64,000 bases of DNA from an uncultured Methylomirabilota bacterium. GTDB taxonomy: Bacteria; Methylomirabilota; Methylomirabilia; Methylomirabilales; 2-02-FULL-66-22. Below, in pieces: positions 1 through 64,000 of the stretch (the stretch's first letter is position 1; the number at the start of each line of letters is the position of its first letter). Location: the NCBI GenBank assembly GCA_963705305.1, contig OY970067.1:1472001-1536000 (forward strand), given 5' to 3'. The position numbers were made by a program, and so were the translations under genes. The notes beneath the pieces are model-generated. The model saw nothing but the letters and a program-made list of their open reading frames with translations. It did no database searches and had not been told where the DNA came from.

Positions 1-711
1 GGAGAGCGCGTAGATCAGGTAGTCGGCTCCCAGAAAACTGAAGAGGGGCTCGTACAGGGAGAGCTCCAGCTCCTGCCCGCCGCACTCTCCACGCTTCTGA
101 TGGCGGAGGGCCATAGTCAGGCCCAGGGCCAGATGCATGCCGGCGATCATATCCGCCAGGGCCAGCGGGGGGCTGGTGGGCGGCCCCCCGGGTTGGGCGT
201 TCATGTGGGTGAAGCCGCTCATGGCCTCGGCCAGCGTGCCGAAGCCGGGCTTATGGGAGCTTGGACCGGTCTGCCCGTAACCCGAGATGCGCCCGATGAT
301 GAGGCCCTTGTTGATCTCCCAGAGGGTGGCGGCGGGAAAGCCCAGGCGGTCGAGGGTGCCGGGACGCATATTCTCCATGAGGATGTCGGATTGGGCCAGG
401 AGCCGGGTGAAGATCTCCTTTCCCCGGGGATGCTTCAGGTTCAGGGTGATGGGCAGCTTGTTCCGCGAGGTGGCCAGCCAGAAGGGCTGGTGCCGCTCTT
501 CGACCACGGCCCAGTAGCGGATGGCGTCGGGAACATTCGGGGGCTCGACCTTGATCACCTCGGCGCCGTAGTCGCCCAGGAACGTGGCCCCGAACGGCGC
601 CGCCACGACCGATCCCATATCGATGATCCGGACGCCCGCGAGCGCGGCGCCCGACCGTGCCGCCTCATTCCGCTGGGCCCGAAGAAACCCTGTGAGATCC
701 GCCTCATTCAT
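1..711 (-). CDS. CoA-transferase family III (CaiB/BaiF), runs off the window edge
   Basis: Manual translation from ATG 711: MNEAD...LAGVRIIDMGSVVAAPFGATFLGDYGAEVIKVEPP, a typical CaiB N-terminus. GGAG upstream. Not in the ORF track. Confidence 0.9.
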   Translation of the reverse strand, partial: MNEADLTGFLRAQRNEAARSGAALAGVRIIDMGSVVAAPFGATFLGDYGAEVIKVEPPNVPDAIRYWAVVEERHQPFWLATSRNKLPITLNLKHPRGKEIFTRLLAQSDILMENMRPGTLDRLGFPAATLWEINKGLIIGRISGYGQTGPSSHKPGFGTLAEAMSGFTHMNAQPGGPPTSPPLALADMIAGMHLALGLTMALRHQKRGECGGQELELSLYEPLFSFLGADYLIYALS

Positions 712-810
712 GATCGCTCCCGAGGGGTTGCCGGCGTTCTTCTTCGGCAGGGCTCCTGTCTGAGAATTCCGCCCCGTGAATGGCGGCAATGGCGTTCGGC
801 CCCGTTCGCG

Positions 811-1738
811 TCACCGCAGGCGCGCCAGGGCTTCGGTCTTGCGCCGCTCCACCGCAGCCACGGCGGCGGCCTGCTCCAGGATGCGCCGCGATCGCTGGTA
901 CACCGGCGTGTCCACCATCGCGCCGGCCATGTTCACCGAGGCGGTTCCCCGCCGCAGCCCCTCTTCGAACGTCTGCACCGCGACCTGCGCGCGCTCGACC
1001 TCACGCGGGGCGGGAGAAAAAACGCGGTTCAGCACCGCCACTTGGAGGGGGTGGATGCAGGAAGCCCCCTCGCACCCGAGGTCGCGGGCCCGGGACGCGG
1101 ATCGCTCGAACGCGTAGAGGTCGTGAAAGTTGGCGATGCTTCCGAGGAGGCCGATCGGGCTCTTCCCGGCAGCCTTGCAGACCGTCACCAGCTTCGAGAG
1201 ACCGTAGAGCAGCTCGATGCCGTCCGCCGAGGGCTCGACCCCCAGCTCCAGGCAGTAATCCTCCGGCCCCAGGCCGATCGTCCGGACTCGCCGGCCGGTC
1301 GCGGCGATCGCCTCCAGGTTCAGCAGACCGCGGGGGCTTTCGACGGTCAGTTCGAGGGCGATCCGCCCGGCGGGGAGCCCCCGGCTCCTCTCCAGCCGAT
1401 CGATTCTCGCTGGCCACGCGCACGACGTTCTCGGCCGACTCCACCTTGGGAACACAGATCCCATCCACGCCGGGACGGACCGCCGCATCCAGCTCCTCGA
1501 GGAGAGCCGTTCCCTCGTTGTTGATCCGGAGAAACACCTCGCCCCCGCCCCGCCCGACCAGGGGGACGGTCTGCGGGACGAGCTGCCGGGCGCGCTCTTT
1601 CTCCGCGGACGGGACTGAATCTTCCAGGTCCAGCATGACGGCGTCCGCTCCGCGCAGGTGCGCCTTCTCGACGAACCGCGGAACGTTGATCGGCAGGATG
1701 AGGGTGGACCGCCTGATGGGACAGTCGCCTGATCTCAC
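811..1738 (-). CDS. CitE/HpcH-HpaI family acyl-CoA lyase, split by a +1 frameshift near 1404
   Basis: N-half ADAVMLDLEDSVP...RIN...VPKVES lies in one frame and C-half VESPRG...LGPEDY...CIHPLQV...MVDTPV in another. Removing one base at 1404/1405 gives 309 codons. GGAGG precedes GTG 1738. Confidence 0.85.
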
Positions 1739-2004
1739 CGCCGCGCCTCCCCTGTTTCGGGCCACGCACACGGGTCGGCGAGACGCTACCCGCGAGGACG
1801 GAGGGAAGTCAAGGAAAAAGGGCCGGAGGCCCGGGGACGAAGAAGGCGACCGCGGCGCGGCGCCGGGCCGCTTCCGGATTAGCAAATTCTAATCATGGTT
1901 TAATCCTCCTCACATCTTGTCACCCTATGCTGAGCGGGTACCCGGGGCCGTCCGCGTGTCGCGGATGGTGAGATCGGGGAGACAAACCATAGGGAGGTAG
2001 GCCC

Positions 2005-3502
2005 ATGTGGCAGCGATGGAAGCAGTGGATGACGCGCGGAAACGGGCCGCTGGCGCTGGCCGTGGCCGGCCTGTTGGTGGGGAGCGTACTCGGGCTGGGG
2101 CTCGGCGGCGGATGGGGCGGACAGACGCAGGCGCGGGCCGCGATGAGCGCTGTCGTGGCCGCGCCCCCGGCCGGAGCGCCGGTCAGCTTCGCCGATCTGG
2201 CGGCAAGCCTGGAGCCGACGGTGGTCAACATCCGGGTGATCAAGGTCGAGAGAGTGTCCGGCTCCCCCTTCCCGGGAATCGAGGGGTTCGGCCAGGGGTC
2301 CCCGTTCGGCGAGATGTTCAAGCAGTTCTTCGGGGACATCCCCCAAGGCCCCCGCGAGTTCAAGCAGCAAGGGGCGGGCAGCGGCTTCATCATCAGGAAA
2401 GACGGGCTGATCATCACCAACAATCACGTGATCGAGGGGGCCAAGGAGATCACGGTCACGCTGGCGGACAAGGAAGAGTACCCGGCCAAGGTGATCGGCC
2501 GCGATCCCAAGACCGACATCGCGCTGCTGAAGATCCAGGCCGAGACCGAGCTGCCGGCGGCTCCCCTGGGCGACTCGGAGCACCTGCGGGTCGGGGACTG
2601 GGTCTTGGCCGTCGGCAATCCGTTCGGCCTCAACAACACGGTTACGGCCGGGATCGTGAGCGCCAAGGGGCGAGTCATCGGCGCAGGCCCCTACGATGAT
2701 TTCATCCAGACGGACGCCTCCATCAATCCCGGCAATTCCGGAGGTCCGCTCTTCAACCTGCAGGGAGAGGTGGTGGGGATCAACACGGCCATCATCCCCA
2801 ACGGACAAGGGATCGGCTTTGCCGTGCCGGTGAACCAGATGAAGAGCTTGCTGCCGCAGCTGGAGACAAGGGGGACTGTCACCCGCGGGTACTTGGGGGT
2901 GAGCGTCCAGGCCATCACGCCCGAGCTGGCCAAGAGCCTGCGCCTCAAGGAGGCCACGGGGGCGCTGGTTGCCGACGTGACGAAGGGGAGTCCGGCGGAG
3001 AAGGCTGGCATCAAGTCGGGGGACGTCATCACGGAGTTCAACGGGAAGCCGGTCACCGACATGCAGGCGCTGCCTGCCCTGGTGGCATCGACGGCCGTGG
3101 GCTCCAAGGTCCCCGTGACGATCGTGCGCGACGGCACGAAGCAGACGGTGGAGATTGCGGTGGGCCAGATGCCGGGCCAGTCCGGAGAACCGACCGCCGA
3201 GGCGCCGGCGGCAACGCGGAGCACGTGGGGCCTCACCGTGCGGGACGTGAGTCCGCAAGAAGCGCATAGCCTGGGCGTGACGCCCGGCGGCGGAGTCCTG
3301 GTGGCCGGCGTAGAGCCGGGGAGCGCGGCCGACCAGGCCGGCGTGCATCCCGGAGACGTCTATCCTGGAGGTCGCGCACCAGAAGGTGACGTTGGCGAAG
3401 GATTTGCAGACGCTGGCGGCCAAAGCGCCGGCCGGCGAGCCACAGCTCCTCCTGCTTCGCCGGGGCGGCGCCAGCCTGTTTGCCGCCCTGCAGCCGAAAT
3501 AG
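2005..3502 (+). CDS. DegP/DegQ (Do) serine endoprotease with two PDZ domains; +1 frameshift at 3361
   Basis: Catalytic motifs TNNHV, KTDIAL, INPGNSGGPL. Removing T3361 restores GDVILEVAHQKV...LLLLRRGGASLFAALQPK* (TAG 3500-3502). The 663-aa track ORF is an artefactual fusion. Confidence 0.9.
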
Positions 3503-3582
3503 GTCGACTAGGGCTGGAAGGAATGCCGGTCCCTGCCGCCGCCTCGGCGGCAGGGACCGGCGCGACCGACCGGGAGACAGTG

Positions 3583-3996
3583 ATGGAAAGCATCATCGAA
3601 TATCGAGACGATCTCCCGCCGAAGAACGAGTACCCCACTCACATTATCTCGCCCCCCTATCCGTCGTCCTGCTGCCTGGACCACATGGAGCAGATCGGCG
3701 ATCCGAGCATCGATGCGGACTGGCGCTTCTATTACAAGCGCTGCACGGTCTGCGGGTACAGCGTCCGCTGCTTCTACGCTCCCAGCTTGATGGCGGTTCT
3801 CAAGGCCACCAAGAAGATCCGGCGAGCGCTGGCCGAGATGAACCTGGGCACCGGCAAGCGGAAGCGCCGTACGCGGGCCGAGATCGATGCAGAGATCGCC
3901 GCTGCGGAGCGGACGCTGCCGGAGGAGGACGAGGTTGGTCTTCAGCCGGTGCGCGCCGCCGGCCGTCACCGCGGGGACCATTCGTCGGCCGCCTGA
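3583..3996 (+). CDS. Hypothetical Cys-rich protein (CC...CxxC...C) with a basic C-terminal patch
   Basis: GGGAG upstream of ATG 3583 and protein-like composition (MESIIEYRDD...SCCLDH...RCTVCGYSVRC). Confidence 0.65.
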   Translation: MESIIEYRDDLPPKNEYPTHIISPPYPSSCCLDHMEQIGDPSIDADWRFYYKRCTVCGYSVRCFYAPSLMAVLKATKKIRRALAEMNLGTGKRKRRTRAEIDAEIAAAERTLPEEDEVGLQPVRAAGRHRGDHSSAA

Positions 3997-4244
3997 GGGT
4001 GCACCGAGGGGACGCGAAAATGGCGTCCGCCGCGCCCGACCCCCCTTCCGGACCCCCTGACAGGGACCCCCACTCCTACGTCGCCCCTCTTGTGCGGGAG
4101 TCCGCAACAACGGACCCGAGCACGGGGGCCGCGCCCGCGCGTCTTCCGCCCATCGGGATCCCGTGATACGATGTCCCGGCTTGACGGCGGCGGCCGGGGG
4201 GTGCGCGCCGCCGTGCCCGAGTAACGAAGGGGCGGCCGGCTTCC

Positions 4245-6254
4245 ATGATCCAGCTCGAAGAGGTCAACAAGTCGTTCGGCGGCCAGATCGTGCTCCGCGA
4301 TCTGACCTGGCACATCACCCGTGGGCAGCGTGTCGGCCTGGTCGGTCCCAATGGGGCGGGCAAGACGACCCTGTGCCGCGTCCTGATCGGAGAGATCGAG
4401 GTCGACTCGGGCCAGGTGCGCCGTGCCAAGTCCACGACCATCGGCTATCTGCCGCAGGATATCACCAGCGCCGGGGACGGGACCGTCCTGGGGCACCTTC
4501 TGGCGGGGTTCGCCGAAGTGCAGCGGCTGGAGGCGGAGCTGGAGCTGCTGGCCGGCGAGATGGCGGAAGCAGAGGGCGGCGCCTCCGAGGAGATCGTGCA
4601 GCGGTACGGGAATCTCCAGCATCAATACGAAGCGCTCGGCGGGTACGGCCTGGAGGCACGGGCTAAGGCAATCCTGGGCGGCCTGGGATTCGGGCCCGAC
4701 AACGTCCACGCCCCTCTGGCGGGATTTTCGGGGGGCTGGCGCATGCGGGTGGCCCTGGGGCGGCTTCTGCTGCAGGGGCCGGACCTGCTTCTCCTGGATG
4801 AGCCCACCAATCACCTGGACCTGGAGTCCCTCCAGTGGCTCGAGGATTTTCTGGGGGCCTATGAGGGGACCGTCGTCATCATCTCCCACGACCGGTATTT
4901 CCTGAACCGCGTCGTGGACCGCATCGCGGAGCTGGAGCTGGGACGCTTCGCGCTATATGCGGGGGATTACGACGATTACCAGGCCCAGAAGCTCCAGCGG
5001 CAGGAGCAGCTCGAAGCCGCCCAGCGGAGCCAAGCCGAACAGATCGAGAAGATGGAGCGGTTCATCCGGAAGTTCCGCTACAAGGCCACCAAAGCCCGCC
5101 AGGTGCAGAGCCGGATCAAGCAGCTGGACCGGATGGAGCACGTGGAGATGATCCGCGCTCCCAAACGGATCCACTTCCGCATCCCGCAGCCGTCGCGTAG
5201 CGGGACGTTGGTCGCCGAGCTGCGCCGACTTCACAAGGCTTATGGCTCCGTGGTGGTCTATGCCGGGGTCGACTTCCGCCTGCTGCGGGGGGAGCGGGTG
5301 GCCTTGGTGGGACTCAACGGGGCCGGCAAGAGCACGCTGCTCAAGATCGTTGCCGGAGTCCTGCCCTTCGAGCGGGGAGAGCGGGTCCTGGGCCACAATG
5401 TGAGCGTTCACTATTACGCCCAGCATCAACTGGACGCCCTGACCCCCCGCAACACGGTGCTGGAGGAGCTGGCCGCGGTCGCCGATCTGGCAATGCAGTC
5501 CCGCCTGCGGACCATCCTGGGGGCCTTCCTGTTCACCGGCGACGACGTGGAGAAACCGGTGGCCGTCCTGTCGGGAGGCGAGAAGAGCCGGCTGGCCCTG
5601 GCTAAGATGCTGCTGCGCCCGACCAACCTCCTGTGCCTGGACGAGCCCACGAACCACTTGGACGTCACGGCGCGCGAGGTCCTGGAAGAGGCGCTGGATC
5701 AGTTCGAAGGCTCCATTCTCTTCATCTCGCACGACCGCTACTTCATCAACCGCATCGCCACCAAGGTCGTGGAGGTGCGGGAGGGCAGGCTGTTCGAGTT
5801 CGCGGGCGACTACGACTACTACCTGGAGAAGAAGGATGTCGGTCAGCCCTCAGCCCTCAGCCCTCAGCCCTCGGCCAGAACTGTGAAGACCGAGCCTGCC
5901 GCCCATCCCCAGCCCCCGGCCCTTGGCTCCGGGCCCGAGAGAGCCGCGGAGCCGAAGGTGAGTGCGAAGGAGATCCGACGGAGCGAGGCGGAGGCACGCC
6001 AGCGGAAAAGCCGGGAGGTCGGGCCTCTCAAAACCCGGCTGAGGGAGCTGGAGTCGGAGATCGCGGCCATGGAGGGGCGCATCCAGCACCTCACCGATCA
6101 GATGGCCAATCCCGACCTGTACAAGGACGGCGAGCGGGCTCGGGAGGTGGCACGGGAGCGGAAGGGGCTGGAGGAGCAGGCGAGAGCCCTCTACAGCAAG
6201 TGGGAAGAGCTGGCCCTCAGGCTGGAGAGCGCCGCGACCGACGGCGGGCGATGA
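4245..6254 (+). CDS. ABC-F family ATP-binding protein
   Basis: Two ABC domains (GPNGAGKT/FSGGW/LDEPTNHLD; GLNGAGKS/LSGGE/LDEPTNHLD), no TM segments, C-terminal coiled coil. Confidence 0.95.
   Translation: MIQLEEVNKSFGGQIVLRDLTWHITRGQRVGLVGPNGAGKTTLCRVLIGEIEVDSGQVRRAKSTTIGYLPQDITSAGDGTVLGHLLAGFAEVQRLEAELELLAGEMAEAEGGASEEIVQRYGNLQHQYEALGGYGLEARAKAILGGLGFGPDNVHAPLAGFSGGWRMRVALGRLLLQGPDLLLLDEPTNHLDLESLQWLEDFLGAYEGTVVIISHDRYFLNRVVDRIAELELGRFALYAGDYDDYQAQKLQRQEQLEAAQRSQAEQIEKMERFIRKFRYKATKARQVQSRIKQLDRMEHVEMIRAPKRIHFRIPQPSRSGTLVAELRRLHKAYGSVVVYAGVDFRLLRGERVALVGLNGAGKSTLLKIVAGVLPFERGERVLGHNVSVHYYAQHQLDALTPRNTVLEELAAVADLAMQSRLRTILGAFLFTGDDVEKPVAVLSGGEKSRLALAKMLLRPTNLLCLDEPTNHLDVTAREVLEEALDQFEGSILFISHDRYFINRIATKVVEVREGRLFEFAGDYDYYLEKKDVGQPSALSPQPSARTVKTEPAAHPQPPALGSGPERAAEPKVSAKEIRRSEAEARQRKSREVGPLKTRLRELESEIAAMEGRIQHLTDQMANPDLYKDGERAREVARERKGLEEQARALYSKWEELALRLESAATDGGR
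5843..5870 (+). repeat. Tandem heptamer (TCAGCCC)x4 inside the ABC-F linker
   Basis: Four perfect copies read directly from the sequence, followed by degenerate TCGGCC. Confidence 0.9.
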
Positions 6255-6303
6255 CCCGGATTTTCCCTTGCCTGACTCTGAAAGCCTGGGCTACACTCAC
6301 AGC

Positions 6304-6833
6304 ATGACGAAGAACGCACTGGCGGTTCGCCGTCGGCGCGGGGCGCGCCACGCGACGCAAGGCCCCCCCCACCCCCGCCCCTCAGACTGCGGCATTACAA
6401 GCACGTCTACTGGATGACGGATGACGGCCCCATGGTCAGCGCCTACCGGGCGGTGGTCGTCCACGACGGCTGCTCGGGCTGCCTGGTCTGCGGCGCCGGG
6501 ACCACCGACTGGTTCATGGAGTTCGCCCGCCTGGCCCGCGACCTCGTCGGCATCAATCTGCGGGACTGCCTGCATTGGGGGCCGCTCCACGACAGTCCGC
6601 GGCCCTTGATCGCGCCGGCCTCCAACCTGGACATCTGCAACCGCGGGACCCTCGAGCGCCTGCGCACGGCCTACTACCGGCTGCCCGAAGAGCAGCGACC
6701 CCGCCTGGAGTCCGCGCCGCTGTCCAACGGAGGGTACATGAGCCAGGCGCAGCGGTTCGACGCCTCGGTGGCCGTTCTGCGGCGGATGATCGAACTCTGG
6801 GAGGACGGCCAGTATATCGGCTGGCCGAGCTAG
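6304..6833 (+). CDS. Hypothetical protein with a CxxCxxC motif; probable true start 6304 with a frameshift in the C-rich run 6363-6381
   Basis: Track ORF 6414-6833 extends upstream as LRLRHYKHVYW. ATG 6304 is one base out of frame across a C8 run. Promoter-like TTGCCT-18-TACACT ends 6 nt before 6304. Confidence 0.55.
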
Positions 6834-6853
6834 GGCCGGCAGACGGGAATACG

Positions 6854-6887
6854 AAACGGCTGGAGGAAGGGGCCTCCAGCCGTTTTT
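6854..6887. terminator. Intrinsic terminator between convergent genes
   Basis: AAACGGCTGGAGG / CCTCCAGCCGTTT 13-bp stem ending in a T run. Confidence 0.8.
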
Positions 6888-6914
6888 GTGTTCGCACCGG
6901 CCGCCGCCCGGATC

Positions 6915-7265
6915 TCAGCCCGGTGTCCCAAGGAGCTCGGCATAAACCTCGGGCAGGAATCCCCGGACGGCCGTTGTTCCGGCGATGAGGACCGGAATCC
7001 GCATCTGGCCGTCGAGGTGGACGAAATGGCGCCGCAGGGCTTCGCCGGGCACCTCCTCCTGATCGCGGTCCCAGAGAAAGACCTCGTCCCCCGCCTTCAC
7101 GAAGTACCGTCGGCAGGGGCGGATGATATCCAGCGTGGCGGAGGCGTCTAGCGGCTCGGCGGCGACCTCGTGGCCGGTGAAGGCGATGCCGTGGCGCGCG
7201 AGATACTCTCTGGCCTGATCGCAGGCGGAGCAGCCGTCGCGGTAATACAGACTCACCTCGGTCAT
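6915..7265 (-). CDS. Glutaredoxin/ArsC-Spx-like thioredoxin-fold protein
   Basis: MTEVSLYYRDGCSACDQAREYL...MRIPVLIAG...VRGF (CxxC and cis-Pro motif). GGAGG upstream. Confidence 0.75.
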   Translation of the reverse strand: MTEVSLYYRDGCSACDQAREYLARHGIAFTGHEVAAEPLDASATLDIIRPCRRYFVKAGDEVFLWDRDQEEVPGEALRRHFVHLDGQMRIPVLIAGTTAVRGFLPEVYAELLGTPG

Positions 7266-7333
7266 GAGAGCCTCCGAGCGCAACCCGACAGCCCTCCGGG
7301 GCAGGCGGACTCCCGCTGACACTGCTGTTGTGC

Positions 7334-8251
7334 CTAGTTTCCCTCCAGCTGGATGCTCCCCGCGATCACGGGGACGGTGCTGCCGCCGACCCGGATGCCC
7401 GTTGGCATACCGGCCGCGTCCCGGGTGACCTCGACCCAGATGCGGCTTGGCCGCCCCATCTCCACTCCCTGCTCGATCACGAAGCTTTCCCGGTCCCGCG
7501 GCAGGATGCCGTGAACGGCCAGGTAGGCCCCCAGGGGACCTGCCGCCGAGCCGGTGGCCGGGTCCTCGGGGACCCCGGCGCCGGGAGCGAACATGCGCGA
7601 GCGGACCAGCACCTCTTCCTTGGCCCCCGCCAACGCGAAGACATAGCATCCGAGCGCTCCCGCCTCGCGGAGAAGGTGGCCCAGAGCCGTCGGGTTGACC
7701 CGGATCGCCCCCAGCACCTCCCGATCGGGGAGCGCCACCATGAGATGCTCGAGCCCGGTGGACACCACCTGGACCGGAAGCGGGCTGCGGGCCAGGGAGA
7801 ACGGGTCCAGGCCCAGCGCCTCGGCCAGCGGCGTGACGTCCCGGGCGGCCCCGCCGAAGACCGGTTTGCCCTGCGTCATCACCACGCGCCCCGGCCGGCC
7901 GTCCGTCACCTCGATGTCCAGGGGGAGGGTGCCGATGCCCACCTGCTGGAAGATCCGGGTGACCGGCTCCTGCAGGGGAAACCGCCCGGCGCGCGCCAGG
8001 ACGTAGGCGGTCCCGACGCTGGGATGGCCGGCGAAGGGAATCTCGCGGGCGGGGGTGAAGATCCGCATCCAGTACGTCGCCTGCGAGTCCGTGGGCGGAA
8101 GCACGAAGGTCGTCTCGGACAGATTCATCTCCTGGGCAATGGCCTGCATCTGCCGGGCGGACAGACCCGCCGCGTCCGGGACCACGCACAGCGGATTCCC
8201 CGCGAACGGCCGGTCGGCGAACACATCCACCTGCTCGAACGAGATCCGCAT
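7334..8251 (-). CDS. PhzF family isomerase/epimerase
   Basis: QVDVF..F.GNPL, NLSETTF, EIPFAGHP, EDPATGSA motifs. Confidence 0.95.
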   Translation of the reverse strand: MRISFEQVDVFADRPFAGNPLCVVPDAAGLSARQMQAIAQEMNLSETTFVLPPTDSQATYWMRIFTPAREIPFAGHPSVGTAYVLARAGRFPLQEPVTRIFQQVGIGTLPLDIEVTDGRPGRVVMTQGKPVFGGAARDVTPLAEALGLDPFSLARSPLPVQVVSTGLEHLMVALPDREVLGAIRVNPTALGHLLREAGALGCYVFALAGAKEEVLVRSRMFAPGAGVPEDPATGSAAGPLGAYLAVHGILPRDRESFVIEQGVEMGRPSRIWVEVTRDAAGMPTGIRVGGSTVPVIAGSIQLEGN

Positions 8252-8263
8252 GGTCCCTCCCGC

Positions 8264-9427
8264 CTATCCCAGGGCTTTCCGGTACAGGGCGACAACGTCC
8301 TGCCGGTCGGGCCGGCGGGGGTTCAGCGAGATGCCGGTGACGGACCGCATGGCACCGTCGGCGAGCGCATCGATCATCCCCTCGGTGACCCCCACCTCGC
8401 GGAGGCTTCGGGGGATGCCCACGTCGGCTGCCAGCTCGCGGACCGCGTCCACCGCCAGTCGGGCGGCCTCCATGGCCGAGAGATCGTGGATGGGTTCCCC
8501 CAGCGCCGCCGCGATATCGGCGTGCCGCTGGGGGCTGCCCATGAGGTTGAACTCCATGCCGTACGGGAGGAGGATGGCGTTGGCGACCCCGTGTGGGACC
8601 TGGGCGTGGCCGGTGACTGCATGGGACATGGCATGGACCAGGGTGGTGCGGGTATTGTTGAAGCCCAGGCCCGCCAGCATGCTGGCCATGGCCATGCCGC
8701 TGAGATCCGCCAGGTTCCCGTTGGCCACGGCCGGCCGGAGGTGCTGCCCGATCATCCGGATGGCCTGGATGTTGAAAGAGTCCGACACGGGCTGGGCCGC
8801 CTGACTGGTGTAGGACTCGACGGCGTGGCAGAGCGCGTCCATCCCCGTCGAGGCCACCAGCCGCCCCGGGAGCTTCACGAGGAGGGACGGATCCACCAGG
8901 GCGACCCTGGGGATGTTGTAGGGGCTGCCGATCCCCATCTTGAATTTCTTCTCGGTGTCGGTGATGACGGTGAACTGGGTGACTTCGGAGCCGGTCCCAC
9001 AGGTGGTGGGGATGGCGATCAGCGGCGGGAGCGGCTTTCTGATCTTATCCGCCCCGAAGTACTCGCGGATATCGCCGCCGTTGGCGGCCAGCAGCCCAAT
9101 GGCCTTGGCGGCATCCATGGGGCTGCCCCCGCCCACGGCCACCAGGCCGTCGCAGCGCTGGGCTGTGTAGAGCGCGAGTCCCTTCGCCACCGTCGCCACG
9201 CTGGGATTCGGCTCCACCTCGCCGTAGAGCGTCCAGGCGATGCCCGCGGCGTCGAGCTGGGCGGTGACGAGGCCGGGGATGTCCGTCTGGGCCAGCCCGC
9301 TGTCGGTGACGACGAGCGCGCGGGAGATCCCCAGGCGGGCCGCCTCAGGTCCTACCTGCCGGACGGTCCCCACGCCGAAGACGATGCGGGGGGCCATGCT
9401 GAGCGTATAGGTCTTGCTGGTGTCCAT
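8264..9427 (-). CDS. Iron-containing alcohol dehydrogenase
   Basis: GGGSPMDAAK, PTTCGTGSEVT, DALCHAVES, HAMSH, PHGVANA. Confidence 0.95.
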   Translation of the reverse strand: MDTSKTYTLSMAPRIVFGVGTVRQVGPEAARLGISRALVVTDSGLAQTDIPGLVTAQLDAAGIAWTLYGEVEPNPSVATVAKGLALYTAQRCDGLVAVGGGSPMDAAKAIGLLAANGGDIREYFGADKIRKPLPPLIAIPTTCGTGSEVTQFTVITDTEKKFKMGIGSPYNIPRVALVDPSLLVKLPGRLVASTGMDALCHAVESYTSQAAQPVSDSFNIQAIRMIGQHLRPAVANGNLADLSGMAMASMLAGLGFNNTRTTLVHAMSHAVTGHAQVPHGVANAILLPYGMEFNLMGSPQRHADIAAALGEPIHDLSAMEAARLAVDAVRELAADVGIPRSLREVGVTEGMIDALADGAMRSVTGISLNPRRPDRQDVVALYRKALG

Positions 9428-9479
9428 GCCGTGCGCCTCCGTGTGGGGTCAATAGGGGCCGAGCATCCTTCGGAAGAGA

Positions 9480-9640
9480 TTAGCAGAGTGCTGAAAAACT
9501 CTTTTTCGATCAGGCTGCTCAAAAAGGTCCAGATGCAGGGCGCAGCGCGATCCGCGGCGCGAGGCGTACTTAACGCGCACGTCGCAGCGCCGCGGGAGCG
9601 CCGCAACGCAGCAGATGGGACTTTTTCAGCAGTCTATTAA
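9480..9640. mobile_element. MITE-like palindromic element, copy 1
   Basis: Terminal inverted repeats TTAGCAGAGTGCTGAAAAA / TTTTTCAGCAGTCTATTAA. Shares an exact 25-mer (9511-9535) with the inverted copy at 49142-49166. Confidence 0.7.
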
Positions 9641-9772
9641 GGAGACGCTATCCCCCGGGGGTACGAGGTGTCAAGGAGAGATCGATGGAGCCCGCACACA
9701 GCGGATGATCGAAGAGATCTCGTCCGGCGCCGCGGCACAGGAACACTGCCGCGTCGCTCGATCCTCATAAGT

Positions 9773-9800
9773 CTAATAAGTCTACTACGTCCCCTTATTT
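9773..9800 (+). repeat. Left arm of an AT-rich imperfect inverted repeat bounding the TA/defence island
   Basis: CTAATAAGTCTACTACGTCCCCTTATTT matches the reverse complement of 14442-14468 at 23 of 28 positions by hand alignment. Confidence 0.65.
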
Positions 9801-9820
9801 GGATGCGGCGGCTTGTGCTC

Positions 9821-10198
9821 TCAGTCAATGCCGCGCAGCTCGGTGCGCTCCCGGGGGATGTCGTACAGCACGCGCAGGATCTGGCCGATGATCGCGGCGA
9901 CCCGGTCCTTCTCGGAAGCCGGGACACTCTGCTGGCGGGCGAATTCCACCAGCGCTCGCTTGGTCCGGAATCGCCGCTTGTCTTGCAGGGCGGCGGCCAG
10001 CTCCTCCCGGCTGAGGACGGTGATATCGAGGGGGGGAAGAGGCTCCGCGGGCTGCCGGGGCCGCCGGGCAGACTTGGGCCGTTCCACCCCCAGCGCCTTG
10101 AGCAGGTCCGCCAGGGGCAGGTCGGGTCCCTCCAGCAGGGTTGCGCGGAGCTTCCCCAGCCACTCGGCGAATTCGTGGGTGCGCATTCCTCCGGCCAT
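9821..10198 (-). CDS. Hypothetical basic, helical protein immediately downstream of parA
   Basis: ATG 1 nt after the parA stop, GGAGGG upstream, 125 aa. Confidence 0.7.
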   Translation of the reverse strand: MAGGMRTHEFAEWLGKLRATLLEGPDLPLADLLKALGVERPKSARRPRQPAEPLPPLDITVLSREELAAALQDKRRFRTKRALVEFARQQSVPASEKDRVAAIIGQILRVLYDIPRERTELRGID

Positions 10199-10199
10199 G

Positions 10200-11120
10200 T
10201 CACGTTCCCTCGGATGCGGCCAACCGATCCAAAAGCTCTTCGGTCGCCCGCCGAAACTGATCCTGGAGCGCCCTGACCTTCCGGTCCGGGGACACCGAGA
10301 TGGGGATCTTGCCCTCGGGGGCCTCCGAGACGGCGACGCTCTCCGTGATGAAGCGCCGGAACACCAGCCCCGTGCGCCCCGGGGTGTTGTGGACCCCCTG
10401 GATGGCCTGCTGCTGCACCTTGGGGAGCCGGAGCGGCGGCCCGAATTCCAGCACCCGCACGCGGTTGAACAGGATCCCCAGGAGCCTCGGCTCTTCGTAC
10501 ATCGCTCCAATCACCTCGAACGTCCGCCGCATGCCGGCCACGAACCGATCCACCTGACGCTGAATGAGGGCGATCCCCAGCGTCGAGAGGTAGTCGGGGA
10601 GCGTCGGGACGAGGTAGGCCCGGCTGGCGAAGAGGCCGTTCTGGGTCACTAGGCTGAAGTTGGGCGGACAGTCGCAGAGGATGAAGTCATACCGATCCTC
10701 GAGATCCGCCAGGTGGGCCTTCAGCATCGCCTGCGGTCCGAAGAGCCCCCGGTCGAAGCCGCTCGCGCCGGCCAGCCGCTCGTCGATGGTGACGAGCGAA
10801 AGGTGGGAGGGGAGGAGGTCCAGCCCCGGGATCGCCAGGCCCCCGGCGGCGACGTCCGAGACGATGGCCCGGTCGATCCTGAAGGTCTGCTTCCGGGCGA
10901 TGTAGTCCTCGAACAGATTCCGGAGGGAGCCCTTGCGCCGCACCCAGTCCACCCAGAACCCTTGCTCCAGCAGGTAGAAGGTGGCGTTGGTCTGGGGATC
11001 GAGGTCGATCAAGAGAACCTGTTTCCTGTGATAGGCGGCCAGGCAGACGGCGATCTCCACGGTGCAGGTGGTCTTGCCCACGCCGCCCTTGAAGTTAATG
11101 AAGCTGACGATCCGCGCCAT
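10200..11120 (-). CDS. ParA/Soj-family ATPase (orphan, no parB)
   Basis: Deviant Walker A FKGGVGKTT, LIDLDPQTNAT, DFILCDCPP. Confidence 0.9.
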   Translation of the reverse strand: MARIVSFINFKGGVGKTTCTVEIAVCLAAYHRKQVLLIDLDPQTNATFYLLEQGFWVDWVRRKGSLRNLFEDYIARKQTFRIDRAIVSDVAAGGLAIPGLDLLPSHLSLVTIDERLAGASGFDRGLFGPQAMLKAHLADLEDRYDFILCDCPPNFSLVTQNGLFASRAYLVPTLPDYLSTLGIALIQRQVDRFVAGMRRTFEVIGAMYEEPRLLGILFNRVRVLEFGPPLRLPKVQQQAIQGVHNTPGRTGLVFRRFITESVAVSEAPEGKIPISVSPDRKVRALQDQFRRATEELLDRLAASEGT

Positions 11121-11126
11121 GGCCGC

Positions 11127-12632
11127 TCAGCGCTTCTCGGGGGCGTATCGGTGGGCCCGGACCAGGATCCGGATCATGTCCTCGGCCGCCGCCAGGGCGT
11201 CGCTCTGCGGATTCTGCCACAGCGCCAGCTCCTTGGCGGTGAGCATCATCAGGTAGCGGAGCTGGGTCGCGGGGTCGTCCCGCGTGGCCCGGTAATCCGG
11301 ATGCAGTTCGTTCACCCGGATCACCCGGGCGACCGGATCGAGCTCGCTGCGGAGATGGCGCTTCTCTTCGGAAAAGGGGATCAGCTGCCAGCTCGGGAGC
11401 GGCCGGCGACGCTGGCGGGCCACGCCCGGCGCCTCCGAGTTGACCGTCTCGATGGCCGACCGGCCGGGGGCCTCGCCGGCCCGTTCCGGGCGCCCTCCGG
11501 GAGCCCCATTCCCTTCTATGCCGCCCGGTGCCGGCTCGCCGGCGGGGTCCGAGACCGGTCCCCGCAGCGGGTTCTCCACGTCCGCCAGGTCTCGCAGCAC
11601 CTGGGCGAAGATCTCGCGGAGCCGCAGGAACAGCTCGCGGTCCGTGCGCTCCTGGTGCTCTCTGGTGATGCGGGCCAGCTCCTCCCGCAGCCCCTCCTCT
11701 AGGTCGCGGAGGGCGGCCAGGAGGGCCGGGAAGCGCGCCGCGTCCCGCACCACGCTCTTCCGGCCGGTCGTCTGCTCTAGCGCCGGGAAGATCACCTCGC
11801 CCTGGATCTGGCCCGTATTCCAGGGGCTCCCGCTGAACTCGTCCAGGGCGGCGAGGTCGTCCAGGATGGTGGTCCCGCCATTCCCCACCAGGGAGACGCC
11901 CCGCCCCGCAGCCGGGGTGGGCCAGAGGAAGAGGTGGATCCGGATCTGTCCGTGGGGCGTCCGGACAGAAGCCGCCTCGAACTGAATCCCCTTGTAGATC
12001 TCCGGCCGGACGATGACGCTCTTGCGGCCCTCCAGCAGCTCGATGATGTAGTCGCCCGCGAGGAGCGCCTGCCGCCGCCGGAGTCGAAAGTACTCGGTCA
12101 GTTTGGGGATGGAGAGGACGCGCCAGGTGTCCTTCCCGATCCCTGTGAGGTAGACGTCCGTCCCCGGCTCGCTCCGCAGCCGCGCCGGCTCTTCGCCGAT
12201 CTCGCAGGTCTCGGCCCCGCGCCGCAGGCGCATCCGCCACGTGGCCGCTTCCCCCTCGTGGCGGGTGACGATGTCGCACTGCTCCGCGATGGATGCGAAG
12301 CCGAGGAGGCCGATGCCCTTTTCCCCGATGATGTGCTCGGCCTCCCGGGCCCGGGCCTTCTCCGACTCGCACAGGCTCCCCGCCACCTGCTCCAGGCGCT
12401 GGCGGGTCATGCCGCGCCCTTCGTCGGAGATGCGGATATGCGGATCGCGTCCGGCGCGGCGGAGCAGGATCCGGATGGTCCGGCCGGGAGGCCCCGCCTG
12501 CGCCTACTCGTCCGCCGCGTTCGAGACGAACTCGTTCAGCGCGTCGCGCGGATCGGCGTACACCTGGCCGAGATACAGAAGGTTCTTCGCCAGGCTGGCG
12601 ATGCGCAGGGGGATGGTTCGTGCCGTGCTCAC
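11127..12632 (-). pseudogene. GHKL (Hsp90/MORC-like) ATPase with an in-frame TAG at codon 43
   Basis: From GTG 12632: ...YADPRDALNEFVSNAADE*AQAG...ISDEGRGM...IGEKGIGLLG (N, G1, G2 boxes). TAG at 12506-12504; the frame is otherwise open for ~500 codons. Confidence 0.75.
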
Positions 12633-12779
12633 CTCGCGACCCCGTTGCGTGATCTTGTCCCACCGCGGCCCGCGGCTCGTGCCGAGACCATGGCGGCGGC
12701 TCCCTGTTTCCGCAACACGGAGGGGCCCGGAGAAACCATCTTTGGCTTGGATACGGCCCGCTGCCCCATGGCCATTCTC

Positions 12780-13010
12780 CTACTGGAAGAGACGCTCGAC
12801 GAGCGCCTCACGGCTCAAGCCATGGTGCTGCGCGATGTCTGCGAGGATGCCGATGCGCAGGGGGAAGTGACGAGGAATGGTGACGTGGTGTTCCTTGCCT
12901 GCCCGACTGGTTAGGCGCATGTGGCTCCCGGTCTAGCGGGTGACTTCGTACCCAAGAGCCTTCAAGGTGCGTGCGAGGTGTTCACCCGAGATGTCACGGG
13001 GAAGCCTCAT
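12780..13010 (-). pseudogene. hicA: HicA-family toxin interrupted by TAG at codon 26
   Basis: MRLPRDISGEHLARTLKALGYEVTR*TGSHMRL...HHVTIPRH..LRIG with the GSH motif. ATGA overlap with the upstream antitoxin. Confidence 0.8.
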
Positions 13011-13213
13011 ACGGCGATCACCTCTTCGCGAATGAAGTAGAGCCGAACGACCTTGGGCCTCTGGCCTTCATCGAAGTGGCATCGAACGGCATCGCGGACC
13101 TGGCTCTGCAGTTGCTCCAACGTGTCGGCCTCCGTGAAGATTGACGCGTTCAAGCCGCGTGCCGTGTCCCCCCCTTCGGGGGCTTCTTCCACGACAAAGA
13201 TCACTTCTTCCAT
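13007..13213 (-). CDS. Short HicB-like antitoxin
   Basis: MEEVIFVVEEAPEGG..ARG...SIFTEADTLEQL...VRDAVRCHF, coupled to hicA. Confidence 0.75.
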   Translation of the reverse strand: MEEVIFVVEEAPEGGDTARGLNASIFTEADTLEQLQSQVRDAVRCHFDEGQRPKVVRLYFIREEVIAV

Positions 13214-13384
13214 GCCGCAACCTCTTCCCGCGCCCGACCAGGACTTCGTGCGGCCGATTCTCGCGCGCTCCCCCGATTTCTGCAAGACTCGGCCATCTTC
13301 CCGGGACAAACCCCCCACCGGCCGTGAAGCTCCCGCGCGCCACCAAGCATCACGGGTTACGTTACCCCGAAGACCCGTTCGCCG

Positions 13385-13468
13385 CAAGACCGGAGTCGGC
13401 GCAGGAAGGTCCGGCCCGAAGGTCCGGTCTGAGTGTATCGCCCGCCGCGTTCGAGACGAACTCGAGCA
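13385..13468 (-). pseudogene. Degenerate second copy of the GHKL ATPase N-box segment
   Basis: 23-bp exact match (13442-13464 = 12512-12534) with further codon similarity (YTQTGPSGRT vs *AQAGPPGRT). Confidence 0.7.
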
Positions 13469-13597
13469 GGGCGTTTCGCGCTCAAGCGGGCTCCCGACTG
13501 CCTGCCCGAACTCGTGGAAGGAGTCGGCGGTCTCCCACCCCAGCTCTTTGAAGAGCGCAATCGCCGGCCGTTCGATCAGAGAGTTTTCCGAGTAGCC
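13469..13597 (-). pseudogene. hsdR: N-terminal scrap of a type I restriction subunit R
   Basis: GYSENSLIERPAIALFKELGWETADSFHEFG....LERET resembles HsdR N-termini; the rest of the gene is absent. Confidence 0.55.
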
Positions 13598-13629
13598 AGA
13601 TCCATCTCCAGCCACGAAGGACGCTCCCC

Positions 13630-13884
13630 CTAACCGATCATCTTGTCGTATTCGGCGTGGGTGCCAATCCAGAACCAAAGCACCCCGTCAGGCGCCTCGA
13701 CGCCGATCGCCCGGTGACGCATACCGACCCGGACCGACCAGAGGCTGCCAGCCTTCTTTAAATGGAGCGATGGATGGCGTGGGTCCGACTTCAGGAGAGC
13801 AAAAGACCTATCGGCGAGTTCCCGCACAGAGTCAGGCAAGGCGCGATATTGGGTCCAGAAGGCGGGGGAGGCGTGGTGCTTCAC
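13630..13884 (-). CDS. RelE/ParE-superfamily toxin
   Basis: 84 aa, FW..Y..LP...DPRHPSLHLKK...WSVRVG...RAIG...WFWIGTHAEYDK. Overlaps the antitoxin stop by 4 nt. Confidence 0.8.
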   Translation of the reverse strand: MKHHASPAFWTQYRALPDSVRELADRSFALLKSDPRHPSLHLKKAGSLWSVRVGMRHRAIGVEAPDGVLWFWIGTHAEYDKMIG

Positions 13885-14081
13885 AGCTCGGTGGATCGTC
13901 CGGCAGCGTGGTCTTGCAGTGCACGCTGTGCCAGAGAATCCAGCTTGCCGGCCTTGACGTCAGCTTCGAATTGCCGGTCCCAGGCTTCCGCATCAAATCG
14001 CGCGAACCACCGACGGAATACGGCTAGCTCGTCAGGTAAGAGGGCTTTGATCTGGCTCTCGATATCTTGCACCTTGCCCAC
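13881..14081 (-). CDS. Putative cognate antitoxin
   Basis: Small acidic protein upstream of the toxin with WDRQFEADVKAGKLDSLA. Confidence 0.7.
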   Translation of the reverse strand: MGKVQDIESQIKALLPDELAVFRRWFARFDAEAWDRQFEADVKAGKLDSLAQRALQDHAAGRSTEL

Positions 14082-14195
14082 GAGAAACCTCACTTGCGTA
14101 AGAAAGCCACAACAAAAGCGTACCGTCTGCCGTCCCAGGTGTCAACGCGAAAACCTTTTCGGAATTGGCTCTGGACGGCAAGAGCGACTCCCGTT

Positions 14196-14331
14196 TCACC
14201 AACCGAACTCCGTATGACACTTGTCCACCGGCGTCTTCAGCCCGCGGCGGATGGAGGCGCGCATTCCCGGCATGGAAAGCAGGTACAGGGTTTCCTGGAC
14301 GGCGCGCTTCGGTCACGGTCATGCTCGTCAT
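14196..14331 (-). pseudogene. Phd/YefM antitoxin with an out-of-frame internal deletion
   Basis: MTSMTVTEAR joined via GCGCGCC, out of frame, to VQETLYLLSMPGMRASIRRGLKTPVDKCHTEFGW*. Confidence 0.7.
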
Positions 14332-14441
14332 GGGAACCTTCTCCCGGCAATCTGCAAGCGTACGTAATACCGTAGGCCATCCGCTCGTTTTCTTCAAGCG
14401 CCATATTCGCCGGGGAATCCCGGCCCGCGTCACCCCGCCAG

Positions 14442-14468
14442 AAATAGGGGACGTAATTGACTAATAAG
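14442..14468 (-). repeat. Right arm of the island-bounding inverted repeat
   Basis: AAATAGGGGACGTAATTGACTAATAAG; see 9773-9800. Confidence 0.65.
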
Positions 14469-14592
14469 TTGACTAACTTGTCTCAAAGGCATCGGGCCGG
14501 CCGCGAGGGGTGGGGGCTGGAGACAAGTCCTCGGAAGGCTGCAAGGGGGGATAGCGGTGCCTGCGGTCGCTGCCGCGCGGGAGCGGGGCTTG

Positions 14593-14628
14593 ATAACGCT
14601 TGACGTTATTACCGTGCGGCGTTAGCAT
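14593..14628 (+). promoter_or_regulatory. Sigma70 promoter of higBA with an overlapping operator-like palindrome
   Basis: TTGACG(14600-14605)-17 nt-TAGCAT(14623-14628). ATAACG-N5-CGTTAT overlaps the -35. Confidence 0.7.
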
Positions 14629-14636
14629 CCTCTCCC

Positions 14637-14918
14637 ATGATCCGTAGCTTCCGGGATCCCGACACCGAGCGGACCTTCACCCGGGAGGGGTCGCGCAGAT
14701 TTCCGCCGGCCCTTCAGGGGGCGGCCTTGCGCAAGCTGGTGCTCCTCCACGGGGCCGTTACGCTTCGCGACCTGCGGATCCCCCCGGGCAACCGGCTGGA
14801 GAAGCTGCGCGGGAAGCGCACGGGGCAATACAGCATTCGGGTCAATGATCAGTATCGTATCTGTTTCGAGTGGCGGGACGGGGACGCCTATCGGGTGGAG
14901 GTCGCCGATTACCACTGA
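14637..14918 (+). CDS. higB: HigB-like toxin (RelE family)
   Basis: MIRSFRD...DLRIPPGNRLEKLRG.R.GQYSIRVNDQYRICF....DYH; toxin-first gene order. Confidence 0.92.
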   Translation: MIRSFRDPDTERTFTREGSRRFPPALQGAALRKLVLLHGAVTLRDLRIPPGNRLEKLRGKRTGQYSIRVNDQYRICFEWRDGDAYRVEVADYH

Positions 14919-14927
14919 GGAGGAGGC

Positions 14928-15233
14928 ATGCCGAGCAAGAAACTGGCCCCGGTCCACCCGGGGGAGATCCTGCTGGAGGAGTTTCTCAAGCCGATGGGCG
15001 TCTCGCAGTACCGGATCGCCGCGGCCATCGGGGTGCCGCCGCGCCGCATCAACGAGATCGTCCACGGCAAGCGGGCGATCACGGCCGACACGGCCCTGCG
15101 GCTGTCCCGCTACTTCGGCACCTCAGAGCCCTTCTGGATGAATCTGCAGGCGCACTACGACCTCGAGGTGCAGAAGGATCTCCTCGGGGATCGCCTCGCG
15201 CGGGAAGTCGTTCCTTTGGCGAAGGCGGGATGA
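14928..15233 (+). CDS. higA: HigA antitoxin (XRE HTH)
   Basis: PVHPGEILLEEFL...RINEIVHGKRAITADTALRL..YFGTS..FWMNLQ..YDL. Confidence 0.95.
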   Translation: MPSKKLAPVHPGEILLEEFLKPMGVSQYRIAAAIGVPPRRINEIVHGKRAITADTALRLSRYFGTSEPFWMNLQAHYDLEVQKDLLGDRLAREVVPLAKAG

Positions 15234-15374
15234 CGGCAGCGCAGGAAGCGCCCCCCACCAGGAACTCCCCGACGAAGCGTGAAGCGGACGTGAGGGCTTG
15301 TTTCCCCCGTTGACGTGCGCTCTCCCAGCCGGAGGGTTCCCGTCGATTCCTCCGTCGCGCCAGGCCCGGAAAGA

Positions 15375-15409
15375 CCAACGGGGGTCCCGTGATCCGGAAC
15401 CCCCGTTGG
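15375..15409. terminator. Stem-loop downstream of ppdK, between convergent genes
   Basis: CCAACGGGGG / CCCCCGTTGG stem. Confidence 0.55.
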
Positions 15410-15432
15410 CAAACTCTCGAGGAAACAGACGC

Positions 15433-18093
15433 TTACTTCTCGCCCATCTCCTTGACCTTGACCTTCTTCTTCAGGGTGGCCTGGGCTGCGGCCAGCTTGG
15501 CGATGGGGACGCGGTAGGGCGAGCAGCTCACGTAGTCCAGCCCGATCTGGTGGCAGAACTCGACCGAGCGGGGCTCGCCGCCGTGCTCGCCGCAGATCCC
15601 GATCTCCAGGCTCTTGCGGGACTTGCGGCCCCGCTCGATGCCGATCCGCATCAACTCGCCCACGCCCTCCTGGTCGATGCTGACGAAGGGGTCCTCGGCG
15701 TAGATCTTCCGCTCCACGTAGAGCGGGAGGAACTTGCCCGCGTCGTCGCGGGACAGCGCCAGGCAGGTCTGGGTGAGGTCGTTGGTGCCGAAGGAGAAGA
15801 ACTCGGCCTCCCGGGCGATCTGGTCCGCCACCAGGCAGGCCCGCGGGATCTCGATCATGGTGCCGATCATGTAACGGACCTTGACCCCGTACCGCTTCAT
15901 GGTCTCCTGGGCCACCCGTTCCACGATGTCCTTCTGGAGCTGGAACTCCTGGAGGGTGCCCACCAGCGGGATCATGACCTCGGGATAGGGGTTCTTCCCC
16001 TCCTTGCGGAGCTCGCAGGCGGCCTCGAAGATGGCCTGGGCCTGCATCTCGGTGATCTCGGGATACTCGATCCCCAGGCGGCAGCCGCGATACCCCAGCA
16101 TGGGATTGAACTCGTGCATGCTGGACACCTTGGCCTGCAGCCGCTCGGCCGGGATCCCCGTCTTCTCCACCAGCGCCTGGATGTCGGCCTCAGTCTTGGG
16201 CAGGAACTCGTGCAGCGGCGGATCCAGGGTACGGATCGTCACCGGGAGGTTGCCCATGATGTCCAGGATGGCCTTGAAGTCCTGCTTCTGCATGGGCAGG
16301 AGCTTGGCCAGGGCCCGCTTCCGGCCCTCCACGTCGCCGGCCAGGATCATCTCGCGGACCGCGTCGATGCGGTCGCCCTCGAAGAACATGTGCTCGGTCC
16401 GGGTCAGGCCGATCCCCTCGGCGCCGAATCGCCGGGTGACGCGGGCGTCGGTGGGAGTGTCGGCGTTGGTGCGGACCCCGATCTCGGCGAACTTGTCCGC
16501 CCAGGTCATGAGCGTGGAGAAGTCCCCGGACAGCTCGGGCTGGATCAGCTTCACCTCGCCCAGCATGACGTCGCCGGTGCCGCCGTCCAGGGTGATGTAG
16601 TCCCCACGCTGGATCTTGAGGTCCTTGGCGAAGAAGTAGCCGTGCTCCTCGTACACGGTGATGTCGCCCGAGCCGGCCACGCACGGCTTGCCCATGCCCC
16701 GCGCCACCACGGCGGCGTGGGAGGTCATGCCGCCCCGGGCCGTGAGGATGCCCTGGGCCGCGTGCATGCCGCCGATGTCCTCCGGCGAGGTCTCGGTCCG
16801 GACCAGCACCACCTTCTCCCCCTTGGCCGCCATCTCCTCGGCCTCGGCGGCGGTGAACACGGCCCGTCCGACGGCCGCGCCCGGGGAGGCCGGCAGCCCC
16901 TTGGCGATCTTCTGGGGCTTGGCGGCCGGGTCCACCCGGGGATGCAGCAACTGGTCGAGCTGCTCCGGCTGGACCCGCAGGACCGCCTCCGGCTGGCTGA
17001 TCAACCGCTCCTTCACCATGTCCACGGCGATCTTCACGGCCGCCGCCGCCGTGCGCTTGCCGACGCGGCACTGCAGCATGTACAGTTTGCCGTTCTGGAT
17101 GGTGAACTCGATGTCCAGCATGTCCCGGTAGTGCTTCTCGAGCCGCTGGTAGATCCGCTCCAGCTCGGCGTACACCTTGGGCAGGCCCTTCTTCAGCTCG
17201 CTGATGGGGACGGGGGTGCGCACGCCGGCCACCACGTCCTCCCCCTGGGCGTTCATGAGGTATTCGCCGAAGAAGCGGCGCTCGCCCGTGCCCGGATCGC
17301 GGGTGAAGGCGACGCCCGTCCCGGAGTTCTCCCCCATGTTGCCGAAGGCCATGGCCTGGACGTTGACGGCGGTGCCCCAGTTCCCCGGGATCTTGTTGAG
17401 CCGCCGGTAGGTGACGGCGCGGGGATTGTCCCAGGAGCCGAAGACCGCGTTGATGGCCAGCCGGAGCTGCTCCTTGGGATCCTGCGGGAACTCCTTCCCC
17501 GATTTTTCGCGCACGACCCGCTTGAACAGGCCCACCAGCTCCTTCAGGTCCTGCGCCGTCAGCTCGGTGTCCAGCTTCACCCGCTTCTCGTGCTTCTTGG
17601 CCTCCAGGATGCGCTCGAAGGCGGCCTTCTCGATGCCCAGCACCACGTCGCCGAACATCTGGATGAACCGCCGGTAGGAGTCATACGCAAAGCGCTCGTT
17701 CCCGGAGCGGGCGATGAGGCCCTGGAGGGAGGTGTCGTTCAACCCCAGGTTGAGGACCGTGTCCATCATCCCGGGCATGGACACCCGCGCCCCGGATCGG
17801 ACCGAGACCAGGAGCGGGTTCTTGGGATCCCCGAAGACGGCCCCCATGGCCTTTTCCAGCTTCTTCTGCGCCTCTTCCACCTGCTTCCACATGCCCTGCG
17901 GGTACTGCTTCTTGCCGCCGGTGTAAGCGATGCAGGCCTCGGTGGTGATCGTGAAGCCCGGGGGGACCGGGATCCCCAGCCGGGTCATCTCGTGCAGGTT
18001 GGCCCCCTTGCCGCCCAGGAGGTTCTTCTGTTCCGCCCGCCCCTCCGCCTTCTGGTTGCCGAAGAAGTACACCCACTTCTTTGCCGTCGCCAT
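15433..18093 (-). CDS. ppdK: Pyruvate, phosphate dikinase
   Basis: LLGGKGANL, PLLVSVRSGA, GGMTSHAAVVARG (phospho-His), FFSFGTNDLTQ, GICGEHGG. Confidence 0.98.
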   Translation of the reverse strand: MATAKKWVYFFGNQKAEGRAEQKNLLGGKGANLHEMTRLGIPVPPGFTITTEACIAYTGGKKQYPQGMWKQVEEAQKKLEKAMGAVFGDPKNPLLVSVRSGARVSMPGMMDTVLNLGLNDTSLQGLIARSGNERFAYDSYRRFIQMFGDVVLGIEKAAFERILEAKKHEKRVKLDTELTAQDLKELVGLFKRVVREKSGKEFPQDPKEQLRLAINAVFGSWDNPRAVTYRRLNKIPGNWGTAVNVQAMAFGNMGENSGTGVAFTRDPGTGERRFFGEYLMNAQGEDVVAGVRTPVPISELKKGLPKVYAELERIYQRLEKHYRDMLDIEFTIQNGKLYMLQCRVGKRTAAAAVKIAVDMVKERLISQPEAVLRVQPEQLDQLLHPRVDPAAKPQKIAKGLPASPGAAVGRAVFTAAEAEEMAAKGEKVVLVRTETSPEDIGGMHAAQGILTARGGMTSHAAVVARGMGKPCVAGSGDITVYEEHGYFFAKDLKIQRGDYITLDGGTGDVMLGEVKLIQPELSGDFSTLMTWADKFAEIGVRTNADTPTDARVTRRFGAEGIGLTRTEHMFFEGDRIDAVREMILAGDVEGRKRALAKLLPMQKQDFKAILDIMGNLPVTIRTLDPPLHEFLPKTEADIQALVEKTGIPAERLQAKVSSMHEFNPMLGYRGCRLGIEYPEITEMQAQAIFEAACELRKEGKNPYPEVMIPLVGTLQEFQLQKDIVERVAQETMKRYGVKVRYMIGTMIEIPRACLVADQIAREAEFFSFGTNDLTQTCLALSRDDAGKFLPLYVERKIYAEDPFVSIDQEGVGELMRIGIERGRKSRKSLEIGICGEHGGEPRSVEFCHQIGLDYVSCSPYRVPIAKLAAAQATLKKKVKVKEMGEK

Positions 18094-18115
18094 GGAGCCC
18101 TCCGATTCTTTCCCC

Positions 18116-20179
18116 CTACCCGGGGATTTTCGTGAAGTCGGCAATTCGCGCAAACAGGTTGCGCACCGTTGTCAAGATGGCAAAGCGATTTTGCCTGAGG
18201 TTTTCGTCCGGGCCGACCACCAGGACCTCCTCGAAGAACATGTCCACCACGGGTTTCAGGGCCGCGATCTGCTGCAACGCGGCCAGGTACTCGTGGGCCG
18301 CCACCAGGCGGTCCACCTCGGCCTTCAGCTCCGTCGCCTGGGCAAAGAGCGCCCGCTCCGCGCCCTCCACCAGCCGCGTCGGATCCACGGGCCGGTCGAA
18401 TCCCTGCGGGATGATGCCGACCACCCGCCGGAAGGCGGCAGACAGCTCGCCGAAATCCGCCTCGCGCCGGATGATCGCCAGCGCCTCGGCGCGCTGGGCG
18501 GCGTCCCGCACGTCCCCGCAGCCCGCCGAGAGGACCGCCTCCACCACGTCTGCCGGCAGGCCGCGCTCCGTCAGGACGGCCTGGGTCCGGCCGCGCAGGA
18601 ATTCCAGCACCCCCTGCCGGATGATGAGCGGGTCCCGGGTCGGCGCCGGGAAACCGGCCTGGGCGTCGGCCACGGCCTCCTCCAGCGGGAAGCCAAAATC
18701 CCGGTGGAGGATCGTCTGCACCACCCCCAGGGCGGCGCGGCGCAGCGCATACGGATCCTCCGAGCCGCTGGGGATGAGGCCGATGGTGAAGCAGCCCACG
18801 ATGGAATCCAAACGGTCGGCCACCGCCAGCAGGGCGCCGGCGCTGGAGGCCGGCAGCCGATCCCCGGCGAAGCGGGGCAGGTAGTGCTCCTCGATGGCTT
18901 GGCAGACCTCGTCCGGCTCGCCGGAGAGGCGCGCGTACTCGCGCCCCATCACGCCCTGCAGCGTGGGGAACTCCTTGACCATGCCGGTGGCCAGGTCGCA
19001 CTTGCACAGCTCGGCCGCCCGGATCACGGTCGACTGCGCGACCGGATCCACCCGCTCGGCCAGCAGGCCTGCCAGGCGGCGGAGCCGCTGCACCTTGTCG
19101 AAGACCGTGCCCAGCTTTTCCTGGAAGATGATGTGCGCGAGCTCCGGCGTCCGCTCCGCCAGCGGGCGCTTGCGATCCTCCCGGTAGAAGAACTCGGCGT
19201 CGTTCAGCCGCGCGCGGAGCACGCGCTCGTTGCCCTGCCGGATCAGGTCCATGTCCCCCGCCCGGATGTTGGCGATGGTCACGAAGTGCGGGAGCAGCCG
19301 GCCGGCATCGTCCACCACCGGGAAGTAGCGCTGGTGCTTCTGCATGGGGGTGATGATGACGTCGCGCGGCAGCTCCAGATACTCCGATCTGAAGGAGCCG
19401 CAGACGGCGGTGGGGTCCTCCACCAGGTCCGCGACGATCTCCACCAGGGCGGCATCCAGCAGCGGCTTCCCCCCGAGGGCCGCCGCGGCCTCGGTGGCCA
19501 GCTTGCGCACCAGCTCGCGCCGCCGGCCCGGATCCACGATCACATGGCGCTCCTCGAGCTTCTCCACGTAGTCTCGGAAATTCCGAACCCGCGTCCCGCG
19601 CGGGGCCAGGAAGCGGTGGCCGTAGGTCTTCGCGTCCGACTGCACGCCGTCAAGGCTGAACGGGATGACGCGTCCGTCCAGGACGGCCAGCAGCCAGCGG
19701 ACCGGCCGGACGAAGCGAAACGTCCCCGCCCCCCAGCGCATGAACTTGGGGAAGGAAAGGGCGGCCACCAGCTTGGGCAGGAGGGTGGTCAGGATATCGG
19801 CCGTGAAAGCCCCGCGCTCTTCCAGGACCGCCACCACGTACTCCCCGCGGTCCAGCGCCCGGATCTGGAGCCGCTCGACCGGGACTCCTTGGGCGCGCCC
19901 GAACCCTTCGGCGGCCCGGGTGGGTCGCCCCTCCCCGTCAAAGGCGGCCGCCTTGGGGGGGCCCACCACCTCACGCCGCACGTCCGCTTGGCGCTCGGGC
20001 AGCCCGTCCACGACCAGCGTCAACCGCCGCGGCGTCCCGAGCGTCCGGAGGTCGGTCCAGGTCAGCCGCTGCTCCTGCAACAGGCGGCGCGCCATGGCCT
20101 TCAGGCCTTCCAGGGCGGCGGGCTGGTAGCCGGAGGGGATCTCCTCCGTGCCGATCTCGAACAACAGTTCCTTGCTCAT
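18116..20179 (-). CDS. glyS: Glycine-tRNA ligase beta subunit
   Basis: ELLFEIGTEEIP, TPRRL, FVRPVRW, EFPTLQGVMG, GSEDPYALRR. Confidence 0.97.
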   Translation of the reverse strand: MSKELLFEIGTEEIPSGYQPAALEGLKAMARRLLQEQRLTWTDLRTLGTPRRLTLVVDGLPERQADVRREVVGPPKAAAFDGEGRPTRAAEGFGRAQGVPVERLQIRALDRGEYVVAVLEERGAFTADILTTLLPKLVAALSFPKFMRWGAGTFRFVRPVRWLLAVLDGRVIPFSLDGVQSDAKTYGHRFLAPRGTRVRNFRDYVEKLEERHVIVDPGRRRELVRKLATEAAAALGGKPLLDAALVEIVADLVEDPTAVCGSFRSEYLELPRDVIITPMQKHQRYFPVVDDAGRLLPHFVTIANIRAGDMDLIRQGNERVLRARLNDAEFFYREDRKRPLAERTPELAHIIFQEKLGTVFDKVQRLRRLAGLLAERVDPVAQSTVIRAAELCKCDLATGMVKEFPTLQGVMGREYARLSGEPDEVCQAIEEHYLPRFAGDRLPASSAGALLAVADRLDSIVGCFTIGLIPSGSEDPYALRRAALGVVQTILHRDFGFPLEEAVADAQAGFPAPTRDPLIIRQGVLEFLRGRTQAVLTERGLPADVVEAVLSAGCGDVRDAAQRAEALAIIRREADFGELSAAFRRVVGIIPQGFDRPVDPTRLVEGAERALFAQATELKAEVDRLVAAHEYLAALQQIAALKPVVDMFFEEVLVVGPDENLRQNRFAILTTVRNLFARIADFTKIPG

Positions 20180-20339
20180 GGTGTCCCTTAAGGAAGCGCC
20201 TCTCGTCGACGCCTTCTCCCTCGACCCGGTGGTGGCACGCGGAGCCGAACCGGGGGTTCCTCCCGCAGGATGCGGCCTCCGCTCGAGCCGCGCGCGGCGC
20301 TCGGGGAGCCAGCGGGCATGTGACCCGACCCGGGCGAGG

Positions 20340-21239
<900 letters not shown>

Positions 21240-21279
21240 GGGTACCTCACGGGGGCGTTTCAGCCGAACGTAAACGGGA

Positions 21280-21309
21280 AGACTAACAAAGTCGCCGGGA
21301 AACTGTCAA
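21280..21309 (-). promoter_or_regulatory. Putative sigma70 promoter for glyQS
   Basis: TTGACA-18 nt-TAGTCT on the minus strand. Confidence 0.55.
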
Positions 21310-21355
21310 GGGAAAAGCCCCCTCCTCAAGCGGAAACTCCCCTATTCATATGAGG

Positions 21356-22105
21356 TTACAGGCGCCCGAGGAATTCCGCCGAGCGCAGCGGACGCCCCAG
21401 CGCCTGCCGGAGGAACAGCTGGACGATCTGGCTCACCTCCGTGAGCACGGGCTCTCGGACGACCGTGCGCACCAGGAGGCGGAGCGGGGACTGGCTGGCT
21501 CCCCGCAGGAATCCCAGGGTTTCCGCCGAGACCGGGACGGCGTCCGGCGTCCTCGGACGGCAGGCGGCACACGTCAGACCGCCCTGGGCGGGACTCAGGA
21601 ACAGCTCTGCGTGAGCGGCGACCGGCCGGCGGCAGCCAACGCACTCCCCAAGCTCGGGCGAGTAGCCCAAGAGCCGCAGCAGGCGCAGCAGGAACCCCTG
21701 CAGGATCAGGCCAGGCTTTTCGGCCTCCTCCAGAAGATCCAGGCCCTCGCCAAGCAGCCGATACAGGTCGGGAAAGGACTCCTCCTCCTCGACGCCCAAC
21801 GCCACCGCCTCGACCGCGGCGGAGCCCAGCGCGATCCGGTCCAGGTCCTCGCACAGGGACTGGTGCGATCGGAGGACGGCGAACTCGTTGATTTTGTGGA
21901 GACCGCGGTTGGGCCGCTCGAAGTAGACCAGGCGCCCGCAGGCGAAGAGCTGCAGGCTCCCGCCGAATCGGGACCGGATCCGGCGAGCGCCCTCGGCCAC
22001 CGCGCGGACCTTGCCCGCCGTCTGGGTGTAAAAGACCACGATGCGGTCCGCCTCGGAGAGATCGTGACCGCCGATCACGATGGCATCTGTGCTGTGCAGG
22101 GGCAT
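21356..22105 (-). CDS. recO: DNA repair protein RecO
   Basis: EADRIV...GKVRAVAEGARR..SRFG, CxxC...CxxC zinc finger, synteny with glyQ and era. Confidence 0.93.
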   Translation of the reverse strand: MPLHSTDAIVIGGHDLSEADRIVVFYTQTAGKVRAVAEGARRIRSRFGGSLQLFACGRLVYFERPNRGLHKINEFAVLRSHQSLCEDLDRIALGSAAVEAVALGVEEEESFPDLYRLLGEGLDLLEEAEKPGLILQGFLLRLLRLLGYSPELGECVGCRRPVAAHAELFLSPAQGGLTCAACRPRTPDAVPVSAETLGFLRGASQSPLRLLVRTVVREPVLTEVSQIVQLFLRQALGRPLRSAEFLGRL

Positions 22106-22115
22106 GCGCTGTCCC

Positions 22116-23102
22116 TTACGGAATGGTGATCACCGTCTTGACCCGGCGCGGAGAGCGAAAATCCGCCAGCGCCTGCCCAAGCTCGTCCAGGGGTCTCCTC
22201 TCGGTCAGGAGCGGGGCGACCCGAACTCTTCCCTCCTTCAGAAGGTCGAGGACGGCCGGAAACTCGTCCGTGTAGATCATGGAGCCCAGAAGGGTGAGCT
22301 CCTTCCGGGTGATCAGCGCCGAGGGCACGGAGGACTCCTTGCCGGGGAGTCCGGTGAGCACCACCCGGCCCCCAGGAGCGCTGAGCGCGACGATGTGCCC
22401 GAGGGCCTCCGGGATCCCGCTGGTTTCGTACACGATGGAGAAGGTGCCCGCCTCGGGCTCCAGCTCGGCAGATGAGCGGAACACCCGTTTCACGCCCAGC
22501 GTCGTCGCGAGGGCCAGCCGGGGCTCGGCGATGTCCAGAGCCGACACATCCGCACCGGCCAGGACGGCGAGCTGGGCAAACAGCAGCCCGATCACACCGG
22601 TCCCGTACAGGAGGACCTTTTCGCCCGGGCAGGGAAGCGCTTTGCGGAGGCCATGAAAGGCCACAGCCAGCGGCTCTGCGAAGACGGCCGTCTCGTAAGG
22701 AAGCCCGTCGGGAAAGACCCACACGAAGCTCTCCGGGGCGGCGACGTACTCGGCGAACGCCCCGTGGACGTCCAGGCCCAGCCGCACCTTGTGGCGGCAG
22801 ATGTTGATCCGGCCGCTTCGGCACATGTCGCAGGCCCCGCACGCGAAATTCGGCTGCAGGACGACCCGCTCGCCGACCCGGAAGCGGGACGCCCCGGGGC
22901 CCAGTGCCGCAACTTCACCCACCGCCTCGTGGCCCAAGACGAGCGGGAGCGGCCGATGGATCGATCCGGAATAGATGGAATAATCGGTGCCGCATATCCC
23001 CGCCTGCCGGAGGCGCACCAGGACCTCCTTCGGCCGCAGCTCTGGAACAGGAAGGTCCCGTATCTCCATCCTCTCAGGTGTGACGAGAACCGCCGCCTTC
23101 AT
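22116..23102 (-). CDS. Zn-dependent (MDR) alcohol/sugar dehydrogenase
   Basis: GICGTD, LGHEAVG, CGACDMC...C, GTGVIG. Confidence 0.92.
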   Translation of the reverse strand: MKAAVLVTPERMEIRDLPVPELRPKEVLVRLRQAGICGTDYSIYSGSIHRPLPLVLGHEAVGEVAALGPGASRFRVGERVVLQPNFACGACDMCRSGRINICRHKVRLGLDVHGAFAEYVAAPESFVWVFPDGLPYETAVFAEPLAVAFHGLRKALPCPGEKVLLYGTGVIGLLFAQLAVLAGADVSALDIAEPRLALATTLGVKRVFRSSAELEPEAGTFSIVYETSGIPEALGHIVALSAPGGRVVLTGLPGKESSVPSALITRKELTLLGSMIYTDEFPAVLDLLKEGRVRVAPLLTERRPLDELGQALADFRSPRRVKTVITIP

Positions 23103-23336
23103 CGTTCTCACTCCTTTGTCGTGGTGATCTTCGCCGTCGATTCGACGACAGTCCCCAGCCTGCGGCCCAGTGTACCCTACCGACTCCGCACTTGCCACAC
23201 GTAGGTGGCGAGCCGCTGTCGCGGCGGGGTCCCCGCCGGGGGTGGGGGCGCGCCCATGCCTCGAAGGACAGCCGCCGGATCCCAGAGCTGTCGAGCCTTG
23301 GCGTCATGGCGGTTCGATCGTTCTTTCGGATCAGGG

Positions 23337-24263
23337 CTAGGTCTCCAGGTAGCCGAGACGCTTCAGCGTTGCCGGGTCCTTCCGCCACCCCTGCTGGACC
23401 GCGACCGCAAGTCGGAGGAAAACCGGGGTCCCCACAAGCCCCTCGATCTCGGGGCGGGCAGCCGCCCCGATCGACTTGAGCGTCCGTCCGCCGCTGCCGA
23501 TGACGATACCCTTCTGGGTCTCCCGCTCCACGAAAATCGTCACCTCCACATCGGTCAGGTTCCGTCCCTCCCGCCCGTGGACGGCTTCCACCTGAACGGC
23601 TGTTGCGTAGGGCAGCTCCTGCCGAAGCAGGCTGAAGACCTTCTCGCGGAGGATCTCGGCGATGAAGAATCGCTCGGGACGATCGCTCAGGTCCTCGGGG
23701 GGATAGAGGGGGGGTCCTACCGGAAGCAGCGTCACGAGCACGGCCTCCAGCCGATCCAGGTTGTCGCCGGCGGTCGCGGAGATGGGCACGATCTCAGCGT
23801 AGGGATACTCGGCCCGGCAGCGGTCGATGCGGGGGAGGAGCAGCGGCTTGGCCACCAGATCCACCTTGTTGAGCGCGAGGATCACGGGGCTTCGGGGCGG
23901 GTTCCGCCGGAGCTCCGCCAGGATCAGCTGGTCGTCCGGATCCTCCAGCCGGGCGGCATCCTGCAGCCATACGATCACATCGGCTTCCTGCATGGCCTTG
24001 AGCGCCGCCCGGACGAGGCCCTGGTTGAAGAGGGCCTCCGACCGATGGATCCCAGGCGTGTCCAGAAAGAGCAATTGGGCGGCGGGGAGCGTCTTGATCC
24101 CCAGGACCCGGTGCCAGGTGGTCTGGGGGCGCGGGGAGACGATGGCCAGCTTTTGCCCCAGCAGGCGATTCACGAGCGTGGATTTGCCCGCGTTCGGCCG
24201 CCCGATGACGGCCACGTATCCGGTGCGGAAATCGCCCTTCGGTCCTTGTGCGCGGGCATTCAT
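23337..24263 (-). CDS. era: GTPase Era
   Basis: GRPNAGKST, PQTT, DTPG, NKVD and a KH domain (QKGIVIGSGG). Confidence 0.96.
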   Translation of the reverse strand: MNARAQGPKGDFRTGYVAVIGRPNAGKSTLVNRLLGQKLAIVSPRPQTTWHRVLGIKTLPAAQLLFLDTPGIHRSEALFNQGLVRAALKAMQEADVIVWLQDAARLEDPDDQLILAELRRNPPRSPVILALNKVDLVAKPLLLPRIDRCRAEYPYAEIVPISATAGDNLDRLEAVLVTLLPVGPPLYPPEDLSDRPERFFIAEILREKVFSLLRQELPYATAVQVEAVHGREGRNLTDVEVTIFVERETQKGIVIGSGGRTLKSIGAAARPEIEGLVGTPVFLRLAVAVQQGWRKDPATLKRLGYLET

Positions 24264-24350
24264 GGGTAGGGATCCAGGGTCACACGACCAGCGGCGGCGC
24301 CGACGGGCCGGCCATCCCGGGAGACGGACGTCGAGCCAGCCAGACCTGCT

Positions 24351-25280
24351 TCAATCCGGGACCGCCAGGCGAAGGAGTTCCAACGGGTCGATGCGCGCCC
24401 CTTGCAGCCGGGCCCCCCAGTGCAGGTGGGGGCCCGTGGCGCGCCCGGTACTGCCGACCCTGGCAATGAGGTCCCCTCGCTCCACGTGCTGGCCGGGCTG
24501 GACCAGGATGTCCTGCAGGTGAAAGTACATCGTGTAGAGTCCCATCCCGTGATCCAGGATCACCATCGTCCCCGCGAAGAACTGCTGGCCCACCCAGGCG
24601 ACCGTCCCGGCGTTGGCGGCCAGCACGGGTGCTCCCGCCGCTGCCGAAAGGTCCACGCCGGTGTGCGGGGAGCGAGGCTCCCCATTGATGATGCGCCGCA
24701 AGCCGAATCCAGCGGAGACCGTCGCTCCGTCGAGAGGGAGTTGGAATGGCCCGTGCCACTGCGGTGCCGGCGACAGGATCTCCCACACCCGGTCCAGGAC
24801 CGCCTTCTCCCGGGCCACCCGCTCCAGCGTGGCCGCATCCAGCTCCACAAAGGTGCGGGGCAGCGTGAGGCGTTGGACCGGGAAGTCCGCATCCAGCACC
24901 ACCAGCGTCGTCTCGCCCGAGACGGGCCGGCCGGCTGCGTCCTCGGCGTCCGCCCGGATTCCCATCGGCCCCGGGGGGTGCTCCAAGTCCACGCCGATCC
25001 AGGCCAGGGCCCGGCGGGGATCCGGCGCGTGCGCGACGGCAACGTCCTGTCCCCCGGCCTGAACCCGCAGCTCGCGCAGGGGAGCGGAGGCCGCGATCTG
25101 GAGGGTGGCGATGCCCCCCTGTTTGACGTCCTGCGGTGTCAGGAGGAGCTGGAGGGGCGTGGAGGCGGCCGCCGCCGGACATGGGAAGGTCGCCCACAGA
25201 ACAGCTAGCAATAGCAGCACGCAGGCCCCAGCGGCCTGCGGCCGTGCGGGCGCCGTCCGGGCCCGAAGGCGACTACCCAC
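24351..25280 (-). CDS. M23 family metallopeptidase (start uncertain)
   Basis: HTGVD and GPHLHW motifs, signal-peptide-like N-terminus. Confidence 0.88.
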   Translation of the reverse strand: MGSRLRARTAPARPQAAGACVLLLLAVLWATFPCPAAAASTPLQLLLTPQDVKQGGIATLQIAASAPLRELRVQAGGQDVAVAHAPDPRRALAWIGVDLEHPPGPMGIRADAEDAAGRPVSGETTLVVLDADFPVQRLTLPRTFVELDAATLERVAREKAVLDRVWEILSPAPQWHGPFQLPLDGATVSAGFGLRRIINGEPRSPHTGVDLSAAAGAPVLAANAGTVAWVGQQFFAGTMVILDHGMGLYTMYFHLQDILVQPGQHVERGDLIARVGSTGRATGPHLHWGARLQGARIDPLELLRLAVPD

Positions 25281-25755
25281 GGGTCGACCGGGCCGGGGGA
25301 TGGCGGAGAGTCGGCGGGCTCGCCAATCCGCAGTCCCGAAGAATCGCCCGCTGCGCGCGCCACATCCGCCGCCGGTCGCGAGGGGTCCCGTGGTCATAGC
25401 CAACGAGATGGAGGATGCCGTGCACCACCAGCAGGGCCAACTCCGCTCGCAGGCCGCCGGGATCGGCCCCGGCTTGGCGGCGGGCGGTCTCGGCCGAGAT
25501 CACCACGTCTCCCAAGAGGTCCGGAGCCAGGCCACCGAACGGACCCTCCGTCATAGGGAAGGCCAACACGTCGGTGGGACCGTCAACGCCGCGAAAGCCG
25601 CGGTTCAGTGCGGCCATGGCCGCGTCGTTCACCAGCACCAGGCTACACTCCGCTCGGGGGCGTTTCAGCCTGAGCAGTGTCTTTTGGGCCACCTTTTCGA
25701 GCCACGCCCTCTCGACGGGGACCTTCCGCTGTCGGTTTTGCAGACTGATCGCCAT
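25273..25755 (-). CDS. ybeY: rRNA maturation endoribonuclease YbeY
   Basis: PTDVLAF, LGDVVIS, HGILHLVGYDH. Confidence 0.95.
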   Translation of the reverse strand: MAISLQNRQRKVPVERAWLEKVAQKTLLRLKRPRAECSLVLVNDAAMAALNRGFRGVDGPTDVLAFPMTEGPFGGLAPDLLGDVVISAETARRQAGADPGGLRAELALLVVHGILHLVGYDHGTPRDRRRMWRAQRAILRDCGLASPPTLRHPPARSTRG

Positions 25756-27301
25756 TCTCGTTCCGCTTGCGGCCGGGCTCCTGCCGCTCCGCATCCGGGT
25801 ATTCCACCCGGTGGTGGAAGATCCCCGTGAGGAGCCGCACAAAGCTGTTGGCGATGAGGTGGAGATCCCGCAGGGTCAGGTCACACTCGTCCAGCTGGCC
25901 ATCCACAAAGATGCTGTTGATGATCTTCTGCACCGCCCCGCGCAGGCGGGCCGGCGTGGGGTCGGTGAGGGTCCGGGTCGCCGCCTCGACGGCGTCGGCC
26001 AGCATCAGGATCGCCGCCTCGCGGGTCTGCGGCTTCGGCCCGGGGTACCGGTAATCCTCCTCCTTGATGGCCTGCAGCTCCGGATCGGCAATCTCTTTGG
26101 CCCGCTGGTAGAAGAAGCTGACCAGCCGCGTTCCGTGGTGCTGGGGGATCATGTCCGTGATGACTTCGGGCAGGCCGTAGGTGTGGGCCATCTCCAGGCC
26201 GTCCTTGACATGGGACATGACGATGGTCCGGCTCAGGCTGGGGGCCAGCTTGTCGTGCCGGTTGGCCGCATCCGGCTGGTTCTCGATGAAGTAGGTGGGA
26301 TGACGGATCTTCCCAATGTCGTGATAGTACGCCCCCACCCGACAGAGGAGGGCGTTGGCGCCGATCGACTCGGCCGCCGCCTCCGCCAGCGTGCCGACCA
26401 TGATGCTGTGGTGGTAGGTGCCCGGCACCGTGATCAAGAGGTGCTTGAGGATCGGCTCGTCCAGGTTGGCCAGCTCGAGCAGCGTGAAGGAGGTCGTGCG
26501 GCCGAAGGCGTTCTCCAGCAGGGGCAGCAGGCCCGTGGCCAGGACCGCCACGATCACCCCGTTCATCAAGCCGCCCAGAATGTCCGCGCGCAATGTCGCG
26601 GAAGCGCCCTCGATCAGGACGAAGGCGATCAGCGTGTAGGCGTTGGCCAGCCCCAGCACCCCTCCGGCGCGGAAGAAGGCGGTGCGCCGCTGCCGCCCGG
26701 CCAGGGCGAAGATCACGGCCAGGCTGCCCACGAAGGTGTAGAGAAAGTAATCCATGGGGGCGGCCAGCAGGAGTCCCGTCAGCAGGGTGAGGCTGAGGGA
26801 TCCGGCGAAAGCCAGCCGGATATTGAACAACACCGTGAGGAGCGCCCCGCCCAACGGCACCGGCAGGGCCGCCCGCAGGGCAGACACGGGGATGTAGGGC
26901 AGAGTCTGGTGCAGGGAGGAGACCAGGACCAGGCCGTACCGGGTGAGCAGCAGGACGGCGAGGATGATCGTGCCGAGCAGTGCCACACAGCGCGGGCGCC
27001 GGATGTCCTTGGGCTGCAAGGCCCGCACGTAAATATAGAGCGCGCCCAACAGGAACAGCACCAGCAGGAACAGGCCGAGGACCGACCAGGCCCCCAGGGG
27101 CAGGGGCAGGGCGGAGACCAAGATCTCCAGGCTGGCCAAAACGAAAAAGGCCGTGATGACCGGGAGGAACCACCGCTGCTGTTCCAGCTTGGCCACCATG
27201 CGGCGGATGGGGGCCAGGGGGTGGCTGGACCGCGGCAGCGGGGGGCGGCTCCGGTCCGCCGCCTCGGAGAAACTGCGATTGTTGAAGAAGCGGAGATCCA
27301 C
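25643..27301 (-). CDS. 7TM-HD phosphohydrolase (PgpH/YqfF-like), start uncertain
   Basis: Multiple TM helices followed by PGTYHHS, YYHDIGK, QHHGT, LADAVEA; lies between phoH and ybeY. Confidence 0.88.
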   Translation of the reverse strand: MDLRFFNNRSFSEAADRSRPPLPRSSHPLAPIRRMVAKLEQQRWFLPVITAFFVLASLEILVSALPLPLGAWSVLGLFLLVLFLLGALYIYVRALQPKDIRRPRCVALLGTIILAVLLLTRYGLVLVSSLHQTLPYIPVSALRAALPVPLGGALLTVLFNIRLAFAGSLSLTLLTGLLLAAPMDYFLYTFVGSLAVIFALAGRQRRTAFFRAGGVLGLANAYTLIAFVLIEGASATLRADILGGLMNGVIVAVLATGLLPLLENAFGRTTSFTLLELANLDEPILKHLLITVPGTYHHSIMVGTLAEAAAESIGANALLCRVGAYYHDIGKIRHPTYFIENQPDAANRHDKLAPSLSRTIVMSHVKDGLEMAHTYGLPEVITDMIPQHHGTRLVSFFYQRAKEIADPELQAIKEEDYRYPGPKPQTREAAILMLADAVEAATRTLTDPTPARLRGAVQKIINSIFVDGQLDECDLTLRDLHLIANSFVRLLTGIFHHRVEYPDAERQEPGRKRNENGDQSAKPTAEGPRREGVARKGGPKDTAQAETPPSGV

Positions 27302-27302
27302 G

Positions 27303-28292
<990 letters not shown>

Positions 28293-28689
28293 GCGCCTAG
28301 GGTCTTGCCTCCTTCCCGCCAATCGGTGTGGTCGTGAAAAGTAGGATAGAGCCGGCTCTACAGGCGTGTCAAATGGAAAAGGACGCGCGGGGGCCGGGTG
28401 TGAACCGGCCGCCTGCGCCTTTCTTCAGCCAGGCGGGTCTCCGGACAACCGCGGAGCCGTCCGAGCGACACGATGCATTCGTCTTGACACACACCCGGCG
28501 CCTTGGTAGGGTTCGGCGGCCGACGACTCCGCAATTCTCCGGGCAGCAGAGTCCGGTGTCTCTTGGGGAGCGGTTCCGCCCGGATGATCGTCGGACGGCG
28601 GCTGCACCGCGTTGACCGCACGAGGTTACTCGCCGATCACTCTGCGTTTTCAATACAGTTTCGGGGGGGGCCGTTAGGAGGAAAGTGTC

Positions 28690-31161
<2,472 letters not shown>

Positions 31162-31280
31162 GCCGCGGTCCGTCGTTCGGCTGAACACCAACAGCGCGGG
31201 GCCCCTGGAGGCCCCGCGCGGTCTTGTGGGACCCGTACGGCGGCGACCTTTGCCAGCCCCCGCCCCGGCTCCGCGCTCCA

Positions 31281-31310
31281 TTGACCCGATCCGGTCTAAT
31301 CCCGTATAGT
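31281..31310 (+). promoter_or_regulatory. Putative sigma70 promoter of the glutaredoxin-like selenoprotein gene
   Basis: TTGACC-18 nt-TATAGT. Confidence 0.6.
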
Positions 31311-31397
31311 GCAGGAGAGGTCGCTCGGAGCGGGCCCGGCAGCGCAACGGGCCTCCGCGTGGGGACCTGACAGGCAAGATAGGCAAGGAGGAAGAGG

Positions 31398-31634
31398 ATG
31401 GCGAAAGAGGTGATCGTGTACTCGCAGCCCGGGTGAGGCAGCTGTGAACAGGAGAAAGAGTTCCTTTCTCGCAAGGGCATCTCGTTTGTGAATAAAGACA
31501 TCCGCAAGGATCCAGAGGCGCTCCAGGAGTTGCTCAACCGCGGCTTCCGGGCCACCCCGGTCACCATCATCGATGGCGAAGCCGTGGTCGGTTTCGATCC
31601 GAAGCGACTGGGAGAGCTGCTCGGACTCCCGTAG
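31398..31634 (+). CDS. Glutaredoxin/NrdH-like selenoprotein (UxxC)
   Basis: AGGAGG RBS. MAKEVIVYSQPG-TGA(31434)-GSCEQEKEFL...GFRATPVTIIDGEAVVGFDPKRL*. TGA sits at the first Cys of CxxC. Hairpin at 31452-31470. Confidence 0.88.
31452..31470 (+). promoter_or_regulatory. Candidate bacterial SECIS hairpin
   Basis: GAGAAAG-AGTTC-CTTTCTC perfect 7-bp stem; the loop starts 22 nt after the TGA and has G in its first two positions. Confidence 0.7.
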
Positions 31635-31899
31635 ACGACGTGCGGCCTGCCATTCTGCTGTCGATGCTCCTCCGGCAGGGCCCCGATTGGGCACGGCTCT
31701 GGGGCCCGCGGAGGTGCATCCCGCCGCGCCGAATCACGCAGAAACGCTTCCCATCTCCATTCTTCCATTGCCTCGGAGCGGATGGCTGTGCTATTGGTGA
31801 ACCGGCGCGCCGGGTCCGGGAGAGTCCCTGCGCGCTCGCACCGCCCGCGGGGCCTGCGGGTTTCGGGCCTGGGTCGTGTCTCCTCCTCCCTCCGAGGCT

Positions 31900-32922
31900 A
31901 TGCGAACGACGCAATTGTGGCGGGGTTGGACCGCAGCGCTGGTGATCGGCTGGCTGGCAGTGGGGGCGTTGGCCGCCCTGCCGGCCTCGGCCGGGCAGGC
32001 GGCATCCGGATCGGGGCGGGCCGGCGATCACGCGCCGCCGCTCTCCGATCGAGAGGCCATTCAGGCCGAGCTGGGCCGGCCGATGAGCGAGCTGCGGTCG
32101 TGGTCCACTCAGGCGTTGCAGGCGTACATCCAGCGGCTGGCGCACCTCTCCGCCTCCCTGGAGGCGACGACGGATGTTCCGCCGGCGGAGCACCAGAGCC
32201 TGACCGAGCAGCTGCTGGCCCGCACGGCCCAGGTGGCCCTCCTCGTCCGCCAGCGCTCGGGGGAGGTCCCGCCGGCCGAGCGGGCGGCCCGTCCGTCCGC
32301 AGTCGGCACCGCCCAGGCGGTGCTGGGAAAGCTGGCGGAGGCGCTGCAGGACAACTCGCTCCTGTTCATTGCCCTGTTGGGGGGGACGCTGGTCGTCTTC
32401 GCGATCGGAAATCTGGCGGGCTATCGCCGTGGGGCCCGTCAGGCCTCGTACTATGGGGAGGGCGACCCGCGGATCCGGTTCCTGGTCCGCCCCTCCGCCA
32501 CGCCGGAGCAGCCCGGGGAATCGATCCGAGTCACCCTGCCGCAGATACGCGACCGGCTGGCCAGCGGGCGCATGGTCATGCTCCAGCTCGGCTACGAGGT
32601 TGCGCCCGCACACCGCCCGCGCTTCCTGGCGCTGGTGGACGATGTCGCGGGAGTTCTGAGCGAGATCGAGGGGCTGACCTACACGGTGTGGGAGGACCCG
32701 CGGCATCCCAACCGGTTCTACGAGCTGCTGGTCTGTCACCGTGTGGCGGCTCTCGACCGCCTCACCGCGACCGAGGCGCGTCTCGCCCACCTGGCTCAGG
32801 CGGTAGAGGCCTGCCGGGTTTCCGGCGGGCCGGTGCTGCGGCGGGCCTGGCTGGCGGTGCTGCCCCAGTCCGGAAAGACCGCCGCATCTCCCGCCGCCCC
32901 GGACGCCTCGCAGCTGCGCTGA
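31900..32922 (+). CDS. Hypothetical membrane protein with a C-terminal dimeric alpha/beta-barrel-like domain
   Basis: Signal-like N-terminus, one internal TM, C-terminal YEVAP...FL...YTVWEDPRHPNRFYE pattern. Confidence 0.6.
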   Translation: MRTTQLWRGWTAALVIGWLAVGALAALPASAGQAASGSGRAGDHAPPLSDREAIQAELGRPMSELRSWSTQALQAYIQRLAHLSASLEATTDVPPAEHQSLTEQLLARTAQVALLVRQRSGEVPPAERAARPSAVGTAQAVLGKLAEALQDNSLLFIALLGGTLVVFAIGNLAGYRRGARQASYYGEGDPRIRFLVRPSATPEQPGESIRVTLPQIRDRLASGRMVMLQLGYEVAPAHRPRFLALVDDVAGVLSEIEGLTYTVWEDPRHPNRFYELLVCHRVAALDRLTATEARLAHLAQAVEACRVSGGPVLRRAWLAVLPQSGKTAASPAAPDASQLR

Positions 32923-33130
32923 GAGAGGCGGCCTAGAGCCCTGTGAGGCAGAGAGGCCGTGTCCCCGTGAAGGCACGCCGGCCGACGCTTCCTGTGAATT
33001 CTGCCGAGGAGGCCGGAGCCGGGCGGGCGGTTTCGAGGCTCTTGCGGGAGAGACGGACAGCCGTTTAGGCGGGTGGCGCGAGGACCGGCGCTGGGTCAGG
33101 GAAAGTCGAGTCGTGGGCTCGGCGATCGAA

Positions 33131-33325
33131 TCAGCGGGCGGCTCTCTTCCCGCCCAGCCAGGCCGCCGGGACCTTGCCGGTGCCGCCACACATGCCGCAG
33201 GCGGCGTTGGGGGCCCATTGCTTGGGAACCTTGGAATTCTGGGGCCACTCGAACCGACCGCGCCCGCCGCAGCCGGGACAGGGCACCATCTGCTCTTGCG
33301 AAGCAGGCGCGACCATCGTCATCAT
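33131..33325 (-). CDS. Small protein with two DnaJ-type CxxCxGxG motifs
   Basis: CPGCGGRG and CGMCGGTG in 64 aa. Confidence 0.65.
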   Translation of the reverse strand: MMTMVAPASQEQMVPCPGCGGRGRFEWPQNSKVPKQWAPNAACGMCGGTGKVPAAWLGGKRAAR

Positions 33326-33365
33326 CCCCGCCAGAGGGAATGCGGCCGGAGCGGGCGCCTGAGGC

Positions 33366-33683
33366 TTACGTCAGGTCTCCAAACCAGCGGTTGAAGATGA
33401 CCTTGACGTCCGGTCCTGCAGCCCCGGTGCCGTACACCCCGTCCGCCACCCCGTCCACCCCCCGGACCTGAAACAGTGTGAAATGCTTGCGCTCTTCCCC
33501 GGCGGCGATAAACCGGGGGAACCAGGTGAGATCGCAGAAGCGGTGCAGGCCCTCCGCGGGAATCGCTCCCGCAGGTCCGGCGGCGCCGCGGTGCCGGGCG
33601 GTCAGCCGGGGCTGCGAACTGCGCCCCCGCGCGGCCTCGATCTCCGTGCAGGACTCGACCTCCCAGATATCCACCGCCCCCAT
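33366..33683 (-). CDS. Hypothetical protein
   Basis: AGGAGG RBS before ATG 33683; 105 aa. Confidence 0.5.
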   Translation of the reverse strand: MGAVDIWEVESCTEIEAARGRSSQPRLTARHRGAAGPAGAIPAEGLHRFCDLTWFPRFIAAGEERKHFTLFQVRGVDGVADGVYGTGAAGPDVKVIFNRWFGDLT

Positions 33684-33851
33684 GCGGATCCTCCTTGGCA
33701 TCGTCAGCACCGGACGCCCCAGATGGGCCGCCGTCCGGCCGTCCCCTCGGTGACGGTCGAGGCCTTCCCTCGGTGCCGCGATCGATCCGGCGCCCGAAGG
33801 TGGAAACCGGGCGAGAGGCATGGCAGGAGAACCCACCCGGCTGGAACAGCA

Positions 33852-33929
33852 TGGCGTGCCCGACGCGATTTGAACGCGTGACCTTCGGCTCCGCAGGCCG
33901 ACGCTCTATCCAAGCTGAGCTACGGGCAC
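33852..33929 (-). tRNA. tRNA-Arg(GCG), CCA encoded
   Basis: Acceptor stem GTGCCCG/CGGGCAC, D-arm GCTC..GAGC, anticodon arm TCGGC-CTGCGGA-GCCGA, T-loop TTCAAAT, 3' GCCA. Confidence 0.95.
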
Positions 33930-34069
33930 TCGAATGGTTCGGCCGATACACATGTGATAGGAAATCTTACCCCGGAAGCCTATCGTGCGTCCAGCAAAAG
34001 CTGCCGGGGAGCCTCCGGCGGTGCGCCGTCCCGCCGCCGCGCAGGCACAGGTCCCGGGCCAGGATCGGG

Positions 34070-35185
34070 TCAGGCGGCAGGCGGGAAGCACTTGATGACT
34101 TCGAGGGAGGCGCCCTCCGCCGCCTCGAAGGACGCGTGACGGGAGAGGGCCGGGACAAAGAACGTCCCTCCGGCTTGGAGGGGGAGGTCGATCCCGTCGC
34201 CGCGCAGGCGCCCGCGACCCGCCGTCACGATCCCGACGTAGCAACGTCCCCGGTCCCGATCCGGCACCGCCTCTCGCACGCTGAGGCGGCTCACCCCGAA
34301 GCATGGCGTATGCTGGGGGCCGATGAGCAGCTCTTCCGTGCCGTGCGGATCTTCGGCCAGCGTTCGGGGGGCCAGCGTGTGTCGGCTGACAAACGCCTCG
34401 CCTGCCGCGCGGTAGTCGAAGCAGCGCATTCCCAGATCGAAATCCAGACCCATGAAGCACTGGGCCTCGGTCCGGCGGATCTCGCCGAAGGAGTACTCGG
34501 CGTTGACAACCAGGTCGGTGGGCTCCTGCACCTCGATGAGGAAGACGCCCGGCCCGATGGCGTGGGCGGTTCCCGCGGTGACGAGGTACACCTCGCCCGG
34601 GCGGACCTCGATTCGGTTGAGGGCCGCGACCATGGCCGGGATGTCCTGGGCCTTGGCGGCCCGGCGGAAATCGGCCTCGGTCACCCCGTCGCGGAAACCG
34701 AAGAGGATGTGGGGCGTGTCCACACCGATGGTTCGCGTGGCCAGGACGAGCCAGGACTCGGTCTTGCCGAAGGTCGAGCCGAGGTGCTGGCGGGCAAAGA
34801 CGCGATCCGGGTGGGACTGGATGGGCAGGCGCATGGCCGAGTCCAGGAGCTTGCAGAGGACTCCCAGCTCCCGGCCATGGCGGGCCACGTGAGCGGCCCC
34901 CAGCATGGCCTCCGGGAATTGCTCGATCAGCGTTCTGAGGAGGATCGTTCCGCTGCCGGGCAGCGTCACGCGGCTCAACCCCTCTTCGGGAGGCCGGTTG
35001 GGAAGCTTGGTGACCGTGGTGGAGCCGACCCAGTCCTCCGGAAAGTGACCGTCCTCCGGCCGCTGCACGCCTTGAAACCGGTCCAGCAGGGCCCCGCCCC
35101 GCCAGCGACGGTACACGCGGTTCTGCGCCAGCGGCAGCGGGCGGCGCGTCAGAGGCTCGAGCGATGCGGGGGGCTGAGAGGGCAT
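34070..35185 (-). CDS. Class I mannose-6-phosphate isomerase-like cupin
   Basis: PEDWVGS, KLLDS..RLPIQSHPD, GKTESW, HAIGPG...EVQEPTD. Confidence 0.8.
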   Translation of the reverse strand: MPSQPPASLEPLTRRPLPLAQNRVYRRWRGGALLDRFQGVQRPEDGHFPEDWVGSTTVTKLPNRPPEEGLSRVTLPGSGTILLRTLIEQFPEAMLGAAHVARHGRELGVLCKLLDSAMRLPIQSHPDRVFARQHLGSTFGKTESWLVLATRTIGVDTPHILFGFRDGVTEADFRRAAKAQDIPAMVAALNRIEVRPGEVYLVTAGTAHAIGPGVFLIEVQEPTDLVVNAEYSFGEIRRTEAQCFMGLDFDLGMRCFDYRAAGEAFVSRHTLAPRTLAEDPHGTEELLIGPQHTPCFGVSRLSVREAVPDRDRGRCYVGIVTAGRGRLRGDGIDLPLQAGGTFFVPALSRHASFEAAEGASLEVIKCFPPAA

Positions 35186-35231
35186 GGCTTCATCCTCTCC
35201 GGGCATTGAGATTGAAAGCCGCGCTGCACTT

Positions 35232-35298
35232 CGTCACCCCGGTGAAAACCGGGGTCCAGGGTCGGTCCGCCTGGATTCCGGCTTCCGCCGGAATGACG
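35232..35298. repeat. REP-like inverted doublet
   Basis: CGTCACCCCGGTGAAAACCGGGGTCCAGG ... CCTGGATTCCGGCTTCCGCCGGAATGACG, each unit an internal hairpin. Confidence 0.7.
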
Positions 35299-35532
35299 TG
35301 CCTGACACCCTGCGTGCGGGTCCCGCGAACGTCGGGAAGCGTTGGAACAATTCGCGCAGTAACGCATGCGTATACTCCCTCTCGCCGGGGGCCGCGTGGG
35401 TCCAGTCTCCCCCAGCGGCGACCGCGTGTCAACCGTCGCGCCTCGGGCTATGCCGGGGCGTCCCGTTGGAGTATGATGCCTCGGAGCGGCATGAGTCAGG
35501 CGTCGCGGAAACCCCGAGCGAGGAGGAGACAG

Positions 35533-36006
35533 ATGTCCGGCCAGGTTGCCTACACATCGCACGTGCGGATCGAGCGGGTGAAGGGCCCGCTGCGGCGGGC
35601 CTATCTGCCGGTGGAGACACAGCCGACCCTGTTCGGCGTGCACTCCGAGGTGGCGCAGCATTACGGCGTGGACCCCGCCGTCCACGAGCCCCACGCCACC
35701 ACCCTGGACTATATCGTCGCGGCCGCCGCCGGGTGACTCACGGGAACCTTCGGGGGCGCGCTGGAGGCGCGCGGGATTCCGGCGGGGGAAGGCCGGCTGG
35801 TCTCGGAGGCCACCGGCGAGATCGAGGCAGACGGGCGGGTGCTGGTGATCCGCCGCATTCACGTGCGCTATCGGCTGAAGCTGGAGCCGGAGAAGCGCGA
35901 GGCGGCGGAGCGGGTGCTTCGGATCCACGCCGATCACTGCCCGGTCGCCCGCAGCATCGGCGGCTGCATCGCCATCTCGACCTCGCTCGAGATGCAGGAT
36001 GCGTGA
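35533..36006 (+). CDS. OsmC/Ohr-like selenoprotein
   Basis: AGGAGG RBS. ...TLDYIVAAAAG-TGA(35734)-LTGTFGGALEARGI...HADHCPVARSI*. The frame stays open for 89 more codons and TGA aligns with the OsmC first catalytic Cys. Confidence 0.88.
35743..35780 (+). promoter_or_regulatory. Candidate bacterial SECIS hairpin
   Basis: Apical stem GCGCGC-TGGAG-GCGCGC (35756-35772), lower stem GGAA/TTCC; the loop starts 25 nt after the TGA. Confidence 0.6.
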
Positions 36007-36071
36007 TGGCGGGAGGCGGTCGCCCCGGCCGGCCGCCGTCCGGCCGGTCGCGGGGCGCGGGAGGACTCCAG

Positions 36072-36650
36072 ATGCGCCAGATGCGGAGGGCGACGGAAAC
36101 GAGCCGGTCCGCCCGGCGGCGGGTCAGCCCGACAGGGGCCGCGTGGCTCCTGGCAGCCGGGCTGCTCGTAGCGGCAGGCGCGGCCCAGGCCCTGGACCTA
36201 TCCAGTCCGGGCTTTCCGGCGGGTGGGGAGATTCCGGCGACCTACACCTGCGACGGGGTAGACAGGTCGCCGGCCCTGCGGTGGGGCGACGTGCCGGCGG
36301 GCGTCAAGGAGTTCGCGCTGATCGTGGACGATCCCGACGCGCCGGGGGGTGTCTGGGTCCACTGGGTGCTCTATGGGATTCCGGCGGACGTGCGGTCCCT
36401 CCCCGAGGGGGTCCCGCCGAGAGACGCCGTCCCGGGGTCCGGGATCCAGGGCGTGAATGATTTCCGGCGGACAGGCTATGGGGGCCCCTGTCCGCCGCAC
36501 GGACCGGCCCACCGGTACGTCTTCACCCTGTATGCCCTGGACAGCCGATTGGACCTCAGGCCGGGCCTGACCAAGGCGGATCTGCTGAAGGTGATGGAGG
36601 GCCACATCCTGGCCCGCGGCGAGATCGTGGGGCGCTACAAACGCCGCTGA
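36072..36650 (+). CDS. YbhB/YbcL (PEBP) family protein with a signal peptide
   Basis: YTCDG..SPAL.W, DDPDAP, WVHWV, GYGGPCPP, HRYVF.LYALD. Confidence 0.92.
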   Translation: MRQMRRATETSRSARRRVSPTGAAWLLAAGLLVAAGAAQALDLSSPGFPAGGEIPATYTCDGVDRSPALRWGDVPAGVKEFALIVDDPDAPGGVWVHWVLYGIPADVRSLPEGVPPRDAVPGSGIQGVNDFRRTGYGGPCPPHGPAHRYVFTLYALDSRLDLRPGLTKADLLKVMEGHILARGEIVGRYKRR

Positions 36651-36673
36651 GGGCGCGGGCCGTTCCGGGGCGA

Positions 36674-37195
36674 TCAGGCCCGGTCGCCCAGCAGCTTCTC
36701 CATGATGACGATGTCCACCCGGCGGCCGTCCAGGAGACCCTGCTCCTTGTAGATTCCCACCTCCCGAAAGCCGGCCGCCCGGTAGAGCGCCATCCCGCCC
36801 GGGTTAAAGGGGAAGGCCGCCAGGACTAGCTTGTGATACCCGAGGTCTCGAGCCCGCTCGGTGAGGGCCTGGAGCAGCCGTCCCCCCACGCCGCGGCCGC
36901 GCCAGGAGCGCTCGACGTAGAGCGAGAAGTCGGCCACGTAATCGTACGCCTTCCGGGGATTGAACGAGTTCAGGCTGCCGAACCCGACCACCCGACCGTC
37001 CGTCTCGGCCACCAGGACGGGATGCCGGGGCCCCCGTGCCTGGAGCCAGGCCCGCCGCTCTTCGACTGGCCGTTCCTCCGTCTCGAGGGTGGCGGTCCGG
37101 TCAACGATCCCCTGGTTGTAGATCAGGGCGATGGCCGGCGCGTCCTCCAGGACGGCCTCCCGGATGCGGATATCTTTCACTTCGCGGCCGGACAT
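36674..37195 (-). CDS. GNAT N-acetyltransferase, phosphinothricin/arsinothricin (ArsN1-like) group
   Basis: IYNQGIVDRTATLE, RGRGVG, YHKLVLAAFPFN, GFREVGIYKEQGLLDG. Confidence 0.85.
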   Translation of the reverse strand: MSGREVKDIRIREAVLEDAPAIALIYNQGIVDRTATLETEERPVEERRAWLQARGPRHPVLVAETDGRVVGFGSLNSFNPRKAYDYVADFSLYVERSWRGRGVGGRLLQALTERARDLGYHKLVLAAFPFNPGGMALYRAAGFREVGIYKEQGLLDGRRVDIVIMEKLLGDRA

Positions 37196-37425
37196 GGCTC
37201 CTCCTTCGTGTCGATCGGCTGCCATTGTAGGCGGTCGTTCGGCCGTGTCAACCGCTACGGGCGGATTCGCGTGCTGCGACCGGCGGCAGCTCGCCGCGGG
37301 TTTTTTCTTGACGCCTGGGGACCGGGCAGGGGATGCTCTGGCTCCGATCCAGCCGCCGACTTGGTTCATTCCCGTCGGTTGCCATACCCCCGGTTCCGGG
37401 TCCACACGCGCGAGGGGACACACGC

Positions 37426-38528
37426 ATGGATCCCTGCTACCGCATTCAGGACGTTCGAGCAGCTCGAGACGCCGGCCCTGGTCTTCTACGAGGATCAGAT
37501 CCGCCGGAACATCGCCCACATGGGCGAGCGGCTGGGCGGCTACGCCCGCCTGCGGCCGCACATCAAGACCCACAAGTGCCGGGAGGTTCTCGACCTCCAG
37601 ATGGCGGCCGGCATCCAGCGCTTCAAGTGCGCCACCATCAAAGAGGCCGAGATGGCCGCGGGCGCCGGGGCAGCGGAGGTGCTGGTCGCGTATCCGGTGG
37701 TCGGCCCGATGGCGGGGCGGGTGGCGGCCCTGCAGAGACGGTACCCGCTCGTCCGGTTCGACGTCTCTGGCGGATGCGCCCGCGCTCATCCCGCCGCTGT
37801 CGCAGGCGGCGGCCAAAGAAGGGGTCGAGCTGGGAGTCATGGTGGACTTGAATGCCGGCCTGGATCGGACGGGCGTGGCCTCGCCGGCGGGGGCGGCGGC
37901 GCTGGCGCGGGCCATCCAGGACGCGCCCGGGCTGCGCTTCGCCGGGCTGCACGGCTACGGCAGCCGGCCGGCCCGCGGTGAGGCGGAAGAGCGGGAGCGG
38001 GTGTACCGGGACGCCATCCAAGCGACTGTGGCGATGCGACGTGGGCTGGAGGCCGCCGGCATCCCGGTGCCCCGCGTGACGGTCGGAAACTCGCTGGACT
38101 ATCACCTGGCGGCGGAGATGGATGGGGTGGACGAGGTGTCTCCGGGAACCTGGATCCTCTGGGACAAGGGGTACGAGGATCTGCTGCCCGGGCACTTCGC
38201 CTGGGCCGCCCTGGTGATCGGCCGGGTGATCAGCCGGCCGACAGCCAGCCTGTTCGCGGTGGATGCCGGCTATAAGTCCGTGTCGGCCGATCCCGCCATC
38301 CCGCATGCCCAGGTGATCTCCGTGCCAGGGAGCGAGGTGGTGGGGCGCTGGGAGGAGCATCTGCTGGTCCGCCTGCCCGACGCCTCGGCGGAGCCCACAG
38401 TCGGGACGCCGATCTACGTCGTCCCGGTCCACGTCTGCTCGACGGTGAACCTGTGGGACGAGGCCGTGGTGGTGAACGGGCAGGGGCAGGTGGCCGGCCG
38501 TTGGAAGATCGCCGCCCGCGGACACTGA
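37426..38528 (+). CDS. D-threonine aldolase/DSD1-family PLP enzyme with two +1 frameshifts (37454, 37766)
   Basis: LETPAL, LRPHIKTHK, CATIKEAE, RTGV, DAGYKS, EEHL, PVHVCSTVNL spread over three frames. Removing two bases gives 367 codons. Confidence 0.85.
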
Positions 38529-38847
38529 GCATCGGTGTGAGCGGCTGACACGAGGGACGGAAGGCCAGGCACTCGCTCGCATCTGCGCGACATGATCACG
38601 GCACGGGAAACAGACGGGCGGGATCGAATTCCAGCGTGCGCCGGAAAGAACACTTGCAGGATTTCTTTGTACAGCCTGCCGAGTGATGCGGGCCCCGCGG
38701 CCGCACCCGTTGACAGCCCCATCCCTAGAACTTCTGTCTCTATGGACGGCGAATTTTCCCGCTTGACAGGATAATTCGCTGGTGATACGTGTAAAACTCC
38801 AATAAGAATTGGTGTAAGACTATATAAAGTATATTACTGTAAATACA

Positions 38848-39492
38848 ATGACTTACAAAAAAGTAACGCGACATAACAAGATTTTTGAGACCATCCGCGA
38901 TCGGATCGTCTACATGGACTATCCCCCGGGAATGGGCCTGACCGAAAAAGAGCTCTGCCAGGAATTCAAAGTCAGTCGAACCCCCCTGCGAGAGGCGATT
39001 CGAAAGCTTGAGGAGATGAAGCTCGTCAACGTCATCCCTCGCTTTGGGACGTACGTTTCGCCTATTGATATCAATGAGATACGGTGCGCCTTCGAAGTCA
39101 AGATAAAGCTCGAGGGCCTGGCGGGAGAGCTGGCCGCCAAGCGCATTACCGCCGATAAGCTGGAGGAAATGAGCGGGCTGGTCGCGGATGCGGATCGGAT
39201 ATTGGAAGACGGTGAGCACCGAAGCCTCATCGGGCTGGATGCGCGCTTCCACGAGATCATTTATGTGGCTACGCAAAACACCATTCTCCAGGAATTTCTG
39301 GAGAACCTCCACAGCCGCTGCGCGCGCCTGTGGGGCTCATCGCTGAGCGAGGTCATCCCGAGCCGGGAGGTCATTGACCAGCTTCGCGGCATTCAGTCGG
39401 CCCTCCACGAAAAGGACGGCAAGAAAGCCGGGCAGCTCATGGAAGCCCACGTCCAATATTTCATCGACAGGATCAAGATGCAGCTCCTCTGA
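38848..39492 (+). CDS. GntR-family (FCD) transcriptional regulator
   Basis: LTEKELCQEFKVSRTPLREAI wHTH; D.RFH and H motifs of the FCD domain. Confidence 0.95.
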   Translation: MTYKKVTRHNKIFETIRDRIVYMDYPPGMGLTEKELCQEFKVSRTPLREAIRKLEEMKLVNVIPRFGTYVSPIDINEIRCAFEVKIKLEGLAGELAAKRITADKLEEMSGLVADADRILEDGEHRSLIGLDARFHEIIYVATQNTILQEFLENLHSRCARLWGSSLSEVIPSREVIDQLRGIQSALHEKDGKKAGQLMEAHVQYFIDRIKMQLL

Positions 39493-39524
39493 CCAGCGGC
39501 GCTCGCGCCGAAGGAGGGAATCCT

Positions 39525-39929
39525 ATGCAGGTGCTCAACGTCAATGACCGGAAGGACACGAAGATCCAGACCTTCCCCTACAAGGGGAAGCCGCTCGAGG
39601 TCAAAGATGTCTGGATTCGATGGCTCTCCCAGGCGGGGCCGGATGGATCCCCGGAGTATGGGCTTCGGTTCTTCACCATCGGTCCATCGGGATTCATTCC
39701 GATCCACAACCACCTGTATCACCAGACCATGTACATCCTGACCGGCCGCATGAGCTGCGTGTGCCATGACCCCACGACCGACGAGGTCGTGGAGGAGAAG
39801 CTCGTGGGCCCCAACGACTTCATCTACGTGCCGAGCATGGAGCCTCACAGCATGAGGAATCTGAGCGACTCAGAGCCCGCGACGTTCCTGTGTTGTATTG
39901 CCAACGTGTACGAGGACGAGCGGGACTGA
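39525..39929 (+). CDS. Cupin domain protein
   Basis: PIHNHLYHQ...YIL.G and DFIYVPSMEPHSMRN motifs. Confidence 0.85.
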   Translation: MQVLNVNDRKDTKIQTFPYKGKPLEVKDVWIRWLSQAGPDGSPEYGLRFFTIGPSGFIPIHNHLYHQTMYILTGRMSCVCHDPTTDEVVEEKLVGPNDFIYVPSMEPHSMRNLSDSEPATFLCCIANVYEDERD

Positions 39930-39947
39930 GAGGAAAGGAGACGAACC

Positions 39948-41108
39948 GTGAGAGTTGCGTCGCGATTGGAGGCTTTCCGAGCGTACTTGGGCACCGAGAT
40001 GAACGTGCGCCTCACCCGAATGCGCAGCGAAGGGCGGGACGTCATCAATCTCGGGCTGGGGGATCCCGATGTCACGCCCCCGCCCCACCTGCTGCATGCC
40101 CTGCAGGAGGCGGTGGGCGCCCCGGACCATCACCATTACCCCAGCTTCTATTCCAACCGGCCTCTCAAGGAGGCCATCGCCGGGTGGTACGGGAGGCGCT
40201 TCGCAGTCGAGCTGGATCCGGATACCGAAGTCCTTCCGCTCCTGGGCTCCAGCGAGGGGCTGTTCATCATCCACCTGTGCCTGCTGGACCCAGGCGACAC
40301 GGCCCTGGTGCCGGATCCCTGCTATCCCTCGTACGTGGCGGGGGTGAAGCTTGCCGGGGGCCAGGTGGAGCCGATCCCCCTGCTCCGGAAGAACGGATTT
40401 CTCCCGGATCTGGAGTCGATCCCGTCCGATGTTGCCAAGCGGGCCCGGATGATCTGGGTCAACTACCCGAATAACCCGACGGCGGCGGTGGCCCCGCCCG
40501 AATTCTACCGCCGGCTGGTGGCGTGGGCGAAGGCCGCCAACGTCATCGTCGTGCACGACAACCCGTATTCGGAGGTCGCATTCGACGGATACCGGGCACC
40601 CAGCTTCCTGCAGTTCCCCGGCGCCAAGGAGGTGGGAGTGGAGTTCCATTCCCTCTCGAAGAGCTACAACTGCTGCGGCTGGCGCACCGGGATGTTGGTG
40701 GGAAACAAGGATGTCATCGCCGGCATGGCCAAGATCAAGTCCCATTCCGACCGGGGGATGTACTACCCGATGCAGGTGGCCTCTACGGCGGCCCTGAACG
40801 GCCCGGTGGATTTCATGGCGGCTCGGAATGCAACATTCAAGGAGCGACGGGACATCGTGGTCAACGGCTTGCGCGCGGTCGGGCTGGACGTCGATCTGCC
40901 TCAGGCCACGTTCTACGTCTGGTCCACCATTCCGGCCGGGTTCATCTCCCAGGACTTCTGCTTCAAGGTGCTGGACACGATCAACGTGTGGATGATCCCC
41001 GGCTCCATGTATGGACAGTACGGCGAAGGGTACCTGCGCATCGCCTTGACCCATCCGGCGAAGCGCCTGGCGGAGGCCATGGCTCGGCTGAAGGAATTCT
41101 TGGGATAG
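39948..41108 (+). CDS. Class I/II PLP aminotransferase (LL-DAP aminotransferase-like)
   Basis: INLGLGDPD, NYPNNPT, HDNPY, HSLSKSYN..GWR. Confidence 0.9.
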   Translation: MRVASRLEAFRAYLGTEMNVRLTRMRSEGRDVINLGLGDPDVTPPPHLLHALQEAVGAPDHHHYPSFYSNRPLKEAIAGWYGRRFAVELDPDTEVLPLLGSSEGLFIIHLCLLDPGDTALVPDPCYPSYVAGVKLAGGQVEPIPLLRKNGFLPDLESIPSDVAKRARMIWVNYPNNPTAAVAPPEFYRRLVAWAKAANVIVVHDNPYSEVAFDGYRAPSFLQFPGAKEVGVEFHSLSKSYNCCGWRTGMLVGNKDVIAGMAKIKSHSDRGMYYPMQVASTAALNGPVDFMAARNATFKERRDIVVNGLRAVGLDVDLPQATFYVWSTIPAGFISQDFCFKVLDTINVWMIPGSMYGQYGEGYLRIALTHPAKRLAEAMARLKEFLG

Positions 41109-41300
41109 CCGCCGGATGCGGCCCGGGGATCACCGTCCCGAGGGGATCTCAGGTGCGCCGCCGCGGCTCGCCGAGCTCACCACACGGATCGTCACACCGG
41201 AAAGGCTGGCGGAGCGGCAGATGGCCACGCGGGAGGAGGCCGCGCCCGCGTGGCCGGGGCCTCGGGGGCCGGCAACGGCGGGGCGGCAGGCGGAGGATTC

Positions 41301-42704
41301 ATGGCGTCCACGATCCTGGAGTCGGAGTTCTACGGCGATGGCTGGAGCACCCCGGAGATGCGCGCGGTCTTCGACGATCGGCGTCGCTACCAGCGCTGGC
41401 TGGACATCGAGGCGGCCCTGGCCCGCGTTCAGGGCGACCTGGGTGTGATCCCTGCCGAGGCGGCCCGGGAAATCGCGCGCCAGGCCAGGCTGGAGAACAT
41501 CGATCTCGACCGGCTCAAGGCCGAGCTCCGGCAGACGCAGCATTCCCTGGTCCCCCTGCTGCGCGGGCTGCAACGCGCCTGCGCCGGCGGCCTGGGCGAA
41601 TACGTCCACTACGGCCCCACGACCCAGGATATCGAGGATACCGGCGCCGTGCTCGAGCTCCGGGACGCGCTGGGGATCCTCCTGCGGGACCTGCGCGCCA
41701 TCGAGGCTGCGCTGATGGAGCTGAGCCTCCGGCACCGCGACACGACGATGTGCGGCCGGACCCACGGCCAGCAGGCCCTGCCCATCACCCTGGGGTTGAA
41801 GTTCGCGGTGTGGGTCAGCGAGATTCGGCGCCACATCGAACGCTTCAAAGAGATGAAGCCGCGCCTGTTCGTGGGGATGCTTCACGGCGGGGCCGGGTCG
41901 ATGGCTGGTCTGGGGCCGAGGGCCATGGAGACCATTGCGGGGCTGATGCGGGCATTGGACCTGGGTGTGCCCGACGTGGGGTGGGGCAACGCCCGAGACA
42001 ACCTGGCGGAGTATGCCACCCACGTGGCCATGGCCGCCGGGACCATCGGGAAGCTGGTCAACGAAATCTTCGAGCTGGGTCGAACCGAGATCGGAGAGTT
42101 CGCCGAGGCGCTGCCCGAGGGCTACGTGGGCAGCAGCACCATGCCGCACAAACGCAACCCGGAAATCTGCGAGCAGGTGGTGATGCTGTCCCGCGTCATT
42201 CGCGCCCATGCCCTGGTGGCCATGGAGGCCATCCAGGCTGCCAATGAGCGGGACAGCCGCAGCTGGCGCACGGACTGGTGGTCCCTGCCGGAGTGCTCCA
42301 TGCTGTTCGCGGCCATGCTGGCCATGACCAAGCGGCTGGTCATGACGATGGAGATCCATGAGGACAGGCTTGCCGCCAACCTGGACCGGCTCCGCGGACT
42401 GCTCTTGTCCGAGGGGCTCATGTTCCAGCTCGGCGAGAAGATCGGAAAGCAGACGGCGCATCACGTCATCGGCAAGGCGTGCCTGGAGGCGCACCGGAGT
42501 GGCCGGTCTCTTCGCGAGGTCCTCCAGACCCTGCCGGAGGCGTCGGCGCATCTTTCTCCCCAAGAGATTGACGGGCTGCTGGACTACCGGAAGCACATCG
42601 GGTTCGCCCGGGAGCTGGTGGATCAGGTCTGTCGGACGTTGGCGGCCGCTCGGAAAACCGACGGGGCGATTCTGAGATACTGCGGGCAAGCTGCGGAGGG
42701 CTGA
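41301..42704 (+). CDS. Adenylosuccinate-lyase/PcaB-like fumarate-releasing lyase
   Basis: VHYGPTTQDI.DT, GRTHGQQALP, signature GSSTMPHKRNP; GGAGG RBS. Confidence 0.88.
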   Translation: MASTILESEFYGDGWSTPEMRAVFDDRRRYQRWLDIEAALARVQGDLGVIPAEAAREIARQARLENIDLDRLKAELRQTQHSLVPLLRGLQRACAGGLGEYVHYGPTTQDIEDTGAVLELRDALGILLRDLRAIEAALMELSLRHRDTTMCGRTHGQQALPITLGLKFAVWVSEIRRHIERFKEMKPRLFVGMLHGGAGSMAGLGPRAMETIAGLMRALDLGVPDVGWGNARDNLAEYATHVAMAAGTIGKLVNEIFELGRTEIGEFAEALPEGYVGSSTMPHKRNPEICEQVVMLSRVIRAHALVAMEAIQAANERDSRSWRTDWWSLPECSMLFAAMLAMTKRLVMTMEIHEDRLAANLDRLRGLLLSEGLMFQLGEKIGKQTAHHVIGKACLEAHRSGRSLREVLQTLPEASAHLSPQEIDGLLDYRKHIGFARELVDQVCRTLAAARKTDGAILRYCGQAAEG

Positions 42705-44144
42705 ATGGCGGCGGCGGGCAACGCATCCGATGGCGGTCCACACCGCTCCCTGACGAGGACGCTGGCCGAGTTCGCGGCCGCGCTCCGGCTGTCTGATCTC
42801 GATCCGGCCGTGGCGGACGCGGCGCGGCAGGCCGTGTTGGATTGCGTCGGATGCGGTGTGGCGGGGGGGGCGGACCCTGCGGTGAGCCGCCTGCAGGCGA
42901 CCCTGCTCAAGTCGGGAGAGGTCGGGATGTTGCCCGTCTTCGGCGGCGCCGCGAGGTTTGCGCCCCGGGCCGCGGCGCTCGTGAATGGAAGTCTGGCCCA
43001 CGCACTGGAGATGGACGACACGCACTCCTTTTCCAGCGTACACGCCGGAGGTCCCATCGTGGCCGCCGTGCTGGCCGCCGGCTACAGCGGGGTAATCCCG
43101 GGTGCGCGACTCCTGGAGGGGGTGGTGACGGGCTACGAGATCGCCTGCCGCCTGGGGATGGCCATCCGGGGTGCCACCCCTTACCATCGGGGCTTTCATC
43201 CCACAGGCATATGTGGTGTGTTCGGAGCCGCCTCGGCCTGCGCCAAGATCCTGGATTTGGACCCTGGCGGGTTCCAGAGCGCCTGGGGAATCGCCGGGAG
43301 CATGGCGGGCGGCCTTATGAGCTATCTGCAGAACGGGGCTTGGACCAAGAAGTTGCAGCCGGGCTGGGCGGCGCAATCCGGCCTGCTGGCGGCAGTTCTG
43401 GCCACGGAAGGCTATCTGGGGCCGGATGACATCTTCACCGGTCGGTTCAATTTCTGCCGGGCCTATGCTGACGCCTGGGATCCGGCGATCTTCGTGCAGG
43501 AACTGGGATCGCGCTTCGAGATCTGCCGAATGTCCTTCAAGCGGTTTGCCTGTTGCCGAACCATCCACGGGCCAATCACGGCGGCGCTGAAGATCCGGCA
43601 GCAGCCCGGATTCGATGCGGCGTGCGTGGAGCAGGTAGAAGCGCGCATCCCCGACGAGGACCTCGATCTGGTGGTGGAGCCCATCGAGGCGAAGGTCCAC
43701 CCTCGCACGATCGTGGAGGCCCAGTTCAGCATGCCGTTCGGTATTGCCCTGGCCCTGGTGCGCGGAGATGCCATGCCGGGCGACTATCGCGAGGAGAGCC
43801 TGCGGGACCCTTCGATTCAGAGGATTGCGGCGGCATTCCGGTATGTGGTCGATGGGGCCTACACGCGGCGGCGGCCGCGGGAGTTCCCGTGCTGCCTCCG
43901 GGTCCGCGCGGGCGGAAGATGGTACGCGGCCGAGGTGGATGCCCCCCTGGGCGACTGTACCAACCCCCTTTCCGCGGTGGAGCTCCTGGGGAAGTTCGAC
44001 GCTCTGACCCGTCCCGTGCTGGGACCGGCCCCCTCCGAGGCCTTGCGGGCAGCTGTCCAGCGCCTCGGAACAGGTGGATCGGCCGACCGGGCCAATCGCA
44101 TCCTCGATCTCGCGGCGCTGCCAGCAGACGGGCGCCCGTCTTGA
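42705..44144 (+). CDS. MmgE/PrpD family protein
   Basis: NGSLAHALEMDDTH...HAG, GFHPT, FKRFACCR..H, EAQFSMPF. Confidence 0.92.
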   Translation: MAAAGNASDGGPHRSLTRTLAEFAAALRLSDLDPAVADAARQAVLDCVGCGVAGGADPAVSRLQATLLKSGEVGMLPVFGGAARFAPRAAALVNGSLAHALEMDDTHSFSSVHAGGPIVAAVLAAGYSGVIPGARLLEGVVTGYEIACRLGMAIRGATPYHRGFHPTGICGVFGAASACAKILDLDPGGFQSAWGIAGSMAGGLMSYLQNGAWTKKLQPGWAAQSGLLAAVLATEGYLGPDDIFTGRFNFCRAYADAWDPAIFVQELGSRFEICRMSFKRFACCRTIHGPITAALKIRQQPGFDAACVEQVEARIPDEDLDLVVEPIEAKVHPRTIVEAQFSMPFGIALALVRGDAMPGDYREESLRDPSIQRIAAAFRYVVDGAYTRRRPREFPCCLRVRAGGRWYAAEVDAPLGDCTNPLSAVELLGKFDALTRPVLGPAPSEALRAAVQRLGTGGSADRANRILDLAALPADGRPS

Positions 44145-44259
44145 CCTGCCGATGCCGGGATCGCATTGTCCTCCCCGGCGGCGAGTGCTGGACAGGATCT
44201 CGAAGATCCTGCGATATGGAAGGTCTTCTGCCGGGATGCAGGGGAGGAAAGGAGAAGGA

Positions 44260-45861
44260 ATGATGCGAAGGACTTTCGCGGGGATCGCCATCGGCGCGAT
44301 CGTGGTTCTTGTCGGCCTGCTTCCCCAGCTCGGGAACGCCCAGGAGCTGGCCAAGGAGCAGCATATCCGAATCGCCATTCCTGTGGCCGACATTCGCAGT
44401 TTGGACCCGGCCTACGCCACGCTCACCGGCGAGAGCGAGATTGTCGGTGAGATCACCAATGGCCTACTTCGGTTTCCCCACGGCAAGCTCAACGTGGAGA
44501 AAATCGAGGGTGACCTGGCCGAGCGGTGGGAGGTCTCACCCGACGGCCTGACCTGGACCTTTCACCTGCACAAGGGGGTGAGGTGGCACAAGGGCTTCGG
44601 GGAAGTCTCGGCCGAAGACGTGAAGTTCACCTTCGATCGAATCATGGATCCCAAGAGCGGATCGCCCTGGATCAAGAAGTACGCCAACGTCCGGGCCGTA
44701 GAAGTCGTGGACCCGCTTACAGTGCGCATCCGGCTCAAAAAAGCCGACCCGTTCTTCGCCCTGGACGTCATCGGCTATCATGGCGGCCAGATCGTTTGCA
44801 AGAAGGCGGTGGAGAAGTTCGGCAAGGACATCGCCTTCAATCCCATCGGCACGGGACCGTTCGTGTTCGAGTCCTACACCGCGGGACAGGGAGTCATCCT
44901 CAAGCGAAATCCCACATACTTCCGCGGCGCTCCCATCCTGGAGACCGTGGAGTACCTCTTCATGCCAGACGACAATAGCGTCATGCTGGCCCTGCAGAAG
45001 GGGGAGATCGATCTGGGGGCGGGCGTGCGCCGGAAGGAGTGGGCCGAGCGGGCAGCCAAGCTGGGTCTGGTGCTCATGCCCCCCAACCCGCCGCAGCAGA
45101 GCATCCTTGTGTTCAACATGACGCGGAAGCCGCTGAACGATCTCCGGGTCCGGCAGGCTTTGGCCTACGCCCTGGACAGGAACGTCTTTGTCGACCTCGT
45201 GGGCCCGGTGCTGGGTGGACCCCAGATCGGTCCCATCCCCCCCGGCTACTTCGGGTACACCGAGGAGGGGATGGACCCCTACAATTACAATCCGGAAAAG
45301 GCCAAGAAGCTTTTGGCGGAGGCCGGATATCCCAATGGATTCGACCTGGGGGACGTGAACGTCGCCAGATCCTGGGACTACCTGGAGCCCATGAAGATCG
45401 TCCAGGAGCAGTGGCGTAAGATCGGAGTGACGTTCAATCTCAAGGTGGTGGACCACCCGACCTATCACAAGCTCATCCGCGAGGATGTCAACCCCGTGGT
45501 CATCTACGGCGGCGTGCGTCTGCCCGTGGCCAGCTCACTGTTGACCGAGTTCTACAGCAAGGATGCCATCGTGGGGAAGCCGACGGCGATCACCAATTTC
45601 TCGCACTACGGGGAAGTGATCCCGGGCATCGACGAATACCTGCAGAAGGCGGCAGCGACGACGAATCTGGCGGAGAGAAAGAAGTTCTTCATGTTGGCCG
45701 AGCAGAAGATCAACAAGGACCTGCCCGCCTATCCCCTGTTCCTCAACCGGGTGGCCATGACGCGCCAGAAGTGGGTGGACCTGGGGTATGACACCAATCC
45801 GTACGAGACCCTGTACTACGTCATCGAGGTGACCGAGAAGACGAAGCTCCTGAAACATTGA
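44260..45861 (+). CDS. Peptide/nickel ABC substrate-binding protein (family 5)
   Basis: Signal peptide, SLDPA, DLAERWEVSPDGLTWTFHL, PIGTGPF, VRQALAYALDR. Confidence 0.93.
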   Translation: MMRRTFAGIAIGAIVVLVGLLPQLGNAQELAKEQHIRIAIPVADIRSLDPAYATLTGESEIVGEITNGLLRFPHGKLNVEKIEGDLAERWEVSPDGLTWTFHLHKGVRWHKGFGEVSAEDVKFTFDRIMDPKSGSPWIKKYANVRAVEVVDPLTVRIRLKKADPFFALDVIGYHGGQIVCKKAVEKFGKDIAFNPIGTGPFVFESYTAGQGVILKRNPTYFRGAPILETVEYLFMPDDNSVMLALQKGEIDLGAGVRRKEWAERAAKLGLVLMPPNPPQQSILVFNMTRKPLNDLRVRQALAYALDRNVFVDLVGPVLGGPQIGPIPPGYFGYTEEGMDPYNYNPEKAKKLLAEAGYPNGFDLGDVNVARSWDYLEPMKIVQEQWRKIGVTFNLKVVDHPTYHKLIREDVNPVVIYGGVRLPVASSLLTEFYSKDAIVGKPTAITNFSHYGEVIPGIDEYLQKAAATTNLAERKKFFMLAEQKINKDLPAYPLFLNRVAMTRQKWVDLGYDTNPYETLYYVIEVTEKTKLLKH

Positions 45862-45877
45862 GCGGCACCGTGTGGCG

Positions 45878-45908
45878 GTGGGAGCCTCCCGGGCGGGAAG
45901 CTCCCACC
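45878..45908 (+). promoter_or_regulatory. Intergenic stem-loop after the binding-protein gene (mRNA stabiliser or partial terminator)
   Basis: GTGGGAGC...GCTCCCAC stem with no U-run. Confidence 0.45.
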
Positions 45909-45983
45909 CACCGCACCGGACACACTTCTTGCTCGGAGGGCGAGGCGGTTGGCTATCCTTCCGGGTAATGCTGGAGATATGTC

Positions 45984-46925
45984 GTGCTGAGGTTTGCACT
46001 GCGCCGAATCCTCTGGACGCTCCCCCAGATCCTCTTCGTCTTCACCATCGTGTTCTTCGTCATGCGGGTGGTGGCCGGCGATCCGGCCCAAGTGATCCTT
46101 GGTGAATACGCCAACGCGGAGGCGCTGCGGAATCTGCGGGAGTCGCTGGGGCTGAACGAGCCGCTCCTGGTCCAGTATGGCACGTCGCTGTTCAGCCTGC
46201 TGCATGGAGACTTCGGGCGGTCAATGATCAACAATCGGCCCATCGCTCCGGAAATCCTCGAGGTCCTGCCGTACACCATCGAGCTGACACTCGCCGCCAT
46301 CATCATCGGGGTCGTGGTCGGCCTTCCCCTCGGCATCGTGTCCGCGCTCCGGCGCAACACCATGGCGGACTACCTCCTCCGCGTCTTCTCGCTCACCGGG
46401 CTCTCGATGCCCGCGTTTTATCTCGGCGTCGTGCTTCTGATCCTATTCGCCGTGAAGCTCGGCTTCTTTCCCATCATCGGGTTCCGCGAAGGGAGCGGCC
46501 TGTTGGAGCAGATGTACTACCTTGTCCTGCCGGCATTGAGCCTAGGCCTGACCATGGCCGCCTTCACGACCCGGATGAGCCGGTCGAGCATGCTGGAGCG
46601 CCTGGGCGCCGACTACGTCCGCACGGCGCGGGCCAAGGGGCTTCCCGAGTATAAGGTCATCTTCAAGCACGCCCTCAAGGACTCCCTGATTCCGATCGTC
46701 ACGGTCATCGGCGTCTACGTGGGAGTCCTGATGGGCGGGTCCATCCTGACCGAGATGGTCTTCAACCGGCCCGGCCTGGGGAAATTTCTGATCGGGGCCA
46801 TTCAGCAGCGGGACTACAACGCCATCCAGTCGGGGCTGGTGATCTACGCGGGGATCGTGGTGTTCGTCAACTTGGGGGTGGATCTCGTCTACGGCGTCAT
46901 CGACCCGCGCATCCGGTACGAGTAG
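45984..46925 (+). CDS. ABC permease (DppB-like)
   Basis: GDFGRS, DYVRTARAKGL, IDPRIRY. Confidence 0.95.
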   Translation: MLRFALRRILWTLPQILFVFTIVFFVMRVVAGDPAQVILGEYANAEALRNLRESLGLNEPLLVQYGTSLFSLLHGDFGRSMINNRPIAPEILEVLPYTIELTLAAIIIGVVVGLPLGIVSALRRNTMADYLLRVFSLTGLSMPAFYLGVVLLILFAVKLGFFPIIGFREGSGLLEQMYYLVLPALSLGLTMAAFTTRMSRSSMLERLGADYVRTARAKGLPEYKVIFKHALKDSLIPIVTVIGVYVGVLMGGSILTEMVFNRPGLGKFLIGAIQQRDYNAIQSGLVIYAGIVVFVNLGVDLVYGVIDPRIRYE

Positions 46926-46935
46926 AAGGGCGACC

Positions 46936-47778
46936 ATGGCCATTGCGAGGCAGAGAGCTCTCCTGTCGTTCCGGCGCAACAAGGTGGCGGTCTTCGGCCT
47001 TGTCCTGGTGGTCGTCCTGCTTGTCGTCGCCATCTTCGCCGGCCTGCTGTCCCCCTACGACGTGCGCGAGCAGAATGTCCGCCAGCGGTACTCCCCCGCA
47101 TCGGCCGCCCACTGGCTCGGCACGGACGAGCTGGGCCGGGACGTTCTCTCCCGGATCCTCCTCGGGTCCAGGGTCTCGCTCTTCGTGGGGCTGAGTTCGG
47201 TGGCGGCGGCCATGGTCCTCGGGCTGTGGCTCGGGGTGCTCGCCGGTTATAGAGGCGGGCGGTCGGACCGGATGATCACCTGGATCGTCGACAGCCTCAT
47301 GGCGTTCCCGTCCCTGCTGCTGGGCCTCCTGGTGGTCAGCGCCATCGGACCCGGACTGCGGAACACCATCATCGCCATCGCGCTGGCGTTCGTTCCCCGC
47401 TTTGCGCGGGTCGCGCGAGGACAGACGATCGTTCTCCGCGAGTACGAGTTCATCCTGGCCGAAAAGGCTGCCGGCGCCTCGGACACGCGCATCATCCTCC
47501 GCCATATCCTGCCGAACCTTGTCGGCGAGATCGTGGTCATGGGCAGCCTCTGGATCTCCACGGCGATCATCATCGAGTCCAGCCTGAGCTTCCTGGGCCT
47601 GGGCGTGCAGCCGCCCACGCCTTCCTGGGGGATGATGATCAAGTCCGGAGTGGACGAGATCCTCATCGCTCCCTGGTTGGCGGTGTATCCGGGCGTGGCC
47701 ATCTCCCTCGCCGTCCTGGCCTTTAATTTGGTCGGGGACGGCATGCGCGACGTGCTGGATCCGAAGCTCCTGCGCTAG
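46936..47778 (+). CDS. ABC permease (DppC-like)
   Basis: HWLGTDELGRD, RHILPN, SLSFLGLG..PP.PSWG. Confidence 0.95.
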   Translation: MAIARQRALLSFRRNKVAVFGLVLVVVLLVVAIFAGLLSPYDVREQNVRQRYSPASAAHWLGTDELGRDVLSRILLGSRVSLFVGLSSVAAAMVLGLWLGVLAGYRGGRSDRMITWIVDSLMAFPSLLLGLLVVSAIGPGLRNTIIAIALAFVPRFARVARGQTIVLREYEFILAEKAAGASDTRIILRHILPNLVGEIVVMGSLWISTAIIIESSLSFLGLGVQPPTPSWGMMIKSGVDEILIAPWLAVYPGVAISLAVLAFNLVGDGMRDVLDPKLLR

Positions 47779-47824
47779 GGGCTTATTCCCTGTAATCACG
47801 GCGGACATCCGCAGGACAGCTCCG

Positions 47825-49000
47825 ATGGACTATCCGTTCGACACGGTCGTCAATCGCCGGAACACCGACTGCATAAAGTGGGACGATATCCAGCGCCGCT
47901 ACAGGGTCAGCGGGGAGGATCTGCTGCCGTTCTGGGTGGCCGACATGGAGTTCCGGCCGCCCGAGGCCGTGGTGGAGGCCATGGTCCGCCGCGCCCGGCA
48001 CGGCATCTGCGGGTATCCGGCGGGCCTGGACGGCTACCATGCCGCCATCCGCGGCTGGCTGCTCCGCCGCCACGGCTGGGAGATTCAGGAGGACTGGATT
48101 CTCTCCACGCCCGGGGTGGTCTCGGCCGTCAATCTGCTGATTCGAACCCTCACCACGCCCGGGGACGGCGTCGTCCTGCAGCCGCCCGTGTACTACCCGT
48201 TCTTCCGCGGGGTGGAGGAGAATGGCTGCCGGCTGGTGGAGAACCCGCTCCGCTTCGACGGCCGGCGCTACCGCATGGACTTCGACGATCTGCGGGCCAA
48301 ACTGCGCCAGGCCAAGCTGCTCATCCTGTGCAGCCCCCACAATCCGGTGGGACGGGTGTGGACGTTGGAGGAGATCATGACGCTGGCCTGCCTGTGCCTG
48401 GAATCGGGGGTCCTGGTCATCTCCGACGAGATTCACTTCGACCTGGTCTTCTCCGGCCACGCCCACACGGTGTTTGCCTCGCTGTCGGAGGAGCTGGCCC
48501 AGCGCTCGGTGGTGTGCACCTCGCCCAGCAAGAGCTTCAACCTGCCCGGCCTGCATCCCGGGATGGTCTTCATCCCCAACCCGCAGCTCCGCGGCGAGTT
48601 CCAGCACACGCTGCGGGCCTGCGGCTTGCCGGGCCCCAATGTCTTTTCCCTGGAGGCGGTCAAGGCCGCCTACGACCACGGGGAGCCGTGGCTGAAGGAG
48701 CTGCTAACGTACCTGGAGCAGAACGCCGCCGTCCTGGAGCGCGCTGTGGCGGAGGAAATGCCGCGTCTTCACCTGGTGCGGCCCGAGGGCACCTACCTGG
48801 CCTGGCTGGATTGCCGGGAGCTGGGCATGGATCCCCCCAGCCTGGAGCGATGGCTCCTCGAGGAGGTCCGGCTGGTCCTGAATCAGGGCTACACGTTCGG
48901 TTCGGGGGGAGAGGGCTTCGTCCGGATCAACTTCGCCTGCCCGCGGGCCATGCTGGAGGAAGGGCTGGCCCGCCTGGCCCGCGCCGTCCGGGCCCTCTAG
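47825..49000 (+). CDS. MalY/PatB cystathionine beta-lyase (C-S lyase)
   Basis: KWD, WVADMEF, CSPHNPVGRVW, SDEIH.DL, SPSKSFN, EGTYLAWLD. Confidence 0.93.
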   Translation: MDYPFDTVVNRRNTDCIKWDDIQRRYRVSGEDLLPFWVADMEFRPPEAVVEAMVRRARHGICGYPAGLDGYHAAIRGWLLRRHGWEIQEDWILSTPGVVSAVNLLIRTLTTPGDGVVLQPPVYYPFFRGVEENGCRLVENPLRFDGRRYRMDFDDLRAKLRQAKLLILCSPHNPVGRVWTLEEIMTLACLCLESGVLVISDEIHFDLVFSGHAHTVFASLSEELAQRSVVCTSPSKSFNLPGLHPGMVFIPNPQLRGEFQHTLRACGLPGPNVFSLEAVKAAYDHGEPWLKELLTYLEQNAAVLERAVAEEMPRLHLVRPEGTYLAWLDCRELGMDPPSLERWLLEEVRLVLNQGYTFGSGGEGFVRINFACPRAMLEEGLARLARAVRAL

Positions 49001-49196
49001 CAGGCTCCTGAAAAAGGCCCATCTGCCGGGTACCCATCCCGAGGGATGGGTGACGCCGCCTTGCCGTTCGACAGGCCCTTCGACAAGCTCAGGGCGGTGA
49101 GCACAGTCGAACCGCTCACGGTCCCGAGAGAAGTCGAGGGACATCTGGACCTTTTTGAGCAGCCTGGGAGGAACGGGTTTCTCGGCAGCCTGCTAG
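48997..49196. mobile_element. MITE-like element, copy 2 (inverted), with nested small palindromic repeats
   Basis: CTAG at both ends; TIRs CTAGCAGGCTCCTGAAAAA and (rc) CTAGCAGGCTGCCGAGAAA; exact 25-mer shared with copy 1. Confidence 0.7.
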
Positions 49197-49202
49197 GGGC
49201 CG

Positions 49203-50094
49203 CTACGGCTTCGCGCTCCAAGTGACGAAGGTATCCATCGACTTGATCGCCGCCCGGATGTCCGTGTAGACGGGCAAGCCGTGCCCTTCCAGGATGGGCT
49301 TGCTGCCCCGTCGCGCCAGGTCGAAGAACTGCCGCCCCTCGCCGGGATCCAGCCCTTCGATGTACAGGGCGATTACATCGCTTCCGGCATCCGCCTCGAA
49401 ATAGGCCAGGCGATCGGCGATCTTGACGTCATACTTGTTGCCGAAGCTGACGATGGTCCGGAACAGCCGCGCGTTGTGCAGCTTGTCGAGGGCGGTCACC
49501 GCGAACGCGCCGCTCTGGGTGAGCAGCACCGTGTTGCTGTGGCCCGAGGATTTCACCTCCAGCCGCTTCTCTTCGATGAACAGGGTGTTTAGGCCCGGCC
49601 GGTCCGCCGTGGGCGCCGTAAACACGCCCATGCAATTCGGGCCGATCACGCGGACGCCCGGCGGCAGCACATCCGCCAGCTCCCGGGCAAACTCCGGACA
49701 GGCGATGTTGGCCGGCATTCCCGAGTTCAGGAAGCCGCGAAGGTCCGGCCTCTGGGCCGGCGTTTAATAGCTCGACACCTCCTCCTGCATCCGTGCCATC
49801 ACGAATTGCACGAAGAGCGGGTCGTCCTGCTCGATCACCTTGACGCCGCCGACCCGCTGCTTGTGGGCGATTTGTGGCGAGACGACCTTGACTACGAGCT
49901 TCCGGCCGAGAGGGGCCAGGCGTGCGGCATTCACCTCGCGCGGGTCGTTGACAAAGACCCACCGGGGAACCTGAAGCCCCAGCTCCGCGAGCACCTGATA
50001 CACCTCGAACTCATACAGCGCCCGCCGCCCGTCCGCAGCCGCAGTCCTCAAGATCTCGTTGATTCGGCTCCAGGCCGTCGGCGGAGATGGGCAC
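49203..50094 (-). pseudogene. Decayed ADP-forming acetate/acyl-CoA ligase (ATP-grasp and CoA-binding fragments)
   Basis: VVKVVSPQIAHK..VGGV fragment ends at TAA 49764; then RVIGPNCMG, TQSGA, SFGN, ALYIEG fragments. Far shorter than a complete gene. Confidence 0.75.
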
Positions 50095-50408
50095 GGTCGC
50101 CTCCTGGGCACGAGGGCGGACGGCAAGCGGTCCGCACGGAGATTCCCCGGTGTGGGTTCTCCGCGGCTCGGAACAGATGCCGGAGGCCCCGGTCCTTGTT
50201 GCTTGGGCGGCGTCCGGCGATCTCGGAGAGCATGGCGCAATGCGTCGGATCGTGTCAAGGGGAGAGCCGCCCGCGGGCGGTTCGATCGCAAGCGGGGGGC
50301 CTGCGGCGGATGCACAGCGGGGTTGCGAGCCGGGGAGCGGTCAGCTAGACTACCGCCGGGGCGAGTCCCCCAGGCGCCGCCCGGATCGGGCGAGGAGGGA
50401 GCTGAGGC

Positions 50409-51530
50409 ATGGCCAAGTACATCGGGATCCTCACGGCGGGGGGCGACTGCCCCGGCTTGAATGCGGCCATCCGGGGGGTGGGAAAGGCGGCGATCGGGTT
50501 CTACGGTATGCAAGTCATCGGCTTCCGGGACGGCTTCCGGGGATTCATGGAGAATCGCACCATGGAGCTTGACAGCAACGTGCTGTCGGGAATCCTGACC
50601 CTGGGCGGCACTATCCTCGGCACCAGTCGGGACAAGCCGCACCGCATGCCCGTCGCCGGCGAGCTGCGCGACATGACCGGCGTCATGGCCGAGAACTACC
50701 GGAAGCACCACCTGGATGTCCTGGTCTGTCTGGGCGGGGGCGGCACCCAGAAGCACGCGCTGCGCCTGGCGCAGAAGGGAATGAATATCATCACCCTGCC
50801 CAAGACCATCGACAATGACGTGGCGCTGACCGACGTCACCTTCGGGTTCGACACGGCCCTCGGCGTCGCGACGGAAGCCATCGACCGCCTGCACAGTACG
50901 GCACACAGCCACCACCGCATCGTCCTCGTCGAGATCATGGGAAACAAGGTGGGCTGGCTGGCGCTGGGGGCGGGGATGGCCGGCGGCGCCGACGTGATCC
51001 TGATTCCGGAGATCCCGTACAACGTGGAAAGCGTGGCCGAGGCCATCCGCCTCCGCAGCCACAGCGGCAAGCGCTTCAGCATCGTGGCCGTGGCCGAGGG
51101 CGCCATCTCGCAACAGGATGCGAAGGCCCTGGAGGCCGCCCAGCATGCCGTCAAGCGGGCGACGTCCAAGGCCGCCAAGGGCAAGGCCGAGGCGGCGGTG
51201 AGCCAGCTCGAAACCCAGCAGGCCGGCCATACCTTCCGTCTGGCTAAGCAGCTGGAGCAGCTGACGGGCCTGGAGTCGCGGGTCACCATCCTCGGCTATC
51301 TCCAGCGAGGGGGGACGCCGTCGGCCGCGGATCGACTCCTCGCCACGCGATTGGGCACGGCGTGCGCCGACCTCATCAAGAAAGGCCATTATGGGGTGAT
51401 GGTGGCTGCGCGCGCCGACAGCGCGAAGCCCGTGCCGCTGGAGGACGTGGCGCGCAAGCTGAAGTTCGTTCCTCTCAATCATCCCTGGGTGGCGGCAGCG
51501 CGACGCGTGGGCACTTGCCTGGGCGATTAG
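50409..51530 (+). CDS. pfkA: 6-phosphofructokinase, probably ATP-dependent
   Basis: [25 protein letters not shown] (Gly at the ATP/PPi determinant), [19 protein letters not shown]. Confidence 0.93.
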
Positions 51531-51765
51531 CCGGCCCGGCCCGGGCTTGCCGGGAGCCGTTCCTCGCGGCACTGCAGAATCGTGTTGACAGGCTCAGGTG
51601 TCCGGGAAGCCTGTCACCCGGATCGCCGTCGGGCTGCCGTGTCCGCCCGTGTCCGTTCCTGCCGTGCGCACTGGGCCGTGTGGGCCCTGGACCCTTGCCA
51701 GCTTGATACGCGACCCCGCACCCGTGGAGCCGGTCGGGGGAGCCTTCGCGACTGGAGGTCCCGTC

Positions 51766-52482
51766 ATGGCCGACGGATCGCCGCTGCATCGCTCGCCGCG
51801 GTTCCCGATCGTTCTGCCAGTTCTGTTCCGAACGGCGGATGCGGCCCCCCGGAGCGGCAAGGGCCGCTCGTGCAGCCTGAGCGACGGGGGGGCCTGCCTG
51901 GAGCTGGCCGAGAGCCTTGCGCCGGGCACACTCCTCGACGTGACCCTGCAGACCGACGAGGGGGGGCTGACCATGGAGGCCGAAGTGGTCTGGGTCGGGC
52001 GGCGGGGCTCGGCCGGCAGGGGCACGCTGCACGGCATCAGGTTCACCGGCCTCATCCCGGAACAGAAGCGGGCCGTGCGCAGGGTCATCCAGCGCCTCGG
52101 GAGGCTGCCGCAGGATGCCAGCCGCGTGCCGGTGCGGCTCCCGGCGCGGTGCCGTCCTGCCGCCGGTACGGGGGTGCCCGTCCAGGGCTGGACCGAGGAC
52201 ATCGGCCAGGAGGGCCTCTCCGTATCCCTGCCCCAGCGGTTCCCCGTGGGATCCGTGATCGAGATCGCACTGCCTACACCGCGAGGCGCCTACACGACCG
52301 AGGCCACGGTCGTCTGGGTCGATCCTGCCTCGACTGGGCCGCACACCCGTCACGGGGTTCAGTTCGGACCGCTGATCTGGGTCCGCGAGCTAATCCTGGC
52401 CCTCTCCTCAGGCGAGCTGCCGGTCGGTCGCCCGGCGGGACCCAGGCCGGGCGGCGAGCCGGACCAGCAAGAGGGCCCCTGA
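51766..52482 (+). CDS. Tandem PilZ-domain protein
   Basis: RSPRF...SLSDGG...AEVVWV...GIRF and a second unit SRVP...DIGQEG...ATVVWV...GVQF; GGAGG RBS. Confidence 0.75.
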   Translation: MADGSPLHRSPRFPIVLPVLFRTADAAPRSGKGRSCSLSDGGACLELAESLAPGTLLDVTLQTDEGGLTMEAEVVWVGRRGSAGRGTLHGIRFTGLIPEQKRAVRRVIQRLGRLPQDASRVPVRLPARCRPAAGTGVPVQGWTEDIGQEGLSVSLPQRFPVGSVIEIALPTPRGAYTTEATVVWVDPASTGPHTRHGVQFGPLIWVRELILALSSGELPVGRPAGPRPGGEPDQQEGP

Positions 52483-52519
52483 TGGCGGCGGCCCCACGGC
52501 GGGCTGGGGCGGGCTGCCG

Positions 52520-53677
52520 GTGAGGAGTTTCGTGGAGCGCCCGGGCACGAAGGCCGTCCTGATGCGCTGGCTCCTCCTGATCGCTGCCCTGGCGTCGGCC
52601 GGAGCGCCGCTCGGCTGCGCGACCTTCCAATCGGGGGCGGCCGTCACCCAGAAGAGGCTGATCGAGTTCGGCTGGGACGAGCCGGACACGGCCTTCATGC
52701 GCCGGCACATCGCCGAGATGGAGCGGAGCCCCTTCGACGGCTGCGTGTTTCACATCACCTACGTCAAGCCCGACGGAACGCCCGGTCAGTTCATGTGGGA
52801 GGCCTGGGGTCGGCGCGCCTTCACCCGGGCGGAGATTCAGCTGGCGCTGGCCGATCTCCAAGCCACGCGCTTCACCCGGTTCACCCGGAATTTCTTGCGC
52901 TTCAACACTGTCCCCGGCGATGTAGACTGGTTCGAGGACTTCTCGGCCATCCTCGCCAACGCCCGCCTGGCGGCGGAGGTCGCGCGCGCGGGGGGTACCA
53001 GGGGGGTCCTGTTCGATGTCGAGCAGTACAATGCGCCGCTGTTCGACTACCGCAAGCAGCGGGACGCCGGCGCGAAATCGTGGGAAGAATACGCCACCCA
53101 AGCCCGGCGGCGCGGCCGCGAAGTGATGGAGGCCTTCCAGCAGGGCTATCCGGGACTGACGGTCTTCCTCACCTTCGGCTACAGCCTATCCTGGCGGCAG
53201 ACGCAGGAGGGAAAGGCGCCGCTCGCCGACACCGAGTACGGGCTGCTGGTGCCGTTCCTGGACGGCATGGTGGAGGCGGCGCAAGGGCAGACGCGGCTGG
53301 TGGACGGGTACGAATTGGCCTATTTCCACGACAAGGACGTCGCCGCGTTCGCCGACGCCTCCCGGACGATCCGGCAGGGGCTGCTCCCCCTGGTGGCCGA
53401 CCCGCAGAAGTACCAGCGCCTGATCTCGGTGGGGTTCGGGCTCTGGATGGACTTTGACTCCACGGCCATCGGTTGGAACGGCGTGGACGGGAGCAGGAAC
53501 TTCTACACCCCCGAGGAGTTCGAGCGGAGCGTCCGGGCGGCCTTGGAGGCCGCAGACGAGTACGTCTGGATCTACACGCAGATCCCGCACTGGTGGTCGG
53601 CGGAGGGGAAGCCGGTCAACCTGCCCGAGGGATACGCCGACGCCTTGCGCCGCGCCCGCGCCGGCCTCGCCCCGTGA
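52520..53677 (+). CDS. Hypothetical exported (lipo)protein, possibly glycoside-hydrolase-like
   Basis: Signal peptide ending LGC; PFDG and GVLFDVEQY motifs; aromatic-rich. Confidence 0.65.
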   Translation: MRSFVERPGTKAVLMRWLLLIAALASAGAPLGCATFQSGAAVTQKRLIEFGWDEPDTAFMRRHIAEMERSPFDGCVFHITYVKPDGTPGQFMWEAWGRRAFTRAEIQLALADLQATRFTRFTRNFLRFNTVPGDVDWFEDFSAILANARLAAEVARAGGTRGVLFDVEQYNAPLFDYRKQRDAGAKSWEEYATQARRRGREVMEAFQQGYPGLTVFLTFGYSLSWRQTQEGKAPLADTEYGLLVPFLDGMVEAAQGQTRLVDGYELAYFHDKDVAAFADASRTIRQGLLPLVADPQKYQRLISVGFGLWMDFDSTAIGWNGVDGSRNFYTPEEFERSVRAALEAADEYVWIYTQIPHWWSAEGKPVNLPEGYADALRRARAGLAP

Positions 53678-53972
53678 GCGGATGCGCTGCACCCGATTCG
53701 ATGCCGCGGGCGGAGAGAGGGGCGTCTCCCGGGGATCGCCCGGAGGGGAGTCAAAATGCGGGGACGCGCCCCGCAATTGGGTGTATACTCGCCGCCACAA
53801 GATCTTCCTGTGGGCCCGTCAGCGGCCTTCCCCGTGGCCCTCGCGCTGAACATCGAGAAGTTCCTCGCCGTGGGGCTCTCGAGTCCACAGCCCTAACGCA
53901 AAGCCTTGCTGTGCAACCGGGACCGTGGCCGGCAGCTTGCCCGAACGACTTGGCCACAGAAAGGATCCGCCT

Positions 53973-55058
53973 ATGCCTTTCCGGAGGCCCCAATCACTTT
54001 CCATCGGGGATCTGACTGCGCCGCTGCCCATCGTCCAGGGCGGGATGGGGGTGGGGGTCTCGCTCTCCGGGCTGGCCGCCGCGGTGGCCAACGAGGGTGG
54101 GGTGGGGGTGATCGCCTGCGCCGGGATCGGGATGATCGAGACAAACCTGGCTCAGGACTTTGAGGCCGCCAATCTCCGGGCACTCCGCAAGGAGATCCGG
54201 CGCGCGCGAGAGCTCTCCAAAGGAATCGTCGGCGTCAACATCATGGTGGCCCTCTCGAATTTCGGGGAGTTGGTGAAGACGGCGCTCGACGAGGCCATCG
54301 ACATCATCTTCTCGGGGGCCGGCCTGCCTCTCGATCTTCCCCGGTACCGCCGGGGAGGAGATCGCACGAAGCTGGTGCCGATCGTCTCGTCCGGCCGGGC
54401 GGCCAAGATCATCGCCAGGCGGTGGATGGAGCGGTACGACTATCCGCCGGACGCGGTCGTCGTCGAGGGACCGCGGGCGGGCGGCCACCTGGGGTTCAAA
54501 CCGGAGCAGCTCGCCGACCCGGCCTACGCGCTGGAGCGGCTCCTCGCGGAGGTCCTCGCGGAGATCAGGCCCATCGAGGAGAAGGCGCGACGCCCCATCC
54601 CGGTCATCGCGGGCGGGGGGGTCTACTCCGGGGCCGACATGTATCGGTTCCTGCGGCTTGGCGCCGCTGGCGTCCAGATGGCGACGCGCTTCGTGACGAC
54701 CCACGAATGCGACGCCTCGGCGGCCTTCAAAGAGGCCTACATTCGGGCGACGCCGGAGGACCTGGTGATCATCAAGAGCCCGGTGGGGATGCCGGGTCGG
54801 GCGATCCGGAACCAATTCCTCGCGGACGTGAATGCCGGCAAGCGGATGCCGTTCTCCTGCCCGTACCACTGTATCGTGACCTGCGATTACGCCACCAGCC
54901 CCTACTGCATCGCCCTGGCCCTCATCAGCGCCCAGCGCGGCCGGATGGATCGGGGCTTTGCCTTCGCCGGCGAGAACGCCCATCGAGCGACGGAGATCGT
55001 GTCCGTCAAGGCGCTGATCGGAACACTGCTCGCCGAATACCGGGCGGCATCGGCCTGA
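53973..55058 (+). CDS. Nitronate monooxygenase / FabK-like flavoprotein
   Basis: PIVQGGMGVG, EGPRAGGHLG, PVIAGGG, GVQMATRF..T.ECDA, C-terminal Cys cluster. Confidence 0.9.
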   Translation: MPFRRPQSLSIGDLTAPLPIVQGGMGVGVSLSGLAAAVANEGGVGVIACAGIGMIETNLAQDFEAANLRALRKEIRRARELSKGIVGVNIMVALSNFGELVKTALDEAIDIIFSGAGLPLDLPRYRRGGDRTKLVPIVSSGRAAKIIARRWMERYDYPPDAVVVEGPRAGGHLGFKPEQLADPAYALERLLAEVLAEIRPIEEKARRPIPVIAGGGVYSGADMYRFLRLGAAGVQMATRFVTTHECDASAAFKEAYIRATPEDLVIIKSPVGMPGRAIRNQFLADVNAGKRMPFSCPYHCIVTCDYATSPYCIALALISAQRGRMDRGFAFAGENAHRATEIVSVKALIGTLLAEYRAASA

Positions 55059-55273
55059 CCGGCCGGCGGCGGGAGCGTCGGGAGGGGAGGCCGCCACGAA
55101 TGAGGGGGATGCCCTCGCCGCCTGTACCCTTGCCGTCCGGTGAGGATAAACGCGAGCCTGAACACCACGGCGAGGTTCGTATGGGGCGGTGCCGGGGGAG
55201 CGAACCAGATTGTGGCCGGCTGTCTTGCCGACCGAAACGGGCGGGCCCCCGGGGCCGGCGTGGCCGGAGAGGA

Positions 55274-56686
55274 CTAGGCCCTCTTTCGCCTCTTTCGCAT
55301 CCAGCGTCGGGCCGACCGATACCCGAGGAGCGGGAGACGCGGAAGCGCATCCGCCAGGTCGCGCCACCGGACGATCCCGAGGCGACCGGCTTTCCTGATG
55401 ATATGGGCGATCTGCGGGAGATCGTAGAACTCCGAGCGGATCCGGTCGCGGATCCGCCCGAGCTCCTTGAGCCCGTACCGGTCCGAGTACACCGGGCCGC
55501 CGACACGGTCATAGTGATAGCCCGGCGTCTGCTCAACCGCTTCCTTCAAGGGCGAGAACTTCTCGACGCGGAGTTTCTGGAACGAGATGGAGTCCAGCTT
55601 GATCTCCTTCGCAAACTTTGGGATGTAGAGCATCTCCTCTTCGGTCTCGCCGAGGTTGCCGTAGATGAAGTACCCGTGCAGATAGAAGTCGTACTGTGAC
55701 AGGACGGTAAAGGCGTCCCGCACCTGCTGTTGGGTGATGCCTTTCTGCAGCTGCTTCAAGATCCGGTCGTGCGGAGACTCGATGCCGATCAGAAGGATCT
55801 TGAAGCCCGCCTGCTGCGCCTTGTCCAGCAGCCTGGGGTGTTTCGCCACGTCGATCCGGGCCTGGACCACAAAAGACTTCCGGATCTTGTTCTCGATGAT
55901 CAGGTCGCACAGCCGTTCGGACCGCTGGGGATTGTTGAAGAAGTTGTCGTCGCTGAAGAGCACCGCGTCTGCGGCCACCGTCTTCAATTCCTCGACGACC
56001 GATTCAACCGGCCGCTCGGAATAGCCCCGCTTCTGCCCCAGCGGGTTCAGGCTGAACGTACAGAACTTGCACTTGAACGGGCACCCCCGCGTGGTCAGCA
56101 CCGTGTCGAAGGTATGCCTGCTGAGGCGGACGCCGTGCTGAGTGAAATAGTAGTCGTGGCGTCTCAGGGACCGGTCCGGAAACGGAAGGGTCGCAATGTC
56201 GGGGAGCGGATGGATCTCGTTGTGCAAAATCCCTCCGTTCTCCCGGTAGGAGAGCCCACGGATATCCGCCCGCGGCACCCCGGAAACGACCTGCCGAATG
56301 ACCCCCTCGCCCTCGCCGCGCACCACCATGTCGACATTGGGACACCGCCCGAAGAGGTCTTCGACTTCCACGGTCGCCTGGTAGCCCCCCACGACCGTGG
56401 TGATCTCCGGAGGGAGCCGTGCCACAAAGTCGCAGATCTCCCGGAACTGGGATTGCCAACGGATACTGACGCACAGGAGGTCGATCTCGTTCCTGATGAA
56501 CTCGCTCAGGACCGTGGGATCCTGGTACGCCGTCTCGTAGCGCAGATCGAGGAGGGTGACCTTGCCGACCAGCCCCTGCATGCTGGCCGCGATGTACTCC
56601 AGACCGGTCGGGGGAAAGGTCCCCATGATGGCGGTGGAATCCGCAAAATAGGGGTTCAGGGCGAGGACGTGCTTGTACTTGCTCAT
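55274..56686 (-). CDS. B12-binding-domain radical SAM protein
   Basis: PPTGLEYIA, VVRGEGE, TRGCPFKCKFC, FSDDNF, IGIES. Confidence 0.9.
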   Translation of the reverse strand: MSKYKHVLALNPYFADSTAIMGTFPPTGLEYIAASMQGLVGKVTLLDLRYETAYQDPTVLSEFIRNEIDLLCVSIRWQSQFREICDFVARLPPEITTVVGGYQATVEVEDLFGRCPNVDMVVRGEGEGVIRQVVSGVPRADIRGLSYRENGGILHNEIHPLPDIATLPFPDRSLRRHDYYFTQHGVRLSRHTFDTVLTTRGCPFKCKFCTFSLNPLGQKRGYSERPVESVVEELKTVAADAVLFSDDNFFNNPQRSERLCDLIIENKIRKSFVVQARIDVAKHPRLLDKAQQAGFKILLIGIESPHDRILKQLQKGITQQQVRDAFTVLSQYDFYLHGYFIYGNLGETEEEMLYIPKFAKEIKLDSISFQKLRVEKFSPLKEAVEQTPGYHYDRVGGPVYSDRYGLKELGRIRDRIRSEFYDLPQIAHIIRKAGRLGIVRWRDLADALPRLPLLGYRSARRWMRKRRKRA

Positions 56687-56953
56687 GGGCGCATTATACA
56701 GGAACGGCGCTCATCTGCATCCGAATACTGGGACAAGTCTGGATGATCGGTCAGGATCAGGCAGGCAGCCCAGAATGAGATGTGGCCGTGTTGTGGGGGA
56801 GCGTCACCAGGATTGTCCGCCATGGGGTGTTTTGCACAATTAGGGTGCCGGGGGCCCGGCCCCCTGCGGGAGCGATGGAGTCGATCACCGACCTGCTATT
56901 CCTTCGGGTGCGGCGGATTGCCTTCCGAGAGTCCAAGATCTGAGGCGTAAGCG

Positions 56954-57508
56954 TCACTCCGCATCCTGGGGATCCGGCGTCGCGCGCAGCCAGAAAAGGC
57001 TATCGTCCACTTCCTGATCGTCCAGGGAATCCTCTGCGCCTCCCGCGAAGAACTGGCCCCGGCTGCGCTCGCGGATGGGTCCCTTCGGCCCGCGCTCTTC
57101 CCTGGAGCTGCGCCCCTTGGATTTGCGTCTCCCGTGCGGCGGCGCGTCCGGGCCAAAGGTCTTCGTCGGCTGAGCCGGCCGCGGTGCGCGGTCCGGTGCA
57201 CCCGGCCCAGCTGCCCGCCCCCCCTGGGCGAAAGTGTTGGATCTGGACCCAGCCGCTTCTTCCCGGGGACGCGCCTCGTTGACGACGAGCGGCCTCCCCT
57301 TGAAGAGCTGCTGGTGAAAGCGGCGGACGGCCTCTTCGGCCTGCGCCGAGTCGCTCCACTCGACGAAGGCAAATCCCCTCGGCTTGCCGGTTTCCCGGTC
57401 TGTGGGCATCCGGATGGACAGCGGCGAACCGACAGCGGAGAACAGCTCCTGCAGCTCGGCCTCCGTCGCATCATAGGCCAGGTTCCCCACGAAAAGTCGC
57501 ACCGACAT
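56954..57508 (-). CDS. RRM RNA-binding protein with a long basic tail
   Basis: RNP2 LFVGNL, RNP1 RGFAFVEW, GRPLVVNEARPRE; GGAGG RBS. Confidence 0.92.
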   Translation of the reverse strand: MSVRLFVGNLAYDATEAELQELFSAVGSPLSIRMPTDRETGKPRGFAFVEWSDSAQAEEAVRRFHQQLFKGRPLVVNEARPREEAAGSRSNTFAQGGRAAGPGAPDRAPRPAQPTKTFGPDAPPHGRRKSKGRSSREERGPKGPIRERSRGQFFAGGAEDSLDDQEVDDSLFWLRATPDPQDAE

Positions 57509-57580
57509 CGATTCCTCCAGCGTTGGTTGTGCGCTCGCAGGGGCTCCGCCCCCTCCACGCGGTCGCCCTCTGCAGGAATC

Positions 57581-57609
57581 AAAAAGGACCCGTCTCGTGT
57601 CGGGTCCTT
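57581..57609 (-). terminator. Terminator-like hairpin in the 5' leader of the RRM gene
   Basis: Minus strand AAGGACCCG...CGGGTCCTTTTT. Confidence 0.55.
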
Positions 57610-57772
57610 CCTGGTGGCTGCCGCAACCATACACCGACATGGTCGATTCAGGGCATGAACTATCCCCGACCTCGCTGTTCCTGTCAATTGAATTCCCACA
57701 TCCGTCCGGCCCGCCGGGCGCCGACTGAAACCAATGGTAGGCTCCCCCGCCTTACCGTGCTACTCTGCTGGC

Positions 57773-58174
57773 ATGGTCAATGACGGATTCCCCGACGAGG
57801 CCGCGCCGGCGGGCCGGCGGCCTGCGCGGTCCCCCCGGTCCACCCCCGAACTCATTGCCGAGTTGCAGGCGAGGGCCGCAGGCCTCACCTTGGCCGCCAT
57901 CGCCGTGGTGAATAACGACGTCACCCAGTTCGTCTTTGCCGTCGATGACGATCCGCTGGGCGCGCTCAACAGCCTCATCGGCACCGGCGGCCATCCCATT
58001 GGCCTCGTGGGCGTCCGCATCGGTGGCGGCGCCATCGAGTACTATGCCCAGCCGTTTGTCGAATACCGGCACAACCCCCACGCGCTGGCTTACCTGCAGA
58101 GTCTCCGCCACCCATTTCTGGCCCTCATGCAGACGCATGTCGATCGCATTCCCGATGATCCTCGCCTGAACTGA
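57773..58174 (+). CDS. Hypothetical protein
   Basis: 133 aa of protein-like composition; TGc-TACTCT lies 6 nt before the ATG. Confidence 0.6.
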   Translation: MVNDGFPDEAAPAGRRPARSPRSTPELIAELQARAAGLTLAAIAVVNNDVTQFVFAVDDDPLGALNSLIGTGGHPIGLVGVRIGGGAIEYYAQPFVEYRHNPHALAYLQSLRHPFLALMQTHVDRIPDDPRLN

Positions 58175-58276
58175 CCCCGTCGGAAAGCTCTCACCGCCAA
58201 GGCGCCGGGAATTGCAGGGCGGGGCACCCGGAGGCCTGAGCCCCGGCGCCCTCTCAGCCCGCGCCCTTTCCTCCCT

Positions 58277-59412
58277 TCAATCGGAGCCGTACTTGGGCAG
58301 CGGCCGGGACTCCTCGATCGCGAACTTGAGCAGGGCGGCCGCACGGTAGACGGCGTGGGCGAACTTGCCGTACGGCATCGTGAGGAACAGCCCCAGGACC
58401 GCGCCCAGGTGGACCACGAGCAGCAGCCCCAAGCCCCAGGTCTCCCGCAGGGCCAGCAGCAGGAGTCCCGTGAGACTGGTCAGGAACAGCAGCGCCAGGA
58501 AGGCGATATCCATCCCCTGCTGATTCTCATCCGTCAAAACCGGATTGCGCTTGCCCTTCAGCCAGAGCAGCCCCGCCGGTCCGATCAAGAGCCCCAACCC
58601 GCCGGTGGTTCCGAGCACGACCGGGAGGCTCCAGAACGCATAGGGGGCCGGCCAATCCAGCACGTAGTCGTAGAAGGCGGCGACCGTGGTAGCGGCAAAG
58701 CAGAGCAGGAAGCCGTAGAACGTCACGTGGTGGAAGCGCCGCCGGACCAGGCTGGGCTCCTCCTCGGGAGCAAAGCAGCCCTCGCCGCCTCCGCCGAGGT
58801 TCGTGAGCCGCAGCATATCCAGCGCCGCCCGGCTCAGGGCGGGCGGATCCGCCAGGGCGCCGAACCGCTCGCCGGTGTCGCGCCAGAACCGCCCGCCTCC
58901 TACCCCGAACGCCACGAGGACGCCGAGGGATGCGGCGCCGAAGAGAGCCACCATGACATGGTGGGGGAGCACCGCATAGAAGGCCCCCTCGGCGAGCGGG
59001 TGGCGCGAGAGCAGGGCCGACGGACCCGCCAGGATGAGCGCCCCCAGCAGGAGGAGCGCCAGGCTTGCCCCTGTGATGAGGCCGACCGCCAAGGCGTTGC
59101 GCCGGAACAGTCCGGCCAGGGCATCGGGCCACGCGTACTTCCGGTAGGTCGCCCCCCGGATCTCGGCGAGGGCCCTCGGGAAGTTCAGTGCGAACTCGTG
59201 GGGCGGCGCGTACTGGCAGGCGTCATAGCACGATCCGCACTGGTGGCACAGGTTGGCCAGGTAGTTCAGATCGCCCTCGCCGAAGGTGAGTCGCCGCTCG
59301 AGGGCCGGGAACACCGCGCAGTACCCCTCGCAGTAGCGGCAGGCGTTGCAGATGCGCATGAACCACTCGCCCTGCTGGACGAGCGGGGGGGAATCGTCCT
59401 AGCCGATGGCAT
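58277..59412 (-). CDS. tcuB: Tricarballylate utilisation 4Fe-4S membrane protein TcuB (start ambiguous)
   Basis: ICNACRYCEGYCAVFPA, LANLCHQCGSCY..CQYAPPHEF, PYGKFAH. First in-frame ATG is 59359; the likely natural ATG at 59412 is one base out of frame. Confidence 0.88.
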
Positions 59413-60793
59413 GGCGCGCGGCCTCCTGGCCCGCGATTCGTCCGAAGATGGTGCCGATGGTCATCCCGATGCCGGCCAGGTACCCCTTTCCCAGGATGTT
59501 TCCCGCCATGATCTCCCCCGCCGCGAAGACGTTTTCCGCCGGCCGGCCGTCCTGCAGGATCACCCGGGCCCGGTCGTTTACCGTCACCGCGAGGTACGTG
59601 AAGGTGATGCCGGGGCGGAGCGGATACGCGAAGAAGGGGGGCGCATCCAGCGGCCGGGCCCAGTGGCTCTTGGGCGGGGTGAGCTCCCCCGTGGCGCAAT
59701 CGTCCAGGACGGTATGGTCGAAGCTGCCGGGCCGCACCGATCGGTTGAACCGGGCGACCGTTCCCTCGAGGGCGCCGGGATCGAGACCGAGCGCCTGCGC
59801 GAGATCCCGGATCGAGCCCGCCTGGATCGGCGGGTAGACGGGGGGGATGAAGCTCCCCATGGGCTTGGCGTCGATGATCGCGTACGCCAGCTGGTCCGGC
59901 TGCCCGGCGACGAGGCGACCCCAGATGGCATAGCGCTTGGGCCAGAAGTCCTCCCCCTCGTCGTAGAAGCGCTCGGCGTGCTTGTTGACCACGATCCCGA
60001 GGGAGATGGCGTCCACCCGCGTGATGATGCCCCCGTCGAACTTGGGGGCCCGGGCGTCGCAGGCCACGGCGTGGCACTGGGTTGGGTCGCCCACGGGTTT
60101 CGCGCCCCGGTCGATCAGCACCCGCAACACGCGGCCCAGATTGTAGGGGGTGCCGCGGATCAGGAAGTTATCGGCGACATCCCCCCAGGCGTCCTTCAGC
60201 CAGGCGGTGTTCGACTCGAACCCCCCGGCGGCCGCGACCACGGCCTTGGCCCGGACCTCGTGGGTGGCCCCGCGCTGCCGTACGAGCGCGGACGTGAATC
60301 GGCTGTCCCGGATGGCGAGGTCCTGGACCTCCGCCTCGTACGCGACCTCGATGCCGAGGGTGCCCGCCGTGCGGTAGTAGGCGTTCACGAGCGCCTTGCC
60401 GCCCCCCAGGAAGAAGGCGTTCGTCCGCGAGAGGTGGAGCGCACCGCGCAGGGAGGCCTGGAAGCGTGCTCCCTGCGCCCCCATCCACGTCCGGCAATCG
60501 GCCGACTGGCGGATGGTCAGCCGGGCCAGCGCCTCGTCCGTCTGCCCGCCCGTCACCCGGCGGAGGTCTTGCCAGTACTCCTCTTCCGGGTAGGCGTCCG
60601 TGAGCACGTCGACGGGGCGCGCGTGCATGCACCGCAGGTTGCGGGTGTGCCGGCTGTTCCCCCCGCGAAACTCCTTGGGGGCCCCCTCGAGCAGGAGCAC
60701 GCTGGCGCCGGCGCGGCGGGCCGTGATCGCGGCGGTCAGGGCCGCATTGCCGCCGCCCAGCACGAGCACATCATAGGGGTGCGACAGGTCCAT
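59399..60793 (-). CDS. tcuA: FAD-dependent tricarballylate dehydrogenase TcuA
   Basis: DVLVLGGGNAAL, RGGNSRHTRNLRCMH, LSRTNAFFLGGGKAL, DARAPKFDGGI, GYLAGIGMTIG. Confidence 0.93.
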   Translation of the reverse strand: MDLSHPYDVLVLGGGNAALTAAITARRAGASVLLLEGAPKEFRGGNSRHTRNLRCMHARPVDVLTDAYPEEEYWQDLRRVTGGQTDEALARLTIRQSADCRTWMGAQGARFQASLRGALHLSRTNAFFLGGGKALVNAYYRTAGTLGIEVAYEAEVQDLAIRDSRFTSALVRQRGATHEVRAKAVVAAAGGFESNTAWLKDAWGDVADNFLIRGTPYNLGRVLRVLIDRGAKPVGDPTQCHAVACDARAPKFDGGIITRVDAISLGIVVNKHAERFYDEGEDFWPKRYAIWGRLVAGQPDQLAYAIIDAKPMGSFIPPVYPPIQAGSIRDLAQALGLDPGALEGTVARFNRSVRPGSFDHTVLDDCATGELTPPKSHWARPLDAPPFFAYPLRPGITFTYLAVTVNDRARVILQDGRPAENVFAAGEIMAGNILGKGYLAGIGMTIGTIFGRIAGQEAARHAIG

Positions 60794-61109
60794 GGATCCA
60801 CCCCTTTCCCGACCCGGCCGCCTCCGCAGGAATACCGGCGCCCTGCCGGCCCTTCCACAATGGGCCGCGGGCCCGCCCGATCATATCACGCCGGGTGGCT
60901 TGAGGGTCCGAGAGTTCTTCGGCCTCCTGAGCGGCCCGCCCGGGGAGCCGCGAGGCCGCACGGCCCGGAAATGTCTCCCCGGGGGAATCCACGGGCGGGG
61001 GAGGGCGGCCGGAGTGCGTGCGGACCGCCGATGGGAGTGCCCGCCTCGACCGGTCCTGCCGCGGCCGCGTTTCCGCCACGGCGTGGCGCATCGCAAGAAC
61101 CGGACGGGT

Positions 61110-61270
61110 TTAGCCGCCATGTCCCGGCAGCAGCAGGGCGATCTGGGGGAACAGCAGGACGAGCGCGAGGCCGACCAGGGCCATCAAGGCATATGGGAGG
61201 GAGCCCATCGATGTGCAGTCCCCGCAATCCCGGCAAGAATATCGGAATCATGACCAGAGTGGCGCGCATC
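61110..61270 (-). pseudogene. Remnant resembling a TRAP large permease (DctM)
   Basis: Fragments LVMIPIFLP and PYALMALVGLALVLLFPQIALLLP in different frames. Confidence 0.4.
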
Positions 61271-61296
61271 AAGTGCATATCACTTCACTCCCGCGC

Positions 61297-62184
61297 TCAC
61301 GGGCACTCCCCCATGCCGGCCAGTAGGCGCTGCATCTGCTCCACCTCCGCCTCGCCCACCTGGGCGACCACGGGCGCGTCCGGGGGGCAGGCCGTGCTGC
61401 GGTCATGGACCGGGACCATCCGGATCTTCCCCGACTCATCCGCCCGGTAGGAAGGCTGGGAGGTCAGGTAGTTGTAGGGGAAGAAGGGGAATCGCGTCTT
61501 CGGCGGCATCAGCAGGGTGAATCGGCTGTCGTCCGGTGCGTACTCGATCCGCGCGCCATCCGGGAGCCTCACCGGGCACGCGCTCTGCAGCGGGCGGTTC
61601 GCTTCGATCCGGCGGAATCGCGCGCGACCCGCCCGCGTCTGCTCCACGCGAGCGAGGGCGAGCTGGTAGGCGACGAACTGCCGGAGGGCCCGCTGGCGGG
61701 ATGCGTCGCCGACGGGCCAATACCCCGCGAATGCCACCACCATCCCCAGCAGGGCCGTGGTCAGCACGAGCAGCGCGATCCCCGCGGGCAACAGCCGCCC
61801 CGGATCCGCCGACGCGAGGTGCGGGGCCCGGCCCCCGGCCGTGCGGGCCCCCAGCCCCCATCGCAGCATCTGCACGCCGCGCTGCAAGCCGAGGATCCCG
61901 AAGATCCACGCCACCAAAAAGCCGATCCCCCCGCTGGCCCCCGAGACCAGAATGGCCAGCACGGCCGACGCGCCGCGCAAGAGACGCCATCGCTTCGCGC
62001 GAGGCTGGAGCACCCGCAGAATGGCGTAGGCGCCGCCCGCCAGGGAGAGGAGGATCATCACAGGGAGGAGCCCCACCTCAGCCAGGAGCAGCTGCGGGCC
62101 GGGCGGCTGGTTCGCCTGGGCCACCCCTGCCGCTGCCATGAGCGCGATCGCCGTGCCGAGTCCCGTCGTAGTGGCGCGTGTCAT
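61297..62184 (-). CDS. Hypothetical membrane protein
   Basis: Signal peptide, several TM helices, C-terminal FPFFPYNYLTSQPSYRADESG domain. Confidence 0.65.
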   Translation of the reverse strand: MTRATTTGLGTAIALMAAAGVAQANQPPGPQLLLAEVGLLPVMILLSLAGGAYAILRVLQPRAKRWRLLRGASAVLAILVSGASGGIGFLVAWIFGILGLQRGVQMLRWGLGARTAGGRAPHLASADPGRLLPAGIALLVLTTALLGMVVAFAGYWPVGDASRQRALRQFVAYQLALARVEQTRAGRARFRRIEANRPLQSACPVRLPDGARIEYAPDDSRFTLLMPPKTRFPFFPYNYLTSQPSYRADESGKIRMVPVHDRSTACPPDAPVVAQVGEAEVEQMQRLLAGMGECP

Positions 62185-62227
62185 CTCCGGATTCCCTCCG
62201 GTCCGGGCCCCCGCAGCCGATTATGGC

Positions 62228-62455
62228 TCAGGGGGCCAGAAGCTTTTGAATCAACGCCACCAGCATCCATCCGAGGCCGGCGGCCACACATGCCACCGTC
62301 AGCAGCATGAACCAGTGCGGACGGAACCCCGTCACCTCCGCCGGCGGCGGAGGCGGCCGGCGGATATCTCGGACGAGCTTGATCACGAGCAGCACGATCA
62401 GGACGCTGAAGGCCAGCATCAGGAGCCAGAACTCCAGGGGGAGAAATGCCAGCAT
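62228..62455 (-). CDS. Small two-TM hypothetical protein
   Basis: AGGAG RBS, two hydrophobic helices. Confidence 0.65.
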   Translation of the reverse strand: MLAFLPLEFWLLMLAFSVLIVLLVIKLVRDIRRPPPPPAEVTGFRPHWFMLLTVACVAAGLGWMLVALIQKLLAP

Positions 62456-62464
62456 CGCGCTCTC

Positions 62465-63072
62465 CTAGCCGGACCGGTGCAGGACCGGCACCTCCCAGGA
62501 AAACCGCCAATCCGCCGCCGGCATGAACCGGCTCCGCTCGAAGCTCCATTGCCCCGGGGAGGTCTGCTCCAGGGCGTAGCCGCTCCACACCAGCCTCATG
62601 CCCTCCCCGTGCAGGGTGTACACGGCGGCCTCCAGCGGCCGCCGCCACGGCCGGGTCGTGGTCAGGAGATAGCGCCCCCCTCCCAGGCTGGTGCACGCTG
62701 CCGGTAGCGCACCGCAACCCGGACCTCTTCGTGGGCCCCAAAGCGGACGTCAAACGCCATCCGGCCCAGCAGCGTCCGGACGGGCAAAGCTACAGGCATG
62801 GGCGTGAGGCGGGTGACCGTCAGCTCCGTGGACGCGGGGTGCTCCGCATCCACCGGCAGCGGCACCGTGAGGCCCTGCGTCACGGGAAATGGCCAAGGGT
62901 TGCGGTAGACGTAGCATCCCGCGACGAAAATCTCGTCGGGCTCCAGCGTGATGTCGATCCGCTCGCGGACAAAGCGCACGATGGGCAGCAGGCCGGCGAG
63001 GAACGGGAGTGCGAGCAGCAGGGCCACGACCGTCAGCCACGGCCCGCCGGTGAGCGAGCGCTCCCGCGGCAT
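62465..63072 (-). CDS. Hypothetical membrane-anchored protein; frameshift in homopolymer 62675-62680
   Basis: VRFVRERIDI...YVYRN...VRYRQ continues as RYLLTTTRPWRRPLEAAVY...FMP..DW.FSW in the next frame. Adding one base gives 203 codons. Confidence 0.6.
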
Positions 63073-63137
63073 CAGGTGTGCACGGCTCAGGCTGCCACTA
63101 TTTCCTCCGCCGTCCCGTTCCGGGGTCCCGCCAGGGG

Positions 63138-63476
63138 TCAATAGACGACCCGCAGGCCGGCACAGTGCGCCGTGGCCCACTTCAGGTACTCCTCGCCGCA
63201 GAGGGCCTTCTTGGCTCCCTGCACCGGAGGCATGCAATCCAGATACTGGCTTCGGGGACACGTGTACCGGGGAGCCTCCGGCGGCTGGACGGCCGGGGCC
63301 GGCTGCGCTTCCGGATGGGGCACGACCTGGGGGGCGGGAATGACCGGAATGGTCGGCGCGAGGGTCGGTCCGGTCGATTCGAGGGTCCCGGCGTGGGCGG
63401 CCGGCGGCCATCCGATGAGACATCCGGCGGCGAGCAGGCCTCCGAGCCGCCACATAGCAGATTTCCCCCGCATCAT
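63138..63476 (-). CDS. Small secreted protein with a Pro-rich linker and 4-Cys C-terminal domain
   Basis: AHA signal cleavage; CPRSQYLDCMPP...C...W...C. Confidence 0.6.
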   Translation of the reverse strand: MMRGKSAMWRLGGLLAAGCLIGWPPAAHAGTLESTGPTLAPTIPVIPAPQVVPHPEAQPAPAVQPPEAPRYTCPRSQYLDCMPPVQGAKKALCGEEYLKWATAHCAGLRVVY

Positions 63477-63553
63477 CGCACCCCCATCTATTTCTGCCCG
63501 CCGGCTCCGCAGGCCAGGAGATGCCCCGGCGCGTCCGGCGCACTCCCCTGACC

Positions 63554-64000
63554 CTATGGGTTCGGATTGGTGACCCGTCCCTGGAACAGGACCACTCCGC
63601 TGGCATCGTGGCGGATGAAGACCAGGAACGGATGGTCGGCCGTGAAGAACACCGGCCTCGGCCCTTCCCGGCCTATCCGGGCCGTGGGGAGATCCATGCG
63701 GGCCGCCGTGGCGGCGGCCGCCTCGGTTCCTTGCTCCGTGACGGCGACGTATGTCTGGTGGTACACCTCGGAGAGCTTGAGATCTTTGCCGGTCGTCATG
63801 CCCGAGAAGTCAGCCTCCGGCCCGAAGGCGTCCCGCATCCCGAGGGCCTTGAGGGCCGTGGACAGGCTGAACTCGGATCGAAACGTGAAACGAGGGAGGG
63901 CCACCGCCACATCCTGGAATGAGGCTTTGCCTCCCAGCTCGTCGAGCCGCTCCGGGGTGATCCAGCGCTCGAGTGCGGCAAGCCCGTCCCGCTTCCTGGG
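63554..64000 (-). CDS. Serpin (serine protease inhibitor), 5' part outside the window
   Basis: VALPRF, LKALGM.DAF...ADFSGM, hinge EQGTEAAAAT, FTADHPFLVFIR, LFQGRV.NP. Confidence 0.93.
   Translation of the reverse strand, partial: PRKRDGLAALERWITPERLDELGGKASFQDVAVALPRFTFRSEFSLSTALKALGMRDAFGPEADFSGMTTGKDLKLSEVYHQTYVAVTEQGTEAAAATAARMDLPTARIGREGPRPVFFTADHPFLVFIRHDASGVVLFQGRVTNPNP

Follow-up and report, generated by a model that had tools for sequence, protein, structure and literature searches.

The question raised by this locus is whether a TGA that interrupts a small reading frame acts as a stop codon or is decoded as selenocysteine (Sec). The locus lies in a 64,000-nucleotide stretch of DNA, referred to here as the window, and occupies positions 31398..31634 of the plus strand. 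The frame runs from an ATG (31398-31400) to a TAG (31632-31634, included in these coordinates) and contains 78 sense codons when the internal TGA is counted. The predicted product is a 78-residue redoxin resembling cGrx1, YruB and NrdH. The TGA (31434..31436, plus strand) is codon 13 and resides in the context YSQPG-U-GSC, where it is predicted to encode Sec as the nucleophile of a U-G-S-C active site. The resolving cysteine of this UxxC motif would be Cys16, encoded by a TGT at 31443..31445 on the same strand. It forms an invariant column in an alignment of 58 sequences and corresponds to C16 of cGrx1.

The codon-position GC content of the 31398-31634 frame is coding-like on the plus strand. 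A Shine–Dalgarno sequence, AAGGAGG, is located at 31385..31391 (plus strand), 6 nt 5′ of the ATG, and includes the AGGAGG ribosome binding site reported in the earlier note. The promoter that the same note placed upstream is also found, in the form of a sigma-70-like candidate, TTGACC-18 nt-TATAGT, at 31281..31310 of the plus strand. This candidate is promoter-like by consensus match alone, agreeing at 10 of the 12 consensus positions, with one site present where 0.1 is expected from 50 shuffles. The gene had been described as missing from the list of open reading frames (ORFs), and this is confirmed, as the sole trace of it in the standard listing is a 48-amino acid fragment that starts at a GTG (31488-31634). 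The gene finders miss the gene because its catalytic residue, almost certainly selenocysteine, is encoded by a UGA “stop”. The locus is a real small redox-protein gene.

For assignment to a protein family, the 78-residue frame was used in profile searches with Cys substituted for Sec. It matches the Pfam Glutaredoxin family (PF00462) with 48.2 bits against a gathering cut-off of 22.9, over residues 5-63 and profile positions 1-60 of 60. The claim of a TGA-containing, 78-codon frame of the Grx/NrdH fold is borne out by this score, and its coordinates are correct. No NCBIfam model reaches its cut-off for the 78-residue protein, with 17 families matching at E ≤ 0.01. The best of these models is the YruB family (TIGR02196), yet it scores 69.8 bits against a cut-off of 88.55. 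The NrdH-redoxin model TIGR02194 (62.0 vs 85.75) and the model NF007657 (33.7 vs 131) also remain below their cut-offs. Membership of the UXX-star family (NF041212) was rejected as well, with 49.5 bits against 66; its Sec is located three residues from the C-terminus, whereas the predicted Sec here is residue 13 of 78. The UGSC-containing family (NF041046) is absent from the matches at E ≤ 0.01, and the relatives of the window protein carry other xx residues, including UGAC, UGPC, UPPC, ULFC and UMFC. The literal U-G-S-C of the window is therefore a coincidence.

An AlphaFold2 model built from the 58-sequence alignment has a pLDDT of 92.6 and displays the thioredoxin fold in the order beta-alpha-beta-alpha-beta-beta-alpha. 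The strands comprise residues 5-9, 31-34, 55-58 and 61-64, and the helices residues 14-25, 39-47 and 68-75. As residue 13 directly precedes the helix 14-25 in the model, the U/CxxC motif resides at the N-terminus of helix 1. Pro54 (CCG, 31557..31559, plus strand) occupies the cis-proline loop position within T-P-V and is conserved in at least 90% of the 58 aligned sequences. It is located just before the strand 55-58 of the model and is expected to adopt the cis conformation. The closest chain in the PDB by sequence is 7c10, with an E-value of 1.3e-17 over residues 1-77 and 39 of 77 residues identical, as counted from the HMMER midline. Chain 7c10_A is also the best structural match of the model in Foldseek (TM 0.93/0.96, rmsd 0.8 A). 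The Bacillus cereus thioredoxin-like protein BC3987 (PDB 3ZIJ/3ZIT) is among the top Foldseek matches (TM 0.88/0.92, 38% identity).

The key experimental paper on cGrx1 is said to be that of Kim et al. 2011. The 7C10 entry is described as a “dithiol cGrx1” of Clostridium oremlandii (Clostridium sp. OhILAs), and both cGrx1 and its client MsrA are described as native selenoproteins in which Cys was put in place of the catalytic Sec for structure determination (PMC7642778). A mutant of cGrx1 carries the name U13C/C16S (PMC4479559). From this name, the Sec and the resolving Cys of cGrx1 correspond to positions 13 and 16 of the window protein.

If the TGA is decoded, it should be preserved among relatives, and the peptide that precedes it should be subject to the same constraints as the peptide that follows. 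Of 53 relatives retrieved by a word-indexed protein search, 49 are represented by a public prediction of 43-59 amino acids that covers the part after the TGA alone. The full-length predictions include two with Trp at this position (P0002 and P0003, whose contigs measure 1.2-1.7 kb) and one with Cys (P0004). The earlier note had called the gene unannotated; this holds in so far as gene callers yield only 43-59-residue fragments, but the family itself is not new.

The contigs were then scanned with the seed DGEAVVGF, which is the most conserved peptide and selects one subfamily. This confirmed 98 relatives, of which 80 loci were analysed. Codon 13 is TGA, within QPG-U-xx-C, in all 80 related loci, or 81 of 81 with the window included. 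The loci span at least eight phyla. Their record titles name Methylomirabilota, Rokuibacteriota, Binatia, Thermodesulfobacteriota/Deltaproteobacteria, Armatimonadota and Planctomycetota, together with Terriglobia/Acidobacteriia (Acidobacteriota), Vicinamibacterales, Zixiibacteriota and Eisenbacteria. A start codon is found at aligned position 1 in 76 of the 81 genes, and two of the remaining five (L043 and L044) have an ATG one codon upstream. In 78 of the 81, a Shine–Dalgarno-like core precedes the aligned first codon by 4-18 nt. The diversity at the three codon positions is 0.30/0.15/0.55 over the 11 codons before the TGA and 0.28/0.22/0.52 over the 64 codons after it. The same pattern on both sides indicates that the residues preceding the TGA are translated, in the frame used for the remainder of the protein.

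These results bear directly on the possibility that the TGA is a true stop, which would leave a decayed glutaredoxin gene, a 12-residue peptide, or a 48-residue fragment initiated at the GTG at 31488. The standard ORF listing and the public gene calls do give just such fragments. Nonetheless, a nonsense codon is not expected to persist at a single position in 81 of 81 genes from many phyla under purifying selection on both of its sides, and not one of the 81 genes has another stop in codons 1-76. The 48-residue fragment would also be devoid of the active site and of strand 1 and helix 1. Termination at this codon is thus very improbable.

Less probable still is an error of sequencing or assembly, by which a genuine TGC or TGT would appear as TGA in the window. 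A single-base difference would suffice for such an error, and one close homologue prediction, P0004 as mentioned above, does have Cys. Against this, 80 independent assemblies share the TGA, and the window itself possesses the hairpin and the rare codons that accompany the TGA in the family.

The correspondence between the TGA and a catalytic cysteine was followed in an exhaustive search of cluster representatives, which gave 3539 proteins at E ≤ 0.001. Among the best 150 of these 3539, the aligned motif is CxxC in 123 and CxxS in five, so that Cys stands at the position of the TGA in 128, as it does in the PDB homologues. The remainder consists of three WxxC, one each with Q, R and S, and 16 that lack the N-terminal part. 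The alignment with CxxC homologues, which the earlier note had proposed as a check, agrees with its placement of the TGA at the nucleophilic Cys.

The second component expected of a bacterial Sec codon is a bSECIS element, an RNA hairpin downstream of the UGA. A bSECIS-like hairpin is located within the coding sequence at 31452..31470 (plus strand). It is composed of a 5′ arm GAGAAAG (31452-31458), a loop AGUUC (31459-31463) and a 3′ arm CUUUCUC (31464-31470). The 7-bp stem and the AGUUC loop are as first described. The distance of 22 nt given for the hairpin is that from the last base of the UGA to the loop, while the stem begins at 15 nt. The bSECIS model has a loop of 3-9 nt with a G in its first two positions, a stem of 4-16 bp, a UGA-to-loop distance of 16-37 nt and a minimum free energy of −7.5 kcal/mol or lower (PMC13188914, Fig 2 legend). 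The bSECIS search that had been proposed as a check gives a positive answer against these published constraints, with a loop of 5 nt, a stem of 7 bp, a G at loop position 2 followed by a U, a distance of 22 nt and −8.2 kcal/mol for the hairpin alone.

The helix was traced in each of 68 distinct sequences, and an uninterrupted helix of 7-8 bp is retained in all 68, in 14 sequence variants. Examples include GAGAAAG/CUUUCUC, GAGGUAG/CUAUCUC, GGUGAAGG/CCUUCACC and CGCAAGA/UCUUGCG. The loop nucleotides G27 and U28 are invariant. The helix occurs in two registers, one column apart: 47 sequences, including the window, pair as i:56-i, and the 21 sequences of the ULFC-type clade pair as i:55-i. The coexistence of the two registers accounts for several results obtained on the alignment as a whole. 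RNAalifold returns no consensus structure for the 68-sequence alignment, 85.7% of cells pair when a single register is imposed, and formal covariation is weak. Pairs changed on both sides number three, where shuffling gives 2.3 and 189 of 500 shuffles reach that number. A 3′ partner displaced by −1 scores much the same for covariation (0.190 vs 0.170).

The clearest evidence on the hairpin is found at the level of synonymous codons. Glu21 is encoded by GAG in 81 of 81 genes, in comparison with Glu61, which is GAG in 49 and GAA in 32. Leu23 is encoded by CTT in 74 genes and CTA in seven, and never by CTG or CTC, which dominate at other Leu codons. The CTA codon occurs exactly where codon 20 is GTA or GTG (Val) rather than AAA or AAG (Lys). 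When Lys20 is replaced by Val, the synonymous switch of Leu23 from CTT to CTA thus restores a U-A pair. No six-codon stretch of the gene has a lower third-position diversity than codons 19-24, at 0.264, and the value for the remaining codons is 0.551. The stem codons of the window are also rare within it, with AAA, CTT and TCT making up 0.119, 0.052 and 0.031 of their synonymous sets. When the protein and the codon usage of the window are held fixed, a helix of at least 7 bp forms at this site in eight of 5000 synonymous recodings (0.16%). The hairpin is conserved and under RNA-level selection at synonymous sites.

Several observations on the hairpin weigh against it or are uninformative. The search for any 7-bp helix anywhere, with G-U pairs allowed, is uninformative, as 44% of recodings pass it. 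Stability relative to shuffled sequences is not significant: z is −0.12 over 60 nt, and for the isolated hairpin it is −1.70, a stability matched by 14 of 200 shuffles. GC-rich recodings fold overall at least as well as the native sequence. Searches of Rfam at the gathering score returned nothing meaningful, whether of SECIS type or otherwise, and around the gene at E ≤ 10 there are three chance matches to eukaryotic families. Conservation of the hairpin is also partly driven by the protein, since it overlaps the conserved peptide E/V-K-E-F-L-S.

The remaining alternative to Sec is that the UGA is read as a standard residue (Cys, Trp or Gly) by a near-cognate or suppressor tRNA, with the hairpin as a generic stimulator of read-through and no Sec pathway. 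One form of this can be dismissed. TGA is the ordinary stop of 10 of the 26 Pfam-supported genes of the window, so it has not been reassigned throughout the genome of this organism, and the same observation argues against read-through in general. The genes for the Sec machinery are not seen nearby: searches for selA, selB, selD and tRNA-Sec found none in the 64-kb window or in the flanks of 55 loci, which would be in keeping with read-through. ARAGORN did report a “tRNA-Trp” of 88 nt at 18791-18878, but this is a false positive, as it resides inside the gene for the beta subunit of glycyl-tRNA synthetase and is unseen by Rfam. Trp does appear at the position in some metagenome gene calls, i.e. 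in P0002 and P0003 and in three of the 150 distant relatives. The short contigs of P0002 and P0003 suggest that the gene caller may have chosen a code in which TGA is Trp. Moreover, Trp or Gly in place of the redox nucleophile would abolish activity, the closest characterised homologue, cGrx1, has Sec at the same residue, and the G-U of the loop and the spacing match the SelB-type bSECIS model. Read-through to a standard residue is therefore improbable, albeit not quite to the degree of the two preceding alternatives.

Decoding of the UGA as Sec, which the earlier note had put forward as its inference, is thereby supported. Each sequence-level feature of a bacterial selenoprotein gene that could be assessed at this locus is present. 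The gene is almost certainly decoded through its UGA as Sec, yielding a selenol-thiol redoxin of the cGrx1 type.

A second candidate in the window may also point to the use of Sec by the organism. The window was screened for TGA codons with coding-like flanks, which gave 22 candidates; four long gene-joining spans were omitted and 18 were passed to Pfam. A stricter first screen for TGA-interrupted genes had returned adjacent same-frame genes alone. Of the 18 frames, two have a domain that extends across the TGA, namely the glutaredoxin and an OsmC-like ORF. A further ORF, 49203-50180 on the minus strand, was rejected as a selenoprotein gene because it is broken by a stop other than TGA. The OsmC-like ORF (35533-36006) is located 4 kb downstream of the glutaredoxin gene and scores 46.6 bits against the Pfam OsmC cut-off of 27.5. 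Its TGA (35734-35736, AAAG-U-LTGTF) resides inside the redox domain. OsmC-like proteins (PF02566) are a listed selenoprotein family.

The hairpin associated with this second TGA is GC-rich, with 7 bp and a GGA loop that begins 26 nt past the UGA, and is not significant (z −0.73). In the best 120 homologue predictions, the TGA position is occupied by Trp in 101, Cys in 11 and other residues in eight. Almost all of the Trp forms are on contigs of less than 3 kb and may represent TGA called as Trp. An alternative is a TGG-to-TGA mutation in the window. A search for sequence matches in the PDB and for homologues in the 80 loci found neither. The OsmC-like ORF is a probable second selenoprotein gene and, if real, would be an independent sign of Sec use. 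Together, the two genes suggest that the organism uses selenocysteine.

A functional scheme for the glutaredoxin can be proposed. The locus would encode a 78-residue thioredoxin-fold redoxin of the C. oremlandii Grx1 type, with the active site Sec13-Gly-Ser-Cys16. As the ribosome meets the UGA at codon 13, SelB carrying Sec-tRNA(Sec) would be recruited by the hairpin, which lies 15-36 nt further downstream and has G-U in its loop. Sec would then be inserted in place of termination, and the full protein would be produced. By homology with cGrx1, Sec13 would present its selenolate at the N-terminus of helix 1, from where it could attack a disulfide or a sulfenic acid of a client protein. Cys16 would resolve the mixed selenenyl-sulfide, resulting in an intramolecular Se-S bond. 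The cycle might be completed by re-reduction of this bond by glutathione or by a flavoenzyme of the thioredoxin reductase type.

In the window, the gene is preceded by that of a proton-pumping pyrophosphatase (28690-31161). It is followed by a gene for a conserved hypothetical membrane protein (31876-32922), for which a protein atlas search returned no usable match. A homologue of this membrane protein gene also comes after the glutaredoxin gene in L011 (41% identity) and L017 (48%), and a tRNA-Arg(gcg) is next after the membrane protein gene in both the window and L017. The closest relatives and synteny partners (the best match L001, and L011 and L017) are Methylomirabilota-type records, which makes an origin of the window in that lineage probable.

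Beyond the window, neighbouring ORFs were passed through a codon-position filter against the shadow ORFs of GC-rich DNA and redundant Binatia were dropped, which retained 91 of 241 ORFs and 51 of 78 loci. A CoA_binding_2 gene is located directly downstream in 14 of the 51 loci, 13 by the filtered scan plus L072. These belong to the ULFC-type clade, which is made up of Armatimonadota-labelled and unclassified records. MerB adjoins the gene in L005 and L014, and pyridine-nucleotide disulfide reductases are found in L008, L014, L019 (fused to a Grx domain) and L051. Other neighbours include PCYCGC proteins (L001-L003), CsoR-like repressors (L069, L071 and L076), MerT-HMA (L076), MerR (L070), AhpC/TSA (L064, L065, L066 and L068) and ArsR. 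The Mer, ArsR, CsoR-like, PCYCGC and disulfide reductase contexts come from several Methylomirabilota and Acidobacteriota loci. Neither a CoA_binding_2 gene nor a Mer-type context lies beside the gene in the window.

This variety of neighbours is best fitted by a general redoxin with lineage-specific partners. A bolder and rather unlikely proposal is that the QPG-U-xx-C redoxins constitute a separate Sec-fixed branch of the Grx1/YruB proteins, which serves lineage-specific clients rather than MsrA. If true, a redoxin for CoA-thiol chemistry or for the handover of soft metals such as Hg(II) would represent a new role for a selenoprotein glutaredoxin.

Selenoprotein glutaredoxins are themselves documented, with one characterised biochemically and structurally, and the biology is not new. 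The Sec glutaredoxin (PF00462, UxxC) is listed among the experimentally supported prokaryotic selenoproteins in a review (PMC13188914), and an ocean metagenome study had previously counted glutaredoxin and glutaredoxin-like UxxC families (PMC2398784). The same review cites a Methylomirabilota metagenome-assembled genome with 63 predicted selenoprotein genes (Deng et al. 2026, cited in PMC13188914). For the QPG-U-xx-C branch, its distribution among uncultured phyla and the SECIS signature in its codons, no specific description was met in the main texts of the literature, as searched under terms other than the branch name.

The family has consequences for annotation, as standard gene calling systematically shortens its genes to the stubs described above. 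As a result, the active-site half of the protein vanishes from the catalogues of Methylomirabilota, Binatia, Armatimonadota and other uncultured lineages. The gene is also a clean example of a SECIS element written into a conserved helix-coding peptide, E/V-K-E-F-L-S, by means of fixed rare codons. The family could mark the use of Sec in these phyla.

Among known systems, the UGSC-containing family (NF041046) of the ocean metagenome surveys has a UxxC motif and a predicted thioredoxin-like fold (PMC2398784, PMC13188914), and both of these features are shared by the window protein. The YruB family (TIGR02196) and BC3987 are likewise small CxxC redoxins of the same size, but they possess Cys where Sec is predicted here. 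The NrdH-redoxins (PDB 1H75, 4FIW and 1R7H) are alike in fold and size, with a TM of 0.84 and E-values of 6.5e-10 to 6e-06. They differ in having Cys, in the below cut-off score of the window protein, and in the matter of class Ib ribonucleotide reductase, as a scan of the 52 window ORFs and the 91 neighbouring ORFs of 51 loci found no nrd genes.

The closest likeness is to cGrx1 (PDB 7C10/7C12). Both proteins fall in the class of 77-84 amino acids, adopt the same fold, share about 50% identity (49-51%) and belong to PF00462 with a UxxC motif. They have in common Sec13, predicted for the window protein, and Cys16, an identical N-terminus (MAKEVIVY) and the K-E-F-L-S that follows the active site. 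The client of cGrx1 is MsrA, whereas there is no MsrA gene near that of the window, and MsrA is absent from the 52 window ORFs scanned and from the 91 neighbouring ORFs of the 51 loci. The host of cGrx1 is a clostridium, in contrast to the GC-rich uncultured soil and groundwater lineages that carry the window family. The two also differ at the active site itself, which is U-P-H-C in cGrx1 and U-G-S-C in the window protein, in a family where a conserved QPG precedes the predicted Sec.

The OsmC-like ORF on the forward strand at 35533-36006 is, judging from its sequence, probably a second selenoprotein gene of the window. Its Pfam OsmC match, at 46.6 bits, extends across an in-frame TGA (35734-35736; context AAAG-U-LTGTF), and 3′ of this codon lies a GC-rich hairpin of 7 bp with the loop GGA (35756-35772). 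Among the best 120 homologue predictions, the residue at the TGA position is tryptophan in 101, cysteine in 11 and another residue in eight. The tryptophan may be genuine, or it may stand for a TGA that was translated as Trp in predictions from short contigs.

Directly 3′ of the Sec-glutaredoxin gene, the same conserved hypothetical protein of approximately 350 amino acids is encoded in three genomes: in the window (31876-32922, forward strand) and in two loci of Sec-glutaredoxin relatives, L011 (3179-4267) and L017 (941-2032), whose copies share 41-48% identity with that of the window. The protein has a hydrophobic N-terminus and a single central hydrophobic segment; Pfam assigned it no family and the Atlas search returned no usable match. 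A tRNA-Arg(gcg) gene on the reverse strand, approximately 2.2 kb 3′ of the glutaredoxin gene, is common to the window (33855-33929) and L017 (3346-3423), a Methylomirabilota MAG locus; this shared placement indicates local synteny. The 88-nt tRNA-Trp(cca) called by ARAGORN on the reverse strand at 18791-18878 was rejected as a false positive, as it lies within the glycyl-tRNA synthetase beta-subunit gene and was not detected with Rfam. The reverse strand at 49203-50180 carries fragments resembling ADP-forming acetyl-CoA synthetase, in which the beginning of an ATP-grasp_5 domain shares one frame with a portion of Succ_CoA_lig, a non-TGA stop standing between the two; this is likely a gene remnant.

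In the clade of relatives with a U-L-F-C active site, the Sec-glutaredoxin gene forms a conserved pair with a CoA_binding_2 (PF13380) gene. Of the 51 loci examined, 14 have the latter directly 3′, on the same strand and no more than a few tens of bases away (L053, L055, L059, L063, L064, L065, L067, L069, L071, L072, L074, L075, L077 and L079).

In several other loci, the Sec-glutaredoxin gene adjoins metal- or mercury-related genes: ArsR and MerB (L005, 1751-2619), MerB and a disulfide reductase (L014, 2067-2834 and 3726-4919), MerT-HMA (L076, 1895-2497) and MerR (L070, 1237-1695). In L019, its neighbour is a fusion of a Grx domain with a thioredoxin-reductase-like region (3244-4455). Some neighbouring ORFs in these five loci begin mid-domain, and in-frame TGA codons might be the cause.

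PCYCGC-family (PF13798) ORFs occur near the Sec-glutaredoxin gene in three Methylomirabilota-type loci (L001, 2079-2435; L002, 1106-1474; L003, 2441-2797), with the match confined to the middle of the profile. Since PF13798 appears as a selenoprotein family in the list of a review on prokaryotic selenoproteins (PMC13188914), these ORFs may be further truncated selenoprotein calls.
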